Shown: in pieces, positions 1 to 64,000 of the stretch
How the letters are laid out: every line of letters begins with the position of its first letter
How positions within the stretch are numbered: the stretch's first letter is position 1
Origin: Bacteroidota bacterium
Lineage (GTDB): Bacteria > Bacteroidota > Bacteroidia > Chitinophagales > Chitinophagaceae
Direction: 5' to 3'
Length of the DNA: 64,000 bases
NCBI GenBank assembly: GCA_016868455.1
Contig: VGGV01000013.1
Span: 11,040 to 75,039 of the forward strand
Made by a program: the position numbers and the translations under genes
Notes under the pieces: model-generated
Told to the model about the DNA's origin: nothing
The model's input: the letters and a program-made list of their open reading frames with translations, nothing else
Databases searched by the model: none

Positions 1-633
1 ATAATCCAGTTCATCCCAATATACGTCAGTGATAAACTGCCGGATGGCGCTGCTGGCCATCGGGCCACGCCATACCACCGCATTTTTTTCATCCACCAGC
101 AGCCCGATACTGATCAGCTTGATGCCGTATCTCTCCAGTGGTGCAATCATGGGTTTTTCGCCGCCCACATCCACCATCATCGGCCGCTCTCCCCTTACCC
201 CAAACATAATCGGCACACTGGGTCCATAAATATCCGCATCCAGCAATCCTGTTTTGGCGCCTCCCTGCGATAAGGCCAGCGCCAGGTTGGCGGCCACAGT
301 TGACTTACCCACCCCTCCTTTTCCGCTTACTACAGCAATAATATTTTTCACTTTGGGCAGCACAGTTCCCGCATCAGTCCGCTTGGTGGTGGTATTGGCC
401 GTAAACTTTACATTTACCACGGCATCTTTATTCACCAGCAGTTTAACGGCATTCACACAGGCATTTTTAATCATGTCCTTCAGCGGGCAGGCAGGCGTGG
501 TAAGCACCACAGTAAAGGAAACATAGTTGCCTTCAATCTCAATATCCTTTACCATGTTCAGCGTTACCAGGTCTTTACCCAGGTCAGGTTCCTGCACATT
601 GCTGAGCGCCTCCAGTATTTTTTCTTCAGTCAT
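1..633 (-). CDS. apbC: Mrp/ApbC (NBP35-family) Fe-S cluster carrier ATPase, first 211 codons; the C-terminus lies beyond the left edge
   Basis: Absent from the ORF track because it runs off the edge. My reverse-complement translation from ATG 631-633 gives MTEEKILEALSNVQEPDLGKDLVTLNMVKDI..., then the deviant Walker A NIIAVVSGKGGVGKS and GLLDADIYGPS, which are Mrp/ApbC hallmarks. The + strand track ORFs 29-229 and 254-526 are its antisense shadows. Confidence 0.85.
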   Translation of the reverse strand, partial: MTEEKILEALSNVQEPDLGKDLVTLNMVKDIEIEGNYVSFTVVLTTPACPLKDMIKNACVNAVKLLVNKDAVVNVKFTANTTTKRTDAGTVLPKVKNIIAVVSGKGGVGKSTVAANLALALSQGGAKTGLLDADIYGPSVPIMFGVRGERPMMVDVGGEKPMIAPLERYGIKLISIGLLVDEKNAVVWRGPMASSAIRQFITDVYWDELDY

Positions 634-733
634 TTTGCAAGTTTCTGTTAAAAAACAAGTATCCGGCAAAGTTACACATTAACACCCCTGTTTTGTTTTA
701 CGATTTCGGCAACTACTGCCTATTTTTGAACCG

Positions 734-1378
734 GTGAAGAAAATTTTACTTTATACCATTTTTTTATTATTTGTTTCCGCCTCACAAACTGCCAAAGCCC
801 AGTTTGAAACTTCCCGTGATTCTGTTGTACAACTGTATGGTGTGGTAATGACGGCTGACAGTTTAGTGGGCATTCCCGCCGTTAGCATTATGGTAAAGGG
901 GCAAAACCGCGGCACTATTACCAATGCAGAGGGTGTTTTCTCCATTGTTGTGCTGAAGGGCGACCAGGTGGAGTTTACCCATGTAACCTATAAACCAAAA
1001 ACGGTAACCATCCCCCGCAATCTGGAAGGCAATCAATACAGCGTGGTGCAGCTGATGGTGATAGATACTGTTTACCTCCCCGCCACCATCATCAGGCCAA
1101 GACCCACAGCAGAGCAGTTTGCAAGGGATTTTGTCAATATCAAAGTACCGGATGATGATTTAGAGATTGCCCGAAAAAATACCAGCGCCGCAAAACGAAG
1201 GGTGTTGCTGCAAACCACACCGGCTGATGGCGGCGAAGCCACCCGGATACAGTTCAATAAAATTGCTAACCGTGCCGTGTACCAGGGTCAAACGCCACCA
1301 ATGAATATCTTTAATCCGGCTGCATGGGCCGATTTTATACAGGCATGGAAGCGGGGAGATTTTAAGAACAAGAATTAA
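734..1378 (+). CDS. Secreted protein with a carboxypeptidase-regulatory-like (CarboxypepD_reg) beta-sandwich domain
   Basis: Signal peptide MKKILLYTIFLLFVSASQTAKAQ. The segment LYGVVMTADSLVGIPAVSIMVKGQNRGTITNAEGVFSIVV resembles the CarboxypepD_reg fold motif. The rest has no recognisable family. Confidence 0.55.
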   Translation: MKKILLYTIFLLFVSASQTAKAQFETSRDSVVQLYGVVMTADSLVGIPAVSIMVKGQNRGTITNAEGVFSIVVLKGDQVEFTHVTYKPKTVTIPRNLEGNQYSVVQLMVIDTVYLPATIIRPRPTAEQFARDFVNIKVPDDDLEIARKNTSAAKRRVLLQTTPADGGEATRIQFNKIANRAVYQGQTPPMNIFNPAAWADFIQAWKRGDFKNKN

Positions 1379-1385
1379 TACCCTC

Positions 1386-1410
1386 TATCCCCCGCCGGTT
1401 GGAGGGGATA
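1386..1410. repeat. GC-rich hairpin TATCCCC-N11-GGGGATA just after the stop at 1378
   Basis: Inverted repeat read directly from the sequence. No U-tract follows, so it looks like a repeat element rather than a classical terminator. Confidence 0.5.
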
Positions 1411-1602
1411 CTTAGGCCAATCAGTCTTTTTACAATTCAGTTTCTTTCAAAACAGTTATTTTACTTATAGTGCCAGCTTTGGTGCTGCTATCAACTGTAG
1501 TTGCGACGCCTGTCTGTCCGGTAAGCAGGCTCCGTTTATCGTCTGGTTCGCTGTTGTGCAACCCACCCCATTTTCTCAAAGAAGAAAATTTTCCTCAGCC
1601 CG

Positions 1603-1618
1603 CCCCTCCGGGGAGGGG
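1603..1618. repeat. Perfect 16-nt palindrome CCCCTCCGGGGAGGGG
   Basis: Read directly from the sequence. It belongs to the CCCCTC...GAGGGG hairpin family described in the findings. Confidence 0.6.
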
Positions 1619-1722
1619 ATGAACCCTTAATGCCTATTTTTGCTTTCGTAAATAATTCAATCATTCTTCCCCAAAGGAGGCATTACAAATCTCCCTTTAG
1701 GGCAAAGGAAAATTCAACAATC

Positions 1723-2631
1723 ATGAATATCACCGGGGGTATTTCCGTTATCGGCGCCGGCACCATGGGCAATGGTATAGCCCATGTATTTGCACAACAT
1801 GGGTTTAAAGTAACACTGGTGGATGTGTCGCTGTCGCAATTAGACAGGGCATTGGCGACCATTGGTAAAAACCTTGACCGCATGGTGGCCAAAGAAATCA
1901 TCCGCAAGGAAATGAAAGAAGAAACACTGGCCAATATCACCACACAATCTAACCTGATTGAAGGGGTGAAAGATGCTGAGCTGGTGGTAGAAGCTGCTAC
2001 CGAAAATGTGGATCTGAAACTTAAAATATTTGAGGACCTTGATCATTACGCACCCAAAGCGGCCATATTGGCCACCAATACTTCTTCTATTTCCATTACA
2101 AAAATTGCAGCTGCCACGGGTCGTGCCGATAAAGTAATCGGCATGCACTTTATGAACCCCGTGCCGGTAATGAAACTGGTAGAAATAATTAACGGCTATG
2201 CCACCAAAAAAGAAGTGACCGACAGTATTGTCGAGCTGAGCAAAAAACTGGGTAAGGTGCCCTGCGTGGTAAATGATTATCCCGGCTTTATTGCCAATCG
2301 TATTTTGATGCCGATGATCAATGAAGCCATTTACAGTTTATATGAAGGCGTAGCCGGGGTGGAAGAAATTGACACGGTGATGAAACTCGGCATGGCCCAC
2401 CCCATGGGGCCGCTGCAACTGGCCGATTTTATCGGGCTGGATGTTTGTCTTGCGATATTAAAAGTATTGCATGATGGTTTTGGAAATCCCAAGTATGCTC
2501 CCTGTCCTTTACTGGTTAATATGGTAACCGCCGGTAAACTGGGCGCTAAAAGCGGTGAAGGATTTTATGTTTATACCGCGGGGAGTAAGGAGTTGGTGCC
2601 TGCCCACCGGAGCAATGCAAAGGCGGGGTGA
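1723..2631 (+). CDS. hbd: 3-hydroxybutyryl-CoA / 3-hydroxyacyl-CoA dehydrogenase
   Basis: Rossmann motif VIGAGTMGNGIAHV plus 3HCDH N- and C-domain-like sequence throughout. I moved the start from the track's 1630 to ATG 1723 (MNITGGISVIGAG...), the usual N-terminus for this family. Confidence 0.9.
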   Translation: MNITGGISVIGAGTMGNGIAHVFAQHGFKVTLVDVSLSQLDRALATIGKNLDRMVAKEIIRKEMKEETLANITTQSNLIEGVKDAELVVEAATENVDLKLKIFEDLDHYAPKAAILATNTSSISITKIAAATGRADKVIGMHFMNPVPVMKLVEIINGYATKKEVTDSIVELSKKLGKVPCVVNDYPGFIANRILMPMINEAIYSLYEGVAGVEEIDTVMKLGMAHPMGPLQLADFIGLDVCLAILKVLHDGFGNPKYAPCPLLVNMVTAGKLGAKSGEGFYVYTAGSKELVPAHRSNAKAG

Positions 2632-2648
2632 ATTTTTCCCGCCAGGAG

Positions 2649-3728
2649 TCAAAATGCCGGTTTATAAATTTCTATCTTGTCGGCCAGTAGTTTTTGTTCT
2701 CCTGTTTTTATAACGGCCGGTAATATTGGCGCCGTCAATCCATTACCAATTGACAATTGCCTGTTCACAAGCACCCTCGCTTCATCCCAGATCTCTTCAG
2801 CAATGAATGATTGCAGCAATCCTGCCCCTCCTTCCACCAGTACACTTTGAAGTTGCAGTTGGTGCAGGGCATTTAAAATTTGGCGAACAAGGCTTACATC
2901 ATGTGTTACCTGGTAATACCTCACCCCAACCCTCCCCATAAATGGAGCGGGGGGAGGCCTCTCTATTTGTTCGGTATGAACTTTTGTATTGAATATGATG
3001 GTTGGCGTTTGCTGGTTAAATATTTTCAGCGATTCTGGTAATTTCAGTTCCATATCCACCACCAGCCGCACCGGTGAATTGCCTGGCCATAACCTTGTTG
3101 TGAGTTCCGGATCATCCAGTAATGCGGTATTTGATCCCACCAGTATAGCCGCTTCTTCGCTCCGCCACTGGTGTACCAGCCGGTTGCTGTATTCATTACT
3201 GATCAGCAGCCTTTCCGAACTCCCGGCTGAAATTTTCCCATCAGCAGTCTGCGCCCACTTCAGTATTACATAAGGCCGGTGTTTTGTATGAAAAGTAAAG
3301 AAGCGTTTGTTCAGTTCTTTGCATTCATTTTCCAGTTCTCCCATCGTAACTTCTACGCCTGCCGCTTTTAGTTTTTCAATTCCCTTTCCGTCCACCTCTT
3401 TAAAAGGGTCACGGCAACCGATTACAACTTTGGGAATTTTATACTGAATAATCAGGTCGGTGCAGGGCGGTGTTTTTCCAAAATGGGCACAGGGTTCCAG
3501 TGATATATATAATACAGAACCGGAAATAAGTTCTTTGTCAGCTTGCATTACTGATTCAATACAATTCACTTCTGCATGCGGCCCGCCATATTGCTGATGC
3601 CATCCTTCGCCGATAATACGGTTTTCATGTACCAGTACGGCTCCCACCATCGGGTTGGGCGCCACATAGCCCGCCCCGAGTTTGGCCAGCTCAAGACAGC
3701 GTTGCATATATTGCTCGTCAATGGTCAA
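2649..3728 (-). CDS. ribD: Bifunctional riboflavin biosynthesis protein RibD (pyrimidine deaminase / uracil reductase)
   Basis: N-terminal CMP/dCMP deaminase zinc motifs (HAEVNCI ... LEPCAHFGKTPPC). The C-terminal RibD reductase domain has RPYVILKWAQTADGKI and SVLVEGG. Confidence 0.95.
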   Translation of the reverse strand: MTIDEQYMQRCLELAKLGAGYVAPNPMVGAVLVHENRIIGEGWHQQYGGPHAEVNCIESVMQADKELISGSVLYISLEPCAHFGKTPPCTDLIIQYKIPKVVIGCRDPFKEVDGKGIEKLKAAGVEVTMGELENECKELNKRFFTFHTKHRPYVILKWAQTADGKISAGSSERLLISNEYSNRLVHQWRSEEAAILVGSNTALLDDPELTTRLWPGNSPVRLVVDMELKLPESLKIFNQQTPTIIFNTKVHTEQIERPPPAPFMGRVGVRYYQVTHDVSLVRQILNALHQLQLQSVLVEGGAGLLQSFIAEEIWDEARVLVNRQLSIGNGLTAPILPAVIKTGEQKLLADKIEIYKPAF

Positions 3729-3838
3729 TGGTGAATTGTTAATAGTGAAGGTTCAATTCCTGCGAATGTACTCCAACAAAAGCAGTCAACTTATATTTGA
3801 GGCTTAAATTCACTATTCAGCATTGACTATTCACTCTT

Positions 3839-4693
3839 ATGACCATACAGGAAGCCACCCATTACCTTTTAAATAATCTTCGCAGTATTTACGCTGAGGG
3901 AGAAGCCGGTCAGATAACCGACTGGGTGATGGAATACCTGACCGGTTCAAAAAAGGCGGAAAGAATGATCTACAAACATGCTGCCATCACCCCGAATGAA
4001 GAAAAACAGTTGCAACAACTGGCCGAAAGACTGATGAAGCATGAGCCTGTACAGTATGTGCTGAACGAATCCTGGTTCTGCGGACTGAAATTCTATGTTG
4101 ACAGGAATGTACTGATACCAAGACCGGAAACCGAAGAGCTGGTTGAATGGATCATTTCCAACTGCAGGTTCCCCGTTGATGAATTAAAGATTCTGGATAT
4201 TGGTACCGGCAGCGGGTGCATCGCTGTTTCTTTAAAAAGAAGATTGCGAAAAGCGGAGGTGTGGGCCTGTGATGTTAGCAGCAGGGCATTGGAAGCAGCT
4301 GCAAAAAATGCAACCACGCTGGGTACTGATGTAAATTTTATTCCGTTGAATTTTTTGGACAAAAGGGAATGGGAGAAACTTCCTGCATTTAACATCATCG
4401 TCAGCAATCCGCCCTATGTGCCCGAATCAGATAAACAGCACCTGAACCCTAATGTGCTGAGCTATGAGCCTCATACTGCTTTATTCGTTCCGGATAACGA
4501 TCCGCTGATGTTTTACAAAGCCATTGCTGAATTTGGTAAAGAGCATTTGAATAAAGGGGGAAGCATTTACGCTGAAATTCATGAAAGCCTTGGCTTATCC
4601 GCAACTACTTTATTCCAGCATCACGGATACAATACAGAATTGAAAACAGATATGCAGAAAAAAGACAGGATGGTGAGAGCAATTAGGAATTAG
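3839..4693 (+). CDS. prmC: Peptide chain release factor N5-glutamine methyltransferase
   Basis: SAM motif ILDIGTGSGCIA and catalytic IVSNPPYV (NPPY), with HemK/PrmC length and layout. Confidence 0.9.
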   Translation: MTIQEATHYLLNNLRSIYAEGEAGQITDWVMEYLTGSKKAERMIYKHAAITPNEEKQLQQLAERLMKHEPVQYVLNESWFCGLKFYVDRNVLIPRPETEELVEWIISNCRFPVDELKILDIGTGSGCIAVSLKRRLRKAEVWACDVSSRALEAAAKNATTLGTDVNFIPLNFLDKREWEKLPAFNIIVSNPPYVPESDKQHLNPNVLSYEPHTALFVPDNDPLMFYKAIAEFGKEHLNKGGSIYAEIHESLGLSATTLFQHHGYNTELKTDMQKKDRMVRAIRN

Positions 4694-4766
4694 CAGTCTG
4701 TAGTTTGTAGTTCGAAGTCACCATCCGTTATAAGAATATTTTTCAAGAAATACATATAAGGCAGAC

Positions 4767-4820
4767 ATTGTCGCCTATTGTCCTTTGCCAATTGTCTATT
4801 GTCTATTGTCTATTGCCTAT
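4767..4820. repeat. Degenerate tandem heptamer (ATTGTCT)n microsatellite
   Basis: attgtcgcct attgtccttt gcca attgtct attgtct attgtct attgcct, read directly in the prmC/exbD convergent spacer. Confidence 0.7.
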
Positions 4821-4833
4821 CCACTTCTCACCA

Positions 4834-4849
4834 CCCGATAGCTATCGGG
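4834..4849. repeat. REP-like palindrome CCCGATAGCTATCGGG (copy 1)
   Basis: Perfect 16-nt palindrome. This copy is flanked by a 7-nt direct repeat, TCACCAC. Confidence 0.8.
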
Positions 4850-4863
4850 TCACCACTCACCCC

Positions 4864-5265
4864 TCACTGCTCAATCCTCGCCACCACTTTGGCCGAATCT
4901 TTTTTGGCAATACGCATTACCCGGAACACTTCCCCATAAAAAGCGCTGGTATCGGCGTTGATCACCACCACCGGCGTATCCCGCAGGGCCCTGTATTTTT
5001 TAATTTCCATGGAGAGAAGTGAATCAAATTGATCAGAAGGCACTTTCCGGCTGCCGATGGCATATTGCTGGTTCTTATCAATGGACACCATAATATCCTG
5101 CTTGGCCTTGGTGTCCTTGGTTCCCCTGGGGAGACCCACTTTTACCACATTGGGGTTCGCCAGTGTGGCCACGATGAGGAAGAACATCAGCAGTATGAAA
5201 AGGATATCATTGAGTGAATCGGTAAACACTTCTGATTCTTCTTTATGTTTTTTTCTGAAACTCAT
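4864..5265 (-). CDS. exbD: ExbD/TolR biopolymer transport protein
   Basis: 133 aa with one N-terminal TM (LNDILFILLMFFLIVATL), the typical ExbD layout. It sits directly downstream of the ExbB-like gene. Confidence 0.85.
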   Translation of the reverse strand: MSFRKKHKEESEVFTDSLNDILFILLMFFLIVATLANPNVVKVGLPRGTKDTKAKQDIMVSIDKNQQYAIGSRKVPSDQFDSLLSMEIKKYRALRDTPVVVINADTSAFYGEVFRVMRIAKKDSAKVVARIEQ

Positions 5266-5314
5266 GGTTTGCGCTTACGTGATGATTACGGCTTTACTTT
5301 CAATATATCGTCCT

Positions 5315-6013
5315 TTATCTCGTCGGCTCCTGCAGCACATCCAGGAAATCGGCCTCCGCCGCTTCCATCTTATTGGCTGTTTTATCAATCTGTGTTTTTA
5401 AATAGCTATGCGCCAGGTAAGCACATAATCCGATAATGAGACCGGTAATAGATGTAATCAGCTTGGTATAAATACCGCCGGCGATGGTGCTTACTTCAAA
5501 TTCGTTGGAAGTATTGATACGGGAGAACAACTGCATCAGACCGACCAGCGTACCTACGAAACCGAAAATGGGTGCCGCTTTGGAGATCGTTGACAACACA
5601 CCGAGGTTCTTCTCCAGTTTGTACATTTCCAGTTCACCCACATTGTCCATACTCGTTTCAATGCTGTCGAGCGGTTTGCCAATGCGCTGTATTCCTTTGT
5701 CCACAATGCGGGCCACCGGGGTATTGTTATTCTTGGCAAAATTGCGGGCGGCTGTAACGTTACCGCTTACGATATTGTCCCGGATAATGTTCATGAAGTT
5801 GTCATCAATCTTTGATGCATTGCGGATGGCAATGGTACGCTCGGCAAAAACATATACAGCCAGCAGCAGCATAATGGCCAGCGGGATCATGATCCAGCCT
5901 CCCATTTTCAGCAATTCAAAGAAACTAAGGTGTCCGTCATGATTGGTGTCGCCGGAGGCGAACTGGGCTGCTTTCTGTAAACTGTCAGTAGCGATCTGCA
6001 GAAGGTCAAACAT
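5315..6013 (-). CDS. exbB: MotA/TolQ/ExbB proton-channel protein
   Basis: 232 aa with three TM segments and the conserved C-terminal APIFGFVGTLVGLM motif region of MotA/ExbB proteins. Confidence 0.9.
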   Translation of the reverse strand: MFDLLQIATDSLQKAAQFASGDTNHDGHLSFFELLKMGGWIMIPLAIMLLLAVYVFAERTIAIRNASKIDDNFMNIIRDNIVSGNVTAARNFAKNNNTPVARIVDKGIQRIGKPLDSIETSMDNVGELEMYKLEKNLGVLSTISKAAPIFGFVGTLVGLMQLFSRINTSNEFEVSTIAGGIYTKLITSITGLIIGLCAYLAHSYLKTQIDKTANKMEAAEADFLDVLQEPTR

Positions 6014-6196
6014 AATTTTCTTCTTTAGGTGTAAAAGTAGGTGTTGACTCCAAATTTGTTTTTAGCTGTTATCAACAGTTGTGCATTGAACGAGAAAAAT
6101 AATGCCCCGTTGTCCGGCTCCGTCAAGTTTTAGAGTTCTTTAACAGGCAAGGTTGATTCGTTAACTGGTTAATTAGCTTTACAGGGCATGCTCCCG

Positions 6197-6237
6197 ATAA
6201 AAAACGGTGCCCTATTTCATTAGTAAAAAGCACCGTT
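6197..6237 (-). terminator. Rho-independent terminator after the SPFH gene
   Basis: On the minus strand, AACGGTGC-loop-GCACCGTT is followed by TTTTTT. Confidence 0.7.
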
Positions 6238-6260
6238 AAACCAATAAACTAATTAACCAA

Positions 6261-7202
6261 TCACTGCTTTGCTCCCGCCTGTTTCACCATCAGCGCCTGT
6301 ATCTGCTTCATGGTTCCCTCCATGCCATCGGGGCTTCCATCGAGGAAGATGACATTGCCTTTTCCGTATTCGGCAAAATTTTTAATCGCCTCAGTCCACA
6401 TACTGAAGAGAATTACATTGGTATCCAGGTTGGCCTGCTTCATTTGCTCCGCTGCCTCGGTCATGCCGGATGCCACTTCTTTTCTGAACAATGCCACACC
6501 CTGGCCACGTAGCCTGGCTGCTTCCTTTTCTGCTTCGGCAGCAATTTTAATTGCATTACCATCGGCCTCCGCCTGCTTGGTTTTGGTAATCAGCAAAGCC
6601 TGTCCTTCATTCTCGGCCGCTGCTTTCAGGTTATTACTGGCCACTACCTTGCTCATGGAGTCAAGGATCATTTTATCAAAAGTGATGTCATTGATCTGCA
6701 AATCCTGCAGGTGATAGCCCCATCCTTCCAGGCTTTGATCAACATGCTCTTTTACAAATTCCACAATTTCCCTTCTCAGCCCCAGTATCTCTGCCTGCTT
6801 TTTTGTTGCCACATAGGCCCTGATATTACCCTCGATGGTTCTGATAAGCGCCTGCATCAGGTCTTTATCGCTGATGAATTTGAAGGCCACTTTTTTTATC
6901 GTTTCTTCCTCGGAATTCTGTACGGAATAAAGCAGCATGCTCTTAAAGTATACATTGGCCTGGTCAGCCGTTACGGCCTGGAACTCCAGTTCCACCGAAC
7001 GGTTTTGAATGGATACCTTCCTGAATACATGTTCAAGGATTGGAATTTTGAAATTAAGACCCGGCCTGGCCACCCGCCGGTATTTGCCGAACATAGTAAT
7101 AACACCAATGTAACCCTGGTTTATGGTAAATAACCCGCTGAAAACAATAATCACCAGTACGATGATCCACCAGTACTCTGAAAGCCATTGCCTGATATCC
7201 AT
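6261..7202 (-). CDS. SPFH/band-7 (prohibitin/HflC-like) membrane protein
   Basis: N-terminal TM (WWIIVLVIIVFSGLF) followed by an SPFH domain and an Ala/Glu-rich coiled coil. I moved the start to ATG 7202 (MDIRQW...) to remove overlap with the pepT stop. Confidence 0.85.
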   Translation of the reverse strand: MDIRQWLSEYWWIIVLVIIVFSGLFTINQGYIGVITMFGKYRRVARPGLNFKIPILEHVFRKVSIQNRSVELEFQAVTADQANVYFKSMLLYSVQNSEEETIKKVAFKFISDKDLMQALIRTIEGNIRAYVATKKQAEILGLRREIVEFVKEHVDQSLEGWGYHLQDLQINDITFDKMILDSMSKVVASNNLKAAAENEGQALLITKTKQAEADGNAIKIAAEAEKEAARLRGQGVALFRKEVASGMTEAAEQMKQANLDTNVILFSMWTEAIKNFAEYGKGNVIFLDGSPDGMEGTMKQIQALMVKQAGAKQ

Positions 7203-7231
7203 AGTTATAAGTTTTAGACTGCAAATTACGT

Positions 7232-8500
7232 TTAAGTTTTCTCTTCCTCCGAAGGGGTTCTTTCGAACCACACCTGCACCAGGTGCACCAGCATTTGTAC
7301 GGCCTTCTCCATATCCTGCACACTAATGTGTTCCAGTTTGGAATGGATAGCTTGCTCGCCGGCAAATAAGTTGGGGCAGGGCAGCCCCATGAATGATAAC
7401 CGGCTGCCATCCGTACCCCCGCGGATGCTTTCCATTTTTACCTTAAGCCCGGTTCTTTCAATTGCTTCTTTTGCATATTCCACCACCTGAGGGTGCAGGT
7501 CCAGCACTTCTTTCATATTACGGTACTGTTCTGTTACTTTAAATTCAAATGTTGCTTTTGGATAAGTACGCATTCTTTCTTCGATTTGCGTCCGCAGATA
7601 ATCTTCTTTCTTTACCAGGCCTTCTGTTTCAAAATCCCTGATGATAAAATCAATAGTGCATTTTTCAACAATCCCTTCCACCCTGACCGGGTGTATAAAA
7701 CCTCTTTTCCCTTCGGTGGACTCGGGTGATAAACGGTCTTTGGGTAAAAAAGCCAGTATTTCACCTGCAATTTTCATTGCATTGATCATTTTATCTTTTG
7801 CATACCCGGGGTGTGCACTTACACCATGTATTATCACCTGTACTGCATCGGCGCTGAATGTTTCATCTTCCAGCGAGCCGGCATCACCGCTGTCTAATGT
7901 GTAACCAAAATCAGCAGCCAGTTTTTTCATATCCACTTTGGCAGTTCCTTTGCCCACTTCTTCATCAGGTGTAAAAAGTATTTTTATTTCCCCGTGCTTT
8001 ACATGGGGATGGGTTACAAGAAAATTTGCGAGATCCATGATCCCGGCCACACCGGCCTTATCATCCGAACCTAACAGTGTAGTACCTGAAGCAGTAATAA
8101 TATCATTACCAATTTGTGTTTGCAGGTAAGGATACGCATTCATCCTTATCACCTGCGAGGGGTCATCCGGCAATACGATATCCTGTCCCTGGTAATTTTT
8201 ATGCAGGAGGGGCTTTACATTGGTTCCGCTGCAGTCCGGAGCTGTATCCATATGTGCACAGAAGCAAACCACCGGTACCTTTTTATTAGTATTGGAAGAA
8301 ATGGTGGCATATACATAACCCCATTCATCCATGTGCGCATCGGCCATACCTGTTTGCTTTAATTCATCAACTAATACCTTCGCCAGATCTTTTTGTTTTT
8401 CAGTAGTGGGGTAACTGGTGGATTGCGGATCGCTTTGCGTATCTATCCTGACGTACTTCATAAACCTTTCTGCAGCTGTAAACCGGTAATTTTCAAACAT
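7232..8500 (-). CDS. pepT: Peptidase T (tripeptide aminopeptidase, M20B)
   Basis: RFMKYVRIDTQSDPQS, CAHMDTAPD, LLGSDDKAGVA and FTPDEEVG are PepT/M20 signatures. I moved the start to ATG 8500 (MFENYRF...), giving about 422 aa, the normal size. Confidence 0.9.
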   Translation of the reverse strand: MFENYRFTAAERFMKYVRIDTQSDPQSTSYPTTEKQKDLAKVLVDELKQTGMADAHMDEWGYVYATISSNTNKKVPVVCFCAHMDTAPDCSGTNVKPLLHKNYQGQDIVLPDDPSQVIRMNAYPYLQTQIGNDIITASGTTLLGSDDKAGVAGIMDLANFLVTHPHVKHGEIKILFTPDEEVGKGTAKVDMKKLAADFGYTLDSGDAGSLEDETFSADAVQVIIHGVSAHPGYAKDKMINAMKIAGEILAFLPKDRLSPESTEGKRGFIHPVRVEGIVEKCTIDFIIRDFETEGLVKKEDYLRTQIEERMRTYPKATFEFKVTEQYRNMKEVLDLHPQVVEYAKEAIERTGLKVKMESIRGGTDGSRLSFMGLPCPNLFAGEQAIHSKLEHISVQDMEKAVQMLVHLVQVWFERTPSEEEKT

Positions 8501-8609
8501 AAGAAGCTGTTTGGGGCATCTAATATACGACATAAACCGCCGGTGTTGAAAGTCGCTTGGCAAAACCGGGAATATGTTTATCTTCAAACCTAAACGAAAA
8601 CTTACTAAC

Positions 8610-9119
8610 ATGAAAAAATGGTTAATCGGCTCATTCGTTGGCGCCATCATCGTTTTTGCATGGCAATTCCTTTCGTGGTCGCTGCTGGGTGTTCATAGCG
8701 GAGGTATGAAATACCATGCCGCACAGGACAGTATCATCACCTTCCTTTCTTCCACTATCAGTGAGGACGGAGCTTATATGCTGCCCACAGCGCCGCCCGG
8801 TAGTTCCGAAAAACAGCGGCAGGAACGGATGAAGCAGCAGGAAGGCAAGCCCTGGGCTTCTGTTATCTACCACAGCCAATTCAAAACAAATATGGCTATG
8901 CAGATGACAAGAGGTTTCCTGGTGGATTTATTCCTGGTGTTTTCGCTGATTTATATTCTAACCCGCGGCGGCACTCCCCCGGCCATGCGGATCTTTGCCG
9001 GTTCGGTGGTCGTCGGGTTATTTACTTTTTTATGGGGCCCCTACACCGGGCACAACTGGTTTGATTTACCCATGGCCATGATCAAAGGTGATTTGATTGA
9101 TGCATTGGCTGGTGGCTGA
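8610..9119 (+). CDS. Hypothetical integral membrane protein
   Basis: Track ORF trimmed to MKKWLIGSFVGAIIVFAW... It has about 4 predicted hydrophobic helices. I recognise no family. Confidence 0.5.
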   Translation: MKKWLIGSFVGAIIVFAWQFLSWSLLGVHSGGMKYHAAQDSIITFLSSTISEDGAYMLPTAPPGSSEKQRQERMKQQEGKPWASVIYHSQFKTNMAMQMTRGFLVDLFLVFSLIYILTRGGTPPAMRIFAGSVVVGLFTFLWGPYTGHNWFDLPMAMIKGDLIDALAGG

Positions 9120-9135
9120 ACAGAAAGTAGTTTCA

Positions 9136-9206
9136 AAGTTTGAGGTTCGAAGTTTCGGATTTTAAGAATTGTTGGATACAACTGCAGACGTTGAACCTCA
9201 AACTTC
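9136..9206. repeat. 13-bp inverted repeat (AAGTTTGAGGTTC ... GAACCTCAAACTT) between convergent genes
   Basis: Read directly from the sequence. It could act as a bidirectional terminator or stabiliser, but the loop is about 45 nt. Confidence 0.4.
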
Positions 9207-9212
9207 AATTAA

Positions 9213-9668
9213 TTACGGTACTATTATTAATGGGGTTCCTCCCGCTATCTCGACCAGTTCCAAATCAAAGATCAGGTCCTTGCCTGCCAGCGGATGATTG
9301 GCATCCAGCATTACTGATGATTCTTTTATTTCAGTAATAGTAACCTGGAACTGGTGGCCCTGTCTGTCGCTCATCATTATAGGCATGCCTAATTCAAGGT
9401 TCAGATCTTCCGGAAATCTTCCCTTTGGCATGTCAATGATCATTTCGGGGTTCACAGGTCCGTAGGCTTCGTTGAACGGTATCTGAATGGTTTTATTTTC
9501 CCCCACTGACATGCCGGTTACGCCTTCGTCAAATCCTTTGATCACCATCCCTCCGCCCACTTCAAATTCCAGCGGTTCCCGCCCGGCAGAGGAATCAAAA
9601 GTTTCGCCGGAAGTAAGTTTGCCGTGATAATGTATTTTTATCTTATCCCCCTTTTTTACCTGTTGCAT
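9213..9668 (-). CDS. FKBP-type peptidyl-prolyl cis-trans isomerase (SlyD-like, with an IF insert)
   Basis: VKIHYHGKLTSGETFDSS...PLEFEVGGGMVIKGFDEGVTGM is the canonical FKBP core. Confidence 0.85.
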   Translation of the reverse strand: MQQVKKGDKIKIHYHGKLTSGETFDSSAGREPLEFEVGGGMVIKGFDEGVTGMSVGENKTIQIPFNEAYGPVNPEMIIDMPKGRFPEDLNLELGMPIMMSDRQGHQFQVTITEIKESSVMLDANHPLAGKDLIFDLELVEIAGGTPLIIVP

Positions 9669-9769
9669 TGCCTTGTTTTAATTAAGGGCGCAAGGTAGCT
9701 TAAATAATTCAATGCAACCATTTAAATAAATAAAGTTGTCATGGTAATAATTTTTAAGACATTTACTGC

Positions 9770-11047
9770 ATGAAATTTTCAGTCTTATTGAAAGTGATTG
9801 TTTTGCTGGCAGGTCCGTTCACAGCAATGCACTGTTATACCCAAAATCAGCTGCAGGTTATCCCCGGCGCAGAACGCTTTAATGTTTATCTGCCGCTTAT
9901 CAAAGGAAAAAATGTCGGCATATTCGCCAATCATACTTCGATGGTGGGAAAAACACACCTTGTTGATACTTTAAGAAGTCTTGGCGTCACCATCAAAGTA
10001 ATATTCGGGCCGGAGCATGGCTTCCGCGGCACAGCCGGCGCCGGCGAAAAGGTCAGTAACTATATTGATGCAGGTACGGGCATCCCGGTAGTCTCCTTAT
10101 ATGGCGCCAAAAGATGGCCTTCTGCAGAAGATGTAAAAGATGTGGATGTGCTGATCTTCGATATACAGGATGTGGGGGTACGGTTCTATACTTATATTTC
10201 TTCGCTTGAAGAATTTATGGAAGCGGCATTTGAATATAAAAAACCGCTGCTGCTGTTCGACAGGCCCAACCCTAACGGCCATTATGTGGACGGACCTGTA
10301 CTGAACAAAAAGTACCGGTCATTTGTGGGTATGCAGCCGGTGCCGGTTGTGTATGGCATGACGATCGGTGAATATGCCATGATGCTGACCGGCGAAAAAT
10401 GGCTTTCTGAAAAAGCCAATGCCTACGTCAATTATTTTAAAAATGTTCAGCAGCCGCATTCCGATACCCCGTTTCATTTTCTTACTATCCAGTGCAAACA
10501 ATATGATCACAAAACGAGGTATGTGCTTCCGGTAAAACCTTCTCCCAACCTTCCCGATATTCAATCCATTTACCTCTATCCGTCAACCTGTTTTTTTGAA
10601 GGAACTGTTTTAAGTGAAGGAAGAGGAACTGACAAACCCTTTCAGGTGTTCGGGCATCCGGATCTTCCCAATAACCTGTATTCATTCACACCCAATCCCA
10701 ATGAGGGTGCAAAAAATTCAAAACATTATGGCAAAGTTTGTTACGGCTGGAATTTATCCGGCACAGCGGATGAGGTTTTTTCCCTTGTAAACAGCAGGAT
10801 ACAATTAAAATGGCTGTTAGAGGCTTATAAACTGTTTCCGGAAAAAGATAAATTCTTGATCCTGCCTAAATCCGGAAAAATGGAAGAGTCTTTCTTCAGC
10901 AAGCTGGCAGGTAATAACGAACTGTGGCAGCAAATCAGGGATGGAATGCCTGAAGACGAAATTAGAAAAAGCTGGGAGCCCCGACTGAGTGAATTCAAAA
11001 AAATCAGGAAGAAATACCTGCTGTACGAAGATTTTGAACAGCCGTGA
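9770..11047 (+). CDS. DUF1343-family protein (exo-beta-N-acetylmuramidase NamZ-like)
   Basis: Signal peptide, then GIFANHTSMVGKTHLVD and GPEHGFRG, motifs typical of DUF1343/NamZ. Length 425 aa. Confidence 0.8.
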   Translation: MKFSVLLKVIVLLAGPFTAMHCYTQNQLQVIPGAERFNVYLPLIKGKNVGIFANHTSMVGKTHLVDTLRSLGVTIKVIFGPEHGFRGTAGAGEKVSNYIDAGTGIPVVSLYGAKRWPSAEDVKDVDVLIFDIQDVGVRFYTYISSLEEFMEAAFEYKKPLLLFDRPNPNGHYVDGPVLNKKYRSFVGMQPVPVVYGMTIGEYAMMLTGEKWLSEKANAYVNYFKNVQQPHSDTPFHFLTIQCKQYDHKTRYVLPVKPSPNLPDIQSIYLYPSTCFFEGTVLSEGRGTDKPFQVFGHPDLPNNLYSFTPNPNEGAKNSKHYGKVCYGWNLSGTADEVFSLVNSRIQLKWLLEAYKLFPEKDKFLILPKSGKMEESFFSKLAGNNELWQQIRDGMPEDEIRKSWEPRLSEFKKIRKKYLLYEDFEQP

Positions 11048-11138
11048 CAATACCGACACTGCCCTGTTATGAAAAATATTTTTTAGTTAGGATTCCTTAC
11101 TATATTTTTAATCTTTCTTCACCTTAAAAATATGTAGT

Positions 11139-11720
11139 ATGGAAACCACTGCTATTAAAGACTACACGTATGGTGCAGCCGCCGCATCACCTGTTACACT
11201 GCAGGACCTTGATTTGCTGAAGCAAACAGTTTTATTTACAGATGAAGATGAAAGATACCTTCAAATGGCAGGCGAAGTGTTGAAAGATCAGACGGATGCA
11301 GTGCTGAACCTTTGGTATGGATTTGTGGGCGGGCATCCCCATCTTGTTTACTATTTCACCAAAAACGGACAACCCGATATGGACTATCTTACTGCTGTCC
11401 GCCACCGCTTCGGGCAATGGATCATGGATTTGTGCAACCGGAAGTATGACCAGCAATGGCTGAATTACCAGCATGAAATCGGCCTCCGGCACCATTCGGC
11501 CAAAAAGAATAAAACGGATAATGTGGACACCGTTCCCATCATCAACTTCAGGTATATGGTTGCTTTTATTTCCCCGATAACAGCTACCATCAAATCTTTT
11601 CTGGCAAAAAAAGGACATAGCAATGAAGAGGTGGAGAAGATGCATACCGCCTGGTTCAAGGCAGTTACACTGACCGTTACCCTCTGGTGTTATCCTTATA
11701 TTAACAAGGGAGAATTTTAA
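11139..11720 (+). CDS. Protoglobin (single-domain heme globin of the globin-coupled-sensor lineage)
   Basis: LWYGFVGGHPHLVYYF, WLNYQHEIGLRHH, YMVAFISPITATIKSFLAKKGH and AWFKAVTLTVTLWCYPY closely follow the protoglobin sequence of Methanosarcina acetivorans as I remember it. Size is about 190 aa. Confidence 0.85.
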   Translation: METTAIKDYTYGAAAASPVTLQDLDLLKQTVLFTDEDERYLQMAGEVLKDQTDAVLNLWYGFVGGHPHLVYYFTKNGQPDMDYLTAVRHRFGQWIMDLCNRKYDQQWLNYQHEIGLRHHSAKKNKTDNVDTVPIINFRYMVAFISPITATIKSFLAKKGHSNEEVEKMHTAWFKAVTLTVTLWCYPYINKGEF

Positions 11721-11730
11721 AGATAAAGAA

Positions 11731-11991
11731 ATGAAAGTAGCTGTTTACGACACCTATGTAAGAAAGAAAGACGGCCGCATTATGCACTTTGACATACTGG
11801 TGCCTTCTCAAATGAGTAACCTGGAAAGTATTTATAGCTATGGTAAAGAATATAGAACCGGAAAGGGACAGGCAGGTCAGCCGCTGAGTGCCCGTGAATG
11901 CCGGTTTTGCCATATAGAAAAAGCAACTGATGAAATGAAAAGGCAGATAACTGAAAAAGGGTATTACATTCTGGAAATGGAGGGATGTTAA
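11731..11991 (+). CDS. DUF2024-family small protein
   Basis: MKVAVYDTYVRKKDGRIMHFDILVP ... ECRFCHIE ... GYYILEMEGC matches my recollection of the DUF2024 consensus. It starts 10 nt after the protoglobin stop. Confidence 0.65.
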   Translation: MKVAVYDTYVRKKDGRIMHFDILVPSQMSNLESIYSYGKEYRTGKGQAGQPLSARECRFCHIEKATDEMKRQITEKGYYILEMEGC

Positions 11992-12026
11992 TCGTCCCTT
12001 CATTTCTGTAATTTTAGCCTGGTCAA

Positions 12027-12647
12027 ATGAAAAAAGGAAAAGCCGCCTTCAGCCCGGATATACAGGCAAATGATACAGACAGCAAGATTATTGTTGCGCT
12101 GGAACGTATTGCTGAAGCTTTCCGGGTGCTGCTGTGGAATGAAAGCAAACAATACAGCCTCAGCCCCATCCAGGTTCAGTTGCTGATTTTTCTTCATACA
12201 CATCCGCCGGTTCAGCGTAAAGTGAGTTACCTGGCGCTTGAGTTTAATATGACAAAGGCCACCATCAGCGATGCAGTCCGGGTACTGGAAGAAAAAAAAT
12301 TAATCAGAAGAGAAACTGAAGCTGCAGACAGCCGCAGTTATATTTTTCATTTAACCGCCGAAGGGGAAAAAATCACTGAAAAACTTTCTCTGTTTGCCAA
12401 CCCGATGCGGCAACCCCTCAGCGAGTTTACTGCTGAAGAAAAAGAAACCTTACTTAACGGTTTGCTGCACCTGGTTTATAATCTGCACCAGGAAAAAACA
12501 ATTGCTGTGCAACGGATGTGTTTCACCTGCCGGCATTATACTTCGGGAAAAAAGAAAAAAGAACATTATTGCAGCCTGCTGCGGGTAAAACTTAAAACCA
12601 GTGAACTCCGTATTGATTGCGCCGAACATGAATATGAAATAACTTAA
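12027..12647 (+). CDS. MarR-like winged-helix regulator with a C-terminal 4-Cys extension
   Basis: The wHTH region is LSPIQVQLLIFLH...VSYLALEFNMTKATISDAVRVLEEKKLIRR. The C-terminus carries CFTCRHY...HYCSLL...IDCAEHE. It starts 35 nt after the DUF2024 stop. Confidence 0.7.
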   Translation: MKKGKAAFSPDIQANDTDSKIIVALERIAEAFRVLLWNESKQYSLSPIQVQLLIFLHTHPPVQRKVSYLALEFNMTKATISDAVRVLEEKKLIRRETEAADSRSYIFHLTAEGEKITEKLSLFANPMRQPLSEFTAEEKETLLNGLLHLVYNLHQEKTIAVQRMCFTCRHYTSGKKKKEHYCSLLRVKLKTSELRIDCAEHEYEIT

Positions 12648-12880
12648 CTCATAACAGGAAGCTTAACTGAACTTGGATAATCACTAATATTAAAGATGCG
12701 GCTGCCTGCAGCTTCCATACTTTTATTTTTTCGCTTTATGATCAATGCCCAGAAGGCCTCGGGTATCCGCTCTGCCAATCGCAACTCATCAAACGGGCTT
12801 CCGAAAAAAAAATCAACCCAGTTTGCTTACATTCGCAGCGATGAAGCCCCCCACTCCCTAAAGGGAGCTGTTTACCCACT

Positions 12881-13828
12881 ATGAATGAAGATAAGTATAA
12901 GTCGCTGCGAATAGTTTTTATGGGCACTCCTGAATTTGCCGTTGCCTCATTCAATGCTTTGGTAAAAGCCGGATGCAATATTGTTGGTGTAATTACTGCC
13001 CCAGATAAACCGGCAGGCCGTGGTATGGAGCTGAATGAAAGCGCTCTAAAGAAATATGCAGTTGAGCATGGATTAAAAGTTTTGCAACCGGAAAAACTAA
13101 AGAACCCTGAATTTCTTGCTGAGTTAAAATCACTCAATGCCGATCTGCAAATTGTGGTTGCCTTCAGGATGCTGCCGGAAGCAGTCTGGAATTTACCACC
13201 GATGGGGACTATAAATCTTCATGGAAGTTTATTACCGCAATACCGTGGCGCAGCACCTGTCAATTGGGCAGTAATTAACGGCGAAAAAGAAACTGGTGTT
13301 ACTACTTTCAAACTAAAACATGAGATAGACACCGGTGATATTTTATTACAGGAAAGTTTTCCCATAGGGGAAAATGAAACTGCAGGCGAAGTGCACGACA
13401 GGATGAAGGGTGCTGGAGCAGCATTACTCGTTAAAACAGTAAGAGGTATAGCGGATGGTTCATTAAAAATGACTCCACAACTCACGACTCACAACGCACA
13501 ACTCACCACACTTAAACAAGCCCCAAAGATTTTCACTGAAACCTGTAAAATAGATTTTACCAAAACAACAAACCAAGTGCACAATCTCATCCGTGGCCTC
13601 TCCCCTTTTCCGGGTGCCTTTACCAAACTAAATGGAAAAACATTGAAGATTTACAGAACGGAAAAGAGCTACGATAAACCCCTTTCACCTATTCTCAGCA
13701 ATGAAACAGATTATAAAACTTTCCTGCGGTTTGCCTGCGCCGATGGTTATGTTTATGTAAAGGAATTGCAGTTGGAAGGAAAGAAAAAAATGAGTGTTGA
13801 AGAGTTTCTGAGGGGTTACAGGTTTTGA
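12881..13828 (+). CDS. fmt: Methionyl-tRNA formyltransferase
   Basis: IVFMGTPEFAV, INLHGSLLPQYRGAAPVNWAVINGEKETGVTTF (SLLP motif), and the C-terminal Fmt domain. Confidence 0.95.
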   Translation: MNEDKYKSLRIVFMGTPEFAVASFNALVKAGCNIVGVITAPDKPAGRGMELNESALKKYAVEHGLKVLQPEKLKNPEFLAELKSLNADLQIVVAFRMLPEAVWNLPPMGTINLHGSLLPQYRGAAPVNWAVINGEKETGVTTFKLKHEIDTGDILLQESFPIGENETAGEVHDRMKGAGAALLVKTVRGIADGSLKMTPQLTTHNAQLTTLKQAPKIFTETCKIDFTKTTNQVHNLIRGLSPFPGAFTKLNGKTLKIYRTEKSYDKPLSPILSNETDYKTFLRFACADGYVYVKELQLEGKKKMSVEEFLRGYRF

Positions 13829-13859
13829 CGGTACAGGCAACTTAAAGTGTCCCGCCCGG

Positions 13860-14837
13860 TCAATAATTCACCTTCACAATAAATTTATCCTGCTCGGTAA
13901 TCTCCAGCGAAGCAGCAGCGGCATTGCTGATACGGATATTATAACCTTCATTTTGCCGAATGCCGGCCATCTCACCCAGCACTTTAGCATACACAGCTTT
14001 GTTATTTGACGGATTAATGATTTTCACTATTGTGCCGGGCTGCACTTTATCAATCAGCAAATAATATTTCCCGTCTTCCCAGCCGCTGGTGGTTTTGAAA
14101 ATGCCTGAAGTAACGGTTTCATCTTTCAAAACCGGAGCAACTTTTACCTGCTGCTCAAAATAGTTTTTAAAATAACCATGTCCTTCAACAGAGGGCTTTC
14201 TTGTTTCCATTACAACAGGAGGCGGATCTTTTTTCTCTTCTTTCTTTTCTGTCTTTTCTTCAGCTTCAGCTACCTTCTTTTCTTCCTTTTTGGTCATATC
14301 TTCCGTAGCAACCGGTATGGGATCTTTTTTATCCTCAGTTCTTGTAACAACTTCTTCTGTTTTAGCTGTATTACTGATAGGAACCGACTTCATCTCCTTA
14401 CTCTGTAAAAAACCAATGATCAGCCTGGTATCTTTTTTCAAAACGTCACTGCCAAGATTATTCCACTCCCTCAGCCTGGAGAGCGGTACATTGTTGTTCT
14501 TTTTGCTAACAATCAGTAAACCTTCGTTTTCCCCTACCCTGTAATAAACCGGGGTGCCGCTGTTTCCTTGTTGGGTAAAGTTGGTGTCGAGCAGCGGTAT
14601 CCTGATCTTCTGGTCAATATTCAGCCCTCGGTTCATGTCCAGTTTATTGAAAGAAGCGATGGATTTGGGATGAATGTTATACAAACGGCCAATGGAGTAA
14701 TAGGTTTCTTTGGCTGCTACTTTATGATCAAGGTAAAGGCCGTTATCATTACTTTTCACCATCAGGTCACCCTTTTGGGCCCGAAGGCAAAATGCCTGGA
14801 TTAAAAGCACACAGACAAAAAAACTGAATTTCTTCAT
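13860..14837 (-). CDS. Secreted LysM-domain protein with a Lys/Glu-rich linker
   Basis: Signal peptide and two LysM-like segments (HKVAAKETYYSIGRLYNIHPKSIASFN; YRVGENEGLLIVSKKNNNVPLSRLREWN). The linker is low complexity (KKEEKKVAEAEEKTEKKEEKK). Confidence 0.6.
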   Translation of the reverse strand: MKKFSFFVCVLLIQAFCLRAQKGDLMVKSNDNGLYLDHKVAAKETYYSIGRLYNIHPKSIASFNKLDMNRGLNIDQKIRIPLLDTNFTQQGNSGTPVYYRVGENEGLLIVSKKNNNVPLSRLREWNNLGSDVLKKDTRLIIGFLQSKEMKSVPISNTAKTEEVVTRTEDKKDPIPVATEDMTKKEEKKVAEAEEKTEKKEEKKDPPPVVMETRKPSVEGHGYFKNYFEQQVKVAPVLKDETVTSGIFKTTSGWEDGKYYLLIDKVQPGTIVKIINPSNNKAVYAKVLGEMAGIRQNEGYNIRISNAAAASLEITEQDKFIVKVNY

Positions 14838-14886
14838 ACCAACAGGATTTGCCCTGCAAAGATGTGGATTTTTAACGGTCGAAAAC

Positions 14887-16248
14887 TTACTTGTCTTTTA
14901 AAATCCGCAATTCTTTGGGGTAATAATTATTGATACGGCCGGGCAGCACATTAATCCAGCCGAGTGGATGCCCCCGGTAGCTTACCTGCTGCCATCCCCT
15001 TTCAGCATTACTTATACGGAGTTCCCTGCGCTGCAGATAAGAAATCGCCTGGTGGTAACCGAGTTCGGTTTTAGGAATGCTTTCTGCTGCAACAGCACTC
15101 ATGGCCAGTGCATGGCCGGGCACCAGTTTATCCCTCATCAGTTCGCCAACCTGCACCCCTGAATAAATCACCTTTAGTTTTTCCAGCAAATAACTGAAGT
15201 CATTAAAATGGATATCCGGCCAGGCGTAAACTGTTTGCCGGTATCTTATAAATGATTTTCCTGCGGGTTTCATCCAGTTCTTCAGTATATCCATTTCTTT
15301 TTCAGAAGCCTGCTCAATTTTCTTTTTTGTTTTAAAAAATGCAGTCTCCTCTCCGTCTTTTTTCTGTAAGCAGGCAAGAAAAAATCCTTCCCCCTTCACC
15401 TTATCGGGCCAGAAACGGTATCCTTTTCCGGTATCTGTTATCCCCCATGCCGGGTCAATGGCCAGGGGTAAATAGTCAATCGCAAATTCTTCTTGCAGCC
15501 AGTTCACAATATCTTCATCCTCCTCCTGTGAATAGGAGCAGGTTGAATAAATAAGAATACCACCTTTTTTAAGTGCCGGCCAGACATCCGCCAGAATACG
15601 CTGCTGACGTTGTGAACATAACTGCACATTGTTCTCAGTCCATTCTTTGATAGATTCGGGATCCCGCCGGAACAGCCCGCTTCCGCTGCAGGGAGCATCC
15701 GCCACGATTATGTCAAAATAATTCTCCAGTTCCGCAAAATCGGCCGGGTCGTTATTTGTCACCACAACATTCTCACATCCCCATTTGATGATGTTATCTT
15801 TTAAAATAGCAGCTCTTGAGCGGATGACTTCATTGCTTACCAAAAGACTTTCACCCGAAATTAAAGACTGAATATGTGTTGATTTGCCCCCCGGCGCTGC
15901 ACACAGGTCAAGCACTTTTAGCGGTTTTGACAAATCAGCTGTTTGTTTCAGCGCCTGTTCCAGAAACATACTGCTGGCTTCCTGAACATAGTAGCAGCCT
16001 GCATGAAATAAGGGATCGAAAGTGAAAGAAGGTCTTTCGCTCAAATAATAACCGTATTCCGTCCACGGAATTTCAGATTGCAGATTTGGAATTTCAGATT
16101 GCCTGGCGGGGTTTATCCTGACCGAGGTAACCTGCCCGCCAGAAGAATGCAGTCTTTCAAATGCCTCCCTGCCGAACCCGCTGATGCGTTCCAGCGAAGC
16201 GATCAATCTACCGGGCAGTTGCACCGCAGAAACGTTTTTACTTAACAA
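14887..16248 (-). CDS. RsmB/RsmF (NOL1/NOP2/Sun) family rRNA cytosine-C5 methyltransferase
   Basis: SAM motif DLCAAPGGKSTH and catalytic cysteines DAPCSGSG and YSTCS. The C-terminal domain is RsmF-like. Confidence 0.85.
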   Translation of the reverse strand: MLSKNVSAVQLPGRLIASLERISGFGREAFERLHSSGGQVTSVRINPARQSEIPNLQSEIPWTEYGYYLSERPSFTFDPLFHAGCYYVQEASSMFLEQALKQTADLSKPLKVLDLCAAPGGKSTHIQSLISGESLLVSNEVIRSRAAILKDNIIKWGCENVVVTNNDPADFAELENYFDIIVADAPCSGSGLFRRDPESIKEWTENNVQLCSQRQQRILADVWPALKKGGILIYSTCSYSQEEDEDIVNWLQEEFAIDYLPLAIDPAWGITDTGKGYRFWPDKVKGEGFFLACLQKKDGEETAFFKTKKKIEQASEKEMDILKNWMKPAGKSFIRYRQTVYAWPDIHFNDFSYLLEKLKVIYSGVQVGELMRDKLVPGHALAMSAVAAESIPKTELGYHQAISYLQRRELRISNAERGWQQVSYRGHPLGWINVLPGRINNYYPKELRILKDK

Positions 16249-16636
16249 TCATGAAATCAAAAATCGTTTTCCCCTCAAAAAAATTGCTGGAAACCTCAGC
16301 CGTATATGCTTCCTTTGATACGGAAAGTATGTTTACATACAATACCTGCTCCGGTGAAACCTCGGGCACTTCTCCTTTTAATACTTTGGGGTCTGAAAGT
16401 TCATAAGAGCAGGGCGTTGTCCACCTTACATTGAACTCCATCTTTATCCCCATTGGTGTATTCTCCTCAATTTGTTTATCCTTTTTTCTGTAGATCATCG
16501 TAACAATATTCTTTCCGTCCACATTCAGCTCCGATCTGAATGTGGACGTATTCACTTTCTTACAGTCCTTTTCTTCCTGTGCAACAGCAACAAGGGAACA
16601 AAAAAACAATCCTGTGATACAAATAATTTTTTTCAT
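16238..16636 (-). CDS. Hypothetical small secreted protein or lipoprotein
   Basis: MKKIICITGLFFCSLVAVAQ signal peptide. I moved the start to ATG 16636 to remove overlap with pntB. No family recognised. Confidence 0.5.
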   Translation of the reverse strand: MKKIICITGLFFCSLVAVAQEEKDCKKVNTSTFRSELNVDGKNIVTMIYRKKDKQIEENTPMGIKMEFNVRWTTPCSYELSDPKVLKGEVPEVSPEQVLYVNILSVSKEAYTAEVSSNFFEGKTIFDFMIVK

Positions 16637-16637
16637 A

Positions 16638-18050
16638 CTAAAGATTTTTGATTTCACCCACCAGATCCTTCAGCACTTTCTTTGCATCCCCAAACAGCAT
16701 GGATGATTTGGGCTGGAAGAAAAGATCATTTTCAATGCCTGCATAACCGGGTTTCATGCTTCTCTTTACGATGATCACATTCTTAGCCTGGCCTACATCC
16801 AATATCGGCATTCCATAAATGGGAGAAGAAGGATCAGTTTTGGCAGCAGGATTCACCACATCATTGGCGCCTAAAACCAAAACCACATCAACAGACGGAA
16901 ATTCCTCGTTGGCCTGCTCCATTTCAATCAGTTTATCATAACTGACATCCGCTTCGGCCAAAAGCACATTCATATGGCCCGGCATGCGACCGGCCACCGG
17001 GTGTATAGCATATTTTACTTCAACACCCTTTGCTTCCAGCATTTTTTGCAGTTCATGACAGGTATGCTGCGCCTGCGCTACAGCCAGACCGTAACCGGGC
17101 ACAACCATCACTTTATTTGCAAAGCTCATTATTACAGCAGAGTCGTTCAATGTAATTTCCTTATAAGAACCCTGCTCCTTCTTTCCTGCAGCCGCACCGC
17201 CTCCTCCAAAAGAACCCACCAATACATTCAGCAATGAACGGTTCATGGCCTTGCACATCAGTACTGTCAGGATGGTGCCCGCTGCGCCTACCAGTATTCC
17301 CCCCGTAAACACCACTTTATTATCATAGAGAAATCCACCGCAGGATGCGGAAAGTCCGCTTAGCGAATTGAGTAGTGAAATAACCACCGGCATATCTGCC
17401 CCGCCGATCGGCATAACAAACAAAATACCATATACCATGGTTAAAGCAAAAACGGAATAAAACAGAAGCATTGTATTCCCGGAACCCAGATTGGCTCCCA
17501 GGTAAAAAGACAACCCTATGCTTGCCAGCAGTAGAATAATGTTGACAATATGCTGTCCCTTGAATGCAAAGTCTTTTACCCTTCCGCTCAATTTCCCCCA
17601 TGCTATCACACTTCCTGAAAAAGTAATATTACCCAGTATCACACCGGAAAAAAGGATCGCCATTACTCCGGGAGCCGCCTGCTCCGGAGGAAAGTTTTTA
17701 CCTGCAAGATGATTGAATTCAACTAATGAAATTAATGTGGCGCTGGCGCCTCCCAGCCCGTTAAATAAACTCACCATTTCTGGCATGGCAGTCATCTTTA
17801 CTTTTCTGGCGGCCAGCACTCCAATAACAGAACCAACAGCTATCCCCCAAAAAATCCATCCATGGTTTTTCAAGAGGCTACCATCACCATTACGGAAAAG
17901 AAAGATAGTGCCGAAAATGGCAGCCAGCATTCCAATGCCTGCAACAATATTTCCGTTTCGGGCTGATGCCGGATGCGACATCATTTTTAAACCCATGATA
18001 AAAGTTACCGCCCCTATTATATATAGGATACTGAGAATTGAAACTCCCAT
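16638..18050 (-). CDS. pntB: NAD(P) transhydrogenase subunit beta
   Basis: Multi-TM N-terminal part and the dIII NADP(H) domain (VPGYGLAVAQAQH ... YAIHPVAGRMPGHMNVLLAEA ... GANDVVNP). Confidence 0.95.
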   Translation of the reverse strand: MGVSILSILYIIGAVTFIMGLKMMSHPASARNGNIVAGIGMLAAIFGTIFLFRNGDGSLLKNHGWIFWGIAVGSVIGVLAARKVKMTAMPEMVSLFNGLGGASATLISLVEFNHLAGKNFPPEQAAPGVMAILFSGVILGNITFSGSVIAWGKLSGRVKDFAFKGQHIVNIILLLASIGLSFYLGANLGSGNTMLLFYSVFALTMVYGILFVMPIGGADMPVVISLLNSLSGLSASCGGFLYDNKVVFTGGILVGAAGTILTVLMCKAMNRSLLNVLVGSFGGGGAAAGKKEQGSYKEITLNDSAVIMSFANKVMVVPGYGLAVAQAQHTCHELQKMLEAKGVEVKYAIHPVAGRMPGHMNVLLAEADVSYDKLIEMEQANEEFPSVDVVLVLGANDVVNPAAKTDPSSPIYGMPILDVGQAKNVIIVKRSMKPGYAGIENDLFFQPKSSMLFGDAKKVLKDLVGEIKNL

Positions 18051-18068
18051 TGCAAATATTTTATAGCC

Positions 18069-18377
18069 TTACTTTTTCTTTTTAAACATTTCAAGCATCC
18101 TGTCTGTAACTACAAAACCTCCTACCACGTTGATGGTTCCCAGTATTACGGCCAAAAATCCCAATATCAAAGCGAAATAGTTATTACTGTCTGCACGGCC
18201 CATTACTATGATGGCACCCATAATAACCACGCCGCTGATGGCATTGGCATGGCTCATTAACGGCGTATGCAATACGGCCGGCACCCGTGCAATAACAACA
18301 AAACCAAGAAAGATGACCAGTACGAGGATGTAAATCATCTGCTCGTTGGCTGAAATCCATTTTAATATGCTTTCCAT
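18069..18377 (-). CDS. pntAB: NAD(P) transhydrogenase subunit alpha part 2 (membrane dII piece)
   Basis: 102-aa three-TM protein lying between pntAA and pntB, as in three-gene transhydrogenases such as that of Rhodospirillum. Confidence 0.85.
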   Translation of the reverse strand: MESILKWISANEQMIYILVLVIFLGFVVIARVPAVLHTPLMSHANAISGVVIMGAIIVMGRADSNNYFALILGFLAVILGTINVVGGFVVTDRMLEMFKKKK

Positions 18378-18386
18378 AATAATGTA

Positions 18387-19502
18387 TTAATTGTTACTTA
18401 CTTTTTCATGCAACACTTCACCATTATGAGTGATACAACAACCTTTCACCAGTTCATCTTCCCAGTTCAGGTTTAGTTTGCCTTCCTTATCCGTTATCAG
18501 CTGCAGAAAATTCAGCACATTTTTCCCATACACTTTACTTGCATCAGATGGCATGGTGGATTGCAGGGATGAGTCACCGATGATACTCACACCATTGTAA
18601 TTTATCGTCTCATTATTCTTTGTAAAGGGAGTATTGCCCCCTGTTGCTGCTGCCATATCAACGATCACCGAGCCGTCTCGCATGGCCTTCAGCATTTCCT
18701 CCGTAATAAGCACAGGTGCTTTCTTTCCCGGAATTTGAGCCGTAGTAATCACAATATCGGCTTTGGCAGTGCTCTCCGCTATTTTCTGTTGTTGCTTTCG
18801 CTTATACTCTTCAGTTTGTTCTACGGCATAACCACCGGTCTGGCTGGCATCAGCGGCGCCTTCCACCTCAATAAATTTTGCACCCAGGCTCATTACTTCT
18901 TCTTTCACTGCAGGTCTTGTATCAAATACCTCTACCACCGCACCCAGCCGTTTGGCAGTGGCAATGGCCTGCAAACCGGCTACCCCTGCCCCAAGTATCA
19001 GCACTTTGGCGGGTTTAATACTGCCCGCTGCCGTGATAAACATGGGAAGATAACGGGGATAATGACCGGCTGCCAGCAGTACGGCTTTGTAGCCTGCTAT
19101 ATTAGCCTGAGAACTCAGCACATCCATTGCCTGTGCCCTTGTTGTTCTGGGCAGCATATCCAATGAAAAAGAAGTGATATTTGCGAATGCCCAGTGCTTC
19201 ATCGTTTCAATATTATAAAGCGGCTGATAAACACCTATAATAACTTTTTGGCTAAGCCTGTTTATTTCGTTATGGGCAAGAGCATGAATGCTGAGGATAA
19301 CTTCAGAAGAAGATAAAATCTCGTTGCGGGATTTTATTTGTCCGCCGGCAACCTCATAATCAGCAGCGGTGCAGAAAGCTTTTTCCCCAGCCCCGTTTTC
19401 TACCAATACGGAGATGCCTTTTTGGGTTAAGGCGGCTACAGATTCGGCAAGCAGAGACACTCTGGTTTCATGGGCAGGTTCTTTCAAAAGGCCAATCATC
19501 AT
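18387..19502 (-). CDS. pntAA: NAD(P) transhydrogenase subunit alpha part 1 (dI, alanine-dehydrogenase-like)
   Basis: Rossmann motif VLILGAGVAGLQAIATAKRLGA and AlaDH/PNT N and C domains. Confidence 0.9.
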   Translation of the reverse strand: MMIGLLKEPAHETRVSLLAESVAALTQKGISVLVENGAGEKAFCTAADYEVAGGQIKSRNEILSSSEVILSIHALAHNEINRLSQKVIIGVYQPLYNIETMKHWAFANITSFSLDMLPRTTRAQAMDVLSSQANIAGYKAVLLAAGHYPRYLPMFITAAGSIKPAKVLILGAGVAGLQAIATAKRLGAVVEVFDTRPAVKEEVMSLGAKFIEVEGAADASQTGGYAVEQTEEYKRKQQQKIAESTAKADIVITTAQIPGKKAPVLITEEMLKAMRDGSVIVDMAAATGGNTPFTKNNETINYNGVSIIGDSSLQSTMPSDASKVYGKNVLNFLQLITDKEGKLNLNWEDELVKGCCITHNGEVLHEKVSNN

Positions 19503-19556
19503 AAAAAGTCCTGTATTAGAAGCAATGAAATTTTGGTGGCCTGAAGATAATGATTT

Positions 19557-20354
19557 TTAAAATCGGATAATGAAATGCTGTTTCTCCTGAAATTCCCTGC
19601 GAAAAAAGACAATACCGATAAAAAACAGGTCAATGGAGCAGCGCACGGCCGGGTGGTCCTTAATGGCTTTCCATGCCTCTTCCATCTCCCTGCTCCAGTA
19701 AATATCGTCAAAAACCATTATGGAATCATTACCGGCCTTCTGCAAGAGTGTATGAAAATACCGCTCAGTCGGCAACTGCCGGTGATTGCCGTCAATAAAG
19801 GCAAAATCAACCAAAGGTAATTTATCGAGTACAGCAGAAAGGGTATCATCAAAATTCCCTTTCGCAATTTCAATATTGGCAAGAGACAGTTTCCGGAAGT
19901 TTTGCCCGGCAACATCTGCTATTGCTGCTGCACCTTCCATGGTTACTATTTTAGCCTCCGGCCTGGCCAGTGAAAGGTATGAGGTGGTAATGCCCAGCGA
20001 AGTTCCCATCTCTATTATGGTTGACGGCTGGTAATACCTTACCATCCGGAAAAGGAATTGCCCGTATTTTTTTGATTTGGCTGTATTTCGGGCAATGGAT
20101 TTGATACTGCGCTGATGCTTTTTCAAAAAGGCTGAACCGGCGCCAAAATCCTCCACTGCAAACATCCGTGAATCCCTCAGCAATTGCCTGCGCAATCCTT
20201 CAACCATTCCGTAAGCCGGATACGGGGCTTTATCATTGAGTACTTTGCTAATAAAATCAAATACAAACGGGGAATGTGTTCCATGGCCCCTGCCATTTGA
20301 AGAAGAAAGATAGTAAGCAAGATATTTGCGGGCCAGTTGCCATCCGGAGTACAT
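19557..20354 (-). CDS. Class I SAM-dependent methyltransferase (O-methyltransferase family 3-like)
   Basis: IIEMGTSLGITTSY (motif I) and FAFIDGNH, typical of Methyltransf_24/CCoAOMT-like proteins. Confidence 0.7.
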   Translation of the reverse strand: MYSGWQLARKYLAYYLSSSNGRGHGTHSPFVFDFISKVLNDKAPYPAYGMVEGLRRQLLRDSRMFAVEDFGAGSAFLKKHQRSIKSIARNTAKSKKYGQFLFRMVRYYQPSTIIEMGTSLGITTSYLSLARPEAKIVTMEGAAAIADVAGQNFRKLSLANIEIAKGNFDDTLSAVLDKLPLVDFAFIDGNHRQLPTERYFHTLLQKAGNDSIMVFDDIYWSREMEEAWKAIKDHPAVRCSIDLFFIGIVFFRREFQEKQHFIIRF

Positions 20355-20373
20355 GTATCAAAATTAAGAATGA

Positions 20374-20868
20374 TCAGCCGATGCGTTCCCAGATCTGAAA
20401 AGAATAATTGAAGGCATTCTTTTCATCGGCCTCATGGTTCTTTTGGCTGGTAAGATACCATTGCCCCGGGTTCAATGAAGGGAAAAAAGTATCCCCATCG
20501 GGCTCTGCCTCCACCCTGGTCAGATAAATCCGCTTTGCCCTGTCGAATAAAGCCCGGTAAATCTCTCCACCGCCTATCACCATCACTTCCTTTGCATCAG
20601 TTTCCTTCGCCACGAAAAGTGCATCCTCAATACTTTGCACAGCCACAGTACCATCAGCCTTCCAACCCGGCTGGCGGCTGATAACAATGTTCTTTCTTCC
20701 GGGCAGGGCCTTGCCCAGCGATTCAAATGTTTTGCGTCCCATCACCACCGGCATACCCCATGTAATGTTCCTGAAATGCTTCATATCATTGGGGAGGTGC
20801 CAGGGCATTTTACCATCTTTTCCGATGGTATGGTTGGTGGCGGCAGCTACTACTAGGGAGATGGTCAT
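20374..20868 (-). CDS. folA: Dihydrofolate reductase
   Basis: ISLVVAAATNHTIGKDGKMPWHLPNDMKHFRNIT...VVMGRKTFES...VIGGGEIY is canonical type I DHFR. It sits downstream of thyA. Confidence 0.95.
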   Translation of the reverse strand: MTISLVVAAATNHTIGKDGKMPWHLPNDMKHFRNITWGMPVVMGRKTFESLGKALPGRKNIVISRQPGWKADGTVAVQSIEDALFVAKETDAKEVMVIGGGEIYRALFDRAKRIYLTRVEAEPDGDTFFPSLNPGQWYLTSQKNHEADEKNAFNYSFQIWERIG

Positions 20869-20902
20869 GAGTCAGAAGCTATTAATCGGGAATAAAGATA
20901 AC

Positions 20903-21715
20903 TTAAATGGCAACAGGTGCTTTTATCGCAGGATGGCATTGATAATTTTCCAACTCAAAATCTTCGTACTGAAAACGGAAAATATCATGAACTGCAGGGT
21001 TCAGTTTCATAACAGGCAAAGGGTAAGGCCGGCGGGTTAATTGCAGCTTTACTTGTTCCAGATGATTATTGTAAATATGCACATCACCGAAGGTATGCAC
21101 AAAGTCTCCGGGTACTAAATCACAAACCTGGGCTACCATCATGGTAAGCAGGGCATAGGATGCGATATTAAAAGGCACCCCCAGGAAAACATCAGCGCTT
21201 CGCTGGTACAGTTGGCAGCTAAACCTCCCCCGGCCTCCTTCCGGAGACGGGGAAACATAAAATTGAAACATGGTGTGGCAGGGCAGCAATGCCATTTCAG
21301 GCAGTTCGGTTACATTCCAGGCGTTGACGATAAGCCGGCGGCTGTCGGGGTTTTCTTTAATCTGCGAAATCAGTCCGGTAATCTGGTCCACCACTTTTCC
21401 GTCCTTTCCTTCCCAGCTGCGCCATTGCTTACCGTACACCGGACCCAGTTCCCCGTTTTCATCAGCCCATTCATCCCAAATACTTACCCCGTGCTCTTTT
21501 AAATAAGCAATATTGGTTTCGCCTTTCAGAAACCAGAGCAGTTCGTAAATAATACTCTTCAGATGCACTTTTTTTGTTGTCACCAGCGGAAAGCCTTCCT
21601 GCAGATTAAAGCGCATCTGGTAGCCAAACACACTTTTGGTACCGGTGCCGGTACGGTCTGTTTTCTCAGCTCCGTGATCGAGAATATGCTGTAATAAACC
21701 CAGGTACTGATGCAT
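20903..21715 (-). CDS. thyA: Thymidylate synthase (ThyA)
   Basis: [19 protein letters not shown]..., active-site region [11 protein letters not shown]...[25 protein letters not shown], and C-terminal PAIKAPVAI. Confidence 0.97.
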
Positions 21716-21867
21716 AGCGCAAATTACCCTGTTTTTGTGATTTGGCTTCCGGCCAACTCCTGGCCTGTGGGGAAGATGTTAATTGAGAACAAACATTGCC
21801 GGTCTTGATTTAAATCAGCAGCCCGCTAGTAAGTCATTGATAACTTGGTTGTATCAAAATCATTGAA

Positions 21868-22260
21868 ATGAGCAATCCCAGAAGGTTTTATAAAGAACTC
21901 GGCAACCTCTTTTATGCTATCGCCGCTGCCGATAAAAAGATAAGTGACAAAGAAAAAAAAGCATTGGATGAAGAAGTGCGGTTTGCCTGGAAACATTATG
22001 ACAATACCACTGACCGGTTTGGAACCGACCGGGCCTTTTTGATTGAGTTTGAATTTGAGACGATGGAGGAAAACAGTGAATCGGCGGAAAACGCTTACCA
22101 GTCTTTTGAATCATACTTTAAAGAGTATGAAGCCGAAATTGACTCCCCTACCCGTTCCCGGATATTTAACAGCGCAAGGCATATCGCAGAAGGCCTTAGA
22201 AAAATCAACCAGGAAGAATTGGATTACCTGATCAGGCTGAAAAAACTCTTACACATTTAG
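21868..22260 (+). CDS. TerB-like (tellurite-resistance TerB / DjlA N-domain fold) small protein
   Basis: LGNLFYAIAAADKKISDKEKKALDEEV resembles the TerB-family helical repeat. The assignment is weak. Confidence 0.45.
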   Translation: MSNPRRFYKELGNLFYAIAAADKKISDKEKKALDEEVRFAWKHYDNTTDRFGTDRAFLIEFEFETMEENSESAENAYQSFESYFKEYEAEIDSPTRSRIFNSARHIAEGLRKINQEELDYLIRLKKLLHI

Positions 22261-22277
22261 GTAATAAGTTTACAGGC

Positions 22278-22320
22278 AGCCCGAAGGCAGGTACTCCATG
22301 TTCGGGCTATTTGCCTATTT
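22278..22320 (+). terminator. Putative terminator after the TerB-like gene
   Basis: AGCCCGAA-loop-TTCGGGCT followed by ATTTGCCTATTTT. Confidence 0.4.
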
Positions 22321-22370
22321 TACTGTAGCAAATATTCAGGATAAAACATTTTACAGACGCTTCTACCGGT

Positions 22371-23120
22371 GTGCAAACTCCACTGCATGAATTGCACATT
22401 CAAAAAGAGCAGGATGGCTGGACGGTAGTAGAAACCAATGCCGGTGAGTACCTGAGTTTCCGCTTCAGTTATCATTTTTTTGACAGCCTGCAACAGATTG
22501 CAGCCTACATGCAAAACGAAATACAACAGATTGCCGATAGCCATGATTGGGCCGGTGAGGAAGGCCTGCAGCAATTGGACAACGACGGCATGATGGCTGT
22601 GTATTACCAGTATATCGATAATGTGTCACACATGGTAGTGATGGCGGCAAGATTATTAACAGACCGGCCGGGAATTTTTTACATCGGTGTCACTAAATCA
22701 GAATCCATGACCCATTCCTGCCGTCAGTTGTTTCTCGGTGCCAAACCGGCCCCGATGACCGCAACCGGTCAGCGGGAACCAAAAACAGAAAAGCAGCTGG
22801 CAGGCCGCATACTCCGGTATCTTGATGCCTATACCTCCAATACATACGGCGGCGGCGGCACCAGCACCGATAAATCATTCAGCCTTTTTGAGGATGGCTC
22901 ATTTCGTTATGCCTATGCCAGTATGGTAAGTATGGGCAGCTTTGGCGGCAGTACCAGCCGCAATGAGGGCTATGGCTGCTGGGAAATACGCAAAGAAGGT
23001 CAGCAAATTTTTCTTGTCCTTCGCTGGCACCTGGAGAGCATGGGTATGTACCGGCTTGAATGGGGAAATGCGGGTGTTGTTCACCTGGACAATGAGAAAT
23101 TCCTGATGGATCGTTTATAA
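22371..23120 (+). CDS. Hypothetical cytoplasmic protein (GTG start in the track)
   Basis: 249-aa ORF with no signal peptide and a Gly/Ser-rich C-terminal half (YGGGGTSTDKSFSLFEDGSFRY...). No family recognised and the start is uncertain. Confidence 0.45.
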   Translation: MQTPLHELHIQKEQDGWTVVETNAGEYLSFRFSYHFFDSLQQIAAYMQNEIQQIADSHDWAGEEGLQQLDNDGMMAVYYQYIDNVSHMVVMAARLLTDRPGIFYIGVTKSESMTHSCRQLFLGAKPAPMTATGQREPKTEKQLAGRILRYLDAYTSNTYGGGGTSTDKSFSLFEDGSFRYAYASMVSMGSFGGSTSRNEGYGCWEIRKEGQQIFLVLRWHLESMGMYRLEWGNAGVVHLDNEKFLMDRL

Positions 23121-24344
23121 ATTATGCCTTCTTTTCAATTCTTTCCTGATAAGACTGAGTTCCCGGCCGGTTTGCCCGCCCACTGAAGTGTTTTCCTGCG
23201 CCCTGCGCATCAGGTAGGGTACGATATCTCTGATGGGGCCAAAAGGAAGATACTTGCTTACACTGCACCCGGCATGCGCCAGGTTGAAGGTGATGTTATC
23301 ACTCATGCCATGCAACTGGCTCCAATGTACATGGGGGTGGTTCAGCGGCAAACCCCTCTCTTGCAGCAGTTGTGTGGCATACAGGTTGCTGTATTCATTG
23401 TGCGAAGCCACCACCACCGCTATCTTTTCAAGATGATCAATACAAAATTTCAAACTTTCATTAAAATCCCTGTCCGTATTTTCTTTATCGGGCATAATGG
23501 GGGAAGGATAGCCTCTGTCAGCTGCTCTTTTTCTTTCTTTCTCCATGTAGGCCCCCCTGACTAATTTGGCTCCCAGGATAAAATTTCTTTCAACGGCTGC
23601 ATGATATGAATCAATGAGAAATTGCTGCCGGTCAGTTCTGTAATGCTGGGTGGTGTTATAAACCACCGCCTTTTGCTTATTAAATGTATCCATCATAAGT
23701 ATGGTAAGCGCATCAACGGGGTCCTGAATCCAGGTTTCTTCCGCATCAATGAAAACTCCCACATTTTCTGAAGCCCCGGTTTCACAAACCCGCATCACCC
23801 GGTGACGAACCCGGTGCCATTCTTCCCTTTCTTCAGCATTCAGTTCATCCACGGCCTGCAGGTACCGTTTCATCAGGGTGCCTTCCGCCTGATGCATTTC
23901 GCTGTCCATCTTTTCTAATAACCCAAACCGGGCAAACCCTGTTACTTTCACACTCATAAACGGGATATTGGGCTGGGTGGCGGCATAATTAATCACCCGG
24001 ATAAATTCTTCACAGGCATGATCAAAATTTTTCTCTCCCTCCTTGCCTTCCACACCATAATCCAGCACCACCTGTACATTGTACTCCCCGAGTTTTTTGG
24101 CCACCCTGGCAGTTTCCTCCAGGGTTTCCCCGCCCACAAACTGCTGAAAGATGGTGTTGCGGATAAGTCCTTTAACCGGCAATCCTGCTTTAACCGACCA
24201 GGGTGCCAGCCGTACGCCCAGTTTTACAATCCAGGACCTGGCCATGAGGGAAAAAAGGAACCTTGCCTTGCGGAGCTGTTTGTCGGATTTATATTCAAAA
24301 GCAAATTCAGTATTATCGAAGGAGATAACAGGATATGATTCCAT
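23115..24344 (-). CDS. Proline dehydrogenase (stand-alone PRODH)
   Basis: VVLDYGVEGK, GAKLVRGAYMEKERKRA, VASHNE and QLHGMSD...YLPFGP...VPYLMRRAQENTS are PRODH barrel motifs. Confidence 0.8.
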   Translation of the reverse strand: MESYPVISFDNTEFAFEYKSDKQLRKARFLFSLMARSWIVKLGVRLAPWSVKAGLPVKGLIRNTIFQQFVGGETLEETARVAKKLGEYNVQVVLDYGVEGKEGEKNFDHACEEFIRVINYAATQPNIPFMSVKVTGFARFGLLEKMDSEMHQAEGTLMKRYLQAVDELNAEEREEWHRVRHRVMRVCETGASENVGVFIDAEETWIQDPVDALTILMMDTFNKQKAVVYNTTQHYRTDRQQFLIDSYHAAVERNFILGAKLVRGAYMEKERKRAADRGYPSPIMPDKENTDRDFNESLKFCIDHLEKIAVVVASHNEYSNLYATQLLQERGLPLNHPHVHWSQLHGMSDNITFNLAHAGCSVSKYLPFGPIRDIVPYLMRRAQENTSVGGQTGRELSLIRKELKRRHNL

Positions 24345-24427
24345 ACAGCAATTGTAAATAACCGGGCAAAGATAGGGTGAAGGCGCTCACTCCCCGCTGA
24401 TCTGGACGCCGGCATTTTCATCATCCC

Positions 24428-24435
24428 TTACCTTT
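24428..24435 (+). promoter_or_regulatory. Candidate Bacteroidota -7 box TACCTTTG upstream of the thioesterase gene
   Basis: Matches the TAnnTTTG consensus about 45 nt upstream of the start codon. Confidence 0.35.
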
Positions 24436-24483
24436 GCACCGCCCGCAGGGAAATCACCTGCCCGTCTTAAAAACAGTTTGCAT

Positions 24484-24999
24484 ATGGAACCCAAAAAAGC
24501 AGCAGCCAGTCTCACCATCATGACCGAAATCGTATTGCCCAATGATACGAATGTATTTGGTAACCTGATGGGTGGCCGTCTGATGTACTGGATGGATATT
24601 GCTGCAGCGCTGTCAGCTCAAAAACATTGCAATGCCCCTGTTGTAACTGCGTCTGTAGACAATATTTCGTTTGAAAGCCCGGTAAAATTGGGCAATGCAG
24701 TGCATATAGAGGCTAAAGTATCCCGTGCCTTCAATTCTTCCATGGAAGTACACCTGAAAGTGTGGGGTGAAGACCTGACACAACAGTATAAATACAAAAG
24801 CAATGAGGCTTATTATACTTTCGTAGCCCTTGATCCCAACCGGAAGCCCCGCCCGGTGCCCCAATTGATACCTGAATCAGATGGGGAAAAAAAACTCTTT
24901 GACGGGGCATTAAGAAGAAGGCAACTCAGGTTAATACTTGGGGGCAAGTTAAAACCGGATGACGCTACCGAACTAAAGGCATTGTTTGTAAAAGATTAG
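24484..24999 (+). CDS. Acyl-CoA thioesterase (hotdog fold, YciA/BFIT-like)
   Basis: IVLPNDTNVFGNLMGGRLMYWMDIAAA...VTASVD.ISFESPV is the acyl-CoA hydrolase hotdog signature. The track's non-ATG start at 24478 is replaced by the in-frame ATG two codons later. Confidence 0.85.
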   Translation: MEPKKAAASLTIMTEIVLPNDTNVFGNLMGGRLMYWMDIAAALSAQKHCNAPVVTASVDNISFESPVKLGNAVHIEAKVSRAFNSSMEVHLKVWGEDLTQQYKYKSNEAYYTFVALDPNRKPRPVPQLIPESDGEKKLFDGALRRRQLRLILGGKLKPDDATELKALFVKD

Positions 25000-25079
25000 T
25001 TCTTTCTTGTGTGTAGAAGAGCTGAACTTAAGTCACAAACTACCGACTACTGACTACCAACTTACTTATCCGTCGTTTG

Positions 25080-25829
25080 CTAGTGATGCTTGCCCATCAT
25101 CATGTGTTTTTTGCTCTGCTCAATAGCATCCATTATCCGGGCCAGAATATCTTCTGCTGGTGCATCATAGTTTATTTTTAATGGCTCTTTAAAAGTGACC
25201 GTCAACTGCGAACCTTTCTTTTTGAACTTCAGTCCCTTTTTGTTAAAAGCCCGCCAGAATCCGCTGATAACAACAGGAATTACTACAGGCCTTGTCTGTT
25301 TGATGATCAGGGCTGTTCCCTTCCGGCCAGGGGCAAAGGGTTTGGTGGTTCCCTGCGGAAAGGTAATGACCCAGTTCTTTTCCAGTGCCCGGAGAATTTT
25401 CCGGGTATCTGAAGGATCAAGCCCTCTCCTCACTTCTTTTCCCCCTTCTCTCCAGGTTCTTTTTACCGTAAGACCGCCTGCTAGTAAAAAAAGGCGGCTT
25501 ATAAAACTACCCTTCATGGTTTCTTCCGCAGCCACATAATTCACCCTTGTAAAGGGATTGAGCAGGTAATAGGGTATGCCAAGCCGGTTTTGCTTACCCC
25601 ATTTCACAGCACAAAATATGTGCAGGAATGTGATGACGTCCGCAAAGTAGGTCTGGTGATTGCTGACAAACATCACTTTTTTCCGCGGAAGATTTTTGAA
25701 ATGCCCTGTGCCGGATATTTTAAGCTTATTTATAATGGCGAGGCCGGGATAAGAGAGCAGACCTACAAAGAAGTAAACAATCTTTCTTACCGGGTGAAAA
25801 TTCCTTAACCGTTCGCCGATGGATGCCAT
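25080..25829 (-). CDS. 1-acyl-sn-glycerol-3-phosphate acyltransferase family protein
   Basis: HX4D motif (FVSNHQTYFADV) and FPQGT block of PlsC-type acyltransferases. Confidence 0.8.
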   Translation of the reverse strand: MASIGERLRNFHPVRKIVYFFVGLLSYPGLAIINKLKISGTGHFKNLPRKKVMFVSNHQTYFADVITFLHIFCAVKWGKQNRLGIPYYLLNPFTRVNYVAAEETMKGSFISRLFLLAGGLTVKRTWREGGKEVRRGLDPSDTRKILRALEKNWVITFPQGTTKPFAPGRKGTALIIKQTRPVVIPVVISGFWRAFNKKGLKFKKKGSQLTVTFKEPLKINYDAPAEDILARIMDAIEQSKKHMMMGKHH

Positions 25830-25920
25830 GACAGTCTTTTAATGTGCCCGTACCTAAATTAAGAAATTGTACTTGAACAACATCATTTTGTATTGCCGGC
25901 TGGTATTTTTGAAAATGAAG

Positions 25921-25943
25921 GAGGCTGCGCAATTGGCAGCCTC
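25921..25943 (-). terminator. Hairpin GAGGCTGC-N7-GCAGCCTC downstream of the T9SS-substrate gene
   Basis: 8-bp GC-rich stem. T-rich tracts follow on both strands. Confidence 0.5.
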
Positions 25944-25974
25944 ATTTTAATGGCAGGTTGTAAAAGTTGCGTTA

Positions 25975-27714
25975 TTAACGCTTAATTATTTTCTGGCTCA
26001 GGGTTTCGCCGCCGGAAGTTGCCCGGATAACATACATACCGGATGCAAGTCCGCCAACATTGAATATTTCCACCTGGGCGGCCAAAGCGTTTTCGGTTCT
26101 TTTTACTACAGCACCCGATGATGTTAACAGTTCATAATACACCCTCTTATTAACCCACTCAGCCGGGATGGCTATTTTCAGATAATCTGTTGCCGGGTTG
26201 GGAAAAGCCTGCAGGTACAGGTCGTTATATCCGGGTTTGGTTATACGTACCATTCTCACACTGGATAATTCTGACTTACCGTCAATATCTACCTGTTTCA
26301 GCCTGTAATAGAGAACTGTAGCCTTTACGTTTGCGATATTATCCGTGAAAGAGTAATCTTTTCTCTCAATACTGTTGCCTTCGGTAATCACCATTCCCGT
26401 TTCGGTAAAACTGGCACCATCTGTACTTTTTTCCACAACAAAATGGCTGCTGTTGGTTTCAGTTACTGTGGCCCACTGAAGTTGCACTTTGCTCTGATCT
26501 TGGTTGAATGTGGCGGTAAAGTCAGCCAGTTTAACAGGCAGCGGGTTGGGAAGTTCATCGCCGGTGTTGCAGGTAGAATTAATGGCAACAGGGGTAAGCA
26601 TCGCATTCATATACATCCTCATGCCGTTGATATGCGAATTATTTGTTACAGAAGTATAGGCATGGGTGCCCAGGTAAAATACCATACCACCAGGCATGGA
26701 TGAAGCAGTTAGTTTGGCTACACTGGCGCCGATGGGTGTTTGTGAGGCGATAGTTCCACCACTCATATGGTTATGTTCATTGTTTTGAAAGCTGCTGCCC
26801 GAAGCAAGCACCCAGGTGCGCAGATAACCTTCGATGCTCATATAATATGTGCCTTGAAATTGAGAAAAAGCCAGGTCTGGATTTGGGTAAATGGGGGCTG
26901 ATTCGGCAATAGGGGTAATCGACTTTGAAATACCATTGGTGCTGTGAAACCGGCCGTAAGAACTGTTTTCGTAGGTTTCCACGGCTTGGCACTGGCCAAG
27001 AAAATTACCGCCCTGCTGCACAAAGTGCTTGATGGCAGAAATAGTGGGGGCATGCTCCACATGATTGTGGGGTTCACTTGCAAAAGTGTAGCAGCGGGTG
27101 TATAAATCCGTGGCAGGCCCGCTTCCATAATTAGCAGCAGGAATGCCGCAAAGCGTCATATAGTTAAGGTGAATGGAAGCATTTGTTCCGTCTGTAAGCA
27201 CTATAGCTTTTGGCTTAAACCCTAACAAATCATAGCGGATATCTACATTAAGTACAGAGGCTGTAAGCATGTAAACACTGGGCCTGTCATTACCGCTAAG
27301 GCTGTTGGCGGTATAATAAGTTTGCACTAGTGCAGCCACACCGGCGGTGTCAGAAGCATAAATCACAAAAGGCCCGGCCTTAAAATCCCTGGAAACTCCG
27401 CCTACAACTAACGAAGGCAATATTTGCTCTGCAAACCCCGTAAAATCAATACCATCTTTCGCTTTACCAGCCTTGATGGCCCACCTGATGCGTATATTGT
27501 TATTAAGCAGGTGCACTACCAGGCCATAAGTTTTCAGGTTGAAATAACCCGAGGCATTTGCCTGCAGGGTATTGTCCATGGCAATTACATAGCTTCCTTG
27601 CGGCACGGTTTGCATGTCAGAATCTGGCGAAGGAAGGTTTTTGTTTTGTGCTTTAATACTGTTGAAAGCAAGCAACATCACAAGGGCAAGTACAGATTTT
27701 TTCATCCTTTTCAT
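25975..27714 (-). CDS. Secreted protein with a T9SS (Por) C-terminal sorting domain
   Basis: Signal peptide MKKSVLALVMLLAFNSIKAQ. The C-terminal ~80 aa (LQAFPNPATDYLKIAI...GMYVIRATSGGETLSQKIIKR) fits the Por secretion tail consensus. A fibronectin-like middle domain is possible. Confidence 0.75.
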   Translation of the reverse strand: MKRMKKSVLALVMLLAFNSIKAQNKNLPSPDSDMQTVPQGSYVIAMDNTLQANASGYFNLKTYGLVVHLLNNNIRIRWAIKAGKAKDGIDFTGFAEQILPSLVVGGVSRDFKAGPFVIYASDTAGVAALVQTYYTANSLSGNDRPSVYMLTASVLNVDIRYDLLGFKPKAIVLTDGTNASIHLNYMTLCGIPAANYGSGPATDLYTRCYTFASEPHNHVEHAPTISAIKHFVQQGGNFLGQCQAVETYENSSYGRFHSTNGISKSITPIAESAPIYPNPDLAFSQFQGTYYMSIEGYLRTWVLASGSSFQNNEHNHMSGGTIASQTPIGASVAKLTASSMPGGMVFYLGTHAYTSVTNNSHINGMRMYMNAMLTPVAINSTCNTGDELPNPLPVKLADFTATFNQDQSKVQLQWATVTETNSSHFVVEKSTDGASFTETGMVITEGNSIERKDYSFTDNIANVKATVLYYRLKQVDIDGKSELSSVRMVRITKPGYNDLYLQAFPNPATDYLKIAIPAEWVNKRVYYELLTSSGAVVKRTENALAAQVEIFNVGGLASGMYVIRATSGGETLSQKIIKR

Positions 27715-28014
27715 ATTAAAGGTGTCTGATCGGTTTCGTATCTAAGACATCCTTTCAGAAAACCAGCAAATCAACGATGACGCTTGAAATAAACAGGAGA
27801 AAAATACGGTGATGGGAATAGTCCATTTCAGGTTACGGATTTCTTTGTTTTCTTAGGGATTGTTCGATTCTGATACAAACAGAATATCTGCATTTTTTAC
27901 GTGCAAGTTTTATAGGTATTATTTCTTTACCGTATCGTAATTTTACGAAACATAGCCCAGGCTATAAAACAGAAGAATTCCGTTTTCGGAAAATCAGATC
28001 TGAATACCAGTTAC

Positions 28015-28052
28015 TTCAAAAAATAAAGCTATCCTTAAACAAGGATAGCTTT
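28015..28052 (-). terminator. Rho-independent terminator of rpsA
   Basis: On the minus strand, a 12-bp stem AAAGCTATCCTT-GTTT-AAGGATAGCTTT is followed by ATTTTTT. Confidence 0.75.
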
Positions 28053-28073
28053 ATAAAACTTTTCGTAAAATTT

Positions 28074-29990
28074 CTATTCCGGTTGCGGGCTTTCCGGAGT
28101 TGTTTTTTCATCGCCGTCCATCTTTTTCTTCAAATCTGCGAGCACTCCCAGATCGCCGAGTGTGGCTTTTTCCACTTTGCTCTGTACATTTTTTACAGCT
28201 TTGCGGGTGCTTCCCGATTCGGCCCTTGCTTCTTTTTTGGCAGCCTCGGAAGCATCAACCTGGCCCTGCTCCCATATACGGGTATGAGAAACCACGATTC
28301 TTTTTTCATTTCTGTCGAACTCAATTACCATAAACCGGGCTGTTTCATCTGCACCAATGCTCTTGCCGTCTTCTTTGCTCAGGTGACGATTCGGAGCAAA
28401 TCCTTCTAATCCGTAAGGAAGCTGTACGGTAGCGCCTTTGTCATCACGGCGGGTAACCACACCTTCATGCACGGTGCCAATAGCAAAAGTATCCTGCAGG
28501 GTATTCCAGGGGTCTTCTTCCAGTTGCTTGTGACCCAACTGCAGTTTGCGGTTATTTTTATCAATACCAAGTATGATCACATCAATATTCGACCCTACTT
28601 TGGTGTATTCTCCGGGATGGTTAAATCGCTTCAGCCAGCTCAGGTCACTGATGTGAATCATACCGCCAATACCCGGAGCCAGTTCTACAAACACCCCATA
28701 GTTGGTAATGTTTTTCACCAGGCCGGTATGCTTACTGCCTTCAGCAAATTTGGTTTCAATATCACTCCACGGATCGGGTGATAGCTGCTTGATGGAAAGG
28801 CTCATTTTACGGTTTGCCTTATCCAGTGTCACTACTTTGGCTTCATGCTCATCGCCCAGTTTGAAGAATTCTTTGGCATTGACTGGCGTATTGGCCCAGG
28901 TAATTTCAGATACATGCACCAGGCCTTCTACTCCCGGCTGAATTTCCAGGAAAGCACCATAATCTTCAATGTTCACCACCCGGCCTTTAACGATATTGCC
29001 TTCGGCAATATTTTCAGCCAGCACATCCCAGGGATGCGGGGTAAGCTGTTTCAGGCCAAGGCTGATACGTTTTTTCTCATCATCAAAGTCAAGCACCACC
29101 ACATTGATCTTCTGATCAAGTTTCAGCACTTCTGACGGATGGGAGATCCGGCCCCATGAAATATCGGTGATATAGAGCAGCCCATCGAGGCCTCCCAAAT
29201 CCATAAACGCACCAAAGTCGGTGATATTCTTCACGGTTCCTTCCAGCACCTGTCCTTTCTCCAGCTTGCTCATGATCTCAGCTCTTTGGGCCTCGATATC
29301 ACTTTCGATAAGCGCCTTGTGGGATACAACGGCATTCTTAATAGTTTCGTTGATCTTAACCACCTTAAACTCCATCGTCTTACCTACAAACTGGTCATAA
29401 TCCGTAACAGGCTTTACATCAATTTGCGAGCCCGGCAGGAAGGTTTCCATACCAAAAACATCCACAATTAATCCGCCTTTGGTTTTGGATGTAACCGTAC
29501 CGGTGATCACCTCACCTGTTTTATGCACTTCCACAATTTTTTCCCAGGCACGGGTAATGCGGGCCTGCCTGCGGCTCAGGTTCAGGTGTCCTTCCCGGTC
29601 TTCTTTTTCCACCACCATCACTTCCACTTCATCGCCCACAGCCAGGCCGGGTAAATCCCGGAATTCGTTCAGTGAAATCAACCCATCGCTTTTAAAGCCG
29701 ATGTTTAATACCACATCTGTTTTCGTAAGGCCTACTACAGTGCCTTTAATCAATTCACCGTCGTTCAGCTGCACAAAAGTGTTGTCATACACTTTGTGGT
29801 ACTTTTCTTTTTCTTCTGCCGTGTAAGAAATAACATTTCGTCTGTCAATGCTCCAGTCAAAATCGTCATGTGCAGTGGCTACTGCTTCCACAGGTGCAGT
29901 TGTTATCGCTGTAGTAGCCTCCGCCTGTCCGGCGCCGGCAGACTCCTGTGCATCAGCGTTTAATTGTTTTTGAATAATGTTGTCAAACAT
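28074..29990 (-). CDS. rpsA: 30S ribosomal protein S1 (bS1)
   Basis: Six S1 OB-fold repeats (e.g. GTVVGLTKTDVVLNIGFKSDGLI, GTVTSKTKGGLIVDVFGMETFLPGSQ) and a Bacteroidota-style acidic/Ala-rich N-terminus. Confidence 0.97.
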   Translation of the reverse strand: MFDNIIQKQLNADAQESAGAGQAEATTAITTAPVEAVATAHDDFDWSIDRRNVISYTAEEKEKYHKVYDNTFVQLNDGELIKGTVVGLTKTDVVLNIGFKSDGLISLNEFRDLPGLAVGDEVEVMVVEKEDREGHLNLSRRQARITRAWEKIVEVHKTGEVITGTVTSKTKGGLIVDVFGMETFLPGSQIDVKPVTDYDQFVGKTMEFKVVKINETIKNAVVSHKALIESDIEAQRAEIMSKLEKGQVLEGTVKNITDFGAFMDLGGLDGLLYITDISWGRISHPSEVLKLDQKINVVVLDFDDEKKRISLGLKQLTPHPWDVLAENIAEGNIVKGRVVNIEDYGAFLEIQPGVEGLVHVSEITWANTPVNAKEFFKLGDEHEAKVVTLDKANRKMSLSIKQLSPDPWSDIETKFAEGSKHTGLVKNITNYGVFVELAPGIGGMIHISDLSWLKRFNHPGEYTKVGSNIDVIILGIDKNNRKLQLGHKQLEEDPWNTLQDTFAIGTVHEGVVTRRDDKGATVQLPYGLEGFAPNRHLSKEDGKSIGADETARFMVIEFDRNEKRIVVSHTRIWEQGQVDASEAAKKEARAESGSTRKAVKNVQSKVEKATLGDLGVLADLKKKMDGDEKTTPESPQPE

Positions 29991-30012
29991 GATAAAATAG
30001 TCCCGGGGTTTA

Positions 30013-30046
30013 TCCCGATAACTATCGGGACCCGATAGCTATCGGG
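30013..30046. repeat. Two tandem REP-like palindromes (TCCCGATAACTATCGGGA + CCCGATAGCTATCGGG) in the rpsA 5' region (copies 2 and 3)
   Basis: Read directly from the sequence, 23-56 nt upstream of the rpsA ATG. Confidence 0.85.
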
Positions 30047-30056
30047 ATCGGGGCGG

Positions 30057-30064
30057 CAAAGATA
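30057..30064 (-). promoter_or_regulatory. Candidate -7 box TATCTTTG for rpsA
   Basis: Matches TAnnTTTG on the minus strand, but there is no good -33 TTG at 17-23 nt. Confidence 0.3.
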
Positions 30065-30177
30065 GGGCATAGTTTTATGGTTTTGACTGTATCAGGAAGG
30101 TATTTTTACAAACCCACGGATATATAAGCTGCTGATTGCCAGAAGGAATTTGGGGTTACTTCCCATATGCAACCGCC

Positions 30178-31197
30178 TCAGCCAATTTTGTTTTTAAGCT
30201 TCACAAAACACCATGCTGTAAATGGTAAAACAATAAGAGAAAATAAGCTGTACCCACTGCAGGTTATCAGGAAAAAAACAAAGGAAACTACCAGCAAATA
30301 TCCCGGGTAAATGAAAGTAAGGGCTGCCATCATCACCGAATCAAAATGATCTGTGTTCTTAACTCTGTACCTCACATATGCCTTTACAGGTATAAAAAGC
30401 GGTGCATTCAGTAAATAACCTGTCAAAGCGGGTAAAAATAACAATGTACGCCAGTAAACCTTTAAAGGAATATCCAGCATTTCCTTTTGAAGAGCATAAT
30501 CATCTTTGGGTATTTCAAAAACGAGCCGGCGCAGTTGTGACTCCAGTTGCTGGTTAAAAACAAGATTGTTCTTTCCGTCAACGTCATTGAGGTTGAAGTT
30601 GGAAGATTCTATCAATTCTCCAAAGTTGATCAACACATTTGTCCCAATCCTGCTGAATGAGCTGTAATTAATGCCAACCGGCAAAACCTTAAGCGGAGTT
30701 CCCTCCTGCCAGGTACTGAAGGCAAGCCTTGCCGTTCCTTTCTTTAAGGGCCGCAGGTGCCATTCATTGATGCAAAGCCCCTCGCTGAAAATAAGTACAA
30801 TACTGTTTTGCCTAAACAACTCCTTGCATGCATTAAAAGTTTTGTAGTTTTCTTCCAGATTCTCCGCTCCTTCCCTTGTTCGGTAAACAGGCAATATTTT
30901 TAATTTATAAAGCAACTTTATATAAAGCGGCTTCTTAAATACATCTCCCCTCGCCAGCGACCAGATGGGTCTTTTAAAAAGAATGTCCAGCAGCACTGCA
31001 TCCAAAAAAGAATTGGGGTGATTACAGGCAAGCAGCAACGGGCCTTTCGATTCCAGTAATTGAGGTTTATTTACAACAATTCTGCTGAAAAAAATTTTGG
31101 CCGCCAGGCGAACCCATATTTTGAGTATGGAGTAAAGCAAGAAATAATTTACCGGACAATATACAACGAAATCAGTTTTACAGCGCTTCGCCTGCAA
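30178..31197 (-). CDS. Membrane-anchored PlsC-family acyltransferase
   Basis: HX4D motif LLACNHPNSFLDAV and FSEG block, with C-terminal TM helices. The start is uncertain because it overlaps the upstream gene by 20 nt. Confidence 0.7.
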   Translation of the reverse strand: MQAKRCKTDFVVYCPVNYFLLYSILKIWVRLAAKIFFSRIVVNKPQLLESKGPLLLACNHPNSFLDAVLLDILFKRPIWSLARGDVFKKPLYIKLLYKLKILPVYRTREGAENLEENYKTFNACKELFRQNSIVLIFSEGLCINEWHLRPLKKGTARLAFSTWQEGTPLKVLPVGINYSSFSRIGTNVLINFGELIESSNFNLNDVDGKNNLVFNQQLESQLRRLVFEIPKDDYALQKEMLDIPLKVYWRTLLFLPALTGYLLNAPLFIPVKAYVRYRVKNTDHFDSVMMAALTFIYPGYLLVVSFVFFLITCSGYSLFSLIVLPFTAWCFVKLKNKIG

Positions 31198-32413
31198 TGC
31201 TGCTGGCGGCTATCCATCCGCTGGTCCATGCATGCTGAAAATTATAACCCCCGGTGATGCCATCCACATCCAGCACTTCGCCCGCAAAAAAAAGGTTGGA
31301 GATTTTTTTACTCATCATCGTGTTGGCATCCACTTCGCTTAATTTAATACCCCCGGCTGTTACAAATTCTTCTTTGAAGGTTGTTTTGCCTCTTACCTCA
31401 ATATCGTAGCTGCACAGGTTTTTAATAAACTTATCTTGCGCAACCGAGGGCAGATCTGCCCAGCGCATATCAGTTGTTGCACCCGAATGCTGTGCCAAAA
31501 ACACCCACAATCTTGAAGGCAGACCAAAAGGATTTCTGTTGTGAATCTTTTGTGATGAATATGCATTTCTCAGATTATTAAATCTTTCCTTCAAACTTTG
31601 CTCGTTAATATCGGGAAGCCAGTTAATAACTGCCGTAAAATCGTATTGCCGAATTGCCAGTTCTTTTGCGGCAAAAGCGCTGAGTTTTAAAACTGCGGGG
31701 CCGCTCAAGCCCCAATGGGTGATCAGCAAGGGGCCTTTCTGCTCAAGCTTTGTTCCGGCAATTTTAACCTTAGCTTTCTCAATACTGACTCCCATCAGCT
31801 TTGTGATGGGATGCTTCGGCAGATTGAACGTAAATAAAGACGGGACCGGTTCTTCAATTGTATGGCCCAATTCTTTAAGCCAACCGAACAAATCTGATTT
31901 GGGATATCCGCCGCTGGAAATGCAAACAATATCGGAAGTGAAATGATTATGGTTTGAAAGTTCAATCCTGAATTTTCGCCCTTCAGATTTCAGGTTTTTC
32001 ACTTCAGACTTCATTCTTATCTCTACCCCGTAGGTATTGGCTTCTTGCAGCAGGCAATCAATAACTGTCTGTGATGTGTTGGTCACAGGAAACATTCTTC
32101 CGTCTGTTTCTGTTTTCAGCTTAACACTCCTGTCTTCAAACCATTTTATTGTATCTGTGGTAAAAAACCGGTGAAATGTTTTCTTTACAAAATTACTGCC
32201 GCGGGGATAGTTTCTGCTCATTGCGGCAATGTCAAAACAGGCATGGGTAACATTACACCGGCCGCCTCCGCTGATTTTTACTTTAGACATCAGTTTATTT
32301 CCTTTTTCAAGGATAATCACCTTTAAAAGCGGGTTCATCCGGGCGGCATTCACCCCACAGAAAAAGCCGGCAGATCCGCCGCCAATAACTACGAGTGATT
32401 TTGTGTGTGGCAT
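31178..32413 (-). CDS. HI0933/BaiN-like NAD(P)/FAD-dependent flavoprotein
   Basis: VVIGGGSAGFFCGVNAA dinucleotide motif, SGGGRCNVTH, and C-terminal FAGEVLDVDGITGGYNFQ, all typical of the HI0933 family. The start is set to ATG 32413; the track used an upstream TTG. Confidence 0.8.
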   Translation of the reverse strand: MPHTKSLVVIGGGSAGFFCGVNAARMNPLLKVIILEKGNKLMSKVKISGGGRCNVTHACFDIAAMSRNYPRGSNFVKKTFHRFFTTDTIKWFEDRSVKLKTETDGRMFPVTNTSQTVIDCLLQEANTYGVEIRMKSEVKNLKSEGRKFRIELSNHNHFTSDIVCISSGGYPKSDLFGWLKELGHTIEEPVPSLFTFNLPKHPITKLMGVSIEKAKVKIAGTKLEQKGPLLITHWGLSGPAVLKLSAFAAKELAIRQYDFTAVINWLPDINEQSLKERFNNLRNAYSSQKIHNRNPFGLPSRLWVFLAQHSGATTDMRWADLPSVAQDKFIKNLCSYDIEVRGKTTFKEEFVTAGGIKLSEVDANTMMSKKISNLFFAGEVLDVDGITGGYNFQHAWTSGWIAASSIAGEAL

Positions 32414-32437
32414 AAACAAAACCCCTCAAACGAGGGG
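32414..32437 (-). terminator. Hairpin CCCCTC-GTTT-GAGGGG + TTTTGTTT spanning the map stop codon
   Basis: Read on the minus strand. The stem encloses the map TGA, and the U-tract ends at the next gene's ATG. Confidence 0.5.
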
Positions 32438-33247
32438 CTGCGCTATTTTTAAAGTGGTGAAGAGGTTAGGGTTTTCTTCTTCCGCTTTCTCAATGGGCTG
32501 GTAATCCGACAAAATATCCGCTTTGCCTTTTCGCACACACACATCATGCTCAAAGTGAACAGAAGGCTTGCCGTCTTTTGTACGAACAGTCCATCCATCT
32601 TCTTCGGTAAAAACATCTTTCCTGCCCATATTAATCATGGGCTCTATGGCCAGCACAAGCCCTTCCTTCAGTATGGGGCCGCTGCCCCTTTTTCCGTAAT
32701 TGGGCACCTGCGGGTCTTCATGCAGGCTTCTTCCCAAGCCATGCCCTACCAGCTCTCTTACCACTCCGTAACCGTTTTTTCTTTCCGTATGCTCCTGAAT
32801 GGCAAAAGCAATATCCCCTATACGGTTGCCCGCCACCGCTTTTTCAATTCCTTTATATAATGATTCTTTGGTAACCCGAATTAATTGCATAACGGCATCG
32901 CCGGGGTCGCCGATGGCAAATGTGTATGCATGATCCCCATGCCAGCCGGTCAGGATAACGCCAATGTCAATAGAAACAATATCGCCTTCTTTCAGTTCAT
33001 TATGTCCGGGAAACCCATGCACCACCACATCATTTACTGAAATACAGGAATTGTATGGGTAACCTTTATAATGAAAAAAAGAGGGAACCGCATGATGATC
33101 CCCTACAATTTCACCTATTTTTTTATCAATAAAAAGGGTAGTAATGCCCGGTTTCAGCAGCCGGGCTATTTCCGACAAAGTTTTGCTTACCAGCAAGGCG
33201 CTTTGCCGCATCAGTTCCACCTGCTCATTTGTCTTGTAAATAATCAT
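32426..33247 (-). CDS. map: Methionine aminopeptidase, type I
   Basis: Metal ligand blocks VVHGFP, DIGV..GWHGD, GHGLG, LAIEP and FEH. Conserved position after secY. Confidence 0.95.
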   Translation of the reverse strand: MIIYKTNEQVELMRQSALLVSKTLSEIARLLKPGITTLFIDKKIGEIVGDHHAVPSFFHYKGYPYNSCISVNDVVVHGFPGHNELKEGDIVSIDIGVILTGWHGDHAYTFAIGDPGDAVMQLIRVTKESLYKGIEKAVAGNRIGDIAFAIQEHTERKNGYGVVRELVGHGLGRSLHEDPQVPNYGKRGSGPILKEGLVLAIEPMINMGRKDVFTEEDGWTVRTKDGKPSVHFEHDVCVRKGKADILSDYQPIEKAEEENPNLFTTLKIAQPLV

Positions 33248-33261
33248 CCTGCAAATATCAC

Positions 33262-33297
33262 TAAAAAAAGAACCCGGTCAGCTGCTGCGTACCGGGT
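33262..33297 (-). terminator. Terminator-like hairpin between secY and map
   Basis: On the minus strand, ACCCGGT-N12-ACCGGGT is followed by TCTTTTTTT, about 15 nt before the map ATG. Confidence 0.5.
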
Positions 33298-33322
33298 ATG
33301 TTTCTTTGTATTAAAAAATATT

Positions 33323-34660
33323 TTACATCTGTACTGCTGATGTTGTCTGTCTGCCCTGGATCCTTCCGCTTTTCATCAGGCCATCGTACTGGCGCATCAG
33401 TAATTGTGTTTCTATCTGCTGCAATGTGTCAAGAATTACGCCTACCATAATGAGCAATGAAGTACCGCCAAAGAAGGAAGAAAAGTTGGGCTGGATTCCA
33501 AAGCGCTGGGCAATACCGGGTAAAATACCTACAAAAGCCAGTAATATGGCTCCGGGCAGCGTGATGCGGTCCATAATGGTTCCGATATAATCTGCTGTTG
33601 GCTGGCCCGGTTTAACGCCCGGTATGAAACCATTGTTCTGTTTCAGGTTATCCGCTATTTGGCGGGGATTAAATATAAGCGCTGTATACAAAAAAGTAAA
33701 CCCGATTACGACCAAAGAATAAATGAGCATATACCAGATGTTACTGGGATCATTCAATGCCATCAGAAATCCGCCTCCCTTATCAGGATTGAAATTGGCA
33801 AATATTGTAGGAATAAAAATGATTGCCTGTGCAAAAATGATAGGCATAACACCGGCACTGTTCACCTTCAGCGGCAGGAACTGCCTGGCGCCGCTGAACT
33901 GACGGTTACCTACGATTTGTTTTGCATAGTTGACAGGTACTTTTCGTACTCCCTGAATCAGCAATATGCAACCCATAATGATGGCAATCAGGATGGCTAT
34001 TTCAATAATGAAAACAAGGATCTGGCCGTTTCGGACTGATTTGGCGCTCAGCTCTTCGAGGAAAGACTGGGGAAGCCGCTGCAGGATGCCAATCATAATA
34101 ATCAGCGAAGTACCGTTACCAAGTCCTTTATCAGTTATTTTTTCGCCCATCCACATTACAAACAGGGTACCGGCCGTAAGCAGGAACACAGAAGAAAGCC
34201 AGAAATACGGTGCAAAGCTCTGCAGCATGGCGCCATTGCTCTGGTTCAGGCCTTTTATATAGGTTACATAGGCAGATGCCTGCAATATGGTGACCGCTAC
34301 CGTAAGGTAACGGGTATATTGATTGATTTTTTTTCTGCCACTCTCCCCTTCTTTTTGCATTTTCTGAAAGCTGGGAACCAGCACGGTCATCAACTGCATA
34401 AAAATGGAAGCAGAAATATAAGGCATAATACCCAGGGCGAAAATAGACTGCTGGTTAAAAGCCCCTCCGGAAAAGGTATTGATAAGGCCCAATACACCGC
34501 CGGTTGCAGTGCCTTCATCCAGCCTGGAAGGGTCAATGCCGGGCAATACAATCTTGGTGCCGATAACATAAATGGCTATCAGCGAAAGAGTGAACAGGAT
34601 CTTTGATCTCAATTCCTCTATGCTCCAGATATTCCTAAGTGTCTGTATTAATTTTTTCAC
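33323..34660 (-). CDS. secY: Preprotein translocase subunit SecY
   Basis: 10-TM SecY with LGIMPYISASI and GTSLLI motifs. Conserved position after rplO. Confidence 0.97.
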   Translation of the reverse strand: MKKLIQTLRNIWSIEELRSKILFTLSLIAIYVIGTKIVLPGIDPSRLDEGTATGGVLGLINTFSGGAFNQQSIFALGIMPYISASIFMQLMTVLVPSFQKMQKEGESGRKKINQYTRYLTVAVTILQASAYVTYIKGLNQSNGAMLQSFAPYFWLSSVFLLTAGTLFVMWMGEKITDKGLGNGTSLIIMIGILQRLPQSFLEELSAKSVRNGQILVFIIEIAILIAIIMGCILLIQGVRKVPVNYAKQIVGNRQFSGARQFLPLKVNSAGVMPIIFAQAIIFIPTIFANFNPDKGGGFLMALNDPSNIWYMLIYSLVVIGFTFLYTALIFNPRQIADNLKQNNGFIPGVKPGQPTADYIGTIMDRITLPGAILLAFVGILPGIAQRFGIQPNFSSFFGGTSLLIMVGVILDTLQQIETQLLMRQYDGLMKSGRIQGRQTTSAVQM

Positions 34661-34734
34661 GGGGGTTCAACAAATTTATAGGCTCATAAAACGCAAAAGA
34701 CGCATAGAAAATGCGCCGATGCAATTTAGCGATT

Positions 34735-35184
34735 TTACTTCACTATTTCCACCGTTCCTCCGGCCGCTTCAATAGCTGTTTTGGCTTTCCCACTCACAGC
34801 ATTTACTTTAAACACAAGCTTGTTTTTCAATTCCCCGTTCCCGAGAATTTTTACTTTATCTGTCTGGCTTACCAGCCCGTTGATGTAAAGGTTTTCCAGT
34901 GAAAATTCACTGATGTTGTATTTACCGGCCAGTTGTTCAGCCTGTCCCAGATTAAACACTTTGTATGCTACCCTGTGGGGATTTTTGAATCCTCGTTTGG
35001 GTATGCGGCGCTGGATTGGCATTTGTCCGCCTTCATGCGCCATTTTGTTCTTAAAGCCGCTGCGGCTCTGGTGGCCTTTATTGCCTTTTGTGGATGTCCC
35101 GCCGTGGCCTGATGCTTCACCACGGCCTAATCTTTTTTCTTTGTGTGTTGCACCTTTTGCCGGCTTTAACTGATGTAATTTCAT
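34735..35184 (-). CDS. rplO: 50S ribosomal protein L15 (uL15)
   Basis: MKLHQLKPAKGATHKEKRLGRGEASGHGGTSTKGNKG is canonical; spc gene order. Confidence 0.97.
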   Translation of the reverse strand: MKLHQLKPAKGATHKEKRLGRGEASGHGGTSTKGNKGHQSRSGFKNKMAHEGGQMPIQRRIPKRGFKNPHRVAYKVFNLGQAEQLAGKYNISEFSLENLYINGLVSQTDKVKILGNGELKNKLVFKVNAVSGKAKTAIEAAGGTVEIVK

Positions 35185-35217
35185 CGCTTTTATTTTTAAC
35201 TCAACGCCCCGAAAGCT

Positions 35218-35233
35218 CCCGATAGTTATCGGA
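35218..35233. repeat. REP-like palindrome CCCGATAGTTATCGGA (copy 4, degenerate)
   Basis: Read directly in the rpmD-rplO spacer. Confidence 0.7.
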
Positions 35234-35276
35234 ACAGGGCTCGCATTTATAAATCGTTTTTCCCGTCCCGGGCCTA

Positions 35277-35456
35277 TTAAGCCTCTTCAACTTTTACCAA
35301 ATGTTCCACTTTACGAACCATACCCAAAACCTGTGGGGTGGCTTCCACTTCTTTTGTTTTATTGGTTTTGTTCAGTCCCAGCGCTTTCAGGGTCAACTTT
35401 TGACGCTCCGGTCTGTCAATAGGGCTTTTAACCAACGTTATTTTTATTTTTTTCAT
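35277..35456 (-). CDS. rpmD: 50S ribosomal protein L30 (uL30)
   Basis: Below the track's 60-aa cut-off. My translation is MKKIKITLVKSPIDRPERQKLTLKALGLNKTNKTKEVEATPQVLGMVRKVEHLVKVEEA*, a canonical uL30, at the expected slot between rpsE and rplO. Confidence 0.9.
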   Translation of the reverse strand: MKKIKITLVKSPIDRPERQKLTLKALGLNKTNKTKEVEATPQVLGMVRKVEHLVKVEEA

Positions 35457-35478
35457 AATTCAATCCGTTTTAAAAACA

Positions 35479-35997
35479 TTAGCCGTTGAACACTTTCTTC
35501 AAACCAAGGTTGCGGGTTTTGGCAACGCTTACAGGTTCTCTTAGCAATGCTAATGCCTTGAAAGTTGCCTTCACCACATTATGCGGATTGGCAGAACCCA
35601 GAGACTTGGCCAGTATATCGGTAACACCGGCAGACTCCAAAACGGCCCGCATACTGCCTCCGGCAATTACACCTGTACCATGTGCAGCCGGCTTAATCAA
35701 TACTTTGGCGGCGCCTTCTTTGGCCCACTGGTCATGCGGAATGGTGCCCTTCATGACAGGAACCCGGATAAGGTTCTTCTTGGCATCCTCAATCCCTTTG
35801 GTAATAGCTTCCTGAACTTCTTTGGCTTTACCAAGGCCATGGCCTACCACGCCATTTTCATTACCAACAACCACCAGTGCAGAAAAACTGAATGAACGGC
35901 CGCCTTTGGTGGTCTTCACCACCCTGTTAATGGCCACCACTTTGTCTTTCAGTTCCAGGTCGCCTGCTTTTACCCTGTTTACGTTAAGCTTTGACAT
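35479..35997 (-). CDS. rpsE: 30S ribosomal protein S5 (uS5)
   Basis: [39 protein letters not shown]; spc order. Confidence 0.97.
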
Positions 35998-36023
35998 TTA
36001 TTACGAGATATTAATTTGATAAA

Positions 36024-36383
36024 TTAAAATTGAAGGCCTCCTTCTCTTGCTGCATCGGCCAGTGATTTTACCCGGCCATGATACAGGTATCCGCCACGGT
36101 CGAAAACCACTTCCTTTACCCCCAGCTCCGCAGCTTTACGGGCAATAGCAGCGCCTACCAGTTTGCTCTTTTCACCTTTGGTGCCTTTTTGTGCTGCAAT
36201 GTCCTTGTCCCGGGATGATGCTGCAGCTATGGTCAGGCCATTTACATCATCAATCAGTTGCGCATAGATATCAGCATTGCTTCTGAACACAGAAAGACGG
36301 GGTTTTAAAGCTATGCCGGTCACTTTTTGGCGGATGCCATAGCGGATCCTTTGTCTTCTGGCTGTTTTAGTTTTTGCGTTCAT
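36024..36383 (-). CDS. rplR: 50S ribosomal protein L18 (uL18)
   Basis: [18 protein letters not shown]...[26 protein letters not shown]. Confidence 0.97.
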
Positions 36384-36444
36384 CTTATTTTATTTTTCAT
36401 CCGTCCCGGTTATCAGTTTGTCAGGACTCATTTTTACTTAATTT

Positions 36445-36999
36445 TTATTTGCCTGCCGCTTTACCGGCTTTTTTACGAACAACCTCACCCACATAGCGGA
36501 CACCTTTTCCTTTGTAAGGCTCGGGTTTGCGCAGGCCACGCAGTTTTGCAGCTACCTGCCCTATCAGCTGTTTGTCAATTCCCTCCAGGGTGATGACCGG
36601 GTTTTGACCCTTCTCCTGTTGGGTAGCCACCTTTAATTCTTTGGGTACTTCAAAAATGATATTGTGCGAAAAGCCCAAAGAAAGATCCAGTACATTACCC
36701 TGGTTTGCAGCTTTGAAACCCACACCTATCAGTTCAAGCTTTTTTTCATAGCCTTCTGTTACGCCTTTAATCAAACTGGCAACCAGGGCCCGGTAAAGTC
36801 CGTGCATGGCCTTGTGGCGTATCTGATCGGTGGGGCGGCCAAATGTTATATGGCTGTCTTTTACTTCCACGGTAATATCACGGTCCACTGTCTGTTTCAG
36901 TTCCCCTTTCTTTCCTTTTACAGTTACCACATTATCCTTCCCTACAGTAATGGTTACCCCTTCCGGAATAATTATTGTTTTTTTACCTATGCGGGACAT
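36445..36999 (-). CDS. rplF: 50S ribosomal protein L6 (uL6)
   Basis: MSRIGKKTIIIPEGVTITV...GVGFKA...PEPYKGKGVRY. Confidence 0.97.
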   Translation of the reverse strand: MSRIGKKTIIIPEGVTITVGKDNVVTVKGKKGELKQTVDRDITVEVKDSHITFGRPTDQIRHKAMHGLYRALVASLIKGVTEGYEKKLELIGVGFKAANQGNVLDLSLGFSHNIIFEVPKELKVATQQEKGQNPVITLEGIDKQLIGQVAAKLRGLRKPEPYKGKGVRYVGEVVRKKAGKAAGK

Positions 37000-37106
37000 A
37001 ATTTAAAAATTTCAAATTCCAAAAAACAAATTTCAATTCTGCGTTGCTGACCGGTCATTCCGTCAGCCGGCGGATACCGGCTTCATGTATCTGCAACTCT
37101 TTTTTT

Positions 37107-37505
37107 TTAATATACATAGCAAAGTACCTCACCGCCGACATTATTGGCTTTGGCTTCCTTATCCGTCATTACCCCCCTTGAAGTGGAGATGATTGCCAAA
37201 CCCAAACCATTTTTTACCCGGCGAAATTCGGCAGGCTTTGCATACTGGCGCAAACCGGGGCGGCTTATCCGCTCCATACTTTGAATAGCAGGCTGCTTGG
37301 TGGCAGGATCATATTTCAAAGCGATCTTGATGATGCCCTGCTTGTTATCATCCTCAAACTTGTATTTCAGGATATAACCCTGGTTGTACAGGATTTCCGT
37401 CATCCTTTTCTTCAGGTTAGAAGCGAGGATTTCAACCACACGGTGACCGGCCATCTGTGCATTACGGATGCGGGTCAGGAAATCTGCGATAGGATCTGTT
37501 ACCAT
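37107..37505 (-). CDS. rpsH: 30S ribosomal protein S8 (uS8)
   Basis: [26 protein letters not shown]...GGEVLCYVY. Confidence 0.97.
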
Positions 37506-37575
37506 ATTTCTTATTTGTTCAGTTCATTAATTTTTTTTCGGGTCCGGATGTGAAGTTCATTCATTGTTATCCTGA

Positions 37576-37591
37576 CCCCGATATGCATCGG
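37576..37591. repeat. REP-like palindrome variant CCCGATATGCATCGGG (copy 5)
   Basis: Read directly in the rpsN-rpsH spacer. Confidence 0.7.
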
Positions 37592-37600
37592 GACGAAAAG

Positions 37601-37870
37601 TTACCAGCTTGCTTTCTTCAGCCCCGGTATCTTTCCATTCAAAGCCATGTCACGAAGGGCCACTCTCGATATACCAAAGTATCGAACATATCCCCTTGGG
37701 CGGCCCGATAACTGGCAACGGTTCTTCAACCGGACCCTAGAAGAATTTTTTGGCAATTCGTCAAGGGCTTTCCAGTCACCCGCCTTCTTCAACTCTGCTC
37801 TCTTTGCAGCATAGTGGGCGGCCATTTTTTCCCTTTTGATCTGCCTGGCCTTTACTGATGTTTTTGCCAT
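37601..37870 (-). CDS. rpsN: 30S ribosomal protein S14 (uS14, long form)
   Basis: [15 protein letters not shown]...[39 protein letters not shown]. Confidence 0.97.
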
Positions 37871-37894
37871 GTTTGTTTATCCTTTTAGTTTTTA

Positions 37895-38461
37895 TTAGTT
37901 TCTTGAATTTCTGAAAGGCATCCCCATTTCCTTCAGCAGCTCATACGCCTCTTCATCGGTATTGGCTGTTGTAACGAACGTAATATCCAAACCGGTGATC
38001 TTATTCACTTTATCAATATCAATTTCCGGAAAGATGATTTGTTCTGTTACTCCCAGTGTATAATTACCCCGGCCATCAAACGACTTTTCATTCACTCCCT
38101 TAAAGTCCCGTACACGGGGCAATGCCACAGCCACCAGCCTGTCAAAAAATTCGTACATCTTGTCTCCGCGAAGCGTTACCCGGACGCCAATCGGCATATT
38201 CTTACGCAGTTTAAAGTTGGAGATATCCTTCTTGGACATAGTGGCAACCGCCTTCTGCCCGGTGATTATGGTCAACTCGTCAATAGCGATGTCAACCAGT
38301 TTCTTGTCCGACACCGCTCCGTTGACGCCACGGTTCAGGCATATCTTTTCCAGTTTGGGCGCCTTCATTACCGAACTATAGCTGAATTTTTTAACCAGGG
38401 TGGGCACAACATCCTTCTTGTATTTAGCCGCCAGTCTCGGGATATATGTTTTTGTACTCAT
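37895..38461 (-). CDS. rplE: 50S ribosomal protein L5 (uL5)
   Basis: KICLNRGVG-like block, GQKAV.T.SKK.I.NFKLR, and [20 protein letters not shown]. Confidence 0.97.
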
Positions 38462-38488
38462 ATTCTATTTCTTTTGGCCTGAATAATC

Positions 38489-38836
38489 TTACAGTTTATT
38501 ACCAGACTTTTTTAATATTCTTACACTTTTGCCGTTTTCCCTTTCCCTTTTTAATTTGGAAGGTGTTTTGGCAGAAGCATCCCACAGCATCACATTACTG
38601 AGATGGATAGGAGCTTCTTTTTTAATGATTCCGCCTTTGGTGTTTTTGGCTGATGGCTTTGAATGCTTTGTAACAATGTTCACTCCTTCCACAATCACTT
38701 TTGCATCGTCTACCAGCACCTGCTTTACTGTGCGGGGCTTGGCCAGATCTTTGTCATCGCCGGCAATTACCACTACGCTGTCGCCTTTGCGGATGTTATA
38801 CTTGGGTTTAAATCTTGTTTTCATTTTATCTTTCAT
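38489..38836 (-). CDS. rplX: 50S ribosomal protein L24 (uL24)
   Basis: KOW motif IRKGDSVVVIAGDDKD. The start may be 4 codons later (MKTRF...). Confidence 0.95.
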   Translation of the reverse strand: MKDKMKTRFKPKYNIRKGDSVVVIAGDDKDLAKPRTVKQVLVDDAKVIVEGVNIVTKHSKPSAKNTKGGIIKKEAPIHLSNVMLWDASAKTPSKLKRERENGKSVRILKKSGNKL

Positions 38837-38865
38837 TATAAGGATGATATCCTCTCGTTAATCAA

Positions 38866-39234
38866 TTACAGTACTTCAGGAGCCAGGGAGATGATCTTCA
38901 TATACCCCTTGTCACGGAGTTCTCTGGCCACGGGGCCGAAAATCCGGGTTCCCCTGGGCTCATCGGCCTGGTTCAGTATTACCACCGCATTATCATCAAA
39001 ACGGATATAAGAACCATCCTTCCGGCGGAGTTTGTTGGTGCTGCGAACGATCACCGCCTTGGTGACAGTGCCTTTTTTGATACCGCCCTGCGGCAATGCA
39101 TCTTTAACCGTAACAACAATCTTATCTCCAATTTTGGCATACCGCTGTCCGCTGTTGCCGAGTACACGGATACAAAGCACTTCTTTGGCGCCGCTGTTGT
39201 CCGCTACATTTAACCGGCTTTCCTGCTGAATCAT
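38866..39234 (-). CDS. rplN: 50S ribosomal protein L14 (uL14)
   Basis: [26 protein letters not shown]. Confidence 0.98.
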
Positions 39235-39296
39235 CTTAAAACAATTTATGAATTACGAAATATGAAGTACGATTTCCTGACTTCTTACTTCTTTCT

Positions 39297-39554
39297 TTAT
39301 TTCACTTTCTCCACCACTTCCACCAGTCTCCAGCGCTTTGTTTTGCTGAGGGGGCGGGTCTCCATGATCTTTACCAAATCTCCGATGCTGCATTCATTTT
39401 TATCATCATGCGCATGAAGCTTAGTGGTCTTTTTTACAAATTTTCCATAGATAGGGTGTTTCACTTTTCTTTCAATGGCAACTGTAATAGTCTTGGCCAT
39501 CTTGTTGCTGGTTACAACGCCTATCCGGGTTTTTCTTAAATTTCTTGCTTCCAT
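39297..39554 (-). CDS. rpsQ: 30S ribosomal protein S17 (uS17)
   Basis: [41 protein letters not shown]. Confidence 0.97.
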
Positions 39555-39564
39555 TATTGTAGCT

Positions 39565-39777
39565 TTAGTATGCTTGCTGTTGCTTTAATTTCAGTTCTGT
39601 TTTGAGCCGGGCAATATCCCGGCGAAGGGAACGGATGGTCATGGGGTTCTCGAGCGGAGAAATAGCATGGGCAAATTCCAGTTTTTTCAAACGCTGCTTA
39701 TCTTCTTCAAGCCTTGCCTTCAGGTCCTGTTCATTCATTCCATGAATGCTTTTTACAAAATCAGCTTTCTTTGACAT
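39565..39777 (-). CDS. rpmC: 50S ribosomal protein L29 (uL29)
   Basis: 70 aa with the [28 protein letters not shown] helix pair; position between rplP and rpsQ. Confidence 0.93.
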
Positions 39778-39798
39778 TGCTTTTCAGTTTATGAGTGA

Positions 39799-40221
39799 TT
39801 ATGCTGTAACCAAATCACACCGTATTACAAACTTTGTTTTAATCGGCAGCTTGCCGGCAGCCAGGGCCAGGGAAGCTCTTGCTACCTGCTCGCTTACACC
39901 GTCCACTTCAAAAAGAATACGGCCAGGTTTTACCACAGCAGCCCAGAATTCCAGGTTACCCTTGCCCTTACCCATCCTTACCTCCAGCGGCTTACGGGTG
40001 ATGGGCTTGTCGGGGAAAATGCGTATCCACACATTACCTTCCCTTTTCATTTCACGGGTAAGTGCCTGACGGGCCGCTTCAATCTGGCGGTCGGTAATCC
40101 AGTGACTGTCCAGTGCCTTCAGCGCATAGGAACCAAATGATATGGTGGCGCCCCTTTTTGCATCACCCTTCATACGGCCCTTCTGCATCTTCCTGTGTTT
40201 CGTTCTTTTCGGTTGTAACAT
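39799..40221 (-). CDS. rplP: 50S ribosomal protein L16 (uL16)
   Basis: [19 protein letters not shown]...[12 protein letters not shown]. Confidence 0.98.
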
Positions 40222-40258
40222 TGCTTATAATTTCCAGTTACTTAATTCTTGTGTTCAA

Positions 40259-41014
40259 TTAGTTTCGTTTGTCTCTTCCGCCGCCTCTTCTGTCATCACG
40301 GCGGTCATCCCTTCTTTCCCTTCTTTCCCTTCTGTCACTTACATCGCTCTTACCGCCAACAAAGTTGGGGTTCAGATCCCTCTTTGCTAAAACCTCGCCT
40401 TTACATATCCATACTTTGATACCGATTTTACCATACACGGTGAGCGCAAATACGTTTGCATAATCAATATCCATACGGAATGTATGCAGCGGCACACGGC
40501 CCTGCTTGATCTCTTCCGTACGGGCAATCTCTGCTCCCCCCAAACGTCCGCTCACCTTTACCTTGATGCCTTCAGCACCCATTCGCAGAGCAGAAGCAAT
40601 TGACATCTTGATAGCCCTTTTATAATTGATCCTGTTCTCAATCTGGCGGGCAATGGTATCAGCTACAATCATTGCATCCAGTTCAGTACGGCGGATCTCC
40701 AGAATGTTGATCTGCACATCATCTTTACCGGTCAGTTTCTTCAGCTCTTCCTTGATGCGGTCTACTTCTCCTCCGCCCTTACCGATAATGATACCGGGTT
40801 TTGATGTATGAATAGTAATGATCAGTTTACCAAGGGTTCTCTCAATTACAATCTTTGAGATACCACCTTTGTTAATACGGGCATTCAGGTACGTCCTGAT
40901 CTTGTGGTCTTCGATCAGTTTGGAGGCATAGTCTTTTTTATTTCCATACCAGTTAGATTCCCATCCGCGGATGATGCCGAGCCGGTTACCAATCGGATTT
41001 GCTTTTTGACCCAT
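40259..41014 (-). CDS. rpsC: 30S ribosomal protein S3 (uS3) with an Arg/Asp/Glu-rich C-terminal tail
   Basis: [20 protein letters not shown]..., KH domain, and tail [25 protein letters not shown]. Confidence 0.97.
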
Positions 41015-41035
41015 GTTATTGGTTTATTAATTCGT

Positions 41036-41383
41036 TTAGTTTTTTGATTCGTTGGTATCAACAATTACAGTTACATGATTACTGCGTTTGCGGACACGGT
41101 AACCGCGGCCCTGCGGGGCAGGACGCATACGCTTTAATGTTCTTGCCCCATCCACAAAAATGGTTTTAACCACCAGCTGGCTTTCATCTCCGCCTTCGTT
41201 CTTCTGCTTCCAGTTGCTGATGGCGCTTAACACCAGCTTGCGTAATGGCACGGCCGGGTGCTTGGGGTTGTGTTCCAGTTCGGCCAGCACTTTTTCTACT
41301 TTTTGACCACGGATGAGGTCAGCCAGCAGACGCATTTTGCGGGGCGATGTCGGGTAATTTCTGAGTTTAGCTACTGCTTCCAT
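41036..41383 (-). CDS. rplV: 50S ribosomal protein L22 (uL22)
   Basis: [26 protein letters not shown]...[20 protein letters not shown]. Confidence 0.97.
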
Positions 41384-41457
41384 CTATTTGGTTTTAAGTT
41401 CGGAGTTTTAGGTTCGGAGCCTGACTACCGGCTCCCGACTACCGACTCCTGACTGTA

Positions 41458-41733
41458 TTATGCTTCTACTTTCTTGCTTGAGTGCCCTTTGAACTGCCGG
41501 GTGGGTGCAAATTCACCCAGTTTGTGCCCAACCATCAATTCCGTTACATACACTGGAATAAATTTATTGCCATTGTGCACTGCAAAAGTGTGTCCCACAA
41601 AATCCGGAGTGATGGTGGAGCGGCGGCTCCATGTTTTCACCACGCCTTTTTTTGATTTTCCTTCGTTCATAGCCAGCACTTTCTTTTCAAGATGTGTTGC
41701 TACATACGGACCTTTTTTAATTGAACGAGCCAT
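41458..41733 (-). CDS. rpsS: 30S ribosomal protein S19 (uS19)
   Basis: [11 protein letters not shown]...[23 protein letters not shown] trimmed the start from the track's 41763 to ATG 41733. Confidence 0.97.
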
Positions 41734-41801
41734 AGTTTTAAAATTCCAATTTTCAAATTCCAAATCCCAATTGATATTTGTGATTTGGCTTCTTGTTATT
41801 T

Positions 41802-42638
41802 TTATTTAGTCAGTTTGCTTCCGTTTTTCCTCTGGATGATCAGTTTGTCGCTCGACTTGCCCCTTGTTCTTGTCTTCTCGCCTTTGGCGTATTTACCGGT
41901 GCGGCTTCTCGGGTGGCCGCCCGAAGCTTTACCTTCACCTCCACCCATCGGGTGATCAACCGGGTTCATGGCCACTCCGCGGTTCCTGGGCCTGATGCCC
42001 CTCCACCTGTTTCGGCCGGCCTTACCCATGCTTTGCAGGTTATGATCGCTGTTACTTACCACCCCTACGGTGGCGTAGCAGTCAATCAGTACTTTTCTAA
42101 GTTCGCCCGATGGCATCTTCAGTACGGCATATTTATCTTCTTTGTTGGTCAGCTGTGCTGATGAACCTGCGCTGCGGGCCAGCTTGCCGCCCTGGCCCGG
42201 CTGCATTTCAATATTATGAACATTTGTACCCAGCGGTATATACTTCATCGGAAGCGCATTACCAACCTCAGGAGCCACATCGTTGCCTGCTTCCACTTTG
42301 GCGCCCACCTGTAACCCCTGCGGGGCAAGGATATAGCGCTTTTCACCATCTGCATAATTCAAAAGGGCAATAAAAGCAGTACGGTTCGGGTCATATTCAA
42401 CAGATACTACAGTAGCTACGCCTGCTTTATTTCTTTTAAAATCCACAACACGGTATTTCTTTTTATGACCGCCACCAATGTAACGCATGGAAAGATGACC
42501 CGATGAATTACGACCTCCGCTTCTTTTCTTAGGCTCTACCAGGCTCTTTTCAGGAACATGGGTAGTGACCTCAGCGTATGCATTGCCGATCCTCCAACGG
42601 GTACCGGCTGTGACGGGTTTAAATTTTCTTAATGCCAT
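41802..42638 (-). CDS. rplB: 50S ribosomal protein L2 (uL2)
   Basis: [16 protein letters not shown]...[19 protein letters not shown]...[15 protein letters not shown]. Confidence 0.98.
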
Positions 42639-42725
42639 TTCTTAAATTCTTTTTTATTAGTTCCCGGATCAGGTCCGGGATAAGTCCAACACTTCGCGGC
42701 GGTTGATTGCCATTCACCCGGAAGG

Positions 42726-43025
42726 TTAAATATTTGAATACAGGTCAATATTGTCACCTTCGGCTACTGTTACAAAAGCTTTTTTATATGCAGGTTTACG
42801 GCCTGATATAACACCGGCTTTTGTGAAGCGGCTTTTGTTTTTGGCCGGTGATACCGAAGTATTCACCCTGGTAACGGTAACACCATAAAAGCTTTCAACC
42901 GCTTTTTTTATTTCCAGTTTATTTGCTTTTCTTGAAACTTTAAAAGCATATCTGCGCAGTTTTTCCTGTTGTGCATTAGCTTTTTCAGTCAGTATGGGCT
43001 TTATCAGTACTTCAGAAAGTTTCAT
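42726..43025 (-). CDS. rplW: 50S ribosomal protein L23 (uL23)
   Basis: LIKPILTEKANAQQEKLRRYAFKVSRKANKLEIKKAVE; position between rplD and rplB. Confidence 0.95.
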   Translation of the reverse strand: MKLSEVLIKPILTEKANAQQEKLRRYAFKVSRKANKLEIKKAVESFYGVTVTRVNTSVSPAKNKSRFTKAGVISGRKPAYKKAFVTVAEGDNIDLYSNI

Positions 43026-43050
43026 TGTTCTTTCTTTAATATGTTTTTAA

Positions 43051-43683
43051 TTAAGCTTCGGTTTCTTCCTCTGCAAAAATTTTAGCTGCACTTTCCGTCA
43101 TCACCAGTACATCTGAATTTACAATGTCATAGGTGTTGATGTCGCTCAGCAATACGCCCAGCACTCCGGGTACATTGCGTATGGAAAGCTCCAGGTTATC
43201 ATTATACTCCGGCTGAACAAACATTACCTTCTTGTCCGCTACTTTCAGCTTCCCAAGAATATCAACAAACGTCTTTGTTTTGGGTGCATCCATGGTTATA
43301 TCTTCCACCACTACAATGGCATTGTCCTTTGCCTTGTAAGAAAGGGCCGATATCTTGGCCAGGTCTTTTACCTTACGGTTGAGCTTAATATCATAACCAT
43401 GGGGTTTGGGGCCAAAAACGGTACCACCCCCCTTGTACAAAGGATTCCTGATATTTCCCTTACGGCTTCCGCCGGTGCCTTTCTGGCGGTGCAGTTTGCG
43501 GCTGGCGCCCTTTACCTCAGCACGGGTCTTCACTTTGTGTGTACCCTGGTGCTGTGCTGCGAGATACTGCTTCACAGCAAGGTAGATCACATGATTATTC
43601 GGCTCAGCACCGAAGATGTCTTCGGGTAGCTCAACCGTTCTGCCGGTGGCCTTTCCTTTTGTATTTAAAACTTCAACCTGCAT
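43051..43683 (-). CDS. rplD: 50S ribosomal protein L4 (uL4)
   Basis: GTHKVKTRAEVKGASRKLHRQKGTGGSRKG..R.PLYKGGGTVFGPKP. Confidence 0.97.
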   Translation of the reverse strand: MQVEVLNTKGKATGRTVELPEDIFGAEPNNHVIYLAVKQYLAAQHQGTHKVKTRAEVKGASRKLHRQKGTGGSRKGNIRNPLYKGGGTVFGPKPHGYDIKLNRKVKDLAKISALSYKAKDNAIVVVEDITMDAPKTKTFVDILGKLKVADKKVMFVQPEYNDNLELSIRNVPGVLGVLLSDINTYDIVNSDVLVMTESAAKIFAEEETEA

Positions 43684-43711
43684 TTTATTTCGTTTTTATT
43701 GTTACCCTGAT

Positions 43712-43727
43712 CCTGATAGCTATCGGG
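43712..43727. repeat. REP-like palindrome CCTGATAGCTATCGGG (copy 6)
   Basis: Read directly in the rplC-rplD spacer. The left arm is partially duplicated (CCTGATCCTGATAG). Confidence 0.7.
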
Positions 43728-43735
43728 ACGAAGGG

Positions 43736-44353
43736 TTACTTCTGAATTAAAACAATTGAACCATTGTGACCCGGCACTGAACCGCTGATCAAAATGTAAT
43801 TTTTGTCCGGAAATACCTTCACCACTTTAAGGCCCTTCAGCTTTACCCTGTCGCCACCCATACGGCCGGCCATGCGCATACCTTTCATTACACGGCTGGC
43901 ATCGGATGAGTTACCGAGTGAACCCGGGGCCCTCTGTCTGTCGTGCTGGCCATGCGATTGCTGGCCCACACCGTGGAAGCCGTGGCGCTTTACCACGCCC
44001 TGGAAACCTTTACCTTTTGTGGTACCCACCACATCCACATCATCGCCTTCGGCGAAAATGTCAACCGTTACGGTTTCACCTATATTTTTTTCTACAGAAA
44101 AATCCCTGAATTCTTTGGAAAACTTTTTGGGAGAAGTGGAAGCCTTTGCGAAGTGGTTTTTTTCGGCTTTGATGGAATGTTTTTCGTTTTTGTCGCCGAA
44201 GGAAAGCTGGAGAGCATTGTACCCGTCAGACTCAACCGTTTTCACCTGCGTTACAACACAGGGTCCTGCCTCAATGATCGTACAGGCAGTTTGCTTACCC
44301 GAGGGATCGAAGACGCTGGTCATTCCGATTTTTTTCCCAATAATACCTTTCAT
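43736..44353 (-). CDS. rplC: 50S ribosomal protein L3 (uL3)
   Basis: [15 protein letters not shown]...[16 protein letters not shown]....HG....RAPGS.G. Confidence 0.98.
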
Positions 44354-44390
44354 GTTTGTTCAATTTGCGCCTGCAAGGTTATTGGGACAT

Positions 44391-44406
44391 CCGCCGGCTG
44401 GCGGAT
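44391..44406. repeat. Hairpin TCCGCC-GGCT-GGCGGA (left copy, rpsJ-rplC spacer)
   Basis: Read directly from the sequence. It is near-identical to the copy at 44610-44625, and both are followed by TT. Confidence 0.75.
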
Positions 44407-44609
44407 TCAATCCCCGTTTGCCACCGACCTTTTTCTTTATGGGAAAGTACCGGCAGTAAACAAACCCTGAATGGCTTGTTTTATATACCCCCAATCCGCC
44501 ACATGGCAGAAGTTGAGAGAGGTGAAATTTCAGAGCTCTTTTTTCTTTCCATATTATTGAAAAGATTGAGAGATGAATACAATTTGTTTTATAAGAACTG
44601 TGCTTACGT

Positions 44610-44625
44610 CCGCCGGTTGGCGGAT
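44610..44625. repeat. Hairpin TCCGCC-GGTT-GGCGGA (right copy, rpsJ-rplC spacer)
   Basis: Read directly from the sequence, about 10 nt from the rpsJ stop. Confidence 0.75.
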
Positions 44626-44634
44626 TAGGGTGTA

Positions 44635-44940
44635 CTACGCTTTGATTTCAACTTCCACACCACTGGGCAGGTCCAGTTTGCTCAGTGCATCCACGGTTCT
44701 TGAACTCGACGTGTAAATATCCAGCAGGCGCTTATGCGTAGACAACTGGAACTGCTCACGGCTTTTTTTGTTTACGTGGGGCGATCGCAACACCGTGAAT
44801 ATCTTACGGCGGGTGGGCAGGGGAATTGGTCCTGTAACCACAGCCCCGGTGCTGCGTACTGTTTTTACGATCTTTTCGGCAGACTTATCCACCAGGTTAT
44901 GATCGTAAGACTGTAATTTGATTCTGATTCGCTGCGACAT
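44635..44940 (-). CDS. rpsJ: 30S ribosomal protein S10 (uS10)
   Basis: [25 protein letters not shown]...[35 protein letters not shown] trimmed the start from the track's 45039 to ATG 44940 (101 aa). Confidence 0.97.
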
Positions 44941-44970
44941 GTGTGAAAACCCAATTTTCTTTTGGGAGTG

Positions 44971-45001
44971 CAAAGGTAGGGTTGGGCATGGTACCCTCCA
45001 A
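44971..45001 (-). promoter_or_regulatory. Candidate rpsJ (S10 operon) promoter: TTG-20 nt-TACCTTTG
   Basis: On the minus strand, TACCTTTG (44971-44978) matches the Bacteroidota -7 consensus TAnnTTTG. A TTG lies 20 nt upstream, and the ATG is 30 nt downstream. Confidence 0.5.
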
Positions 45002-45057
45002 ATAGTTGGGAAAGAATTTTCTATGCTGTGGACAAGCAAGAGGACAAGTTATATCCT

Positions 45058-47247
45058 TTACTCTACCGGTTTGATTTTCAAAGCCAATGTGGCAAATCCT
45101 CCAAGCTCCAGATGTTCTACCCTAAAGTGGTGTTTTCCTCCCAAACCGATCCTTATTTTTTTATTGGGTGATTCGTCAAAACTGTAGCGGGATGGGTTCC
45201 ATTCATCAAACACTAAGTTCTCATCCACATATACCCTTACAGCATCATCCCAAGTAACAGATAGTTCATAATTGCCCGGCTTTATTTCTACAGTACCATT
45301 GGCCATGGTAATAAACTGGGGGTAATGAATACCGGCTTCTTTGATACCACCCCACCAGGCATAATCCAGCCTGTCTTTCTTTTCTGTTCTGAAAGGGGCT
45401 TTCTTTTCATACAAGGAAAAAAGCATACCTGTTGTGATGGGGTTGTGTGAAGCGGTATCAAGCCTGTAAAACATTACTTCCCAGTTTACCGGCTGAAAGA
45501 ATTTCCTGAAACGGAAATTATACGGTTTGCCTGCAGGAATCTTCTCCCCCATTGCTGTTGTGAAAGATTCGCCGGTATAAACGAGTTCAATCAGTATATC
45601 TGTTCTCTCTCCCGTTTCCTTCCTGGCTGTGACGGATGCCGGGAAAGTTCCTTTCATCACAGATACATCTTTCAGTCCTTTTACAGATTTGATCTGCCAG
45701 TTGCCGTGGGGCCCGATCAGATCGAACCGCATTGTATCACTCGTATCCGCTGGGTTTGTATTCCAAATGATGGGGTACCGGAAATCATAAGGCCCCCATT
45801 CGGTTATCATAATGTTTTTTCGGCCGGCAAATTTAGGGTTCCCTACAAATGGATCCATATATTTTTTAGTTGGCTCGATTGCCACTGTCGCAGTGTCTAT
45901 CGATAATTCTTTTTCTAACTTCTGATTTACTGTTGTATCAAGTCCTGACACTGTTGAGTCTATTTTAAAAATAGCATCGCTTTGGGAAATAGTATTTCCA
46001 TAAACACTTAAATTATTTGTCATTTTAAAGTTAAAAACAATGGGGATATTGTTGAAACTATTATAAACTATGGCATAGTCCCTGCTTTTAGTATCACGGA
46101 ATTTAGCATACCCCCAATCAGTAGGTTGCTCATTTCTTGCCCAAAGTCTGATTGCTTCCTTATCACCTGAAAAAAGATTGTATAAAATCTTATTTTGTTG
46201 CCCATGCTCGATAGCAATAGCAATTCTGTTATTTCGGAATTGATTGTCGCTAATCGTTGATTCAAAACTATAGCCACCCCATATGCCATGATCACATTCA
46301 AAAATCCGGTTCTCAATAATATGATTTCTGCTAAAGGTAACCTCAACTCCATTCGTAGGTGCATAAGAAAAATCATTCTCAATAATTACGTTATCGTTGC
46401 AGCCGCCTTTTCCGCTATCCATAGTAGTCTGTCCAGCCCATAAAAACAATCCATCGCCTCCATGTGTCACATTATTGTTATAAAAACGATTATTATTACT
46501 CTGCTCATAAACTAATATCCCGGCACTGTCCTGCCCCCGGTTGTATACCCCATGGCTGTAGCCCCGCACATTAAATATGACCCTGTTATAGCTTACCCTG
46601 TTGCGGTTGCTGCGGTACATACCGATACCTATCCCTGAATTAAAGGAGAAATCATTATTGACAATTAACCCGTCATTACACCTCATCAGCATCAGTGCAT
46701 TCTGGCCACCGGTTACTTTACAGCTTCTGACTGTGAAAAAACTACAATCTTTCAGGTACATCGCAGCGCCGTACCTCAGCCATTCATCCTTTTCATTATG
46801 ATGATAGCTCATCCAGTCGGATATATCTTCTTTTTCCTGCGTACTGTTCAGGCGCCGGCGGTAGTTATAACTGAAGTCGCAGTTTTCGATCGTCAGCTTT
46901 TCTGTATTCCGGGCTATCAGCGCCACTTTATAACCCCTTGTCTTCAGGTTTTTGATCGTTATGTTTTTACTGTTGCGGATGTAAACCGCAATGCCGGAAA
47001 ACTCATCCGGGGCCTTTGCGGAATTATCACCCCGTAATTCGGCCCCGCCAAAATCAACCACAATATTATTCCCTTCAATGTTTACAACACCCCGGGAACT
47101 GTCCGCCGGCCCGTCTATCTTATACACCGCTTTTTTAAACTTTGTTGTTTTGCCGACTTTCATTCCTGGTGAAATGGTGATCACCTGGGCCGATATGCCA
47201 TAAACAAAAAAAAGCAGTGTAACAGCGGTAAATCCTTTCCTTTTCAT
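45058..47247 (-). CDS. Secreted right-handed parallel beta-helix repeat protein with a C-terminal PA14-like domain
   Basis: Signal peptide MKRKGFTAVTLLFFVYGISAQ. Repeated beta-helix rungs (NITIKNL..., LTIENCDFSYN, VIIENDFSY, HIIENRIFEC...). The C-terminal GNYELSVTWDDAVRVYVDENLVFDEW is a PA14/GLEYA-type signature. Confidence 0.7.
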   Translation of the reverse strand: MKRKGFTAVTLLFFVYGISAQVITISPGMKVGKTTKFKKAVYKIDGPADSSRGVVNIEGNNIVVDFGGAELRGDNSAKAPDEFSGIAVYIRNSKNITIKNLKTRGYKVALIARNTEKLTIENCDFSYNYRRRLNSTQEKEDISDWMSYHHNEKDEWLRYGAAMYLKDCSFFTVRSCKVTGGQNALMLMRCNDGLIVNNDFSFNSGIGIGMYRSNRNRVSYNRVIFNVRGYSHGVYNRGQDSAGILVYEQSNNNRFYNNNVTHGGDGLFLWAGQTTMDSGKGGCNDNVIIENDFSYAPTNGVEVTFSRNHIIENRIFECDHGIWGGYSFESTISDNQFRNNRIAIAIEHGQQNKILYNLFSGDKEAIRLWARNEQPTDWGYAKFRDTKSRDYAIVYNSFNNIPIVFNFKMTNNLSVYGNTISQSDAIFKIDSTVSGLDTTVNQKLEKELSIDTATVAIEPTKKYMDPFVGNPKFAGRKNIMITEWGPYDFRYPIIWNTNPADTSDTMRFDLIGPHGNWQIKSVKGLKDVSVMKGTFPASVTARKETGERTDILIELVYTGESFTTAMGEKIPAGKPYNFRFRKFFQPVNWEVMFYRLDTASHNPITTGMLFSLYEKKAPFRTEKKDRLDYAWWGGIKEAGIHYPQFITMANGTVEIKPGNYELSVTWDDAVRVYVDENLVFDEWNPSRYSFDESPNKKIRIGLGGKHHFRVEHLELGGFATLALKIKPVE

Positions 47248-47271
47248 AGTAATTTGTCAATTCAAATTACA

Positions 47272-47301
47272 GAAAAAAGAAGGACTCATTGCTGAGTCCT
47301 T
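47272..47301 (-). terminator. Hairpin AAGGACTC-N6-GAGTCCTT + CTTTTTTC about 25 nt upstream of the beta-helix gene ATG
   Basis: Read on the minus strand; 8-bp stem with a U-rich tail. Confidence 0.45.
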
Positions 47302-47339
47302 AACCCGAGACCAGAACAAGTGTTTTTCGGTACGCCGGT

Positions 47340-47355
47340 CCCGATAGCTATCGGG
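47340..47355. repeat. REP-like palindrome CCCGATAGCTATCGGG (copy 7)
   Basis: Perfect copy in the fusA/beta-helix spacer, next to a further 9-bp hairpin AGACGAATT...AATTCGTCT (about 47361-47392). Confidence 0.8.
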
Positions 47356-47455
47356 AGGCAAGACGAATTTTAAAAACGGAGGGAATTCGTCTTTGTTAGA
47401 GCAAACAAAATGCCACCCGTGCGGTGTCCGGACTGATTACAGATAATAATTATAC

Positions 47456-47488
47456 ACAAAAAAGCCACCGGCCATTGAGCCGGTGGCT
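47456..47488 (-). terminator. Rho-independent terminator of fusA
   Basis: On the minus strand, AGCCACCGG-N8-CCGGTGGCT is followed by TTTTTTG, 20 nt after the fusA stop. Confidence 0.8.
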
Positions 47489-47508
47489 GAATTATTTTCA
47501 GTTTAAAC

Positions 47509-49656
47509 TTAAGCCGAAACTTTTCCTTTAACTTTTGCTATCACTTCTTCAGCAATATTGTTTGGCGCCGGTGCATAATGAGAGAACTCCATGGTTGAAG
47601 AGGCCCGGCCCGAAGACAACGAACGAAGCTGTGTTACATACCCGAACATTTCGCTCAGCGGTACTTTGACCTTTATCACCTGGGCACCTGCCCGGCTGTC
47701 CATACCCTCCATCATACCGCGGCGGCGGTTCAGGTCACCAGTTACATCGCCCATATACTGGTCGGGAGTTACCACTTCCACTTTCATGATGGGTTCCAAT
47801 ATTACAGGTTTTGCTTTTCTGGCAGCTTCGCGGAATCCCTGTTTGGCACAAAGCTCAAAAGACATAGAGTCAGAGTCCACTGCATGGAAGCTTCCGTCAA
47901 ACACCCTGAGCTTCATATTGGCAACCGGGTAGCTGGCCAATACGCCGTTTGACATAGCCTGCTCAAAGCCTTTTTGTATGGCAGGAACAAATTCACGGGG
48001 AATTGCACCGCCGAAAATATCGTTTACAAACTGATAGTGTTTATCCGGATTCTCCTGCTGCCATTCCTTGTCCACCGGGCCGAGTTCAAAAATGATATCA
48101 GCGAATTTACCACGGCCGCCGGTTTGCTTTTTCAGCGTTTCCCTGTGTTCAATTGTAGTGGTGAAAGCTTCTTTGTAAGCCACCTGCGGCGCTCCCTGGT
48201 TCACTTCCACTTTGAATTCCCGCTTCATCCGGTCAACAATAATTTCGAGGTGCAGTTCGCCCATTCCCGAAAGAATGGTCTGACCTGTTTCTTCATCGGT
48301 TTTTACACGAAGTGTGGGGTCTTCTTCGATAAGCTTGGCGATTGCCATACCCATTTTATCGACATCGGCCTGGGTCTTGGGTTCAACTGCCACAGAAATC
48401 ACGGGCTCGGGGATGAACATGTTTTCCAACGTGATGGGATGATTTTCATCACAGAGTGTATCGCCGGTTTTTATTTCTTTGAAACCAACAGCTGCCCCGA
48501 TATCACCGGCTTCAATGAAATCAATGGGGTTTTGCTTGTTGGCAAACATCTTCATAATACGGCTGATCCTTTCTTTCTTTCCGCTTCTTACGTTTAATAC
48601 ATAAGAACCGGCATCGAGGTGGCCGCTGTAACAGCGGAAGAATGCCAGGCGGCCCACAAAGGGATCAGTCATAATTTTGAAAGCAAGCGCTGCAAAAGAC
48701 TCTTTCGGGTCAGCCTTGCGCTTCAGTTCTTCTCCGGTATCAGGATGTGTGCCAATGGTATCCGGAATATCAACCGGTGAAGGCAGGTAGCGGCAAACTG
48801 CATCCAGCGCCGTTTGCACTCCTTTATTTTTGAATGAAGAACCGCACATCATCGGCACAATGCTCAGGTCAATCGTGGCCTTACGGATGGCTTCATGCAT
48901 TTCGTCTTCGCTGATGCTGTTAGGGTCATCAAAAAATTTCTCCATCAGTTTATCATCATATTCAGCCACAGCCTCCACCAGGCTGGCCCTCCATTCTTTT
49001 GCTTCTTCCAGCATATCCGCCGGTACTTCTATCTCATCAAAAGTCATGCCCTCTGTTTCCATATGCCAGATGATGCCTTTCATTTTAATCAGGTCTACCA
49101 CTCCTTTGAAATCATCTTCGGCGCCAATTGGTAATTGCAGGGGAACTGCTTTGGAACCAAGCATCTCTTTCACCTGCTTCACCACATTCAGAAAGTCAGC
49201 GCCGGCACGGTCCATTTTATTTACAAAGCCGATACGGGGAACGCCATAACGGTTGGCCTGGCGCCACACCGTTTCCGACTGGGGCTCCACACCATCTACG
49301 GCAGAAAACAAAGCAATGAGCCCGTCCAGCACCCGCATGGAACGTTCTACCTCCACTGTAAAGTCAACGTGGCCGGGAGTGTCAATGATATTGAAATAGT
49401 ATTGTTTTGTTTCAGGAGTGGGTTTTCCCAAAACAGTCGGGAAATTCCATTTACAGCTTACTGCGGCAGAGGTGATGGTGATACCCCGCTCTTTTTCCTG
49501 CTCCATCCAGTCGGTGGTGGCAGCCCCATCATGCACTTCGCCTATCCGGTGTATCATACCGGTGTAGCGAAGGATACGCTCTGTGGTGGTGGTTTTGCCG
49601 GCGTCAATGTGAGCGGCAATACCGAAGTTTCTTTGAAATTTTAAATCAGCCATCAC
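47509..49656 (-). CDS. fusA: Translation elongation factor G
   Basis: [28 protein letters not shown] and NKMDR G-motifs; full five-domain length (715 aa). Confidence 0.98.
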
Positions 49657-49710
49657 TGCTTTGTTTTCAGATATTTAGGTTCTTCTTAAAACCTTCCGGT
49701 TTTGGAGGCG

Positions 49711-49718
49711 CAAAAGTA
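49711..49718 (-). promoter_or_regulatory. Candidate fusA -7 box TACTTTTG
   Basis: Matches TAnnTTTG on the minus strand, about 55 nt upstream of the fusA ATG and downstream of the ompA-like terminator. Confidence 0.4.
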
Positions 49719-49807
49719 AGGAAAAAGCCTGAAAAGGGAGAATTGATGAAGAACTATAAATTACCCTGTGGATAACAGATTCTTTCAATATTTTCATAGC
49801 GGATTGA

Positions 49808-49837
49808 TAAAAAAAGTGCCCCGCAGAAACGGGGCAC
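49808..49837 (-). terminator. Rho-independent terminator of the OmpA-family gene
   Basis: On the minus strand, GTGCCCCG-N6-CGGGGCAC is followed by TTTTTTT. Confidence 0.8.
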
Positions 49838-49859
49838 CTTCATAATAAGCAATTGGTTT

Positions 49860-51260
49860 CTATTTATAAAAGCTCAGGGTAAGTTCTGAACGGCGGTTTT
49901 GCTGGCGGCCCGCTGCAGTATTATTTGTAGCGATAGGCTTAGTTTCACCATAACCGGTTGCAGTTATACGGCTCGGGTCAATACCCTTGGTGACGATATA
50001 ATTCTTCACTGCATCGGCCCTGTTCTGACTGAGTTTCATGTTCATCTCATCACTGCCTACATTGTCCGTATGGCCGTCAATATTCAGGCTCATACCCGGA
50101 TTTTCATTCATGATTTTTGCCCCATCATTCAAACCTTTAAATGATTTGGATTGCAGTTTATAGCTGCCTGTTACAAACAGAATGTTCTTGGCTGCTATAT
50201 CCATCCTCTTCTTTATTTCTTCCAGAATAAGAGGGCACCCATAATTTTCCTTCACACCGGGTACGGTAGGGCACTTATCTTGTTCATCATTTACACCATC
50301 ACCGTCCGTATCCGGAATCGGGCAACCCTGGTAGCGGGCCACACCCGGAACAGTCGGGCATTTATCTTCTTCATCATTAATACCATCCTTATCCGTATCC
50401 GGTATCGGGCAACCCTGGTAGCGGGCCACACCCGGAACAGTCGGGCATTTATCTTCTTCATCATTAATATCATCCTTATCCGTATCCGGTATCGGGCATC
50501 CATCATACTTGGCAAGGCCTTTTACATCAGGACATTTATCATTTTTGTCAATGATGCCATCACCATCCCTGTCAGGACAACCTTGTGTGGCAGCAGGGCC
50601 CGGGTCATCCGGGCAGGCATCCACATTATCGGGAATGCCATCCTTATCCCTGTCAAGCACCACAGGTGCTTTTTCCGGTTTCTTACCCAAACGGGCAGCA
50701 ACGCCTACTCCATGCTGAAGATGATAATTAGAAGTTTCTACGGTAATCGGAACACGGTAATTTGAGTTAATAAAGAGATGCGCATCATCCAGGAAATTAA
50801 TTTTCACACCAAGGCCAAGCGGCATGGTAACGCCATAATAGTTAAGGTATTTGTGACCACTTACACCGAGGGTTATATAGGGCTGTACCCAGTGCCTTTC
50901 GGTAGTCATTTTCAAATGCACGGCGCCGGTGGCATCCAGCAATAATTTATCGCTTGCAAAAGACTTATTGGGCATGGGGTAACGTAGGAAAGACCCCCCT
51001 AAAGTGACAGAGTAATCAATATGTTTTCTTATCCCCTTGAAATAGGTTATAGCCAGGCCTGCATTCATTTCACTCAGCTTGGCCAGCTTTTTGTCGGCAA
51101 GCACTTTTACCAATGAACTGGAACGGATTCGGGCCGGCGTGACAAAATCATTCATAAACAAACTGATTCCAAGAGCCTTTGGCCTAGTTTCATCATCTTG
51201 ACTGTAACTGGCAGGTACAAGCAGGTACAGTGCAAGAAATGCAGACAGTATCTTCTTCAT
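49860..51260 (-). CDS. OmpA-family outer-membrane protein with thrombospondin type-3 (TSP3) calcium-binding repeats
   Basis: Signal peptide MKKILSAFLALYLLVPASYSQ, an N-terminal beta-barrel-like region, DxDxDGxxDxxD repeats, and a C-terminal OmpA_C domain (GHTDNVGSDEMNMKLSQNRADAV...NRRSEL). Start trimmed to ATG 51260. Confidence 0.9.
   Translation of the reverse strand: MKKILSAFLALYLLVPASYSQDDETRPKALGISLFMNDFVTPARIRSSSLVKVLADKKLAKLSEMNAGLAITYFKGIRKHIDYSVTLGGSFLRYPMPNKSFASDKLLLDATGAVHLKMTTERHWVQPYITLGVSGHKYLNYYGVTMPLGLGVKINFLDDAHLFINSNYRVPITVETSNYHLQHGVGVAARLGKKPEKAPVVLDRDKDGIPDNVDACPDDPGPAATQGCPDRDGDGIIDKNDKCPDVKGLAKYDGCPIPDTDKDDINDEEDKCPTVPGVARYQGCPIPDTDKDGINDEEDKCPTVPGVARYQGCPIPDTDGDGVNDEQDKCPTVPGVKENYGCPLILEEIKKRMDIAAKNILFVTGSYKLQSKSFKGLNDGAKIMNENPGMSLNIDGHTDNVGSDEMNMKLSQNRADAVKNYIVTKGIDPSRITATGYGETKPIATNNTAAGRQQNRRSELTLSFYK
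50230..50500. repeat. Three tandem 87-bp (29-codon) repeats inside the OmpA/TSP3 gene
   Basis: The marker ATCGGGCAACCCTGGTAGCGGGCC recurs at 50317 and 50404 (and ATCGGGCATCC at 50491), giving a period of 87 nt. The two upstream units are almost identical at DNA level and encode GCPIPDTDKD(D/G)INDEEDKCPTVPGVARYQ. Confidence 0.85.
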
Positions 51261-51409
51261 AAAGAGATAGTTTGGTTTTAAACTAAACAAAAATAACGGG
51301 TAAGTTTAATATCAGGAAATAAATTATTTAGCTATTATTCATAGGGTTGCGGAGGCTGGCGGGGTGTAGAAAAGATGTGAAAAAGCGGGCCGGCAGCGGA
51401 AAGAAAAGG

Positions 51410-53098
51410 CTATTTTCCGGCAAAGAATTTCTCCCGGATCATTTTATCTTCTCCGTACACATCATCATAAAAAACAAGGTTTCCGCTCCGGGCCTCACTG
51501 GTAATGTAGCGGATATAAACAGGCATTTTCTTTTTTACCATAATATGCCGTTTTATTTTTTGATGAAGCCAGGTTTTCAGTGAGTCGGCCATGTGGTAGC
51601 TTCCGGATGAATGAAGGCTGTCGTTGCGGAGGATATAGTAAGCCAGCTTTTGCCATTCCTGTACTCTTACACAACCATGGCTGAGCGACCGCATAGCATT
51701 TCCAAACAGGTAGCGCTGGTTAGTATCATGCAGGTAAACTGAATATTTATTATCAAAATGAAATTTGAGCACCCCAAGGGCATTGGCATCACCGCTGCCC
51801 TGTACAATCCTGTAAGGCACCCCCTTGTTGTATTTTGACCAGTCAACAGAGTAAGGGTCAACTTCATTGCCATCTTTGTCAAGCAGGCTGAAACCCTTGC
51901 GGGCCAGGTAATCTGGATTTTTTTTCACGGCCGGTAAAATTTCCTTTGTTACGATACTGGGCGGCGGCACCCATTGCGGGTAGGTGATGAGTTGGGAAAT
52001 AGACCCGTTTAACAAAGGCGTTCGGGTTTTAGCTTTGCCGCAAATAATCCTGGAAGAGAACTTAACTGCGGTATCCTCCACAACCTCCAGGTTGTTTGAT
52101 GCCGCATTCACCCAAATATATCTGGATGGCATTTCAGGCGGCAGTTTTTTGTACTTATCGAGGCTGATGGCAACCCGGATAAACTTCTCTGCGTCCGAAA
52201 GGTTAAGCATACGAATGGTGCCTTCTCCGGCCCGACCGTCTACCAAAAGCCCTTTTTCGTTCTGAAATTTTTTGACGGCCTCTGCCAGTTGTGCCGAATC
52301 GGCCATTACACTATCAAAAACAATATAGCCTCCTTCAAACAACCTTTTTTGCAAAGCAATCTTATAACCGGGATCATTTTTTGCCGGTACCCGGGTATGT
52401 TCCCGGAAATCGGCCTGTTGCAAAAATTTCAGAATGCCTTTCTTTAGCTGCTGATACCCCCGATGCCGGGGCTCGAGTACTTGTACCTGCGCTGTCATTG
52501 AACCTTGTTGTTGCAGGGTATTAAACTGCTGCAGGAAAAAGTCGCCGGTAAGCAGGGTATCCTTATTAAGAGTAATGCTGTCATCCGGCAGGCGGCCCAG
52601 TTTGATGTCTTTGAGGATTTGAACAAATGCATCGGTAAGCATCACATCCGATTTTGCCCAGATCATCGCATCTTTTTTTGCTGTCTTATTCAAACTGTCG
52701 GCTTCAAGCAGCCTGTGGATCATGAACAGTTCATTGGCATGATAATCCTGGGAGAACAACCCATATAATTTTGACTCCCGGATAAAGCCGAAAAGTGAGT
52801 CAGCCTGCCGTTTCCAGTTCCCCTGCTCAGACCACAGCGGAGTATTTCCATTTTTTTCGTACAGATACTTACAGAATGCAGGTTGATTTAGGTGCAACCT
52901 GCTGTCGGTTCTACTTCCTCCGCCTGCTGCAGTTTGCTGCAGTAACTTGCTGATAAAGCTTTTTGTTTTTTGCTGAAGCTCTTCCGGTGTGTCTGCAATA
53001 TGCTCAGATTGGGTTCGTTTACTCCTGCAGGCATGCACTAATACCAGGCATACAGTAATACCTGCATACAATAGGTGCCTGGCTCTTTTTCTTCTCAT
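51410..53098 (-). CDS. L,D-transpeptidase (YkuD/ErfK domain; YcbB-like large form)
   Basis: A peptidoglycan-binding-like repeat (AVKKFQNEKGLLVDGRAGEGT) and the catalytic block YLHDTN...LSHGCVRV (HxnSxGC(I/V)R motif). Confidence 0.85.
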   Translation of the reverse strand: MRRKRARHLLYAGITVCLVLVHACRSKRTQSEHIADTPEELQQKTKSFISKLLQQTAAGGGSRTDSRLHLNQPAFCKYLYEKNGNTPLWSEQGNWKRQADSLFGFIRESKLYGLFSQDYHANELFMIHRLLEADSLNKTAKKDAMIWAKSDVMLTDAFVQILKDIKLGRLPDDSITLNKDTLLTGDFFLQQFNTLQQQGSMTAQVQVLEPRHRGYQQLKKGILKFLQQADFREHTRVPAKNDPGYKIALQKRLFEGGYIVFDSVMADSAQLAEAVKKFQNEKGLLVDGRAGEGTIRMLNLSDAEKFIRVAISLDKYKKLPPEMPSRYIWVNAASNNLEVVEDTAVKFSSRIICGKAKTRTPLLNGSISQLITYPQWVPPPSIVTKEILPAVKKNPDYLARKGFSLLDKDGNEVDPYSVDWSKYNKGVPYRIVQGSGDANALGVLKFHFDNKYSVYLHDTNQRYLFGNAMRSLSHGCVRVQEWQKLAYYILRNDSLHSSGSYHMADSLKTWLHQKIKRHIMVKKKMPVYIRYITSEARSGNLVFYDDVYGEDKMIREKFFAGK

Positions 53099-53162
53099 AG
53101 AGGGTGTGTGGATGGGTGCTGTCTCCTGTTTTTACTTTAATTTACAGCATAAGCTGCCGCAG

Positions 53163-53933
53163 ATGCTATACAAGTTACAAAAAGCTTTTTACAGCCGGGG
53201 TGCCCTGTTATTGTTTTTTTTAATCCCGTTTTTCCTTCCTGTTTTTTCGCAGGATACAGGTTATATACGGCCGCCAGTAACCTCCAAACTGAAAATTTAT
53301 AAGAAACAGATAAAAAAAGACAGCTTGGGGAAGATGGTGGAGCTAAAAAGTCTGATACCAAACATTGTTTACGATCTGCGGTATGCCACCACCAATAATT
53401 TTATGCGGAGGATGATGTACCCTGCCGGAACGAATTACACATTTTTACGGCATCCTGCCGCTGATTCGCTGAAAGAAGCACAAAAAGAACTGAACAGTAT
53501 GGGGCTGGGGTTAAAAATATTTGATGCCTACCGCCCCTACTCTGTAACAGTAGAATTCTGGGAACTGGTCAAAGATGAAAGATATGTGGCACATCCGGCC
53601 AAAGGCAGCGGACATAACCGTGGCGCTGCGGTCGACATTACTATTATGAACCTGGTAACCGGCAACGAACTGGATATGGGAACAGGCTTTGACAACTTTT
53701 CTGACACCGCTCATCACAGCTTCAGTAAATTGCCGGAAGAGGTGCTACAGAACCGGATTTTGCTGAAAACAACAATGGAGAAATATGGATTCAGGGCTTA
53801 CAATGATGAGTGGTGGCATTATTCCTTTCCGGGGGCGGCCAGGTTTGAAATACTGGATATTGGCTTTAAAAAGCTTGCCAAAAACTATAACGGAATAACC
53901 CGGGTTACTGAATCGGTGTTAATCGCCCCATAA
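53163..53933 (+). CDS. D-alanyl-D-alanine dipeptidase (VanX/DdpX, peptidase M15D), with a signal peptide
   Basis: DLRYATTNNFM, FDAYRPYSV, SGHNRGAAVDITI and EWWHY are VanX-family zinc and catalytic motifs. Start set to ATG 53163 (MLYKLQKAF...FSQ) to remove the overlap with the divergent gene. Confidence 0.85.
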   Translation: MLYKLQKAFYSRGALLLFFLIPFFLPVFSQDTGYIRPPVTSKLKIYKKQIKKDSLGKMVELKSLIPNIVYDLRYATTNNFMRRMMYPAGTNYTFLRHPAADSLKEAQKELNSMGLGLKIFDAYRPYSVTVEFWELVKDERYVAHPAKGSGHNRGAAVDITIMNLVTGNELDMGTGFDNFSDTAHHSFSKLPEEVLQNRILLKTTMEKYGFRAYNDEWWHYSFPGAARFEILDIGFKKLAKNYNGITRVTESVLIAP

Positions 53934-54184
53934 ACATGCGGAAAAGTATCCTGTGTGGATGATGACCAGTCATAAATATATTTACAGGTAAGTTTATCGG
54001 TATCAATCACCAGTTTTACCAATCCTGATTGCCCGGCAAAAAAACGTTCCAAAACACCAGCCACCTGATGTTCATGTGAGCAATGGATAAAGCCTTCTTC
54101 TTTTAAGGAAGGATGTTCATAAAATCCTTTATTCAATGCTGCTTTCCATTCATTGGCAGTTGTGATGTGGTATATTACGGGCAT
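53885..54184 (-). CDS. DUF952-family protein
   Basis: MPVIYHITTANEWKAALNKGFY.HPSLKEEGFIHCS...YGAIN matches the DUF952 pattern as I remember it. Confidence 0.7.
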   Translation of the reverse strand: MPVIYHITTANEWKAALNKGFYEHPSLKEEGFIHCSHEHQVAGVLERFFAGQSGLVKLVIDTDKLTCKYIYDWSSSTQDTFPHVYGAINTDSVTRVIPL

Positions 54185-54298
54185 AGAATTATTTTAACAT
54201 GCTTTAAGGACAAAAAAAGCAAGGATGAGTGTGAATACAAAACTGATCCAGTGATTACTCTTTCTTTTTGGTAATTCTTCTTCATGCAGACTGCTTCA

Positions 54299-55312
54299 TC
54301 AATTCTTTATAATACGTGGTATCCTTTGTTCCAGTAACATAAAATCAGCGAGCACAACAGCCGTTACAGCTTCAACAATAACCGGAGCCCTGAGCGCTAC
54401 ACAAAGATCATGGCGGCCTTTGACTGAAAAGTCTTCTGTTTTACCGGTATCCCAGTTCAGGCTGTTCTGCTCTTTTGGTGTGGATGAAGTGGGTTTTATG
54501 GCTAAACGGAACACCAGTTCGTTACCATTACTGATGCCGCCCACCACTCCGCCGGCATGATTGGTTCTGGTTTTACCCTCCCTGTTTTCTATAGCATCGT
54601 TATGCTCGCTGCCAAACATTTTTGCAGCAGCGAAACCGGTTCCGAACTCAACACCTCTTACAGCCGGTATGCCAAACAGGATATGTGACAGAACTGATTC
54701 AACTGAATCAAACCAGGGTTCACCCAGGCCCGTGGGCAAACCATTTACACGGCATTCTACAATACCACCCACCGAATCTTTGGCATCAATGGCTTTTTGT
54801 AACCCTTTTTCCAGATCTTTTTCTCCGGCAATTTCCGTTACCATGGCATGAATGCCGAGGCCGGTCATGCCGCATTTATTCATCATTATTTTTGCAATGG
54901 CTCCTGCCGCCACAATACCTGCTGTCAGCCTTGCACTGAAATGCCCCCCGCCGCGATAGTCTTCATTACCGCCAAACTTTTGATGCGCCACCCAATCGGC
55001 GTGCCCGGGTCTCGGTATGCTTCTTTGCTTATCATAATCTTCGCTGCGGGTATTTTTATTTTCAAATAAAATAGTGATGGGAAAGCCGGTTGTTTTGCCA
55101 TTGAAGACACCGCTCTTAAAAAGCGGGATATCATCTTCTGTTCTGGGCGTGATGCCTTTGCCCTGCCCGCCTTTTCTTCGTTCCAGATCAGCAGCCAGAT
55201 CTTCCGGGGACAATGATAACCCTGCAGGGCAGCCATCAATAGTTATACCGACACATTCACCATGTGATTCACCAAAAATGGAAATACGGAATATTCTGCC
55301 AAATGAATTCAT
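54299..55312 (-). CDS. aroC: Chorismate synthase
   Basis: FGRIFRISIFGESHG..VG..IDGCPAG, RPGHAD and GGG.SAR signatures. Confidence 0.93.
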   Translation of the reverse strand: MNSFGRIFRISIFGESHGECVGITIDGCPAGLSLSPEDLAADLERRKGGQGKGITPRTEDDIPLFKSGVFNGKTTGFPITILFENKNTRSEDYDKQRSIPRPGHADWVAHQKFGGNEDYRGGGHFSARLTAGIVAAGAIAKIMMNKCGMTGLGIHAMVTEIAGEKDLEKGLQKAIDAKDSVGGIVECRVNGLPTGLGEPWFDSVESVLSHILFGIPAVRGVEFGTGFAAAKMFGSEHNDAIENREGKTRTNHAGGVVGGISNGNELVFRLAIKPTSSTPKEQNSLNWDTGKTEDFSVKGRHDLCVALRAPVIVEAVTAVVLADFMLLEQRIPRIIKN

Positions 55313-55331
55313 AATCGTTGTTTAAAAATAA

Positions 55332-56744
55332 TCATTCTTTCACTTTTCCCGGTTCACGGTTTTCTTTTCCCTTAATCCCTTTCAGGCTATCGCCTAATTT
55401 AACTCTCATCTCATCTGCCATTTCGGTCATTTTAGAAATAATATCCGGGTGCAATGCAAATACATTTGTTTTCTCGGCCTTGTCTTTACTCAAATCATAC
55501 AGCTCCAACGTTTCCATTTTTACATTTGTTGTTTTTCCTCTTGCACCATCCATACCCGGCGTTTGTCCTTCGATAGAAATATAGGTATGCGGGAAATAAA
55601 GCTTCCAGTTTTTCCAGCGCATCGCCTGTAGTTCATTTGTTTTGTAATAAAAAAATAAAGGACGGTCAGGGTCAGCCATCTGGTTAGGCACTTGCAAATA
55701 ACCCCAGATACTTTCACCATCAAAAGTTTTCTCAGGCAATTCAGATTGTGTAAGAAATGCAAGTGTGGGCAACAGGTCAATAGTCATTAATGGCGTATTA
55801 ACCTTCGCTCCTGCTTTCATTTTATTTTTATAATACATGAGGCAGGGAACCCGAACGCCACCTTCCCAAACGCTTCCCTTACTTTCACGAAGACCGTTGG
55901 TTACTCCCGCATGATTGCCAAATGGCATCCACGGCCCGTTATCAGATGTGACGATAAGCAATGTATTTTCTTCGATTTTCAGTTCTTTCATTTTTTTAAT
56001 CACCTCACCTACCGACCAGTCAATTTCTGCAATCACATCAGCATACAAACCTTTGCCTGTTTTTCCCTTAAATTTTTCAGAGGCATAAATTGGAACATGC
56101 GGCATCGGGTGTGCCAGGTATAAAAAGAAAGGAACCTTTTGCTTCTGTTCAATAAAGTCTAATGCTTTTTGTGTGAAGCGTTGTGTAAACCATGATTGTT
56201 CAATAACGGTATCAGCCACTTTTTCATTTTCATAAACAGGCAGCGATGGCCAGGTTCTCAATGTGTTTTTATACCACATATCATTGCTGTATGGAATACC
56301 ATAGTATTCATCAAAGCCCTGTTTGGTTGGTAAAAACTCCAGCCGGCTGCCGATATGCCATTTGCCAAAAGCAGCAGTGGCATATCCTTTTTTCTTTAGC
56401 ATATCTGCCATCGTAAGTTCATCTGTATTCAATCCAATCTTTGAATCAGGAAATAAAGCACCGTGAATACCAAGCCGGTTAGCATAACAGCCCGTAAGTA
56501 ATGAAGTACGTGATGCAGAACACACCGATTGCGAAACATAAAAATCCGTCAGCGTTATCCCGTTATTGGCAAGCCATTGAAAATTGGGTGTGTAGTTTAT
56601 TTTTTTATTGTAAGGGCTCACATCACCATAACCCATATCATCAATGTAAATAATAATGACATTCGGCGGGCGGTGTATTTTCTGGGCAATTGGTTTTAAA
56701 CAAACGAAAAATACAGACAGCAATAAAGCTATTTTCATTTTCAT
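55332..56744 (-). CDS. Secreted arylsulfatase (formylglycine-dependent sulfatase family)
   Basis: Signal peptide MKMKIALLLSVFFVCLKPIAQ, IYIDDMGYGD, the formylglycine motif CSASRTSLLTG (CxAxR), and GKWH. Confidence 0.88.
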   Translation of the reverse strand: MKMKIALLLSVFFVCLKPIAQKIHRPPNVIIIYIDDMGYGDVSPYNKKINYTPNFQWLANNGITLTDFYVSQSVCSASRTSLLTGCYANRLGIHGALFPDSKIGLNTDELTMADMLKKKGYATAAFGKWHIGSRLEFLPTKQGFDEYYGIPYSNDMWYKNTLRTWPSLPVYENEKVADTVIEQSWFTQRFTQKALDFIEQKQKVPFFLYLAHPMPHVPIYASEKFKGKTGKGLYADVIAEIDWSVGEVIKKMKELKIEENTLLIVTSDNGPWMPFGNHAGVTNGLRESKGSVWEGGVRVPCLMYYKNKMKAGAKVNTPLMTIDLLPTLAFLTQSELPEKTFDGESIWGYLQVPNQMADPDRPLFFYYKTNELQAMRWKNWKLYFPHTYISIEGQTPGMDGARGKTTNVKMETLELYDLSKDKAEKTNVFALHPDIISKMTEMADEMRVKLGDSLKGIKGKENREPGKVKE

Positions 56745-56749
56745 TTGAT

Positions 56750-58084
56750 TTATTTAGTTGTTAAGGTAAACCCATTTTTAATATCTGCACCCAATTGCTT
56801 CAGATGTTCATAAAAATCAGGATAGGATTTATTCACCGCCTGTGCTTCTTCTATTATCGTTATATCATTTGCTTTTAATGCCGCAACCGCACAAGCCATG
56901 GCAATACGGTGGTCATGATGTGAATGGACATCAGCGCCTTTAACGGTTCCTCCGCCATGTACAATCATTATATCATCTTCCAAATCTATCTGCACTCCCA
57001 TTTTATCAAATTCATCCTGCAATGCAATTGCCCTGCTGCTTTCTTTGTGCGTAAGTCTTGAAACAGCTTTAATTGTTGTTGCGCCCCTGCAGTAAGCTGC
57101 CAGCGATACCAGTGGCGGAAAAAGATCAGGACAATCAGTTGCATCAAAATAAAACCCATCCATTTTCCCCGGATGTACAGTGATTCCTTTTGCATCCATT
57201 GCCATAGCTGCGTTGGCAGCCATCAGTGCATCCACAATTGCCCTGTCTGCCTGTACAGAAGACAAATCCAGTCCCCTTACGGTTAGTGGCCCGGCAATAG
57301 CGCCGGCTACTAATAAAAATGCACCACTGCTCCAGTCACCTTCAACGGTGTAAGCCCCCCTGAATCCCCCCGCAGGGGGGACCTTCAAAGAGTCATGATA
57401 AAATATAAATTCTTCAAAGTTTTTATTCTCAGGAACATTCAGTCCGAATTTTCTCATCACATCAAGGGTCAGGTTTATGTATGGTCTGCTTTTAAGATTG
57501 CGAACTTTTATAGTCATAGTTGAACTACGGGGTTCCAAAGTCCCTCTTTGGTAGGGATGTAGGGAGGCCGAATATGCCATCAGCAATCCCGTAAGGAATT
57601 GTGAACTCAACGAACCATCCACCTCTATATTCTTTGGCCGAAGAGGGCCTTTAATTGTTAGTGGCGGTTTTCCGTTATTACTTTTAATACTTACACCAAG
57701 TTGCGGCAGAATTTCATCAAAAAATTCCATGGGCCTGTGCAACAAACTCCCGGTTCCATTAATAGTTATTTCTTTATCACTCAGGGCAGCCAGGGGAGCG
57801 AACATTCTTATACCCAGCCCCGATTCACCGCAGTTAATTTCATTTGCAACAGGGTTTACACCTTTGCTTGTCACAATCAGTTCCGAATCATCTGTTTTAA
57901 CTTCTGCTCCCAACACTTTGATGATTTCAAGCGCTGCTTTATCATCGTTACTATAACCTGGGCTGATGATTCTCGTTTCACCCCTGCTGAGTAATGCGGC
58001 GGCACAGGCCCGCTGCATGGAGCTTTTGGAAGCCGGGGCATGAACACTGCCTGTTAATTTCGATGGGCGAATGGTAATCTTCAC
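56750..58084 (-). CDS. aroA: 3-phosphoshikimate 1-carboxyvinyltransferase (EPSP synthase)
   Basis: PASKSSMQRA..AA, VEGDWSSGAF, and DHRIAMA near the C-terminus. It lies between aroB and aroC. Confidence 0.93.
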   Translation of the reverse strand: MKITIRPSKLTGSVHAPASKSSMQRACAAALLSRGETRIISPGYSNDDKAALEIIKVLGAEVKTDDSELIVTSKGVNPVANEINCGESGLGIRMFAPLAALSDKEITINGTGSLLHRPMEFFDEILPQLGVSIKSNNGKPPLTIKGPLRPKNIEVDGSLSSQFLTGLLMAYSASLHPYQRGTLEPRSSTMTIKVRNLKSRPYINLTLDVMRKFGLNVPENKNFEEFIFYHDSLKVPPAGGFRGAYTVEGDWSSGAFLLVAGAIAGPLTVRGLDLSSVQADRAIVDALMAANAAMAMDAKGITVHPGKMDGFYFDATDCPDLFPPLVSLAAYCRGATTIKAVSRLTHKESSRAIALQDEFDKMGVQIDLEDDIMIVHGGGTVKGADVHSHHDHRIAMACAVAALKANDITIIEEAQAVNKSYPDFYEHLKQLGADIKNGFTLTTK

Positions 58085-59104
58085 TTATAAATCTCCTATA
58101 ATTTTTCCAAGCTGATCTAATGAAATTGATTTAACCACCCCTTTACCGATGCTCTCCAGCAGCACATAATTCATTTCCTTTTTTTCCCTCTTCTTGTCCA
58201 TCTTCAGCACATCAAATACTTTTTGCCTGTCAAAAGATGCGTAGGCGGGGAGGTTATATTGCTGCAATAATGCCGCAACTCTTTCCGTTTGTTTAAACCT
58301 GCATAATTGCCGGGAAATATGACAGGCATAGGTCATGCCAATGGAAATGGCCTGACCATGGGATAACTCATATTGCGTTTCCAGAGCATGGCCGATGGTA
58401 TGACCAAAGTTCAGCAACCTTCTTTCTCCTTTTTCAAACTCATCCTTCTGCACCACTTTTATTTTGATGAGTGCATTCCGCTGCACCAGTTCACAAATGG
58501 ATTTTTGACGGCTCCGGTATTGTTTCAGCGTTTTATTTTCCAGTTCAGCAAACAGGGCAGCATCCTTGATACAGGCATGCTTGATGATTTCGGCAAAACC
58601 ATTTTCCCATTCCGGCTGAGGCAGCGAGTTCAGGAAAACCATATCATGCAGAATAAAAGAAGGCTGGCGGATAGTCCCTATCATATTTTTATAAACTCCC
58701 ACATCAATCCCGTTCTTGCCGCCAATGGAAGCATCCACCAATCCCAGCAGAGAAGTGGGGATAAAACCAAAACGTATGCCCCGCATATAAATAGATGCCA
58801 CATAGCCGGTAATATCTGTTATTACACCGCCGCCCACTCCCACCAGGGTTGTTTTGCGGTCAGCTTCCATTTCGGCTAACTGTTCAATGATGGCATCTGC
58901 CGTAGCCTGTACTTTGTATTCTTCTCCGGGTTTTAAAACAATAGTATTCCAGTTTTTGAACCGCTGGGTATGGGCGTTGTAAACATGTTCATCGGTTATC
59001 AAAACCGTGGTCAGCGGATCGGTTATCTCTTTTAAATGACTGATACCGTATGCAGGATAAAAATCAGTTGAGGAACCGGAAAACCTGAATGTAATCTTCT
59101 TCAT
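58085..59104 (-). CDS. aroB: 3-dehydroquinate synthase
   Basis: LVGVGGGVITDITGYVA, GGKNGID, and the FGHTIGHALE metal site. Confidence 0.93.
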   Translation of the reverse strand: MKKITFRFSGSSTDFYPAYGISHLKEITDPLTTVLITDEHVYNAHTQRFKNWNTIVLKPGEEYKVQATADAIIEQLAEMEADRKTTLVGVGGGVITDITGYVASIYMRGIRFGFIPTSLLGLVDASIGGKNGIDVGVYKNMIGTIRQPSFILHDMVFLNSLPQPEWENGFAEIIKHACIKDAALFAELENKTLKQYRSRQKSICELVQRNALIKIKVVQKDEFEKGERRLLNFGHTIGHALETQYELSHGQAISIGMTYACHISRQLCRFKQTERVAALLQQYNLPAYASFDRQKVFDVLKMDKKREKKEMNYVLLESIGKGVVKSISLDQLGKIIGDL

Positions 59105-59142
59105 TTATAGTTTTTGACACTCCTCCTTTGAATGCAGAGGCG

Positions 59143-60231
59143 TTACCCGTCTATCACTTTCTTCTGATGATTGATACTTTCCATATGTACTGCATCAAAG
59201 TACCGGGTGATGAATTCTTTGCTTAATCCCACCTTATCTCCCCGGGCCGTTGCCCTTTCAATTACCTCATTCCAGCGGCTGGTTTGTAAAATAGTAATGT
59301 TGTTCTCCTTTTTGTATTCACCAATCTGTTCGGCTATTTTCATCCTCCGGCCCAACATCTGTATCAATTCTTCATCCAGCTGATTGATCTGTTGCCGCAG
59401 TCTTTCCAGTGCCGCATGATATTCTTCTGAATTTACATCTTCCCTCCTCCAGATGATACTGTTCAGCATTTCTGCCAAACGTTCCGGCGTCACCTGCTGC
59501 TTCGCATCGCTCCATGCATTATCAGGATCCATATGGCTTTCAATCATCAGTCCGTCATAATCCAGGTCAATTGCTTTTTGCATTGTATCCAGCAAAGTAT
59601 CCCGGCGGCCACAAATATGCGAAGGGTCATTTATGAAGGGCATACCGGGATGTTTCAGCTTCATATCAATGGCCAGGTGCCACATGGGAGCATTTCGGTA
59701 TTCAGTATTACCATATGAACTGAAACCACGGTGTATCAGCCCAATCTTTTTTACACCGGCTCTCGCCACTCTTTCCACGGCCCCTGCCCACAGTTCCAGG
59801 TCGGGGTTGATGGGATTCTTTATCATGACCGGCACATCCACGCCCCGCAGCGCATCCGCCACTTCCTGAACACTAAAGGGATTTACCGTGGTTCTTGCGC
59901 CAATCCAGAGTACATCCACATCAAAGGTGAGGGCATCCTGCACCTGCTTGGCTGTGGCTACTTCTATTGTTGTGGGTAACCCGGTTAATTTCTTCGCCTG
60001 CTGCAACCATGACAAACCTTTTGCGCCAACCCCTTCAAACATACCCGGCTTGGTACGGGGTTTCCAGATTCCTGCCCGCAGCATATCAACCATACCTGTC
60101 GCTGCCAGACGTTGTGCCGTGGCAACCACCTGCTCTTCCGTTTCAGCGCTGCAGGGCCCGCTGATGATAAGCGGACATTTAGCCCAAACCACCTCTGTTT
60201 GCCCTTTTATCGCCTGTTCTGTTGTTTGCAT
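59143..60231 (-). CDS. Bifunctional DAHP synthase (type I-beta, KDO8PS-like) / chorismate mutase (AroQ, C-terminal)
   Basis: The N-terminal ~270 aa resemble I-beta DAHPS (IISGPCSAE, GIWKPRT.P..F.G, DPSH). The C-terminal ~90 aa form a CM_2 helix bundle (LRQQINQLDEELIQMLGRRMKIAEQIGEYK). Confidence 0.88.
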   Translation of the reverse strand: MQTTEQAIKGQTEVVWAKCPLIISGPCSAETEEQVVATAQRLAATGMVDMLRAGIWKPRTKPGMFEGVGAKGLSWLQQAKKLTGLPTTIEVATAKQVQDALTFDVDVLWIGARTTVNPFSVQEVADALRGVDVPVMIKNPINPDLELWAGAVERVARAGVKKIGLIHRGFSSYGNTEYRNAPMWHLAIDMKLKHPGMPFINDPSHICGRRDTLLDTMQKAIDLDYDGLMIESHMDPDNAWSDAKQQVTPERLAEMLNSIIWRREDVNSEEYHAALERLRQQINQLDEELIQMLGRRMKIAEQIGEYKKENNITILQTSRWNEVIERATARGDKVGLSKEFITRYFDAVHMESINHQKKVIDG

Positions 60232-60236
60232 CCGTA

Positions 60237-60244
60237 CAAATTTA
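60237..60244 (-). promoter_or_regulatory. Candidate -7 box TAAATTTG only 5 nt upstream of the DAHPS/CM ATG
   Basis: Matches TAnnTTTG on the minus strand. The spacing would give a leaderless or near-leaderless mRNA. Confidence 0.3.
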
Positions 60245-60379
60245 TGTTATTATGTTGTCATCTTTAGTTCCCTGGGCATCGTCCCTTGCGTCGCACACTT
60301 CATCGTTCTGTTTGCTGCTCAGCTATACTTCAACGATTACATTCTGTTTTCAAATTTTCTTTCATTTGTATTTTATGTT

Positions 60380-60467
60380 GAACCCCTCCGGGGTTCTTAA
60401 AAACATTTCATTCATTGTTTACCCCGGATTAAAATCCGGGGCAATTGAGATATCGCCCCGCCGGGGC
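60380..60467. repeat. Cluster of three GC-rich hairpins (GAACCCC-TCC-GGGGTTC; CCCCGGA-TTAAAA-TCCGGGG; GCCCC-GCC-GGGGC)
   Basis: Read directly at 60380-60396, 60422-41 and 60455-67. None has a strong U-tract. Confidence 0.75.
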
Positions 60468-60669
60468 TGAGTTCACAATCACTCATCATCTTCCTTTTTT
60501 TCTTGCACTGCCATGTCCTTTATGCCCGCTTAACTTTTCTTCACATTTATGAACGATATTGGAGTTTGAGTCTTTAACTTCTTCAAAGTAAACATCCTGT
60601 ATATTATCAATAATCCTTGTTTTATATACAATCCTTTCATCTGCAGAAGATTCATGCCCAACAATTTGT

Positions 60670-61341
60670 TCATACTTTATCTTCCGTGCTTTCAAAACCG
60701 GTCGAAGCCAGTTCAAAAATCGCTTTCTCTCCCTTTTCTTTTTCCAGCACCGTATTTGCCAGGGCAAAGGATGTAATATGGGAGATGTGACTTACATAGG
60801 CCGCATGCAGGTCATGTGCATTGGCCTCCATCTCCAGCAGGTGCATGCCAATTTTTTGATACATGTGCTTCACCCAATCCAGCGCATCTGCATCACTTTC
60901 TTCAGCATTGCAAATGATCACTGCTTTGTTTTCAAATGCATTTCTTACCGCTGCTTCAGGGCCGCTGTATTCCGTTCCCCACATCGGGTGAGTGGCCACA
61001 TATCTGCCTCGCTTTGGATGACCTTTTACCACATCAATCAGTTGCGATTTAGTAGAACCTGAATCCAGCACTATCTGCCTGTCTGCTTTATCCAGTATTA
61101 CCGGCAGCAGGGAAACCAAAGCATCCACCGGTATTGCCAGTATTATTACATCCGACTGCTGTATAGCTTCATCCAGCGGCATAATTTCATCTACCAGTTC
61201 CAGTTCCGCTGCTTTCTTTGCATGTTCCTCATTTACATCCACACCAATCAGTTTTGAAGACAGTTTCTTCTCATGAAGCTGAATAGCCAGCGAGCCGCCA
61301 ATCAGTCCGACTCCAATTATTGTAATTCTTTTTCGTTCCAT
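60670..61341 (-). pseudogene. tyrA: Prephenate dehydrogenase, apparently truncated at the C-terminus (223 aa, ends ...ELASTGFESTEDKV*)
   Basis: The N-terminus ITIIGVGLIGGSLA and the core HDLHAAYVSHISHITSFALA are clear TyrA. Homologs I know continue after GFxST with RLAKSSP.MW and about 55 more residues, which are missing here. It may still be expressed as a CDS. Confidence 0.65.
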
Positions 61342-61347
61342 ATTTTT

Positions 61348-61458
61348 TCAGGGCTAAAGCCCGGTTAAGTGTTGCTTCATACACCGGCCTTTGCCATAGG
61401 CATCCCGGCGGGGAAGGCCAGAGTTAATAACATGATCAGCTACGGGCTTTAGCCCTGA
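61348..61458. repeat. Perfect 16-bp inverted repeat TCAGGGCTAAAGCCCG / CGGGCTTTAGCCCTGA bracketing the aminotransferase-tyrA junction
   Basis: Arms at 61348-61363 (5 nt upstream of the tyrA ATG) and 61443-61458 (inside the last codons of the aminotransferase, encoding RAKAR). An inner stem GGCCTT...AAGGCC is also present. Confidence 0.8.
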
Positions 61459-62602
61459 TACGCTGCAAAGCCTCATCAATTTTTTCTTCCTTATTGCACA
61501 AGCTCACCCTTATATATGTTTCACCGGCGCTGCCGACTATTCCGCCGGGAGTGATAAATACATTTTTACTATACAGCACTTTGTCACTTAGTTGATACCC
61601 GTTTTTATATTTTTGGGGTACGGCTGCCCAAACGAATAAACCTGCCTGCCCTGTTGAATAAAGGCAACCTAACACATCCAGCAGCTCAAATACTTTTTTT
61701 CTTCTTGCTTTATATACTTTATTTACTTCATCATGCCATTCCTTTCCCAAAGTCAGCGCTTGGGCAGCAGCCAACTGCACAGGCAAGAACATGCCGCTGT
61801 CCATATTGCTTTTGAAACGCAGCACTTCCTCTATTCTTTCTTTTGCCCCGGACAGCATACCCACCCTCCAGCCGGCCATATTATGACTTTTGCTGAGTGA
61901 GTTCAGTTCAATCACAATGTTTTTTGCGCCCTCAATTGATAAAAGGCTAAGCGGATTTTCATTAAGTATAAAACTGTACGGGTTATCATGAACGACCATG
62001 ATATTATGCTTCTTACCAAACGCTACAATTTTTTCAAATAATTCTTTTGAAGGCAGTTGCCCCGTTGGCATCTGCGGATAGTTGACAACCATGAGTTTTA
62101 CCTTCTTCAGCTTTCGCTTTTCCAGCTTATTAAAATCCGGTTCATAATTATTCTTTGCCCGGAGTTTATATTCCACACATTTTCCTCCCGCCAGTTTTAC
62201 AGCTGCACTGTAAGTCGGGTATCCGGGATTGGGCACCAGCGCTTCATCACCTTCATTCAGATACGTCATACACATATGCATAATACCTTCCTTGCTGCCA
62301 ATCAGCGGCAATATTTCGGTGTCAGCATTTAAATCCACATTATACCATTTCTTATACCAGTCGCTCATCGCCCTGCGCAGTACCGGCGAACCCTTGTAGG
62401 ACTGGTAAGCATGCACATCAGGTTTTGCAGATTCTTCCTGCAATACTTTTATCACATCCGGGTGCGGGGGCAGGTCGGGACTGCCAATACCGAGATTGAT
62501 AATATTCTTTCCCTGTTTATTCAGCTCATCAATCTCCCGCAGCTTTTGTGAGAAATAATACTCGCCAATCCCTTTCAGTCTTTCAGCTGTTTTTATTTCC
62601 AT
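61436..62602 (-). CDS. Class I/II PLP-dependent aminotransferase (probable aromatic/prephenate aminotransferase, from context)
   Basis: Fold-type I motifs with the PLP lysine in NSLSKSHNMAGWRVG. It sits between pheA and tyrA. Confidence 0.85.
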   Translation of the reverse strand: MEIKTAERLKGIGEYYFSQKLREIDELNKQGKNIINLGIGSPDLPPHPDVIKVLQEESAKPDVHAYQSYKGSPVLRRAMSDWYKKWYNVDLNADTEILPLIGSKEGIMHMCMTYLNEGDEALVPNPGYPTYSAAVKLAGGKCVEYKLRAKNNYEPDFNKLEKRKLKKVKLMVVNYPQMPTGQLPSKELFEKIVAFGKKHNIMVVHDNPYSFILNENPLSLLSIEGAKNIVIELNSLSKSHNMAGWRVGMLSGAKERIEEVLRFKSNMDSGMFLPVQLAAAQALTLGKEWHDEVNKVYKARRKKVFELLDVLGCLYSTGQAGLFVWAAVPQKYKNGYQLSDKVLYSKNVFITPGGIVGSAGETYIRVSLCNKEEKIDEALQRIRAKARS

Positions 62603-63423
62603 AAGCCTCTTTTATATATTCCGTAAATTTTTACTGCTTCCGTCAATGGCCTTATTTCCTCCATTACGTTGTTAAACTGTTCCACCGTATCAAATTCCAT
62701 ATCCGCATGAAAAGCGTATTTAAAATCTGTGCCCGGAATGGGAAAGCTCTGCAGTTTGCTCAGGTTGACACCGCCTTCGGCAATTTTGGCCAGCACCCTG
62801 GCTAAGCTTCCCCTTGAATAGTTGGTGTGAAAAGTAACCGATGCTTTGTCAGCATTTTCTACCGGCACTGCCCTGTCTTCTTTTTGCAGCATAAGGAACC
62901 GGGTGTAGTTGTTCTTCATAGTATGGATGTTTGGTGCCATTACTTCAAGTCCGTACAGTTCCGCTGCCAGTTTGCTGGCTATGGCAGCAATATGTTTGCT
63001 TTTATGCTGGTGAATATGCTGTGCACTCAGAGCAGTATCATCTGTCTCCACCAGTTTCCATTTATACTTGTCCAGGAACTCATAGCATTGCTGCAACGCC
63101 ATGGTATGTGAGTGTACTTCCCTGATGTCTTCCAGTTTTACTCCCTGATTCACCAGCAGGTTTTGCCGTATCTGCAGATAAATTTCGCCGGCAATTTTCA
63201 GGCTGCTTTTATGCAGCAGGTTATAATTAGGTAAAATACTTCCCGCAATGGAGTTCTCAATGGCCATCACCCCGCCATCGCTTTCTTTGCTATTGGAAGC
63301 CCCCCGTACCGCCTCTTTAAATGTATCGCAGGGAATTACAGTGACTTTTTTCCCAAAGAATAGCCGGGCTGCCAACTGATGGAAGCTGCCTTCGTAGCCC
63401 TGTATAGATATTTTTTTAACCAT
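62593..63423 (-). CDS. pheA: Prephenate dehydratase (PDT + ACT domains)
   Basis: ISIQGYEGSFHQLAA, the TRF motif (NNYTRFLML), and a C-terminal ACT domain with the ESRP-equivalent region (LSKLQSFPIPG). Confidence 0.93.
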   Translation of the reverse strand: MVKKISIQGYEGSFHQLAARLFFGKKVTVIPCDTFKEAVRGASNSKESDGGVMAIENSIAGSILPNYNLLHKSSLKIAGEIYLQIRQNLLVNQGVKLEDIREVHSHTMALQQCYEFLDKYKWKLVETDDTALSAQHIHQHKSKHIAAIASKLAAELYGLEVMAPNIHTMKNNYTRFLMLQKEDRAVPVENADKASVTFHTNYSRGSLARVLAKIAEGGVNLSKLQSFPIPGTDFKYAFHADMEFDTVEQFNNVMEEIRPLTEAVKIYGIYKRGLWK

Positions 63424-63427
63424 GTAT

Positions 63428-63461
63428 AAAATAAAAATCCCGGCCTTTTCTGACCGGGATT
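63428..63461 (-). terminator. Attenuator terminator (segments 3:4): AATCCCGG-N10-CCGGGATT + TTTTTATTTT, ending 4-5 nt before the pheA ATG
   Basis: Read on the minus strand. See the first finding for the alternative pairings. Confidence 0.75.
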
Positions 63462-63484
63462 CTTATGCTGATTTTTAGTTGTTT

Positions 63485-63574
63485 TTATTTGCCTGTCAGC
63501 AAAAGCATACCCGGCCTTTTTCCAAAAAAGAAATAATAAAAGTAATAGCCCCGGTATGCTTTAATGAACGTCAT
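63485..63574 (-). CDS. Putative aromatic-operon leader peptide MTFIKAYRGYYFYYFFFGKRPGMLLLTGK (29 aa)
   Basis: My own translation; the ORF is below the track cut-off. Codons 10-17 are eight consecutive Tyr/Phe codons. It is preceded by a consensus-like promoter and followed by antiterminator/terminator structures and then pheA. Confidence 0.7.
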   Translation of the reverse strand: MTFIKAYRGYYFYYFFFGKRPGMLLLTGK

Positions 63575-63578
63575 AAAA

Positions 63579-63609
63579 CAAATGTAGTTTTTGATCCGCT
63601 TACTTCCAA
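63579..63609 (-). promoter_or_regulatory. Candidate promoter of the leader/pheA transcript: TTG-20 nt-TACATTTG
   Basis: On the minus strand, TACATTTG (63579-63586) matches TAnnTTTG, with TTG at 63607-63609. The -33/-7 spacing is the same as in the rpsJ candidate. The leader ATG starts 4 nt after the box. Confidence 0.5.
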
Positions 63610-63687
63610 CAGGAATCCATAAATGATTTTCTCCGTCCTCCGGTTTCGGCGTCCCTGCCCGCCATCAATTATTTAATAATAATGTGA

Positions 63688-64000
63688 TCAGGCGGGATTC
63701 ATACGGATCTTTCTGCCACGGTAGTTCTTCCCATCAATAGCTTTTATCATTTTTTTAGCCGCTGACGAATCCACTTCTACCCAGCTGTTCATCTCCTTCA
63801 TATCAATTTTGCCAAGTACCTCCTTTCTCAGGTCACTCATATCCAGTATGAATTGCAGAAAGCTGGCTTTGTAAAAACCATCCTTAGTACCAAGGTTTAC
63901 AAACAAGCGCCGGTAATTACCTTCTCCGGATCTTCTTCCCCTTGTATCCCGGCCGTTACCTCTTTCCGGCTTCTCTCCCCGGCGATCTCCTCTTCTCTCT
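63688..64000 (-). CDS. DEAD-box RNA helicase, C-terminal fragment (Arg/Gly-rich linker + DbpA RNA-binding domain); the N-terminus lies beyond the right edge
   Basis: The track ORF 63688-63906 begins at an internal TTG. The frame stays open to the window edge (…ERRGDRRGEKPERGNGRDTRGRRSGEGNYRRLFVNLGTKDGF…IKAIDGKNYRGRKIRMN), which is a typical DbpA-domain tail. Confidence 0.8.
   Translation of the reverse strand, partial: ERRGDRRGEKPERGNGRDTRGRRSGEGNYRRLFVNLGTKDGFYKASFLQFILDMSDLRKEVLGKIDMKEMNSWVEVDSSAAKKMIKAIDGKNYRGRKIRMNPA

Follow-up and report, generated by a model that had tools for sequence, protein, structure and literature searches.

The locus lies in a window of 64 kb (the whole stretch of DNA that was analysed) and comprises three genes on one strand, which encode a protoglobin (Pgb), a DUF2024 protein and a MarR-family protein with a four-cysteine C-terminal tail, for which we use the label MarR4C. 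The intergenic gaps are 10 nt between pgb and the DUF2024 gene and 35 nt between the latter and the MarR4C gene, and when ORFs were recomputed this layout agreed exactly with that given in a preliminary description of the sequence (Table 1). HMM searches upheld the family assignments made there, with all three proteins scoring above the Pfam cut-offs and having matches in the PDB; a search of NCBIfam returned no specific family for any of them. As antisense ORFs over the three genes gave zero family matches they were treated as spurious, and neither Rfam features nor tRNA genes were detected anywhere in the window. The GC content of the cassette is that of its flanks in a composition profile, so recent transfer is not indicated. 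Among the sequencing runs listed, the window sequence was found in lake-water DNA runs only.

Table 1. Genes and predicted regulatory features of the protoglobin locus (positions within the window)
Feature	Coordinates	Strand	Basis
pgb (protoglobin, 193 aa, single-domain)	11139..11720	+	ORF list, Pfam, PDB
DUF2024 gene (86 aa)	11731..11991	+	ORF list, Pfam, PDB
MarR4C gene (206 aa; winged-helix MarR plus C-terminal Cys4 module)	12027..12647	+	ORF list, Pfam, PDB, AF2
C-terminal Cys4 module, residues ~160–206	12504..12644	+	Alignment, tail searches
−33-like promoter element TTTT, directly 5′ of operator	11080..11083	+	Consensus of 164 sites
Predicted MarR4C-dimer operator, 19-bp palindrome TAGTTAGGATTCCTTACTA (family consensus TAGTTAGGAWTCCTWACTA)	11084..11102	.	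Conservation
−7-like promoter element TATATTTT, overlapping last 2 nt of operator	11101..11108	+	Consensus of 164 sites
Possible attenuator, 15-bp perfect hairpin over DUF2024 stop, then UAAUUUUA	11973..12007	+	Fold energy

Pgb matched the Pfam family Protoglobin (PF11563; E-value 2.2e-34, 119 bits, cut-off 25), with no second domain found by Pfam, and in a PDB search its residues 4–193 aligned to residues 4–195 of the Methanosarcina acetivorans protoglobin (MaPgb; 2VEB, E-value 1.5e-81). Identity between the two was 63 % over 190 residues, which bears out the likeness to MaPgb that had been noted from the letters alone. Residues H118, W59 and Y60 correspond to H120, W60 and Y61 of MaPgb and were invariant in 20 homologues; from the MaPgb structures we take them to be the proximal His F8, Trp B9 and Tyr B10. 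Cys99, the counterpart of MaPgb Cys101 (E20), was invariant in the homologue alignment as well. In its length, and in having the proximal His, Trp B9, Tyr B10 and Cys E20, the protein agrees with the M. acetivorans (2VEB) and A. pernix (7UTE) protoglobins; unlike these archaeal proteins it is bacterial, from a freshwater Chitinophagaceae-like host. It stands in a defined regulatory context. No fused forms were present among the 120 homologues listed, the longer ones having N-terminal extensions only.

The product of the second gene matched PF09630 (E-value 8.2e-34, 116 bits, cut-off 27), with residues 1–83 covering 81 of 81 profile positions, and also the NMR structure 2HFQ (NE1680; E-value 1.6e-20). 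The ECRFCH motif and C-terminal Cys (within MEGC) to which the preliminary description had drawn attention are conserved in 2HFQ, and H19, C57, C60, H61 and C86 were invariant in 20 sequences. DUF2024 is a probable small metal-binding protein, and Makarova et al. have named the family 'metal-binding protein, DUF2024 family' (PMC6393860).

MarR4C matched MarR_2 (PF12802; E-value 1e-11, 45 bits, cut-off 27), and PDB matches to solved MarR proteins were confined to its residues ~24–155. In NCBIfam it had only sub-threshold matches of a generic MarR kind, including MsvR, archaeal ArnR and OhrR. The AF2 model of the protein (pLDDT 84) gave MarR folds only in Foldseek, matching MepR, MexR and SlyA with target-normalised TM-scores of up to 0.81; PefR was also among the fold matches. 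Following the core is a tail with the motif C165-x2-C168-x13-C182-x15-C198, set in the wider pattern RMC165-x2-C168-x2-Y-...-H180-x-C182-...-D-C198-x2-H201, and here too the earlier reading of a MarR winged helix with an extra C-terminal CxxC...C...C segment proved sound. The four tail cysteines were kept in 144 of 144 full-length homologues, and all of the invariant cysteines are in this added module, the MarR core being without a conserved Cys. The module was found only at the C-terminus of proteins of ~190–215 aa, forming 179 clusters at 50 % identity, and it has no relative in Pfam, NCBIfam or the PDB, where a profile search returned only noise (E ≥ 0.1). A tail-only AF2 model reached a pLDDT of 59 and gave nothing below E = 2 in Foldseek; its non-significant matches, mostly small Zn modules, were discounted as evidence. 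The Cys4 tail is most likely the C-terminal sensory module of MarR4C.

In order to assess conservation we compared 80 Pgb loci from different species of about 8 phyla, which were the loci most similar to the query, such that the following counts describe query-like Pgb and not archaeal or other distant protoglobins. In 73 of these loci MarR4C was no more than 3 kb away from Pgb, 72 times on the same strand, and four of the seven loci without it lie at contig ends; DUF2024 was present in 53 and absent from 27. Pgb–MarR4C loci span Bacteroidota, Ignavibacteriota, Acidobacteriota, Bipolaricaulota, Chloroflexota, Fraserbacteria and Kryptoniota, and their flanking genes are unconserved. In six two-gene modules (L021, L027, L050, L053, L059 and L067) the stop of Pgb and the start of MarR4C are 0–12 nt apart or overlap. 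A lack of conserved co-localisation had been named in advance as grounds for rejecting the cassette; because the three families proved to be co-localised across species and phyla, that refutation fails, and comparison of the loci confirms that the three genes make up a genuine cassette, one that many bacterial phyla have kept. Terrimonas pollutisoli, a cultured close relative, has Pgb–MarR4C without DUF2024 in the same flanking synteny as the window. A DUF2024 locus of Chitinophaga horti had neither the operator described below nor MarR4C, and DUF2024 therefore also exists outside the module.

A palindromic operator had been suspected upstream of position 11139, and a 19-bp palindrome is indeed present there (Table 1). 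It is unique within the 64-kb window at ≤ 3 mismatches (0 expected), and in 65 of the 80 loci from other species it recurs no more than 200 nt ahead of Pgb. Any further copy lay inside the cassette, ahead of the MarR4C gene or, in one case, of DUF2024, and ~700 kb of flanking DNA had zero copies outside it. In the consensus of 164 aligned operator sites, oriented by the downstream gene, a conserved TTT(G) stands just 5′ of the palindrome and ...ACTATATTTG comes after it; the Spirosoma locus L201 has TTAGGATTCCTAATTACATTTG at the position of the −7-like element. Bacteroidota promoters have the consensus −33 TTTG and −7 TAnnTTTG. We infer that TTTT and TATATTTT are the promoter elements of the locus, and comparative genomics shows the palindrome filling the spacer between the predicted Bacteroidota −33 and −7 boxes. 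A sigma-70 promoter scan was uninformative, the window promoter being of the Bacteroidota type. Contigs from an activated-sludge metatranscriptome cover the Pgb gene of L022, with 5′ ends 23–27 nt past the operator. In Lewinellaceae/Saprospiraceae both half-sites are altered together (TTCGGA..CCGAA), along with D82E and Y105H in the regulator, such that residue 82 of the recognition helix and residue 105 of the wing covary with the half-sites; as every variant operator belongs to a single lineage, this co-variation is confounded by phylogeny. On the whole, MarR4C is very probably an operator-binding autoregulator of Pgb.

The company that the operator keeps was examined in an operator-anchored metagenome scan, for which a near-exact pattern was required and at least 120 loci were inspected. 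Among the loci listed, the first gene after the operator was that for a thioredoxin-like protein, c1, in at least 58 (+11), Pgb in at least 17, MarR4C itself in at least 10, a secreted c3 in at least 3 and cytochrome P460 in at least 2 (+1). Most of the operator loci listed have the operator and MarR4C, with or without DUF2024, and a 77-aa c1 replacing Pgb; at least about 80 of 120 have MarR4C and/or the operator without Pgb. The c1 protein is a thioredoxin-fold CPxC protein related to PDB 2K8S (NE0084-like; E-value 6e-26). It and Pgb are mutually exclusive, sharing 0 loci (99 with Pgb, 70 with c1), and in the MarR4C tree Pgb-linked and c1-linked regulators are intermixed and have the same operator. 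Further cargo includes the periplasmic cytochrome P460 (Cytochrome_P460, E-value 7.7e-35; 7 loci, two divergent pairs with a common operator among them), a YgbA-like protein (YgbA_NO, E-value 3.3e-12; 2 loci), a truncated-globin-like protein (weak match; 2 loci) and HTHP (E-value 1.8e-32; 1 locus, in Spirosoma), and it is on these few loci that the N-oxide links rest. In Cytophagales the DUF2024 and MarR4C genes are separated by one for a CPGC thioredoxin-like protein, and in L018, L020 and L083 this protein and MarR4C are one in-frame ORF; a thiol/disulfide switch would account for both this fusion and c1, the commonest cargo, no less well than would NO sensing. Comparative genomics shows the exchangeability of the cargo together with the invariance of the Cys4 residues, and the cargo families, with an Rrf2 regulator adjoining a module, point to N-oxide/redox chemistry. 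As such, we regard Pgb as probably an exchangeable stress-defence cargo rather than the sensor. In L097 the module has a Fur/PerR-family gene as its divergent neighbour. The molybdoenzyme beside MarR4C in L132 scored below every cut-off and could be assigned no more closely than to the type II DMSO-reductase family; it was therefore not used as evidence for a link to nitrate.

The best explanation of these observations as a whole, to which we assign about an even chance, is an autoregulated stress-response operon with a Cys4-sensing MarR4C and with Pgb as the induced effector. A MarR4C dimer would bind the palindrome at 11084–11102 and repress transcription of pgb–DUF2024–marR4C, a block suggested by the way in which the palindrome fills the −33/−7 spacer. 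MarR4C would sense the signal directly, by means of the invariant Cys4 centre at its C-terminus; since the chassis of operator and MarR4C is usually without protoglobin, it is most likely through its own Cys4 module that the regulator senses. In the form that we prefer, a Cys4-ligated Fe–S cluster would be nitrosylated or oxidised by NO or related reactive nitrogen/oxygen species, and this modification would free the repressor from its operator, as in NsrR–hmp and ArnR–hmp. Pgb would then be an induced cytoplasmic haem effector directed at NO, nitrite, peroxynitrite or peroxide, which it would consume or buffer, and DUF2024 a small Cys3His(His) metal-binding accessory, common to non-globin modules and possibly engaged in electron or metal delivery or in repair. 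We infer both the identity of the signal, most likely NO or another reactive nitrogen/oxygen species, and the nature of the metal centre, an Fe–S cluster or a Zn-thiolate: NO or reactive nitrogen species (RNS) acting on an Fe–S cluster is a tentative choice, somewhat short of an even chance, and a structural Zn site would fit the CxxC...C...C pattern just as well.

The cargo also bears on a thiol or Zn switch, which we consider possible but on the unlikely side. Here a Cys4 Zn-thiolate or free thiols would be oxidised by peroxide, HOCl, a disulfide/electrophile stressor or S-nitrosation, the induced thioredoxin-like reductant (c1 or the CPGC protein) would re-reduce the regulator, and Pgb would be a peroxidase-like effector or one scavenging reactive oxygen species (ROS) and RNS. 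That c1, among the loci listed, directly follows the operator more often than any other gene argues for such a switch, as do the CPGC gene of the Cytophagales modules and its three fusions to MarR4C, the divergent Fur/PerR-family gene and the HTHP cargo in Spirosoma, HTHP being a protein with reported peroxidase/catalase activity. Cytochrome P460 and the YgbA_NO-family cargo are, however, explained less well by it, and Pgb-type modules are entirely without c1, so that the feedback reductant is missing there unless the CPGC protein or DUF2024 substitutes. A regulator responsive to free haem, bound for example by Cys198-Pro plus His, and controlling proteins that buffer or use haem, would accommodate the four unrelated haem-protein cargo families (Pgb, truncated-globin-like, HTHP and cytochrome P460), and haem-sensing MarR proteins do exist, PefR being among our fold matches. 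Most MarR4C tails have the Cys-Pro dipeptide that this calls for, but the Pro is not invariant (C-A-E-H in the window protein; C-V, C-S or C-K in others), four invariant cysteines are typical of a metal centre or cluster and not of a haem-regulatory motif, and the commonest cargo (c1, c3 and DUF2024) are not known haem binders, all of which renders a haem sensor very improbable.

In the preliminary description a haem sensor, a small Cys partner and a repressor were suggested to work as one sensing cassette. On this reading Pgb would be the gas (O2/CO/NO) sensor and would signal to the MarR protein directly or through DUF2024, in the manner of a split globin-coupled sensor. Pgb is of the sensor-globin lineage and shares the family of its globin domain (PF11563) with globin-coupled sensors (HemAT and the GCS family), its Cys99 is invariant, in the clade of the query it almost always adjoins MarR4C, and in the six two-gene modules the two genes all but touch. 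Yet it has no fused transmitter domain, and no Pgb–MarR or Pgb–DUF2024 fusion was seen among the homologues listed. The regulator also has non-globin partners, which disfavours a split sensor: the chassis is usually without Pgb, unrelated proteins occupy the Pgb slot (cytochrome P460 even being periplasmic), and regulators from both kinds of module intermix in the tree with a single operator. DUF2024, the proposed relay, is missing from many Pgb–MarR4C pairs and from about a third of the Pgb loci (27 of 80), and a chain from haem sensor to Cys partner to repressor found no support in the comparison; we consider it improbable. Lastly, the genes might be neighbours by chance, or co-transcribed without a common function, for which only the general caveat speaks that gene order alone is no proof of function; with 73 of 80 species-level loci across phyla, unrelated flanks and a common operator against it, this is effectively refuted.

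Among characterized systems, NsrR is an Rrf2-family [4Fe–4S] NO-sensing repressor of the flavohaemoglobin gene hmp and of ytfE, ygbA and hcp. The NsrR–hmp system resembles ours in having a Cys-centred sensor-repressor (predicted in our case) over a globin and NO-defence genes, with an operator that overlaps the promoter, and a YgbA_NO-family gene is also found in the MarR4C regulon. MarR4C is nonetheless a MarR and not an Rrf2 protein (C-x5-C-x5-C motif), having no Rrf2 match in Pfam or NCBIfam; it has a Cys4 tail where NsrR has three Cys and an Asp, it is encoded inside the operon that it would regulate, and its globin is a protoglobin rather than a flavohaemoglobin. It is thus at most a functional analogue of NsrR. 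Corynebacterium glutamicum ArnR, a [4Fe–4S] protein whose DNA binding is abolished by NO, represses hmp and the nitrate reductase operon and consists of an N-terminal MarR/ArsR-like winged helix, a dimerization helix and a C-terminal Cys-rich sensory domain (PMC12343034). A comparison with its published description reveals the same C-x13-C spacing (C179/C193 in ArnR, C168/C182 in MarR4C). ArnR, however, is nearly confined to Actinobacteria, and its three Cys belong to a larger domain of TRAPPC3/V4R-like type (PMC12343034), whereas the MarR4C tail has four in ~45 residues and is without a detectable relative by sequence or fold. OhrR, MgrA/SarZ and HypR share with MarR4C the MarR fold, a palindromic operator, Cys-based derepression (predicted here) and frequent autoregulation, but the one or two Cys that they use belong to the MarR core itself and not to an added C-terminal module. 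The OxyR–GrxA and RsrA–sigmaR–TrxBA systems, in which a Cys sensor induces a thioredoxin- or glutaredoxin-like protein that may reset it, find a parallel in the c1 modules and the CPGC–MarR4C fusion; the protein families are unrelated, and reduction of MarR4C by c1 is hypothetical.

After two decades of work on protoglobins, which serve as workhorses in enzyme engineering, papers on them still call their biological role unknown (e.g. PMC3680402). The literature that we searched, in part with poor targeting, held nothing linking protoglobin to MarR or DUF2024, nothing on the operator sequence and nothing useful on NE1680, NE0084, 2HFQ or 2K8S; the Pgb–MarR4C–operator system is without description there. 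The expectation that this gene context would offer a handle on protoglobin function was borne out by the conserved regulatory cassette: within a large clade, bacterial protoglobins are with few exceptions tied to a dedicated Cys4 MarR repressor via a recognizable operator, and the question of function becomes one of ordinary experiments in culturable Bacteroidota, namely which stress derepresses the operon and what phenotype a pgb mutant has. Cultured carriers include Terrimonas pollutisoli, Flavobacterium maritimum and F. cyanobacteriorum for modules with Pgb, and Spirosoma sp. KUDC1026 and Algoriphagus boritolerans for those with c1. The comparison also defines a new putative sensory module for MarR-family regulators, yields an operator ready for regulon prediction and, for the first time, places in a functional context two orphans of structural genomics: DUF2024 (2HFQ) and the thioredoxin-fold, NE0084-like protein (2K8S). 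More broadly, and with rather less than even confidence, MarR4C may found an unrecognized, phylum-spanning family of Cys4 (Fe–S or Zn-thiolate) NO/redox sensor-repressors, the functional counterpart of NsrR/ArnR in Bacteroidota, Ignavibacteriota, Chloroflexota, Bipolaricaulota and others, with a 19-bp operator and a mosaic regulon of four unrelated haem-protein families plus thioredoxin-like proteins and DUF2024. If so, the role of bacterial protoglobin would be inducible defence against reactive nitrogen/oxygen species.

Within the window cassette, the hairpin over the DUF2024 stop (−22.4 kcal/mol, z = −4.6) is a possible attenuator reducing expression of the MarR4C gene; it is unconserved, the DUF2024–MarR4C gap in the other loci being ~10 nt or the genes overlapping. 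The analysis further indicated a possible periplasmic paralogue of protoglobin.

ORF calling recovered the three plus-strand genes of the preliminary description at the positions proposed there, with intergenic gaps of 10 nt (Pgb/DUF2024) and 35 nt (DUF2024/MarR4C), and Pfam searches bore out the assignment of these genes to the protoglobin (Pgb), DUF2024 and MarR families (see table). ORFs antisense to the cassette genes matched no family. The cassette, from lake-water metagenomes, lies between housekeeping genes (NamZ upstream, Fmt downstream) and shares their GC content. Its Pgb aligned end to end with the protoglobin of Methanosarcina acetivorans (2VEB; E 1.5e-81, 63% identity), and the alignment of homologues shows conservation of the proximal His and of the Trp-Tyr pair at B9/B10. 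The DUF2024 protein is homologous to the structural-genomics protein NE1680 (2HFQ; E 1.6e-20), with ECRFCH and a C-terminal Cys in common, and H19, C57, C60, H61 and C86 were invariant in 20 homologues. Separately, Pgb Cys99 (window 11433-11435), the equivalent of the E20 residue Cys101 that was replaced by Ser to crystallize the M. acetivorans protein, was invariant in 20/20 aligned bacterial protoglobins and could be redox-relevant. Four DUF2024 homologues from Saprospiraceae/Lewinellaceae (P0288, P0304, P0346 and P0359) carry an N-terminal extension of ~45 residues resembling a transmembrane helix, and would be membrane-anchored forms.

Coordinates of the cassette and of related features (L numbers, fetched comparison loci; all other positions refer to the window)
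Feature	Position	Strand	Description
Pgb	11139-11720	+	193 aa; Pfam Protoglobin, 119 bits, well over threshold
DUF2024	11731-11991	+	86 aa; Pfam DUF2024, 116 bits, well over threshold
MarR4C (MarR-family regulator with C-terminal Cys4 tail)	12027-12647	+	206 aa; Pfam MarR_2, 45 bits, well over threshold
Putative operator	11084-11102		19-bp palindrome TAGTTAGGATTCCTTACTA, upstream of Pgb
Perfect 15-bp hairpin	11973-12007		spans DUF2024 stop codon, then short U-rich stretch; -22.4 kcal/mol, z -4.6
c1	L081-L200 (e.g. L087, 66-299 nt 3' of operator); L201 4715-4945; L203 2616-2849		77 aa, thioredoxin-fold CPxC
c3	L002 5593-6336; L004, L009, L089, L114; at least about 20 metagenome loci		~245 aa, secreted or lipoprotein-like
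Second Pgb paralogue	L013 1226-1882; L014 5557-6243; L017, L019, L024, L029, L068; L081, L086, L139		~216-228 aa; PF11563, E 1.5e-26
CPGC-MarR4C ORF	L018 6080-7315; L020, L083		single ~410-aa ORF
Spirosoma sp. KUDC1026 module	L201 4660-7232		operator, c1, DUF2024, 254-aa protein, HTHP, 87-aa protein, MarR4C
Terrimonas pollutisoli module	L204 3121-4615		Pgb, 300-nt ORF-less gap in place of DUF2024, MarR4C
Molybdoenzyme	L132 2425-5868	-	type II DMSO-reductase family; all family matches under cut-offs

Conservation was assessed in 80 Pgb loci from GTDB genomes, one per species. These Pgbs are the ones that most resemble the query, archaeal protoglobins lying outside this set. The loci came from Bacteroidota, Ignavibacteriota and relatives, Acidobacteriota, Bipolaricaulota, Chloroflexota, Fraserbacteria and Kryptoniota. 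A MarR4C homologue was located within 3 kb of Pgb in 73 of them (same strand in 72, downstream in 67), and four of the seven loci lacking one were at contig ends. DUF2024 was present in 53 loci and the complete trio in 51. The co-localization on which the preliminary description had staked its cassette is thus conserved. Pgb, DUF2024 and MarR4C were the only recurrent families among the clustered ORFs, the flanks varying by locus.

Similarity of the regulator to MarR proteins of known structure is confined to residues ~24-155; its tail carries the motif C165-x2-C168-x13-C182-x15-C198. These four cysteines were kept in 144/144 full-length homologues from the fetched loci, and H180 and H201 in about half of them. 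A tail-only search of 1.84 billion representative proteins returned 179 clusters, in which nearly all full-length members were ~190-215 aa with the module at the extreme C terminus. No relative of the tail was found in Pfam, NCBIfam or PDB. The AF2 model of full-length MarR4C (pLDDT 84) comprises a MarR fold and three additional short strands; the isolated tail was modelled poorly and was therefore assigned no fold.

The palindrome predicted earlier upstream of Pgb is indeed present, and was the single match in the 64-kb window at ≤3 mismatches (0 expected by chance). In 65 of the 80 loci a copy precedes Pgb by no more than 200 nt. The ~700 kb of flanking DNA contained seven extra copies, all of them within the cassette: six precede the MarR4C gene and one precedes DUF2024. 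Bacteroidota promoters have the consensus -33 TTTG and -7 TAnnTTTG, and the palindrome occupies the spacer between these elements, the consensus of 164 sites, oriented by downstream gene, being ...TTT(G)-N-T-a-TAGTTAGGAtTCCTtACTA-TATTTG. Repressors classically bind at such a position. Both half-sites are altered jointly in Lewinellaceae/Saprospiraceae (TTCGGA..CCGAA), and the regulators linked to these sites differ at a recognition-helix residue (D82E) and at a wing residue (Y105H). This co-variation is suggestive, although all variant operators stem from one lineage. In four Flavobacteriales/Chryseobacterium loci (L005, L011, L012 and L015) DUF2024 and Pgb-MarR4C are transcribed divergently. 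These loci match the operator less well and have a distinct palindrome, AAGGATCGCGATCCCT, ~150 nt upstream of Pgb. The window itself was represented in no RNA run. Contigs from four metatranscriptomes covered the Pgb gene of a related activated-sludge locus (L022), and, although of low depth, show its expression in situ. Their 5'-most ends (3202-3217) were 23-27 nt past the operator and just 3' of the predicted -7 box, consistent with the promoter model; none covered the regulator gene, the operon's 3' extent being beyond this contig evidence.

A metagenome-wide scan of contigs with the operator pattern yielded at least 120 loci, those listed containing Pgb (~20), MarR4C (~80) and DUF2024 (~50). 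The commonest first gene among the matches listed was c1 (58 loci plus 11 short contigs), followed by Pgb (17), MarR4C (10), c3 (3) and cytochrome P460 (2, plus L190). c1 reached the threshold of no Pfam or NCBIfam family and is related to NE0084 of Nitrosomonas europaea (PDB 2K8S; E 6e-26). Across the comparison loci, Pgb (present in 99) and c1 (present in 70) never occurred together. Cytochrome P460 (PF16694, E 7.7e-35) was the first gene in L151, L158 and L190; in L102 and L106 it and MarR4C diverge from either side of the operator, and in L178 it lies 3' of MarR4C. The hexameric tyrosine-coordinated haem protein (HTHP; E 1.8e-32) of the Spirosoma module would add a further, unrelated haem-protein family under this regulator. 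Elsewhere, modules included a YgbA_NO-family protein and a 4Fe-4S protein, a truncated-globin-like protein (weak Bac_globin match), and YggS-like, class I GATase, GGACT-like, AAA ATPase and Rof-like small proteins; an Rrf2 regulator gene adjoins one module. In L014, L026, L029 and L037 a separate gene before MarR4C encodes a ~205-aa thioredoxin-like CPGC protein that belongs to no family; in three other loci the two are in frame (see table), which may represent a natural fusion and a functional link between the two. Taken together, sequence comparison demonstrates a self-contained cassette. Its operator is embedded in the promoter, its cargo is exchangeable and the Cys4 module of its regulator is invariant.

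Several cargo proteins had features of their own. c3, without relatives in Pfam, NCBIfam or PDB, is marked by two conserved motifs, HPDFDD..PLWDEN and WHPHW, together with an N-terminal CxxC. Its gene is found repeatedly between the first gene of the module and DUF2024. The second Pgb paralogue, directly 3' of the first, retains the proximal His and B10 Tyr. It also has what looks like a Sec signal peptide (MKTKIAILFFTVVLYSTASQAQ...), and this protoglobin may reside in the periplasm. The L132 molybdoenzyme gene lies directly 3' of a seemingly interrupted MarR4C gene and is followed by an Fe-S beta subunit.

The MarR4C gene sits inside the regulated unit, and we propose that its product would be an autoregulated repressor sensing via its own Cys4 centre, with Pgb an effector induced on derepression. 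The preliminary description had instead cast Pgb as the gas sensor relaying to MarR4C. This is now a minor alternative: Pgb is probably not the sensor, because most modules lack it, structurally unrelated proteins (one of them periplasmic) replace it, and Pgb-linked and c1-linked regulators are interleaved in the MarR4C tree. Similarly minor is the possibility that MarR4C would itself sense haem.

As to the signal, we tentatively favour NO, or a related reactive nitrogen species, that would react with an Fe-S cluster of MarR4C, since the cargo resembles NsrR-type regulons (globins and YgbA in both) and includes cytochrome P460, and since ArnR offers a precedent. ArnR is a winged-helix regulator with a C-terminal [4Fe-4S] domain that is inactivated by NO and represses hmp (PMC12343034). 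Weak circumstantial support comes from ammonia oxidizers, N. europaea having members of both orphan families (NE1680 and NE0084) and DUF2024 being a core thaumarchaeal gene (PMC6393860). The main rival, which we consider somewhat less likely, is a Zn-thiolate/disulfide switch at MarR4C, reset by thioredoxin-like proteins under its control; the prevalence of c1 among operator loci and the in-frame CPGC-MarR4C ORFs speak for it.

Precedents exist for bacterial protoglobins, for MarR repressors and for circuits that pair a sensor-repressor with a globin. The literature searched contained no match to the operator sequence and no description of the Cys4-tailed MarR family or its operator, of its near-obligate link to a protoglobin clade, or of a modular regulon in which four families of haem protein are exchanged with thioredoxin-like proteins and DUF2024. 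The hairpin within the window, which was not conserved in other loci, may act as an attenuator in front of MarR4C. Protoglobin physiology becomes testable in culturable bacteria: T. pollutisoli, a cultured close relative, shares the flanking synteny of the window (M20 peptidase-FKBP-NamZ-Pgb) and, with DUF2024 dispensable in the module, would provide a useful natural 'minus DUF2024' strain.

Follow-up and report, generated by a model that had tools for sequence, protein, structure and literature searches.

The pheA-aminotransferase-tyrA operon on the minus strand of the 64-kb window (the whole stretch of DNA that was analysed) is very probably controlled by a ribosome-mediated (leader-peptide) attenuator, which would tie its expression to how much charged tRNA-Phe and tRNA-Tyr is available. 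The element is a new, uncurated instance of textbook leader-peptide attenuation and is in no RNA family database. The first-pass annotation had proposed the logic of three competing RNA helices (1:2, 2:3 and 3:4, named for the segments that pair), and this is supported by an aromatic mini-ORF in 77/77 relatives, by covariation, by energies and by the placement of the codon run. Direct results of the analysis are the elements seen in the sequence and how they are conserved, the signature of coding, the covariation of 2:3 and of 3:4, the helix energies and the layout of the parts. To our knowledge, essentially all demonstrated cases of leader-peptide attenuation come from Proteobacteria or from a handful of Gram-positive bacteria. 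In Bacteroidota, initiation is not led by Shine-Dalgarno sequences, the sigma factor is divergent, and regulation at the RNA level is poorly understood. For Chitinophagaceae, the attenuator would explain joint control of the shared aromatic operon by Phe and Tyr, and an analogous form occurs in 7/9 distant lineages sampled.

The gene context, based on Pfam, places the C-terminus of a DbpA-type helicase upstream of the leader, with its stop at 63688 on the minus strand. Downstream, the gene order is prephenate dehydratase, aminotransferase, prephenate dehydrogenase, DAHP synthase/chorismate mutase, DHQ synthase and EPSP synthase. The first three genes are as follows:

62593..63423, minus strand: pheA, prephenate dehydratase (Pfam PF00800, E = 6.8e-58), predicted to be the first regulated gene
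61436..62602, minus strand: class I/II aminotransferase (Pfam PF00155), the second gene, overlapping the end of pheA
60670..61341, minus strand: tyrA, prephenate dehydrogenase (Pfam PDH_N and partial PDH_C), the third gene, 3'-truncated

A mixed Tyr and Phe signal had been taken in the first pass to suit an operon that encodes both pheA and tyrA. This holds for the lineage, but the copy of tyrA in the window is truncated, encoding 223 aa against 283-312 aa in relatives. Its missing 3' end is absent from the 64-kb window, and an independent Logan contig carries the identical truncation.

The leader itself opens with a promoter-like sequence that runs almost directly into a short ORF:

63607..63609, minus strand: TTG, the -33 element of a Bacteroidota sigma-ABfr-type promoter (sequence read)
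63579..63586, minus strand: TACATTTG, the -7 element (consensus TAnnTTTG / TAHHTTTG; sequence read)
63574, minus strand: predicted transcription start, the A of the leader AUG (from box spacing)
63485..63574, minus strand: leader-peptide ORF of 29 codons plus TAA, MTFIKAYRGYYFYYFFFGKRPGMLLLTGK (ORF listing)
63524..63547, minus strand: codon run YYFYYFFF (TAT TAC TTT TAT TAT TTC TTT TTT), codons 10-17, in the loop of hairpin 1:2

The spacer between the TTG and TACATTTG is 20 nt, and TTTT (4 nt) then leads to the leader ATG at 63572-63574. The sequence has the features of a sigma-ABfr promoter, namely a -7 TAnnTTTG box with TTG or TTTG (-33) about 19-21 nt upstream, a consensus taken from published work (PMC7366714; PMC6847099), and a promoter of this type is predicted to drive the leader. 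Among the related loci whose upstream DNA extends over 45 nt or more, the -7 box was found in 62/62, with a TTG 17-23 nt (mostly 19-20) ahead of it in 57/62. The end of the box lies 4 nt from the leader ATG in 32 loci and 7 nt in 21, and the near-leaderless geometry that had been described in the first pass is conserved in these 53/62 loci. The -7 box of F. johnsoniae has its G at -5, i.e. the element-to-TSS distance is 4-5 nt (PMC6847099). Because this spacing coincides with the 4-nt gap between box and ATG, the leader mRNA is predicted by analogy to be leaderless, with its 5' end at or beside the AUG, and the loci of the 7-nt class are predicted to have a 5' UTR of 2-3 nt. In B. thetaiotaomicron, about 3.7% of the 5' UTRs are shorter than 10 nt (PMC7366714), and leaders exceed 10 nt on 87% of F. 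johnsoniae transcripts (PMC6847099).

The upstream neighbour is a co-oriented helicase in 54/75 related loci, where it lies about 76 nt ahead of the leader. The upstream gene differs in 21/75, and there the promoter box, leader and terminator are all kept; the promoter stays with the leader, the -7 box being present in 62/62 loci although the neighbour changes. No terminator for the helicase was found between 63688 and the leader promoter, so that read-in from the helicase gene could yield a leadered rather than a leaderless leader.

The 8-codon run of Phe and Tyr is the sole F/Y run of at least 6 codons in any of the six frames of the 64-kb window, and mononucleotide shuffles contained a mean of 0.28 F/Y runs of 5 or more. 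A homologous mini-ORF followed by a terminator, the arrangement that the proposal called for in relatives, is present in 77/77 related Chitinophagaceae loci with sufficient upstream DNA. Two cultivable relatives, Terrimonas ferruginea DSM 30193 and T. pollutisoli, carry the element. Across the leaders of these relatives, the median is 6 Phe and 4 Tyr codons and the central region is 87% aromatic, and 58/78 leaders have a longest F/Y run of 7-8 codons. In the leader alignment, gap runs within the ORF are multiples of 3 in 311/312 cases and lengths downstream are arbitrary. The length of the ORF block modulo 3 is constant in 77/78 sequences, and the sense frame is open in 77/78, with the other five frames not kept open. 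Start and stop positions are conserved, the stop codon falling 2-11 nt after segment 2 (8 nt in 59/78). This coding signature points to a leader ORF that is translated or under coding constraint. The peptide is conserved in its non-aromatic parts as well (K-A-Y-F-G ... K-R-P-G-M-L-L-L-K), and these coincide exactly with segments 1 and 2.

Three other candidates were considered and rejected. The plus-strand antisense ORFs at 63465-63536 and 63479-63622 have frames that are interrupted in 23-78 of 78 relatives, and a 32-aa candidate mini-ORF at 52107 lies inside a 562-aa ORF. A scan of the 64-kb window for mini-ORFs with a -7 box and ATG yielded no second attenuator.

Four segments, which overlap the ORF and extend to the start of pheA, can pair in mutually exclusive ways:

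63548..63562, minus strand: segment 1 (AAAGCATACCGGGGC; begins AAAGCATACCGG), 5' arm of the anti-antiterminator or putative pause hairpin 1:2 (MFE fold)
63496..63516, minus strand: segment 2, GGCCGGGTATGCTTTTGCTGA, partner of segment 1 or segment 3
63452..63471, minus strand: segment 3, TCAGCATAAGAATCCCGGTC, 3' arm of the antiterminator and 5' arm of the terminator
63431..63445, minus strand: segment 4, GGCCGGGATTTTTAT, 3' arm of the terminator, forming a 15-bp stem with 63452-63466 and the loop AGAAAA
63428..63437, minus strand: TTTTTATTTT, U-tract of the terminator (sequence read)

The motif AAAAGGCCGGG is present twice, at 63510-63520 and at 63439-63449. This duplication, the promoter, the ORF, its YYFYYFFF run and segments 1-4 had all been described in the first-pass annotation, and each lies on the minus strand where it had been placed. 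The U-tract ends 5 nt ahead of the pheA ATG (63421-63423), which leaves no room for a promoter of pheA's own, so pheA needs read-through. As a 162-nt RNA, the leader has an MFE of -48.9 kcal/mol, compared with -28.4 +/- 3.6 in 200 dinucleotide shuffles (z = -5.7, 0/200 equal), and its MFE fold consists of hairpin 1:2 and the terminator. Across the related sequences, the three helices are nearly equal in strength, with median dG values of -18.9 kcal/mol for 1:2, -22.4 for 2:3 and -22.3 for 3:4; these energies support the postulated competition between 2:3 and 3:4. When segment 4 is left out, the 2:3 helix forms in 78/78 sequences, and shuffling of segment 3 gives z values of -5.3 to -6.8. The antiterminator 2:3 shares segment 3, the 5' arm of the terminator, and the two structures are mutually exclusive.

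Covariation across relatives, which the first pass had suggested as a check on all four segments, is clear for two of the three helices. Terminator 3:4 is 96.1% paired, with compensatory changes in 8/13 pairs and 54 cells changed on both sides (0/500 shuffles equal). Antiterminator 2:3 is 92% paired, with compensatory changes in 7/17 pairs (0-3 of 500 shuffles equal), compared with only 19-52% pairing in slid controls. The window itself contributes a compensatory change in 2:3, having UGCUGA/UCAGCA in place of the consensus UGUUGA/UCAACA. Segment 2 also covaries with the arms of the terminator where a locus has CCTCC or CCCCC instead of CCCGG. A strong covarying terminator with a U-tract is found in every locus, and the U-rich tail is kept across the leader alignment. 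RNAalifold independently gives the terminator and, within 2:3, the UGUUGA/UCAACA part, and on this leader alignment it did not predict helix 1:2. We then tested 1:2 with a hand-derived column structure, in which 80% of the alignment cells are paired and covariation is weak, with 4 pairs no better than shuffles. This weakness is partly explained by pairing registers that shift between lineages.

In the mechanism that we propose, the sigma-ABfr-type promoter would start the mRNA at or next to the leader AUG, and a ribosome would translate the 29-codon leader at the same time as RNA polymerase makes segments 2 to 4. If Phe or Tyr is scarce, the ribosome would stall in the Y/F run, in the loop between segments 1 and 2, and would thereby cover segment 1 and free segment 2. 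The freed segment 2 could pair with segment 3 as soon as this is made, forming an antiterminator of about 16-18 bp that blocks the terminator and lets the polymerase enter pheA. If both amino acids are plentiful, the ribosome would reach the stop codon 8 nt past segment 2, cover its 3' half and abut segment 3. With the ribosome in this position, segment 3 would pair with segment 4, and transcription would end at the U-tract 5 nt ahead of pheA. If there is no translation, 1:2 and 3:4 would form, and termination would again result. The parts of this scheme that we infer are the stalling, the transcription start, the kinetic order in which the RNA folds and the way regulation responds.

Constrained folding, which had been put forward in the first pass as a check on this logic, bore it out in part. 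Footprint masking on the full-length leader at equilibrium did not discriminate between the states, and the terminator persisted at every mask position. The states were compared instead on a transcript truncated before segment 4, where a stall did produce the antiterminator: with a ribosome at the first or middle codon of the run, the antiterminator core was paired in 78/78 sequences, and with a stall at the last run codon it formed in 39/78. When the ribosome sits at the stop codon, it hides the 3' half of segment 2 in this model. The GGCCGGG half stays outside the modelled footprint and pairs with segment 3 in 66/78 equilibrium folds, so a steric or kinetic argument is needed for this state. 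On the transcript without a ribosome and before segment 4 is made, equilibrium prefers 2:3 over 1:2 in 74/78 sequences; default termination would therefore rely on 1:2 forming first. As the terminator wins at equilibrium even with segment 1 masked, the switch must be kinetic, as is assumed for trpL.

Several other explanations of the same elements deserve consideration. The mini-ORF might be an independent gene for a trans-acting, hydrophobic and aromatic-rich small protein with an ordinary terminator, in which case pheA would be expressed by leakage or from elsewhere and the pairings would be incidental. The peptide is strongly conserved, also outside its aromatic codons, the ORF has a promoter and terminator of its own, and a trans-acting leader peptide, peTrpL, has been reported (PMC7298713). 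However, the non-aromatic conservation falls on segments 1 and 2, where RNA pairing explains it, and a small-protein gene gives no role to the covariation of segments 2 and 3. The ORF is also always directly upstream of pheA (77/77 relatives and 7/9 distant lineages), its terminator lies 5 nt from the pheA ATG, and there is no promoter between them, which makes this explanation very unlikely. We see just as small a chance that a protein- or ligand-dependent attenuator (TRAP-like, riboswitch or T-box) works the same terminator and antiterminator with an ORF that is not the sensor. The two alternative structures are real, any effector might in principle drive them, and the aromatic genes of Bacillus use TRAP and T-boxes. 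But frame-preserving indels, an open sense frame and a fixed stop are unexplained unless the ORF is translated, and the F/Y run, although unpaired in its loop, is the most conserved feature and recurs in distant lineages. Neither the window nor 11 related loci contain a match to any Rfam family at gathering score, and there was no match to a T-box or riboswitch at E <= 10 in 63200-64000.

Leader translation could instead act on pheA through Rho-dependent polarity or mRNA stability and not through a switch of the intrinsic terminator. Translation of a leader ORF can modulate the access of Rho, and equilibrium folding alone does not separate the states of the attenuator. Yet every locus has the covarying terminator with its U-tract, whose 5' arm is exactly the target of the antiterminator, and Rho would need none of this; we judge such a mechanism highly improbable. 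Least probable of all, with a chance close to negligible, is that the region is the 3' end of the helicase transcript combined with a stabilising 5' hairpin for the pheA mRNA, the ORF being a by-product of a T-rich spacer. The co-oriented helicase about 76 nt upstream in 54/75 loci and the lack of a separate helicase terminator between 63688 and the promoter would fit, but promoter box, leader and terminator are kept in the 21/75 loci with another upstream gene. Nor would this account for the coding signature, the covariation of 2:3 or an 8-codon F/Y run that is unique in the window.

The leader-peptide attenuator proposed here has much in common with E. coli pheL-pheA and with trpL, hisL, thrL, leuL and ilvL: a short ORF of regulatory codons precedes a biosynthetic operon, four segments form exclusive 1:2, 2:3 and 3:4 pairings, and the 3:4 terminator lies just before the first structural gene. 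The sensing of tRNA charging by ribosome position is likewise proposed here by analogy with the enterobacterial attenuators. pheL has Phe codons only, whereas the leader here combines Tyr and Phe codons (about 4 + 6). Attenuators that respond to several amino acids are classical too, as in thrL (Thr and Ile) and ilvL (Ile, Leu and Val). In contrast to the enterobacterial leaders, the ORF here spans both segment 1 and segment 2 and stops 8 nt after segment 2, the promoter is of the -33/-7 Bacteroidota type, and the predicted mRNA is leaderless with no Shine-Dalgarno sequence.

No Rfam family reached its gathering score anywhere in the window or in the 11 related loci. Phe_leader (RF01859) scored 17.5 bits (E = 4.2) and Thr_leader (RF00506) 26.3 bits (E = 0.013), both below the gathering threshold of 55 bits, and the latter is a match to a generic hairpin and terminator only. 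We rejected these and the other permissive matches (MicC among them) as sub-threshold architectural look-alikes. Bacteroid-trp (RF01692), which serves trp operons, had no match at E <= 10 in 63200-64000 and none at gathering score across the window. Vitreschak et al. reportedly predicted attenuators in Bacteroidetes/Chlorobi in 2004. The first pass held that Bacteroidota cases are essentially lacking, which stands for experiments but not for predictions, as two are found in the available parts of the literature: the Bacteroid-trp motif, predicted computationally in Bacteroidetes (Weinberg 2010, PMC2864571), and a Bacteroides "pheL" (Gurvich et al. 2010, PMC3082878). The latter is a prediction of one sentence, and that sentence describes no sequence, structure or Tyr codons. 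Both share with the element here the phylum and the idea of a cis-regulatory leader before an aromatic operon, and both are purely computational predictions. Naville & Gautheret 2010 has no mention of Bacteroid, pheA, aromatic, Cytophaga or Flavobacter. Beyond the passing Bacteroides prediction, the searchable literature held no dedicated description of a Bacteroidota Phe/Tyr attenuator.

As a cassette of 165 nt with its regulatory codons in an unpaired loop and three helices of near-equal strength, the element offers a test system, and it also suggests a rule for annotating a small ORF and a regulatory RNA that every Rfam model misses. It could be used to probe the coupling of ribosome and RNA polymerase in Bacteroidota, and leaderless initiation as the means of this coupling. 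We know of no study of transcription-translation coupling in Bacteroidota. Leaderless leader ORFs occur in Actinobacteria, for example in the mycobacterial polycysteine sORFs and the Corynebacterium trp/ilvB/leuA leaders. There, an ORF at the 5' end of the transcript, loading at a 5'-terminal AUG and a codon run as the sensor go together, and the same is predicted here. The actinobacterial cases belong to another phylum and another promoter type, and leaderless mRNAs are common there but rare in Bacteroidota.

We tentatively suggest, with doubt somewhat outweighing belief, that the aromatic attenuators of Bacteroidota have their fusion of promoter and start (the -7 box 4 nt from the AUG) by design. 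The mRNA would then be truly leaderless, and a ribosome could bind the 5'-terminal AUG once this emerges from RNA polymerase, giving synchrony without a Shine-Dalgarno sequence; together with mixed Tyr and Phe (and Trp) runs, this would define an uncurated class across the phylum. If true, the leaderless reading would provide the first concrete access to transcription-translation coupling in this phylum. Distant lineages were obtained through representatives of 50% clusters and their contigs, as the direct list of PheA homologues comprised only sequences of at least 79% identity. In 7/9 of these distant pheA lineages (46-68% identity), we found non-identical leaders with mixed F and Y (and W) codons, followed by terminators. 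Three of them (L084, L085 and L087) have a TAnnTTTG box 4-7 nt ahead of the ATG. The peptide sequences of the distant leaders are quite different and their flanks unrelated, and the F/Y bias recurs.

Sequence comparison makes it highly probable that a ribosome-mediated attenuator stands upstream of pheA, and the element would work like the classical leader-peptide attenuators. Re-reading the minus strand at 63300-64000 alongside the ORF listing, we recovered everything that the first-pass annotation had described there: the promoter, the mini-ORF, its aromatic run, the pairing segments, the U-tract and the repeat AAAAGGCCGGG, which has two copies in the leader region.

Leader region and neighbouring genes (coordinates by sequence reading, leader ORF from the ORF listing, gene functions from Pfam)
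63607-63609, minus: -33 element TTG, 20-nt spacer to the -7 box
63579-63586, minus: -7 box TACATTTG
63572-63574, minus: leader ATG, four T after the -7 box
63485-63574, minus: leader ORF, 29 codons, MTFIKAYRGYYFYYFFFGKRPGMLLLTGK
63524-63547, minus: YYFYYFFF run, codons 10-17
63548-63562, minus: seg1
63496-63516, minus: seg2
63452-63471, minus: seg3
63431-63445, minus: seg4
63428-63437, minus: U-tract TTTTTATTTT
63421-63423, minus: pheA ATG
Upstream of the leader: C-terminus of a DbpA-type helicase
Downstream, first three genes: prephenate dehydratase, class I/II aminotransferase, prephenate dehydrogenase
Farther downstream: DAHP synthase/chorismate mutase, DHQ synthase, EPSP synthase

At eight codons, the F/Y run is three codons longer than the next longest in the 64-kb window, all frames considered. 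Scanning PheA with one genome per species gave 80 loci at 75-83% identity (Chitinophagaceae MAGs, Terrimonas and Lacibacter), and the F/Y mini-ORF that the first-pass annotation proposed to seek there was present as a homologous leader ORF in each of the 77 loci whose upstream DNA was long enough. The typical peptide reads MTxTKAYFGFYFYYFFFGKRPGMLLLK; per leader, the medians are 6 Phe codons and 4 Tyr codons, and the central region is 87% aromatic. In an alignment of the leader region from the window and 77 relatives, 311 of the 312 gap runs within the ORF had lengths divisible by three, and those 3' of its stop codon had arbitrary lengths; the length of the ORF block modulo three was constant in 77/78 sequences. 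The sense frame was open in 77/78, which held for none of the other frames on either strand. The stop codon falls 2-11 nt past seg2 (exactly 8 nt in 59/78). Codon choice favours UUU over UUC and UAU over UAC, as in the operon genes. The non-aromatic residues that are conserved fall on seg1 and seg2, so RNA pairing accounts for them.

The 162-nt leader RNA folds at -48.9 kcal/mol versus -28.4 +/- 3.6 for shuffles (z = -5.7), forming the 1:2 hairpin around the aromatic codons and a 15-bp terminator. Covariation was found in both the antiterminator (2:3) and the terminator (3:4) that had been claimed. For 3:4, 96.1% of alignment cells were paired and 8/13 pairs were compensatory (54 cells), with 0/500 shuffles as good; for 2:3, the values were 92.0% and 7/17, with 0-3/500 shuffles as good. 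Their median energies, -22.3 kcal/mol for 3:4 versus -22.4 for 2:3, agree with the proposed competition. Sliding the partner columns lowered 2:3 pairing to 19-52%, and shuffling seg3 with seg4 absent gave z of -5.3 to -6.8. RNAalifold independently predicted the UGUUGA/UCAACA part of 2:3, for which the window has its own compensatory pair, UGCUGA/UCAGCA; where the terminator core is CCTCCG/CGGAGG or CCCCCGG/CCGGGGG, seg2 has changed in step. Without seg4, the long-range 2:3 helix formed in 78/78 sequences (median 18 bp). The claimed 1:2 pairing fared less evenly: it appears in the fold, with 80.3% of cells paired (no shuffle of 500 as good) and a median of -18.9 kcal/mol, but its covariation (4/18 compensatory pairs) was not better than shuffles, of which 39-275 of 500 did as well. 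Changes in 1:2 are mostly one-sided, and its register varies from lineage to lineage.

The proposed switch was also folded with a 30-nt ribosome footprint, on a transcript ending before seg4. With the ribosome stalled at the first or middle codon of the run, the antiterminator core was paired in 78/78 sequences; at the last codon the footprint starts to cover seg2 and the core was paired in 39/78. With the ribosome at the stop codon, seg2 is buried in its 3' half and the footprint reaches as far as the start of seg3; the exposed GGCCGGG still paired with seg3 in silico in 66/78. Without a ribosome, 2:3 was favoured over 1:2 in 74/78, but once seg4 was present the terminator was the equilibrium structure under every mask. 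Since equilibrium folds do not separate the states, the switch has to be kinetic and steric: helices would form in order of synthesis, beginning with 1:2, and RNA would pair less readily around a ribosome. Such folding logic is accepted for trpL.

The claimed -33/-7 promoter is conserved. In all 62 loci where 45 nt or more of upstream sequence was available, the first in-frame ATG is preceded by a TA[not G][not G]TTTG box, and in 57 of them a TTG stands 17-23 nt, usually 19-20 nt, 5' of the box. The gap from box to leader ATG is 4 nt in 32 loci, 6 nt in 5 and 7 nt in 21, and box and leader are kept in the 21/75 loci that have a gene other than the helicase upstream. In F. johnsoniae the -7 element spans -12 to -5, 4 or 5 nt from the start site (PMC6847099), and Bacteroides shares the consensus (PMC7366714); the 4-nt gap therefore predicts the A of the leader AUG as +1 in the window. 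Short 5' UTRs are rare in the phylum, with 3.7% under 10 nt in B. thetaiotaomicron (PMC7366714) and 87% of F. johnsoniae transcripts having leaders over 10 nt (PMC6847099), so the conserved fusion of box and ATG stands out even with a start site that is only predicted. On this spacing, the scales tip slightly toward a truly leaderless leader mRNA.

Leaderless leader ORFs are known in Actinobacteria. In the stretch from the helicase stop (63688) to the leader promoter (63587-63688, minus) we found no terminator-like hairpin, and the helicase ends only ~76 nt before the leader ATG in 54/75 relatives; read-in transcription from the helicase into the attenuator is thus possible. A -7-type box, TAAATTTG, also lies at 60237-60244 (minus), 5 nt before the DAHP synthase/chorismate mutase ATG (60229-60231). 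From this layout, a promoter inside the operon may give rise to a second mRNA that is leaderless or nearly so, in which case the downstream shikimate genes may depend on more than the attenuator. A comparable box and ATG stand ahead of a 265-aa ORF whose start is at 20354 (minus).

Cluster representatives at 50% identity and contig look-ups added nine distant pheA lineages (45-68% identity, metagenomic contigs).

Distant pheA loci
L087: leader MKITNAFTGFFYFSYFRNRPGSLC; terminator; TAnnTTTG 7 nt before ATG
L085: leader MNSNHSTFAGFYFWYFYFCEMR; terminator; TAAGTTTG 4 nt before ATG
L084: leader MKSSNISYWSFEWFFQT; terminator; TATATTTG 4 nt before ATG
L088: leader MRNFGYYFGFYYFFFFSKGESRVSCINL; terminator
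L089: leader MLRPGYFFGFYYRYAQP; terminator; GC-rich
L090: leader MKKINTYYSFSFFFFYLIRINGRP; terminator 4 nt before ATG
L091: leader MLASNYNFYFFAFYYFFGVPKGGD; terminator
L086: leader ambiguous; no clean terminator
L082/L083: no leader; 118-nt divergent intergenic region

In seven of these nine lineages, pheA is preceded by a mini-ORF with mixed F+Y(+W) codons and, after it, a terminator formed by a hairpin and a U-tract. All seven leaders contain both Phe and Tyr codons, which fits an operon making both from prephenate. Trp codons also occur in L084 (2876-2929) and L085 (2833-2901), a hint that some lineages may sense all three aromatic amino acids; the L084 operon holds only pheA and DAHP synthase/chorismate mutase. 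L082 (2883-3000, identical in L083) has no leader ORF or terminator despite the same pheA-aminotransferase-tyrA-DAHPS operon, and its intergenic region faces a divergent ligA. The attenuator is thus not universal, and this lineage is a natural control that either lost it or never gained it.

Leaders sensing several amino acids are known elsewhere (thrL, ilvL), and Vitreschak et al. are said to have predicted attenuators in Bacteroidetes/Chlorobi in 2004. At gathering score, Rfam gave no family for the window, nor for 11 other loci, related or distant; the best sub-threshold matches, Thr_leader at 26.3 bits and Phe_leader at 17.5 against a gathering score of 55 for each, reflect resemblance of architecture, not membership. 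The element belongs to no curated RNA family, and its kind of mechanism is already known and no surprise to a specialist. In the literature searched, the passages that touch on it are a single sentence that "Bacteriodes ... potentially use a pheL gene" (PMC3082878), the Bacteroid-trp motif as a Bacteroidetes cis-regulatory candidate in Weinberg 2010 (PMC2864571), and B. thetaiotaomicron 5' UTR sORFs "reminiscent of leader peptides" (PMC7366714). The comparative evidence on the mini-ORF, 2:3 and 3:4 upholds the attenuator interpretation; by alignment the element is conserved at the family level, and lineages farther away have analogues. Its standout features are the putative sensing of Tyr and Phe together and the predicted leaderless start. 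The element offers a well-defined system in which to study how transcription and translation are coupled, and how leaderless mRNAs are initiated, in Bacteroidota.

The window's tyrA (60670-61341, minus) encodes 223 aa ending ...ASTGFEST|EDKV*; relatives' proteins have 283-312 aa and continue ...GFESTVRLAKSNPAMWVPIF...RIIK. The missing ~60 C-terminal residues are encoded nowhere in the window, and their place is taken by ~440 nt that are unrelated and contain the GC-rich hairpins CAGCCCCGGCGGGGC, CCCCGGATTTTAATCCGGGG and ACCCCGGAGGGGTT (region 60232-61341, minus). An independent Logan contig, L081, gives the same 223-aa call and an identical leader region. The truncated tyrA may represent a pseudogene or what is left of an insertion. 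Some 15-17 related loci (L010, L020, L062 and others) carry a 100-180-nt insert between terminator and pheA, with G/C-rich hairpins (e.g. CCCCTCCCAAGGAGGGG, CCCCCTTTAGGGGG) and a conserved core, GAAAAGCGAGGTnAGTGCG. This insert looks like a repeated intergenic element and does not occur in the window. In the related locus L028, insert-like sequence at 3411-3480 and 4727-4800 lies ahead of the aminotransferase and tyrA genes, giving apparent N-terminal extensions MK..S.K.SGSS.SK..E.VASP.GG.
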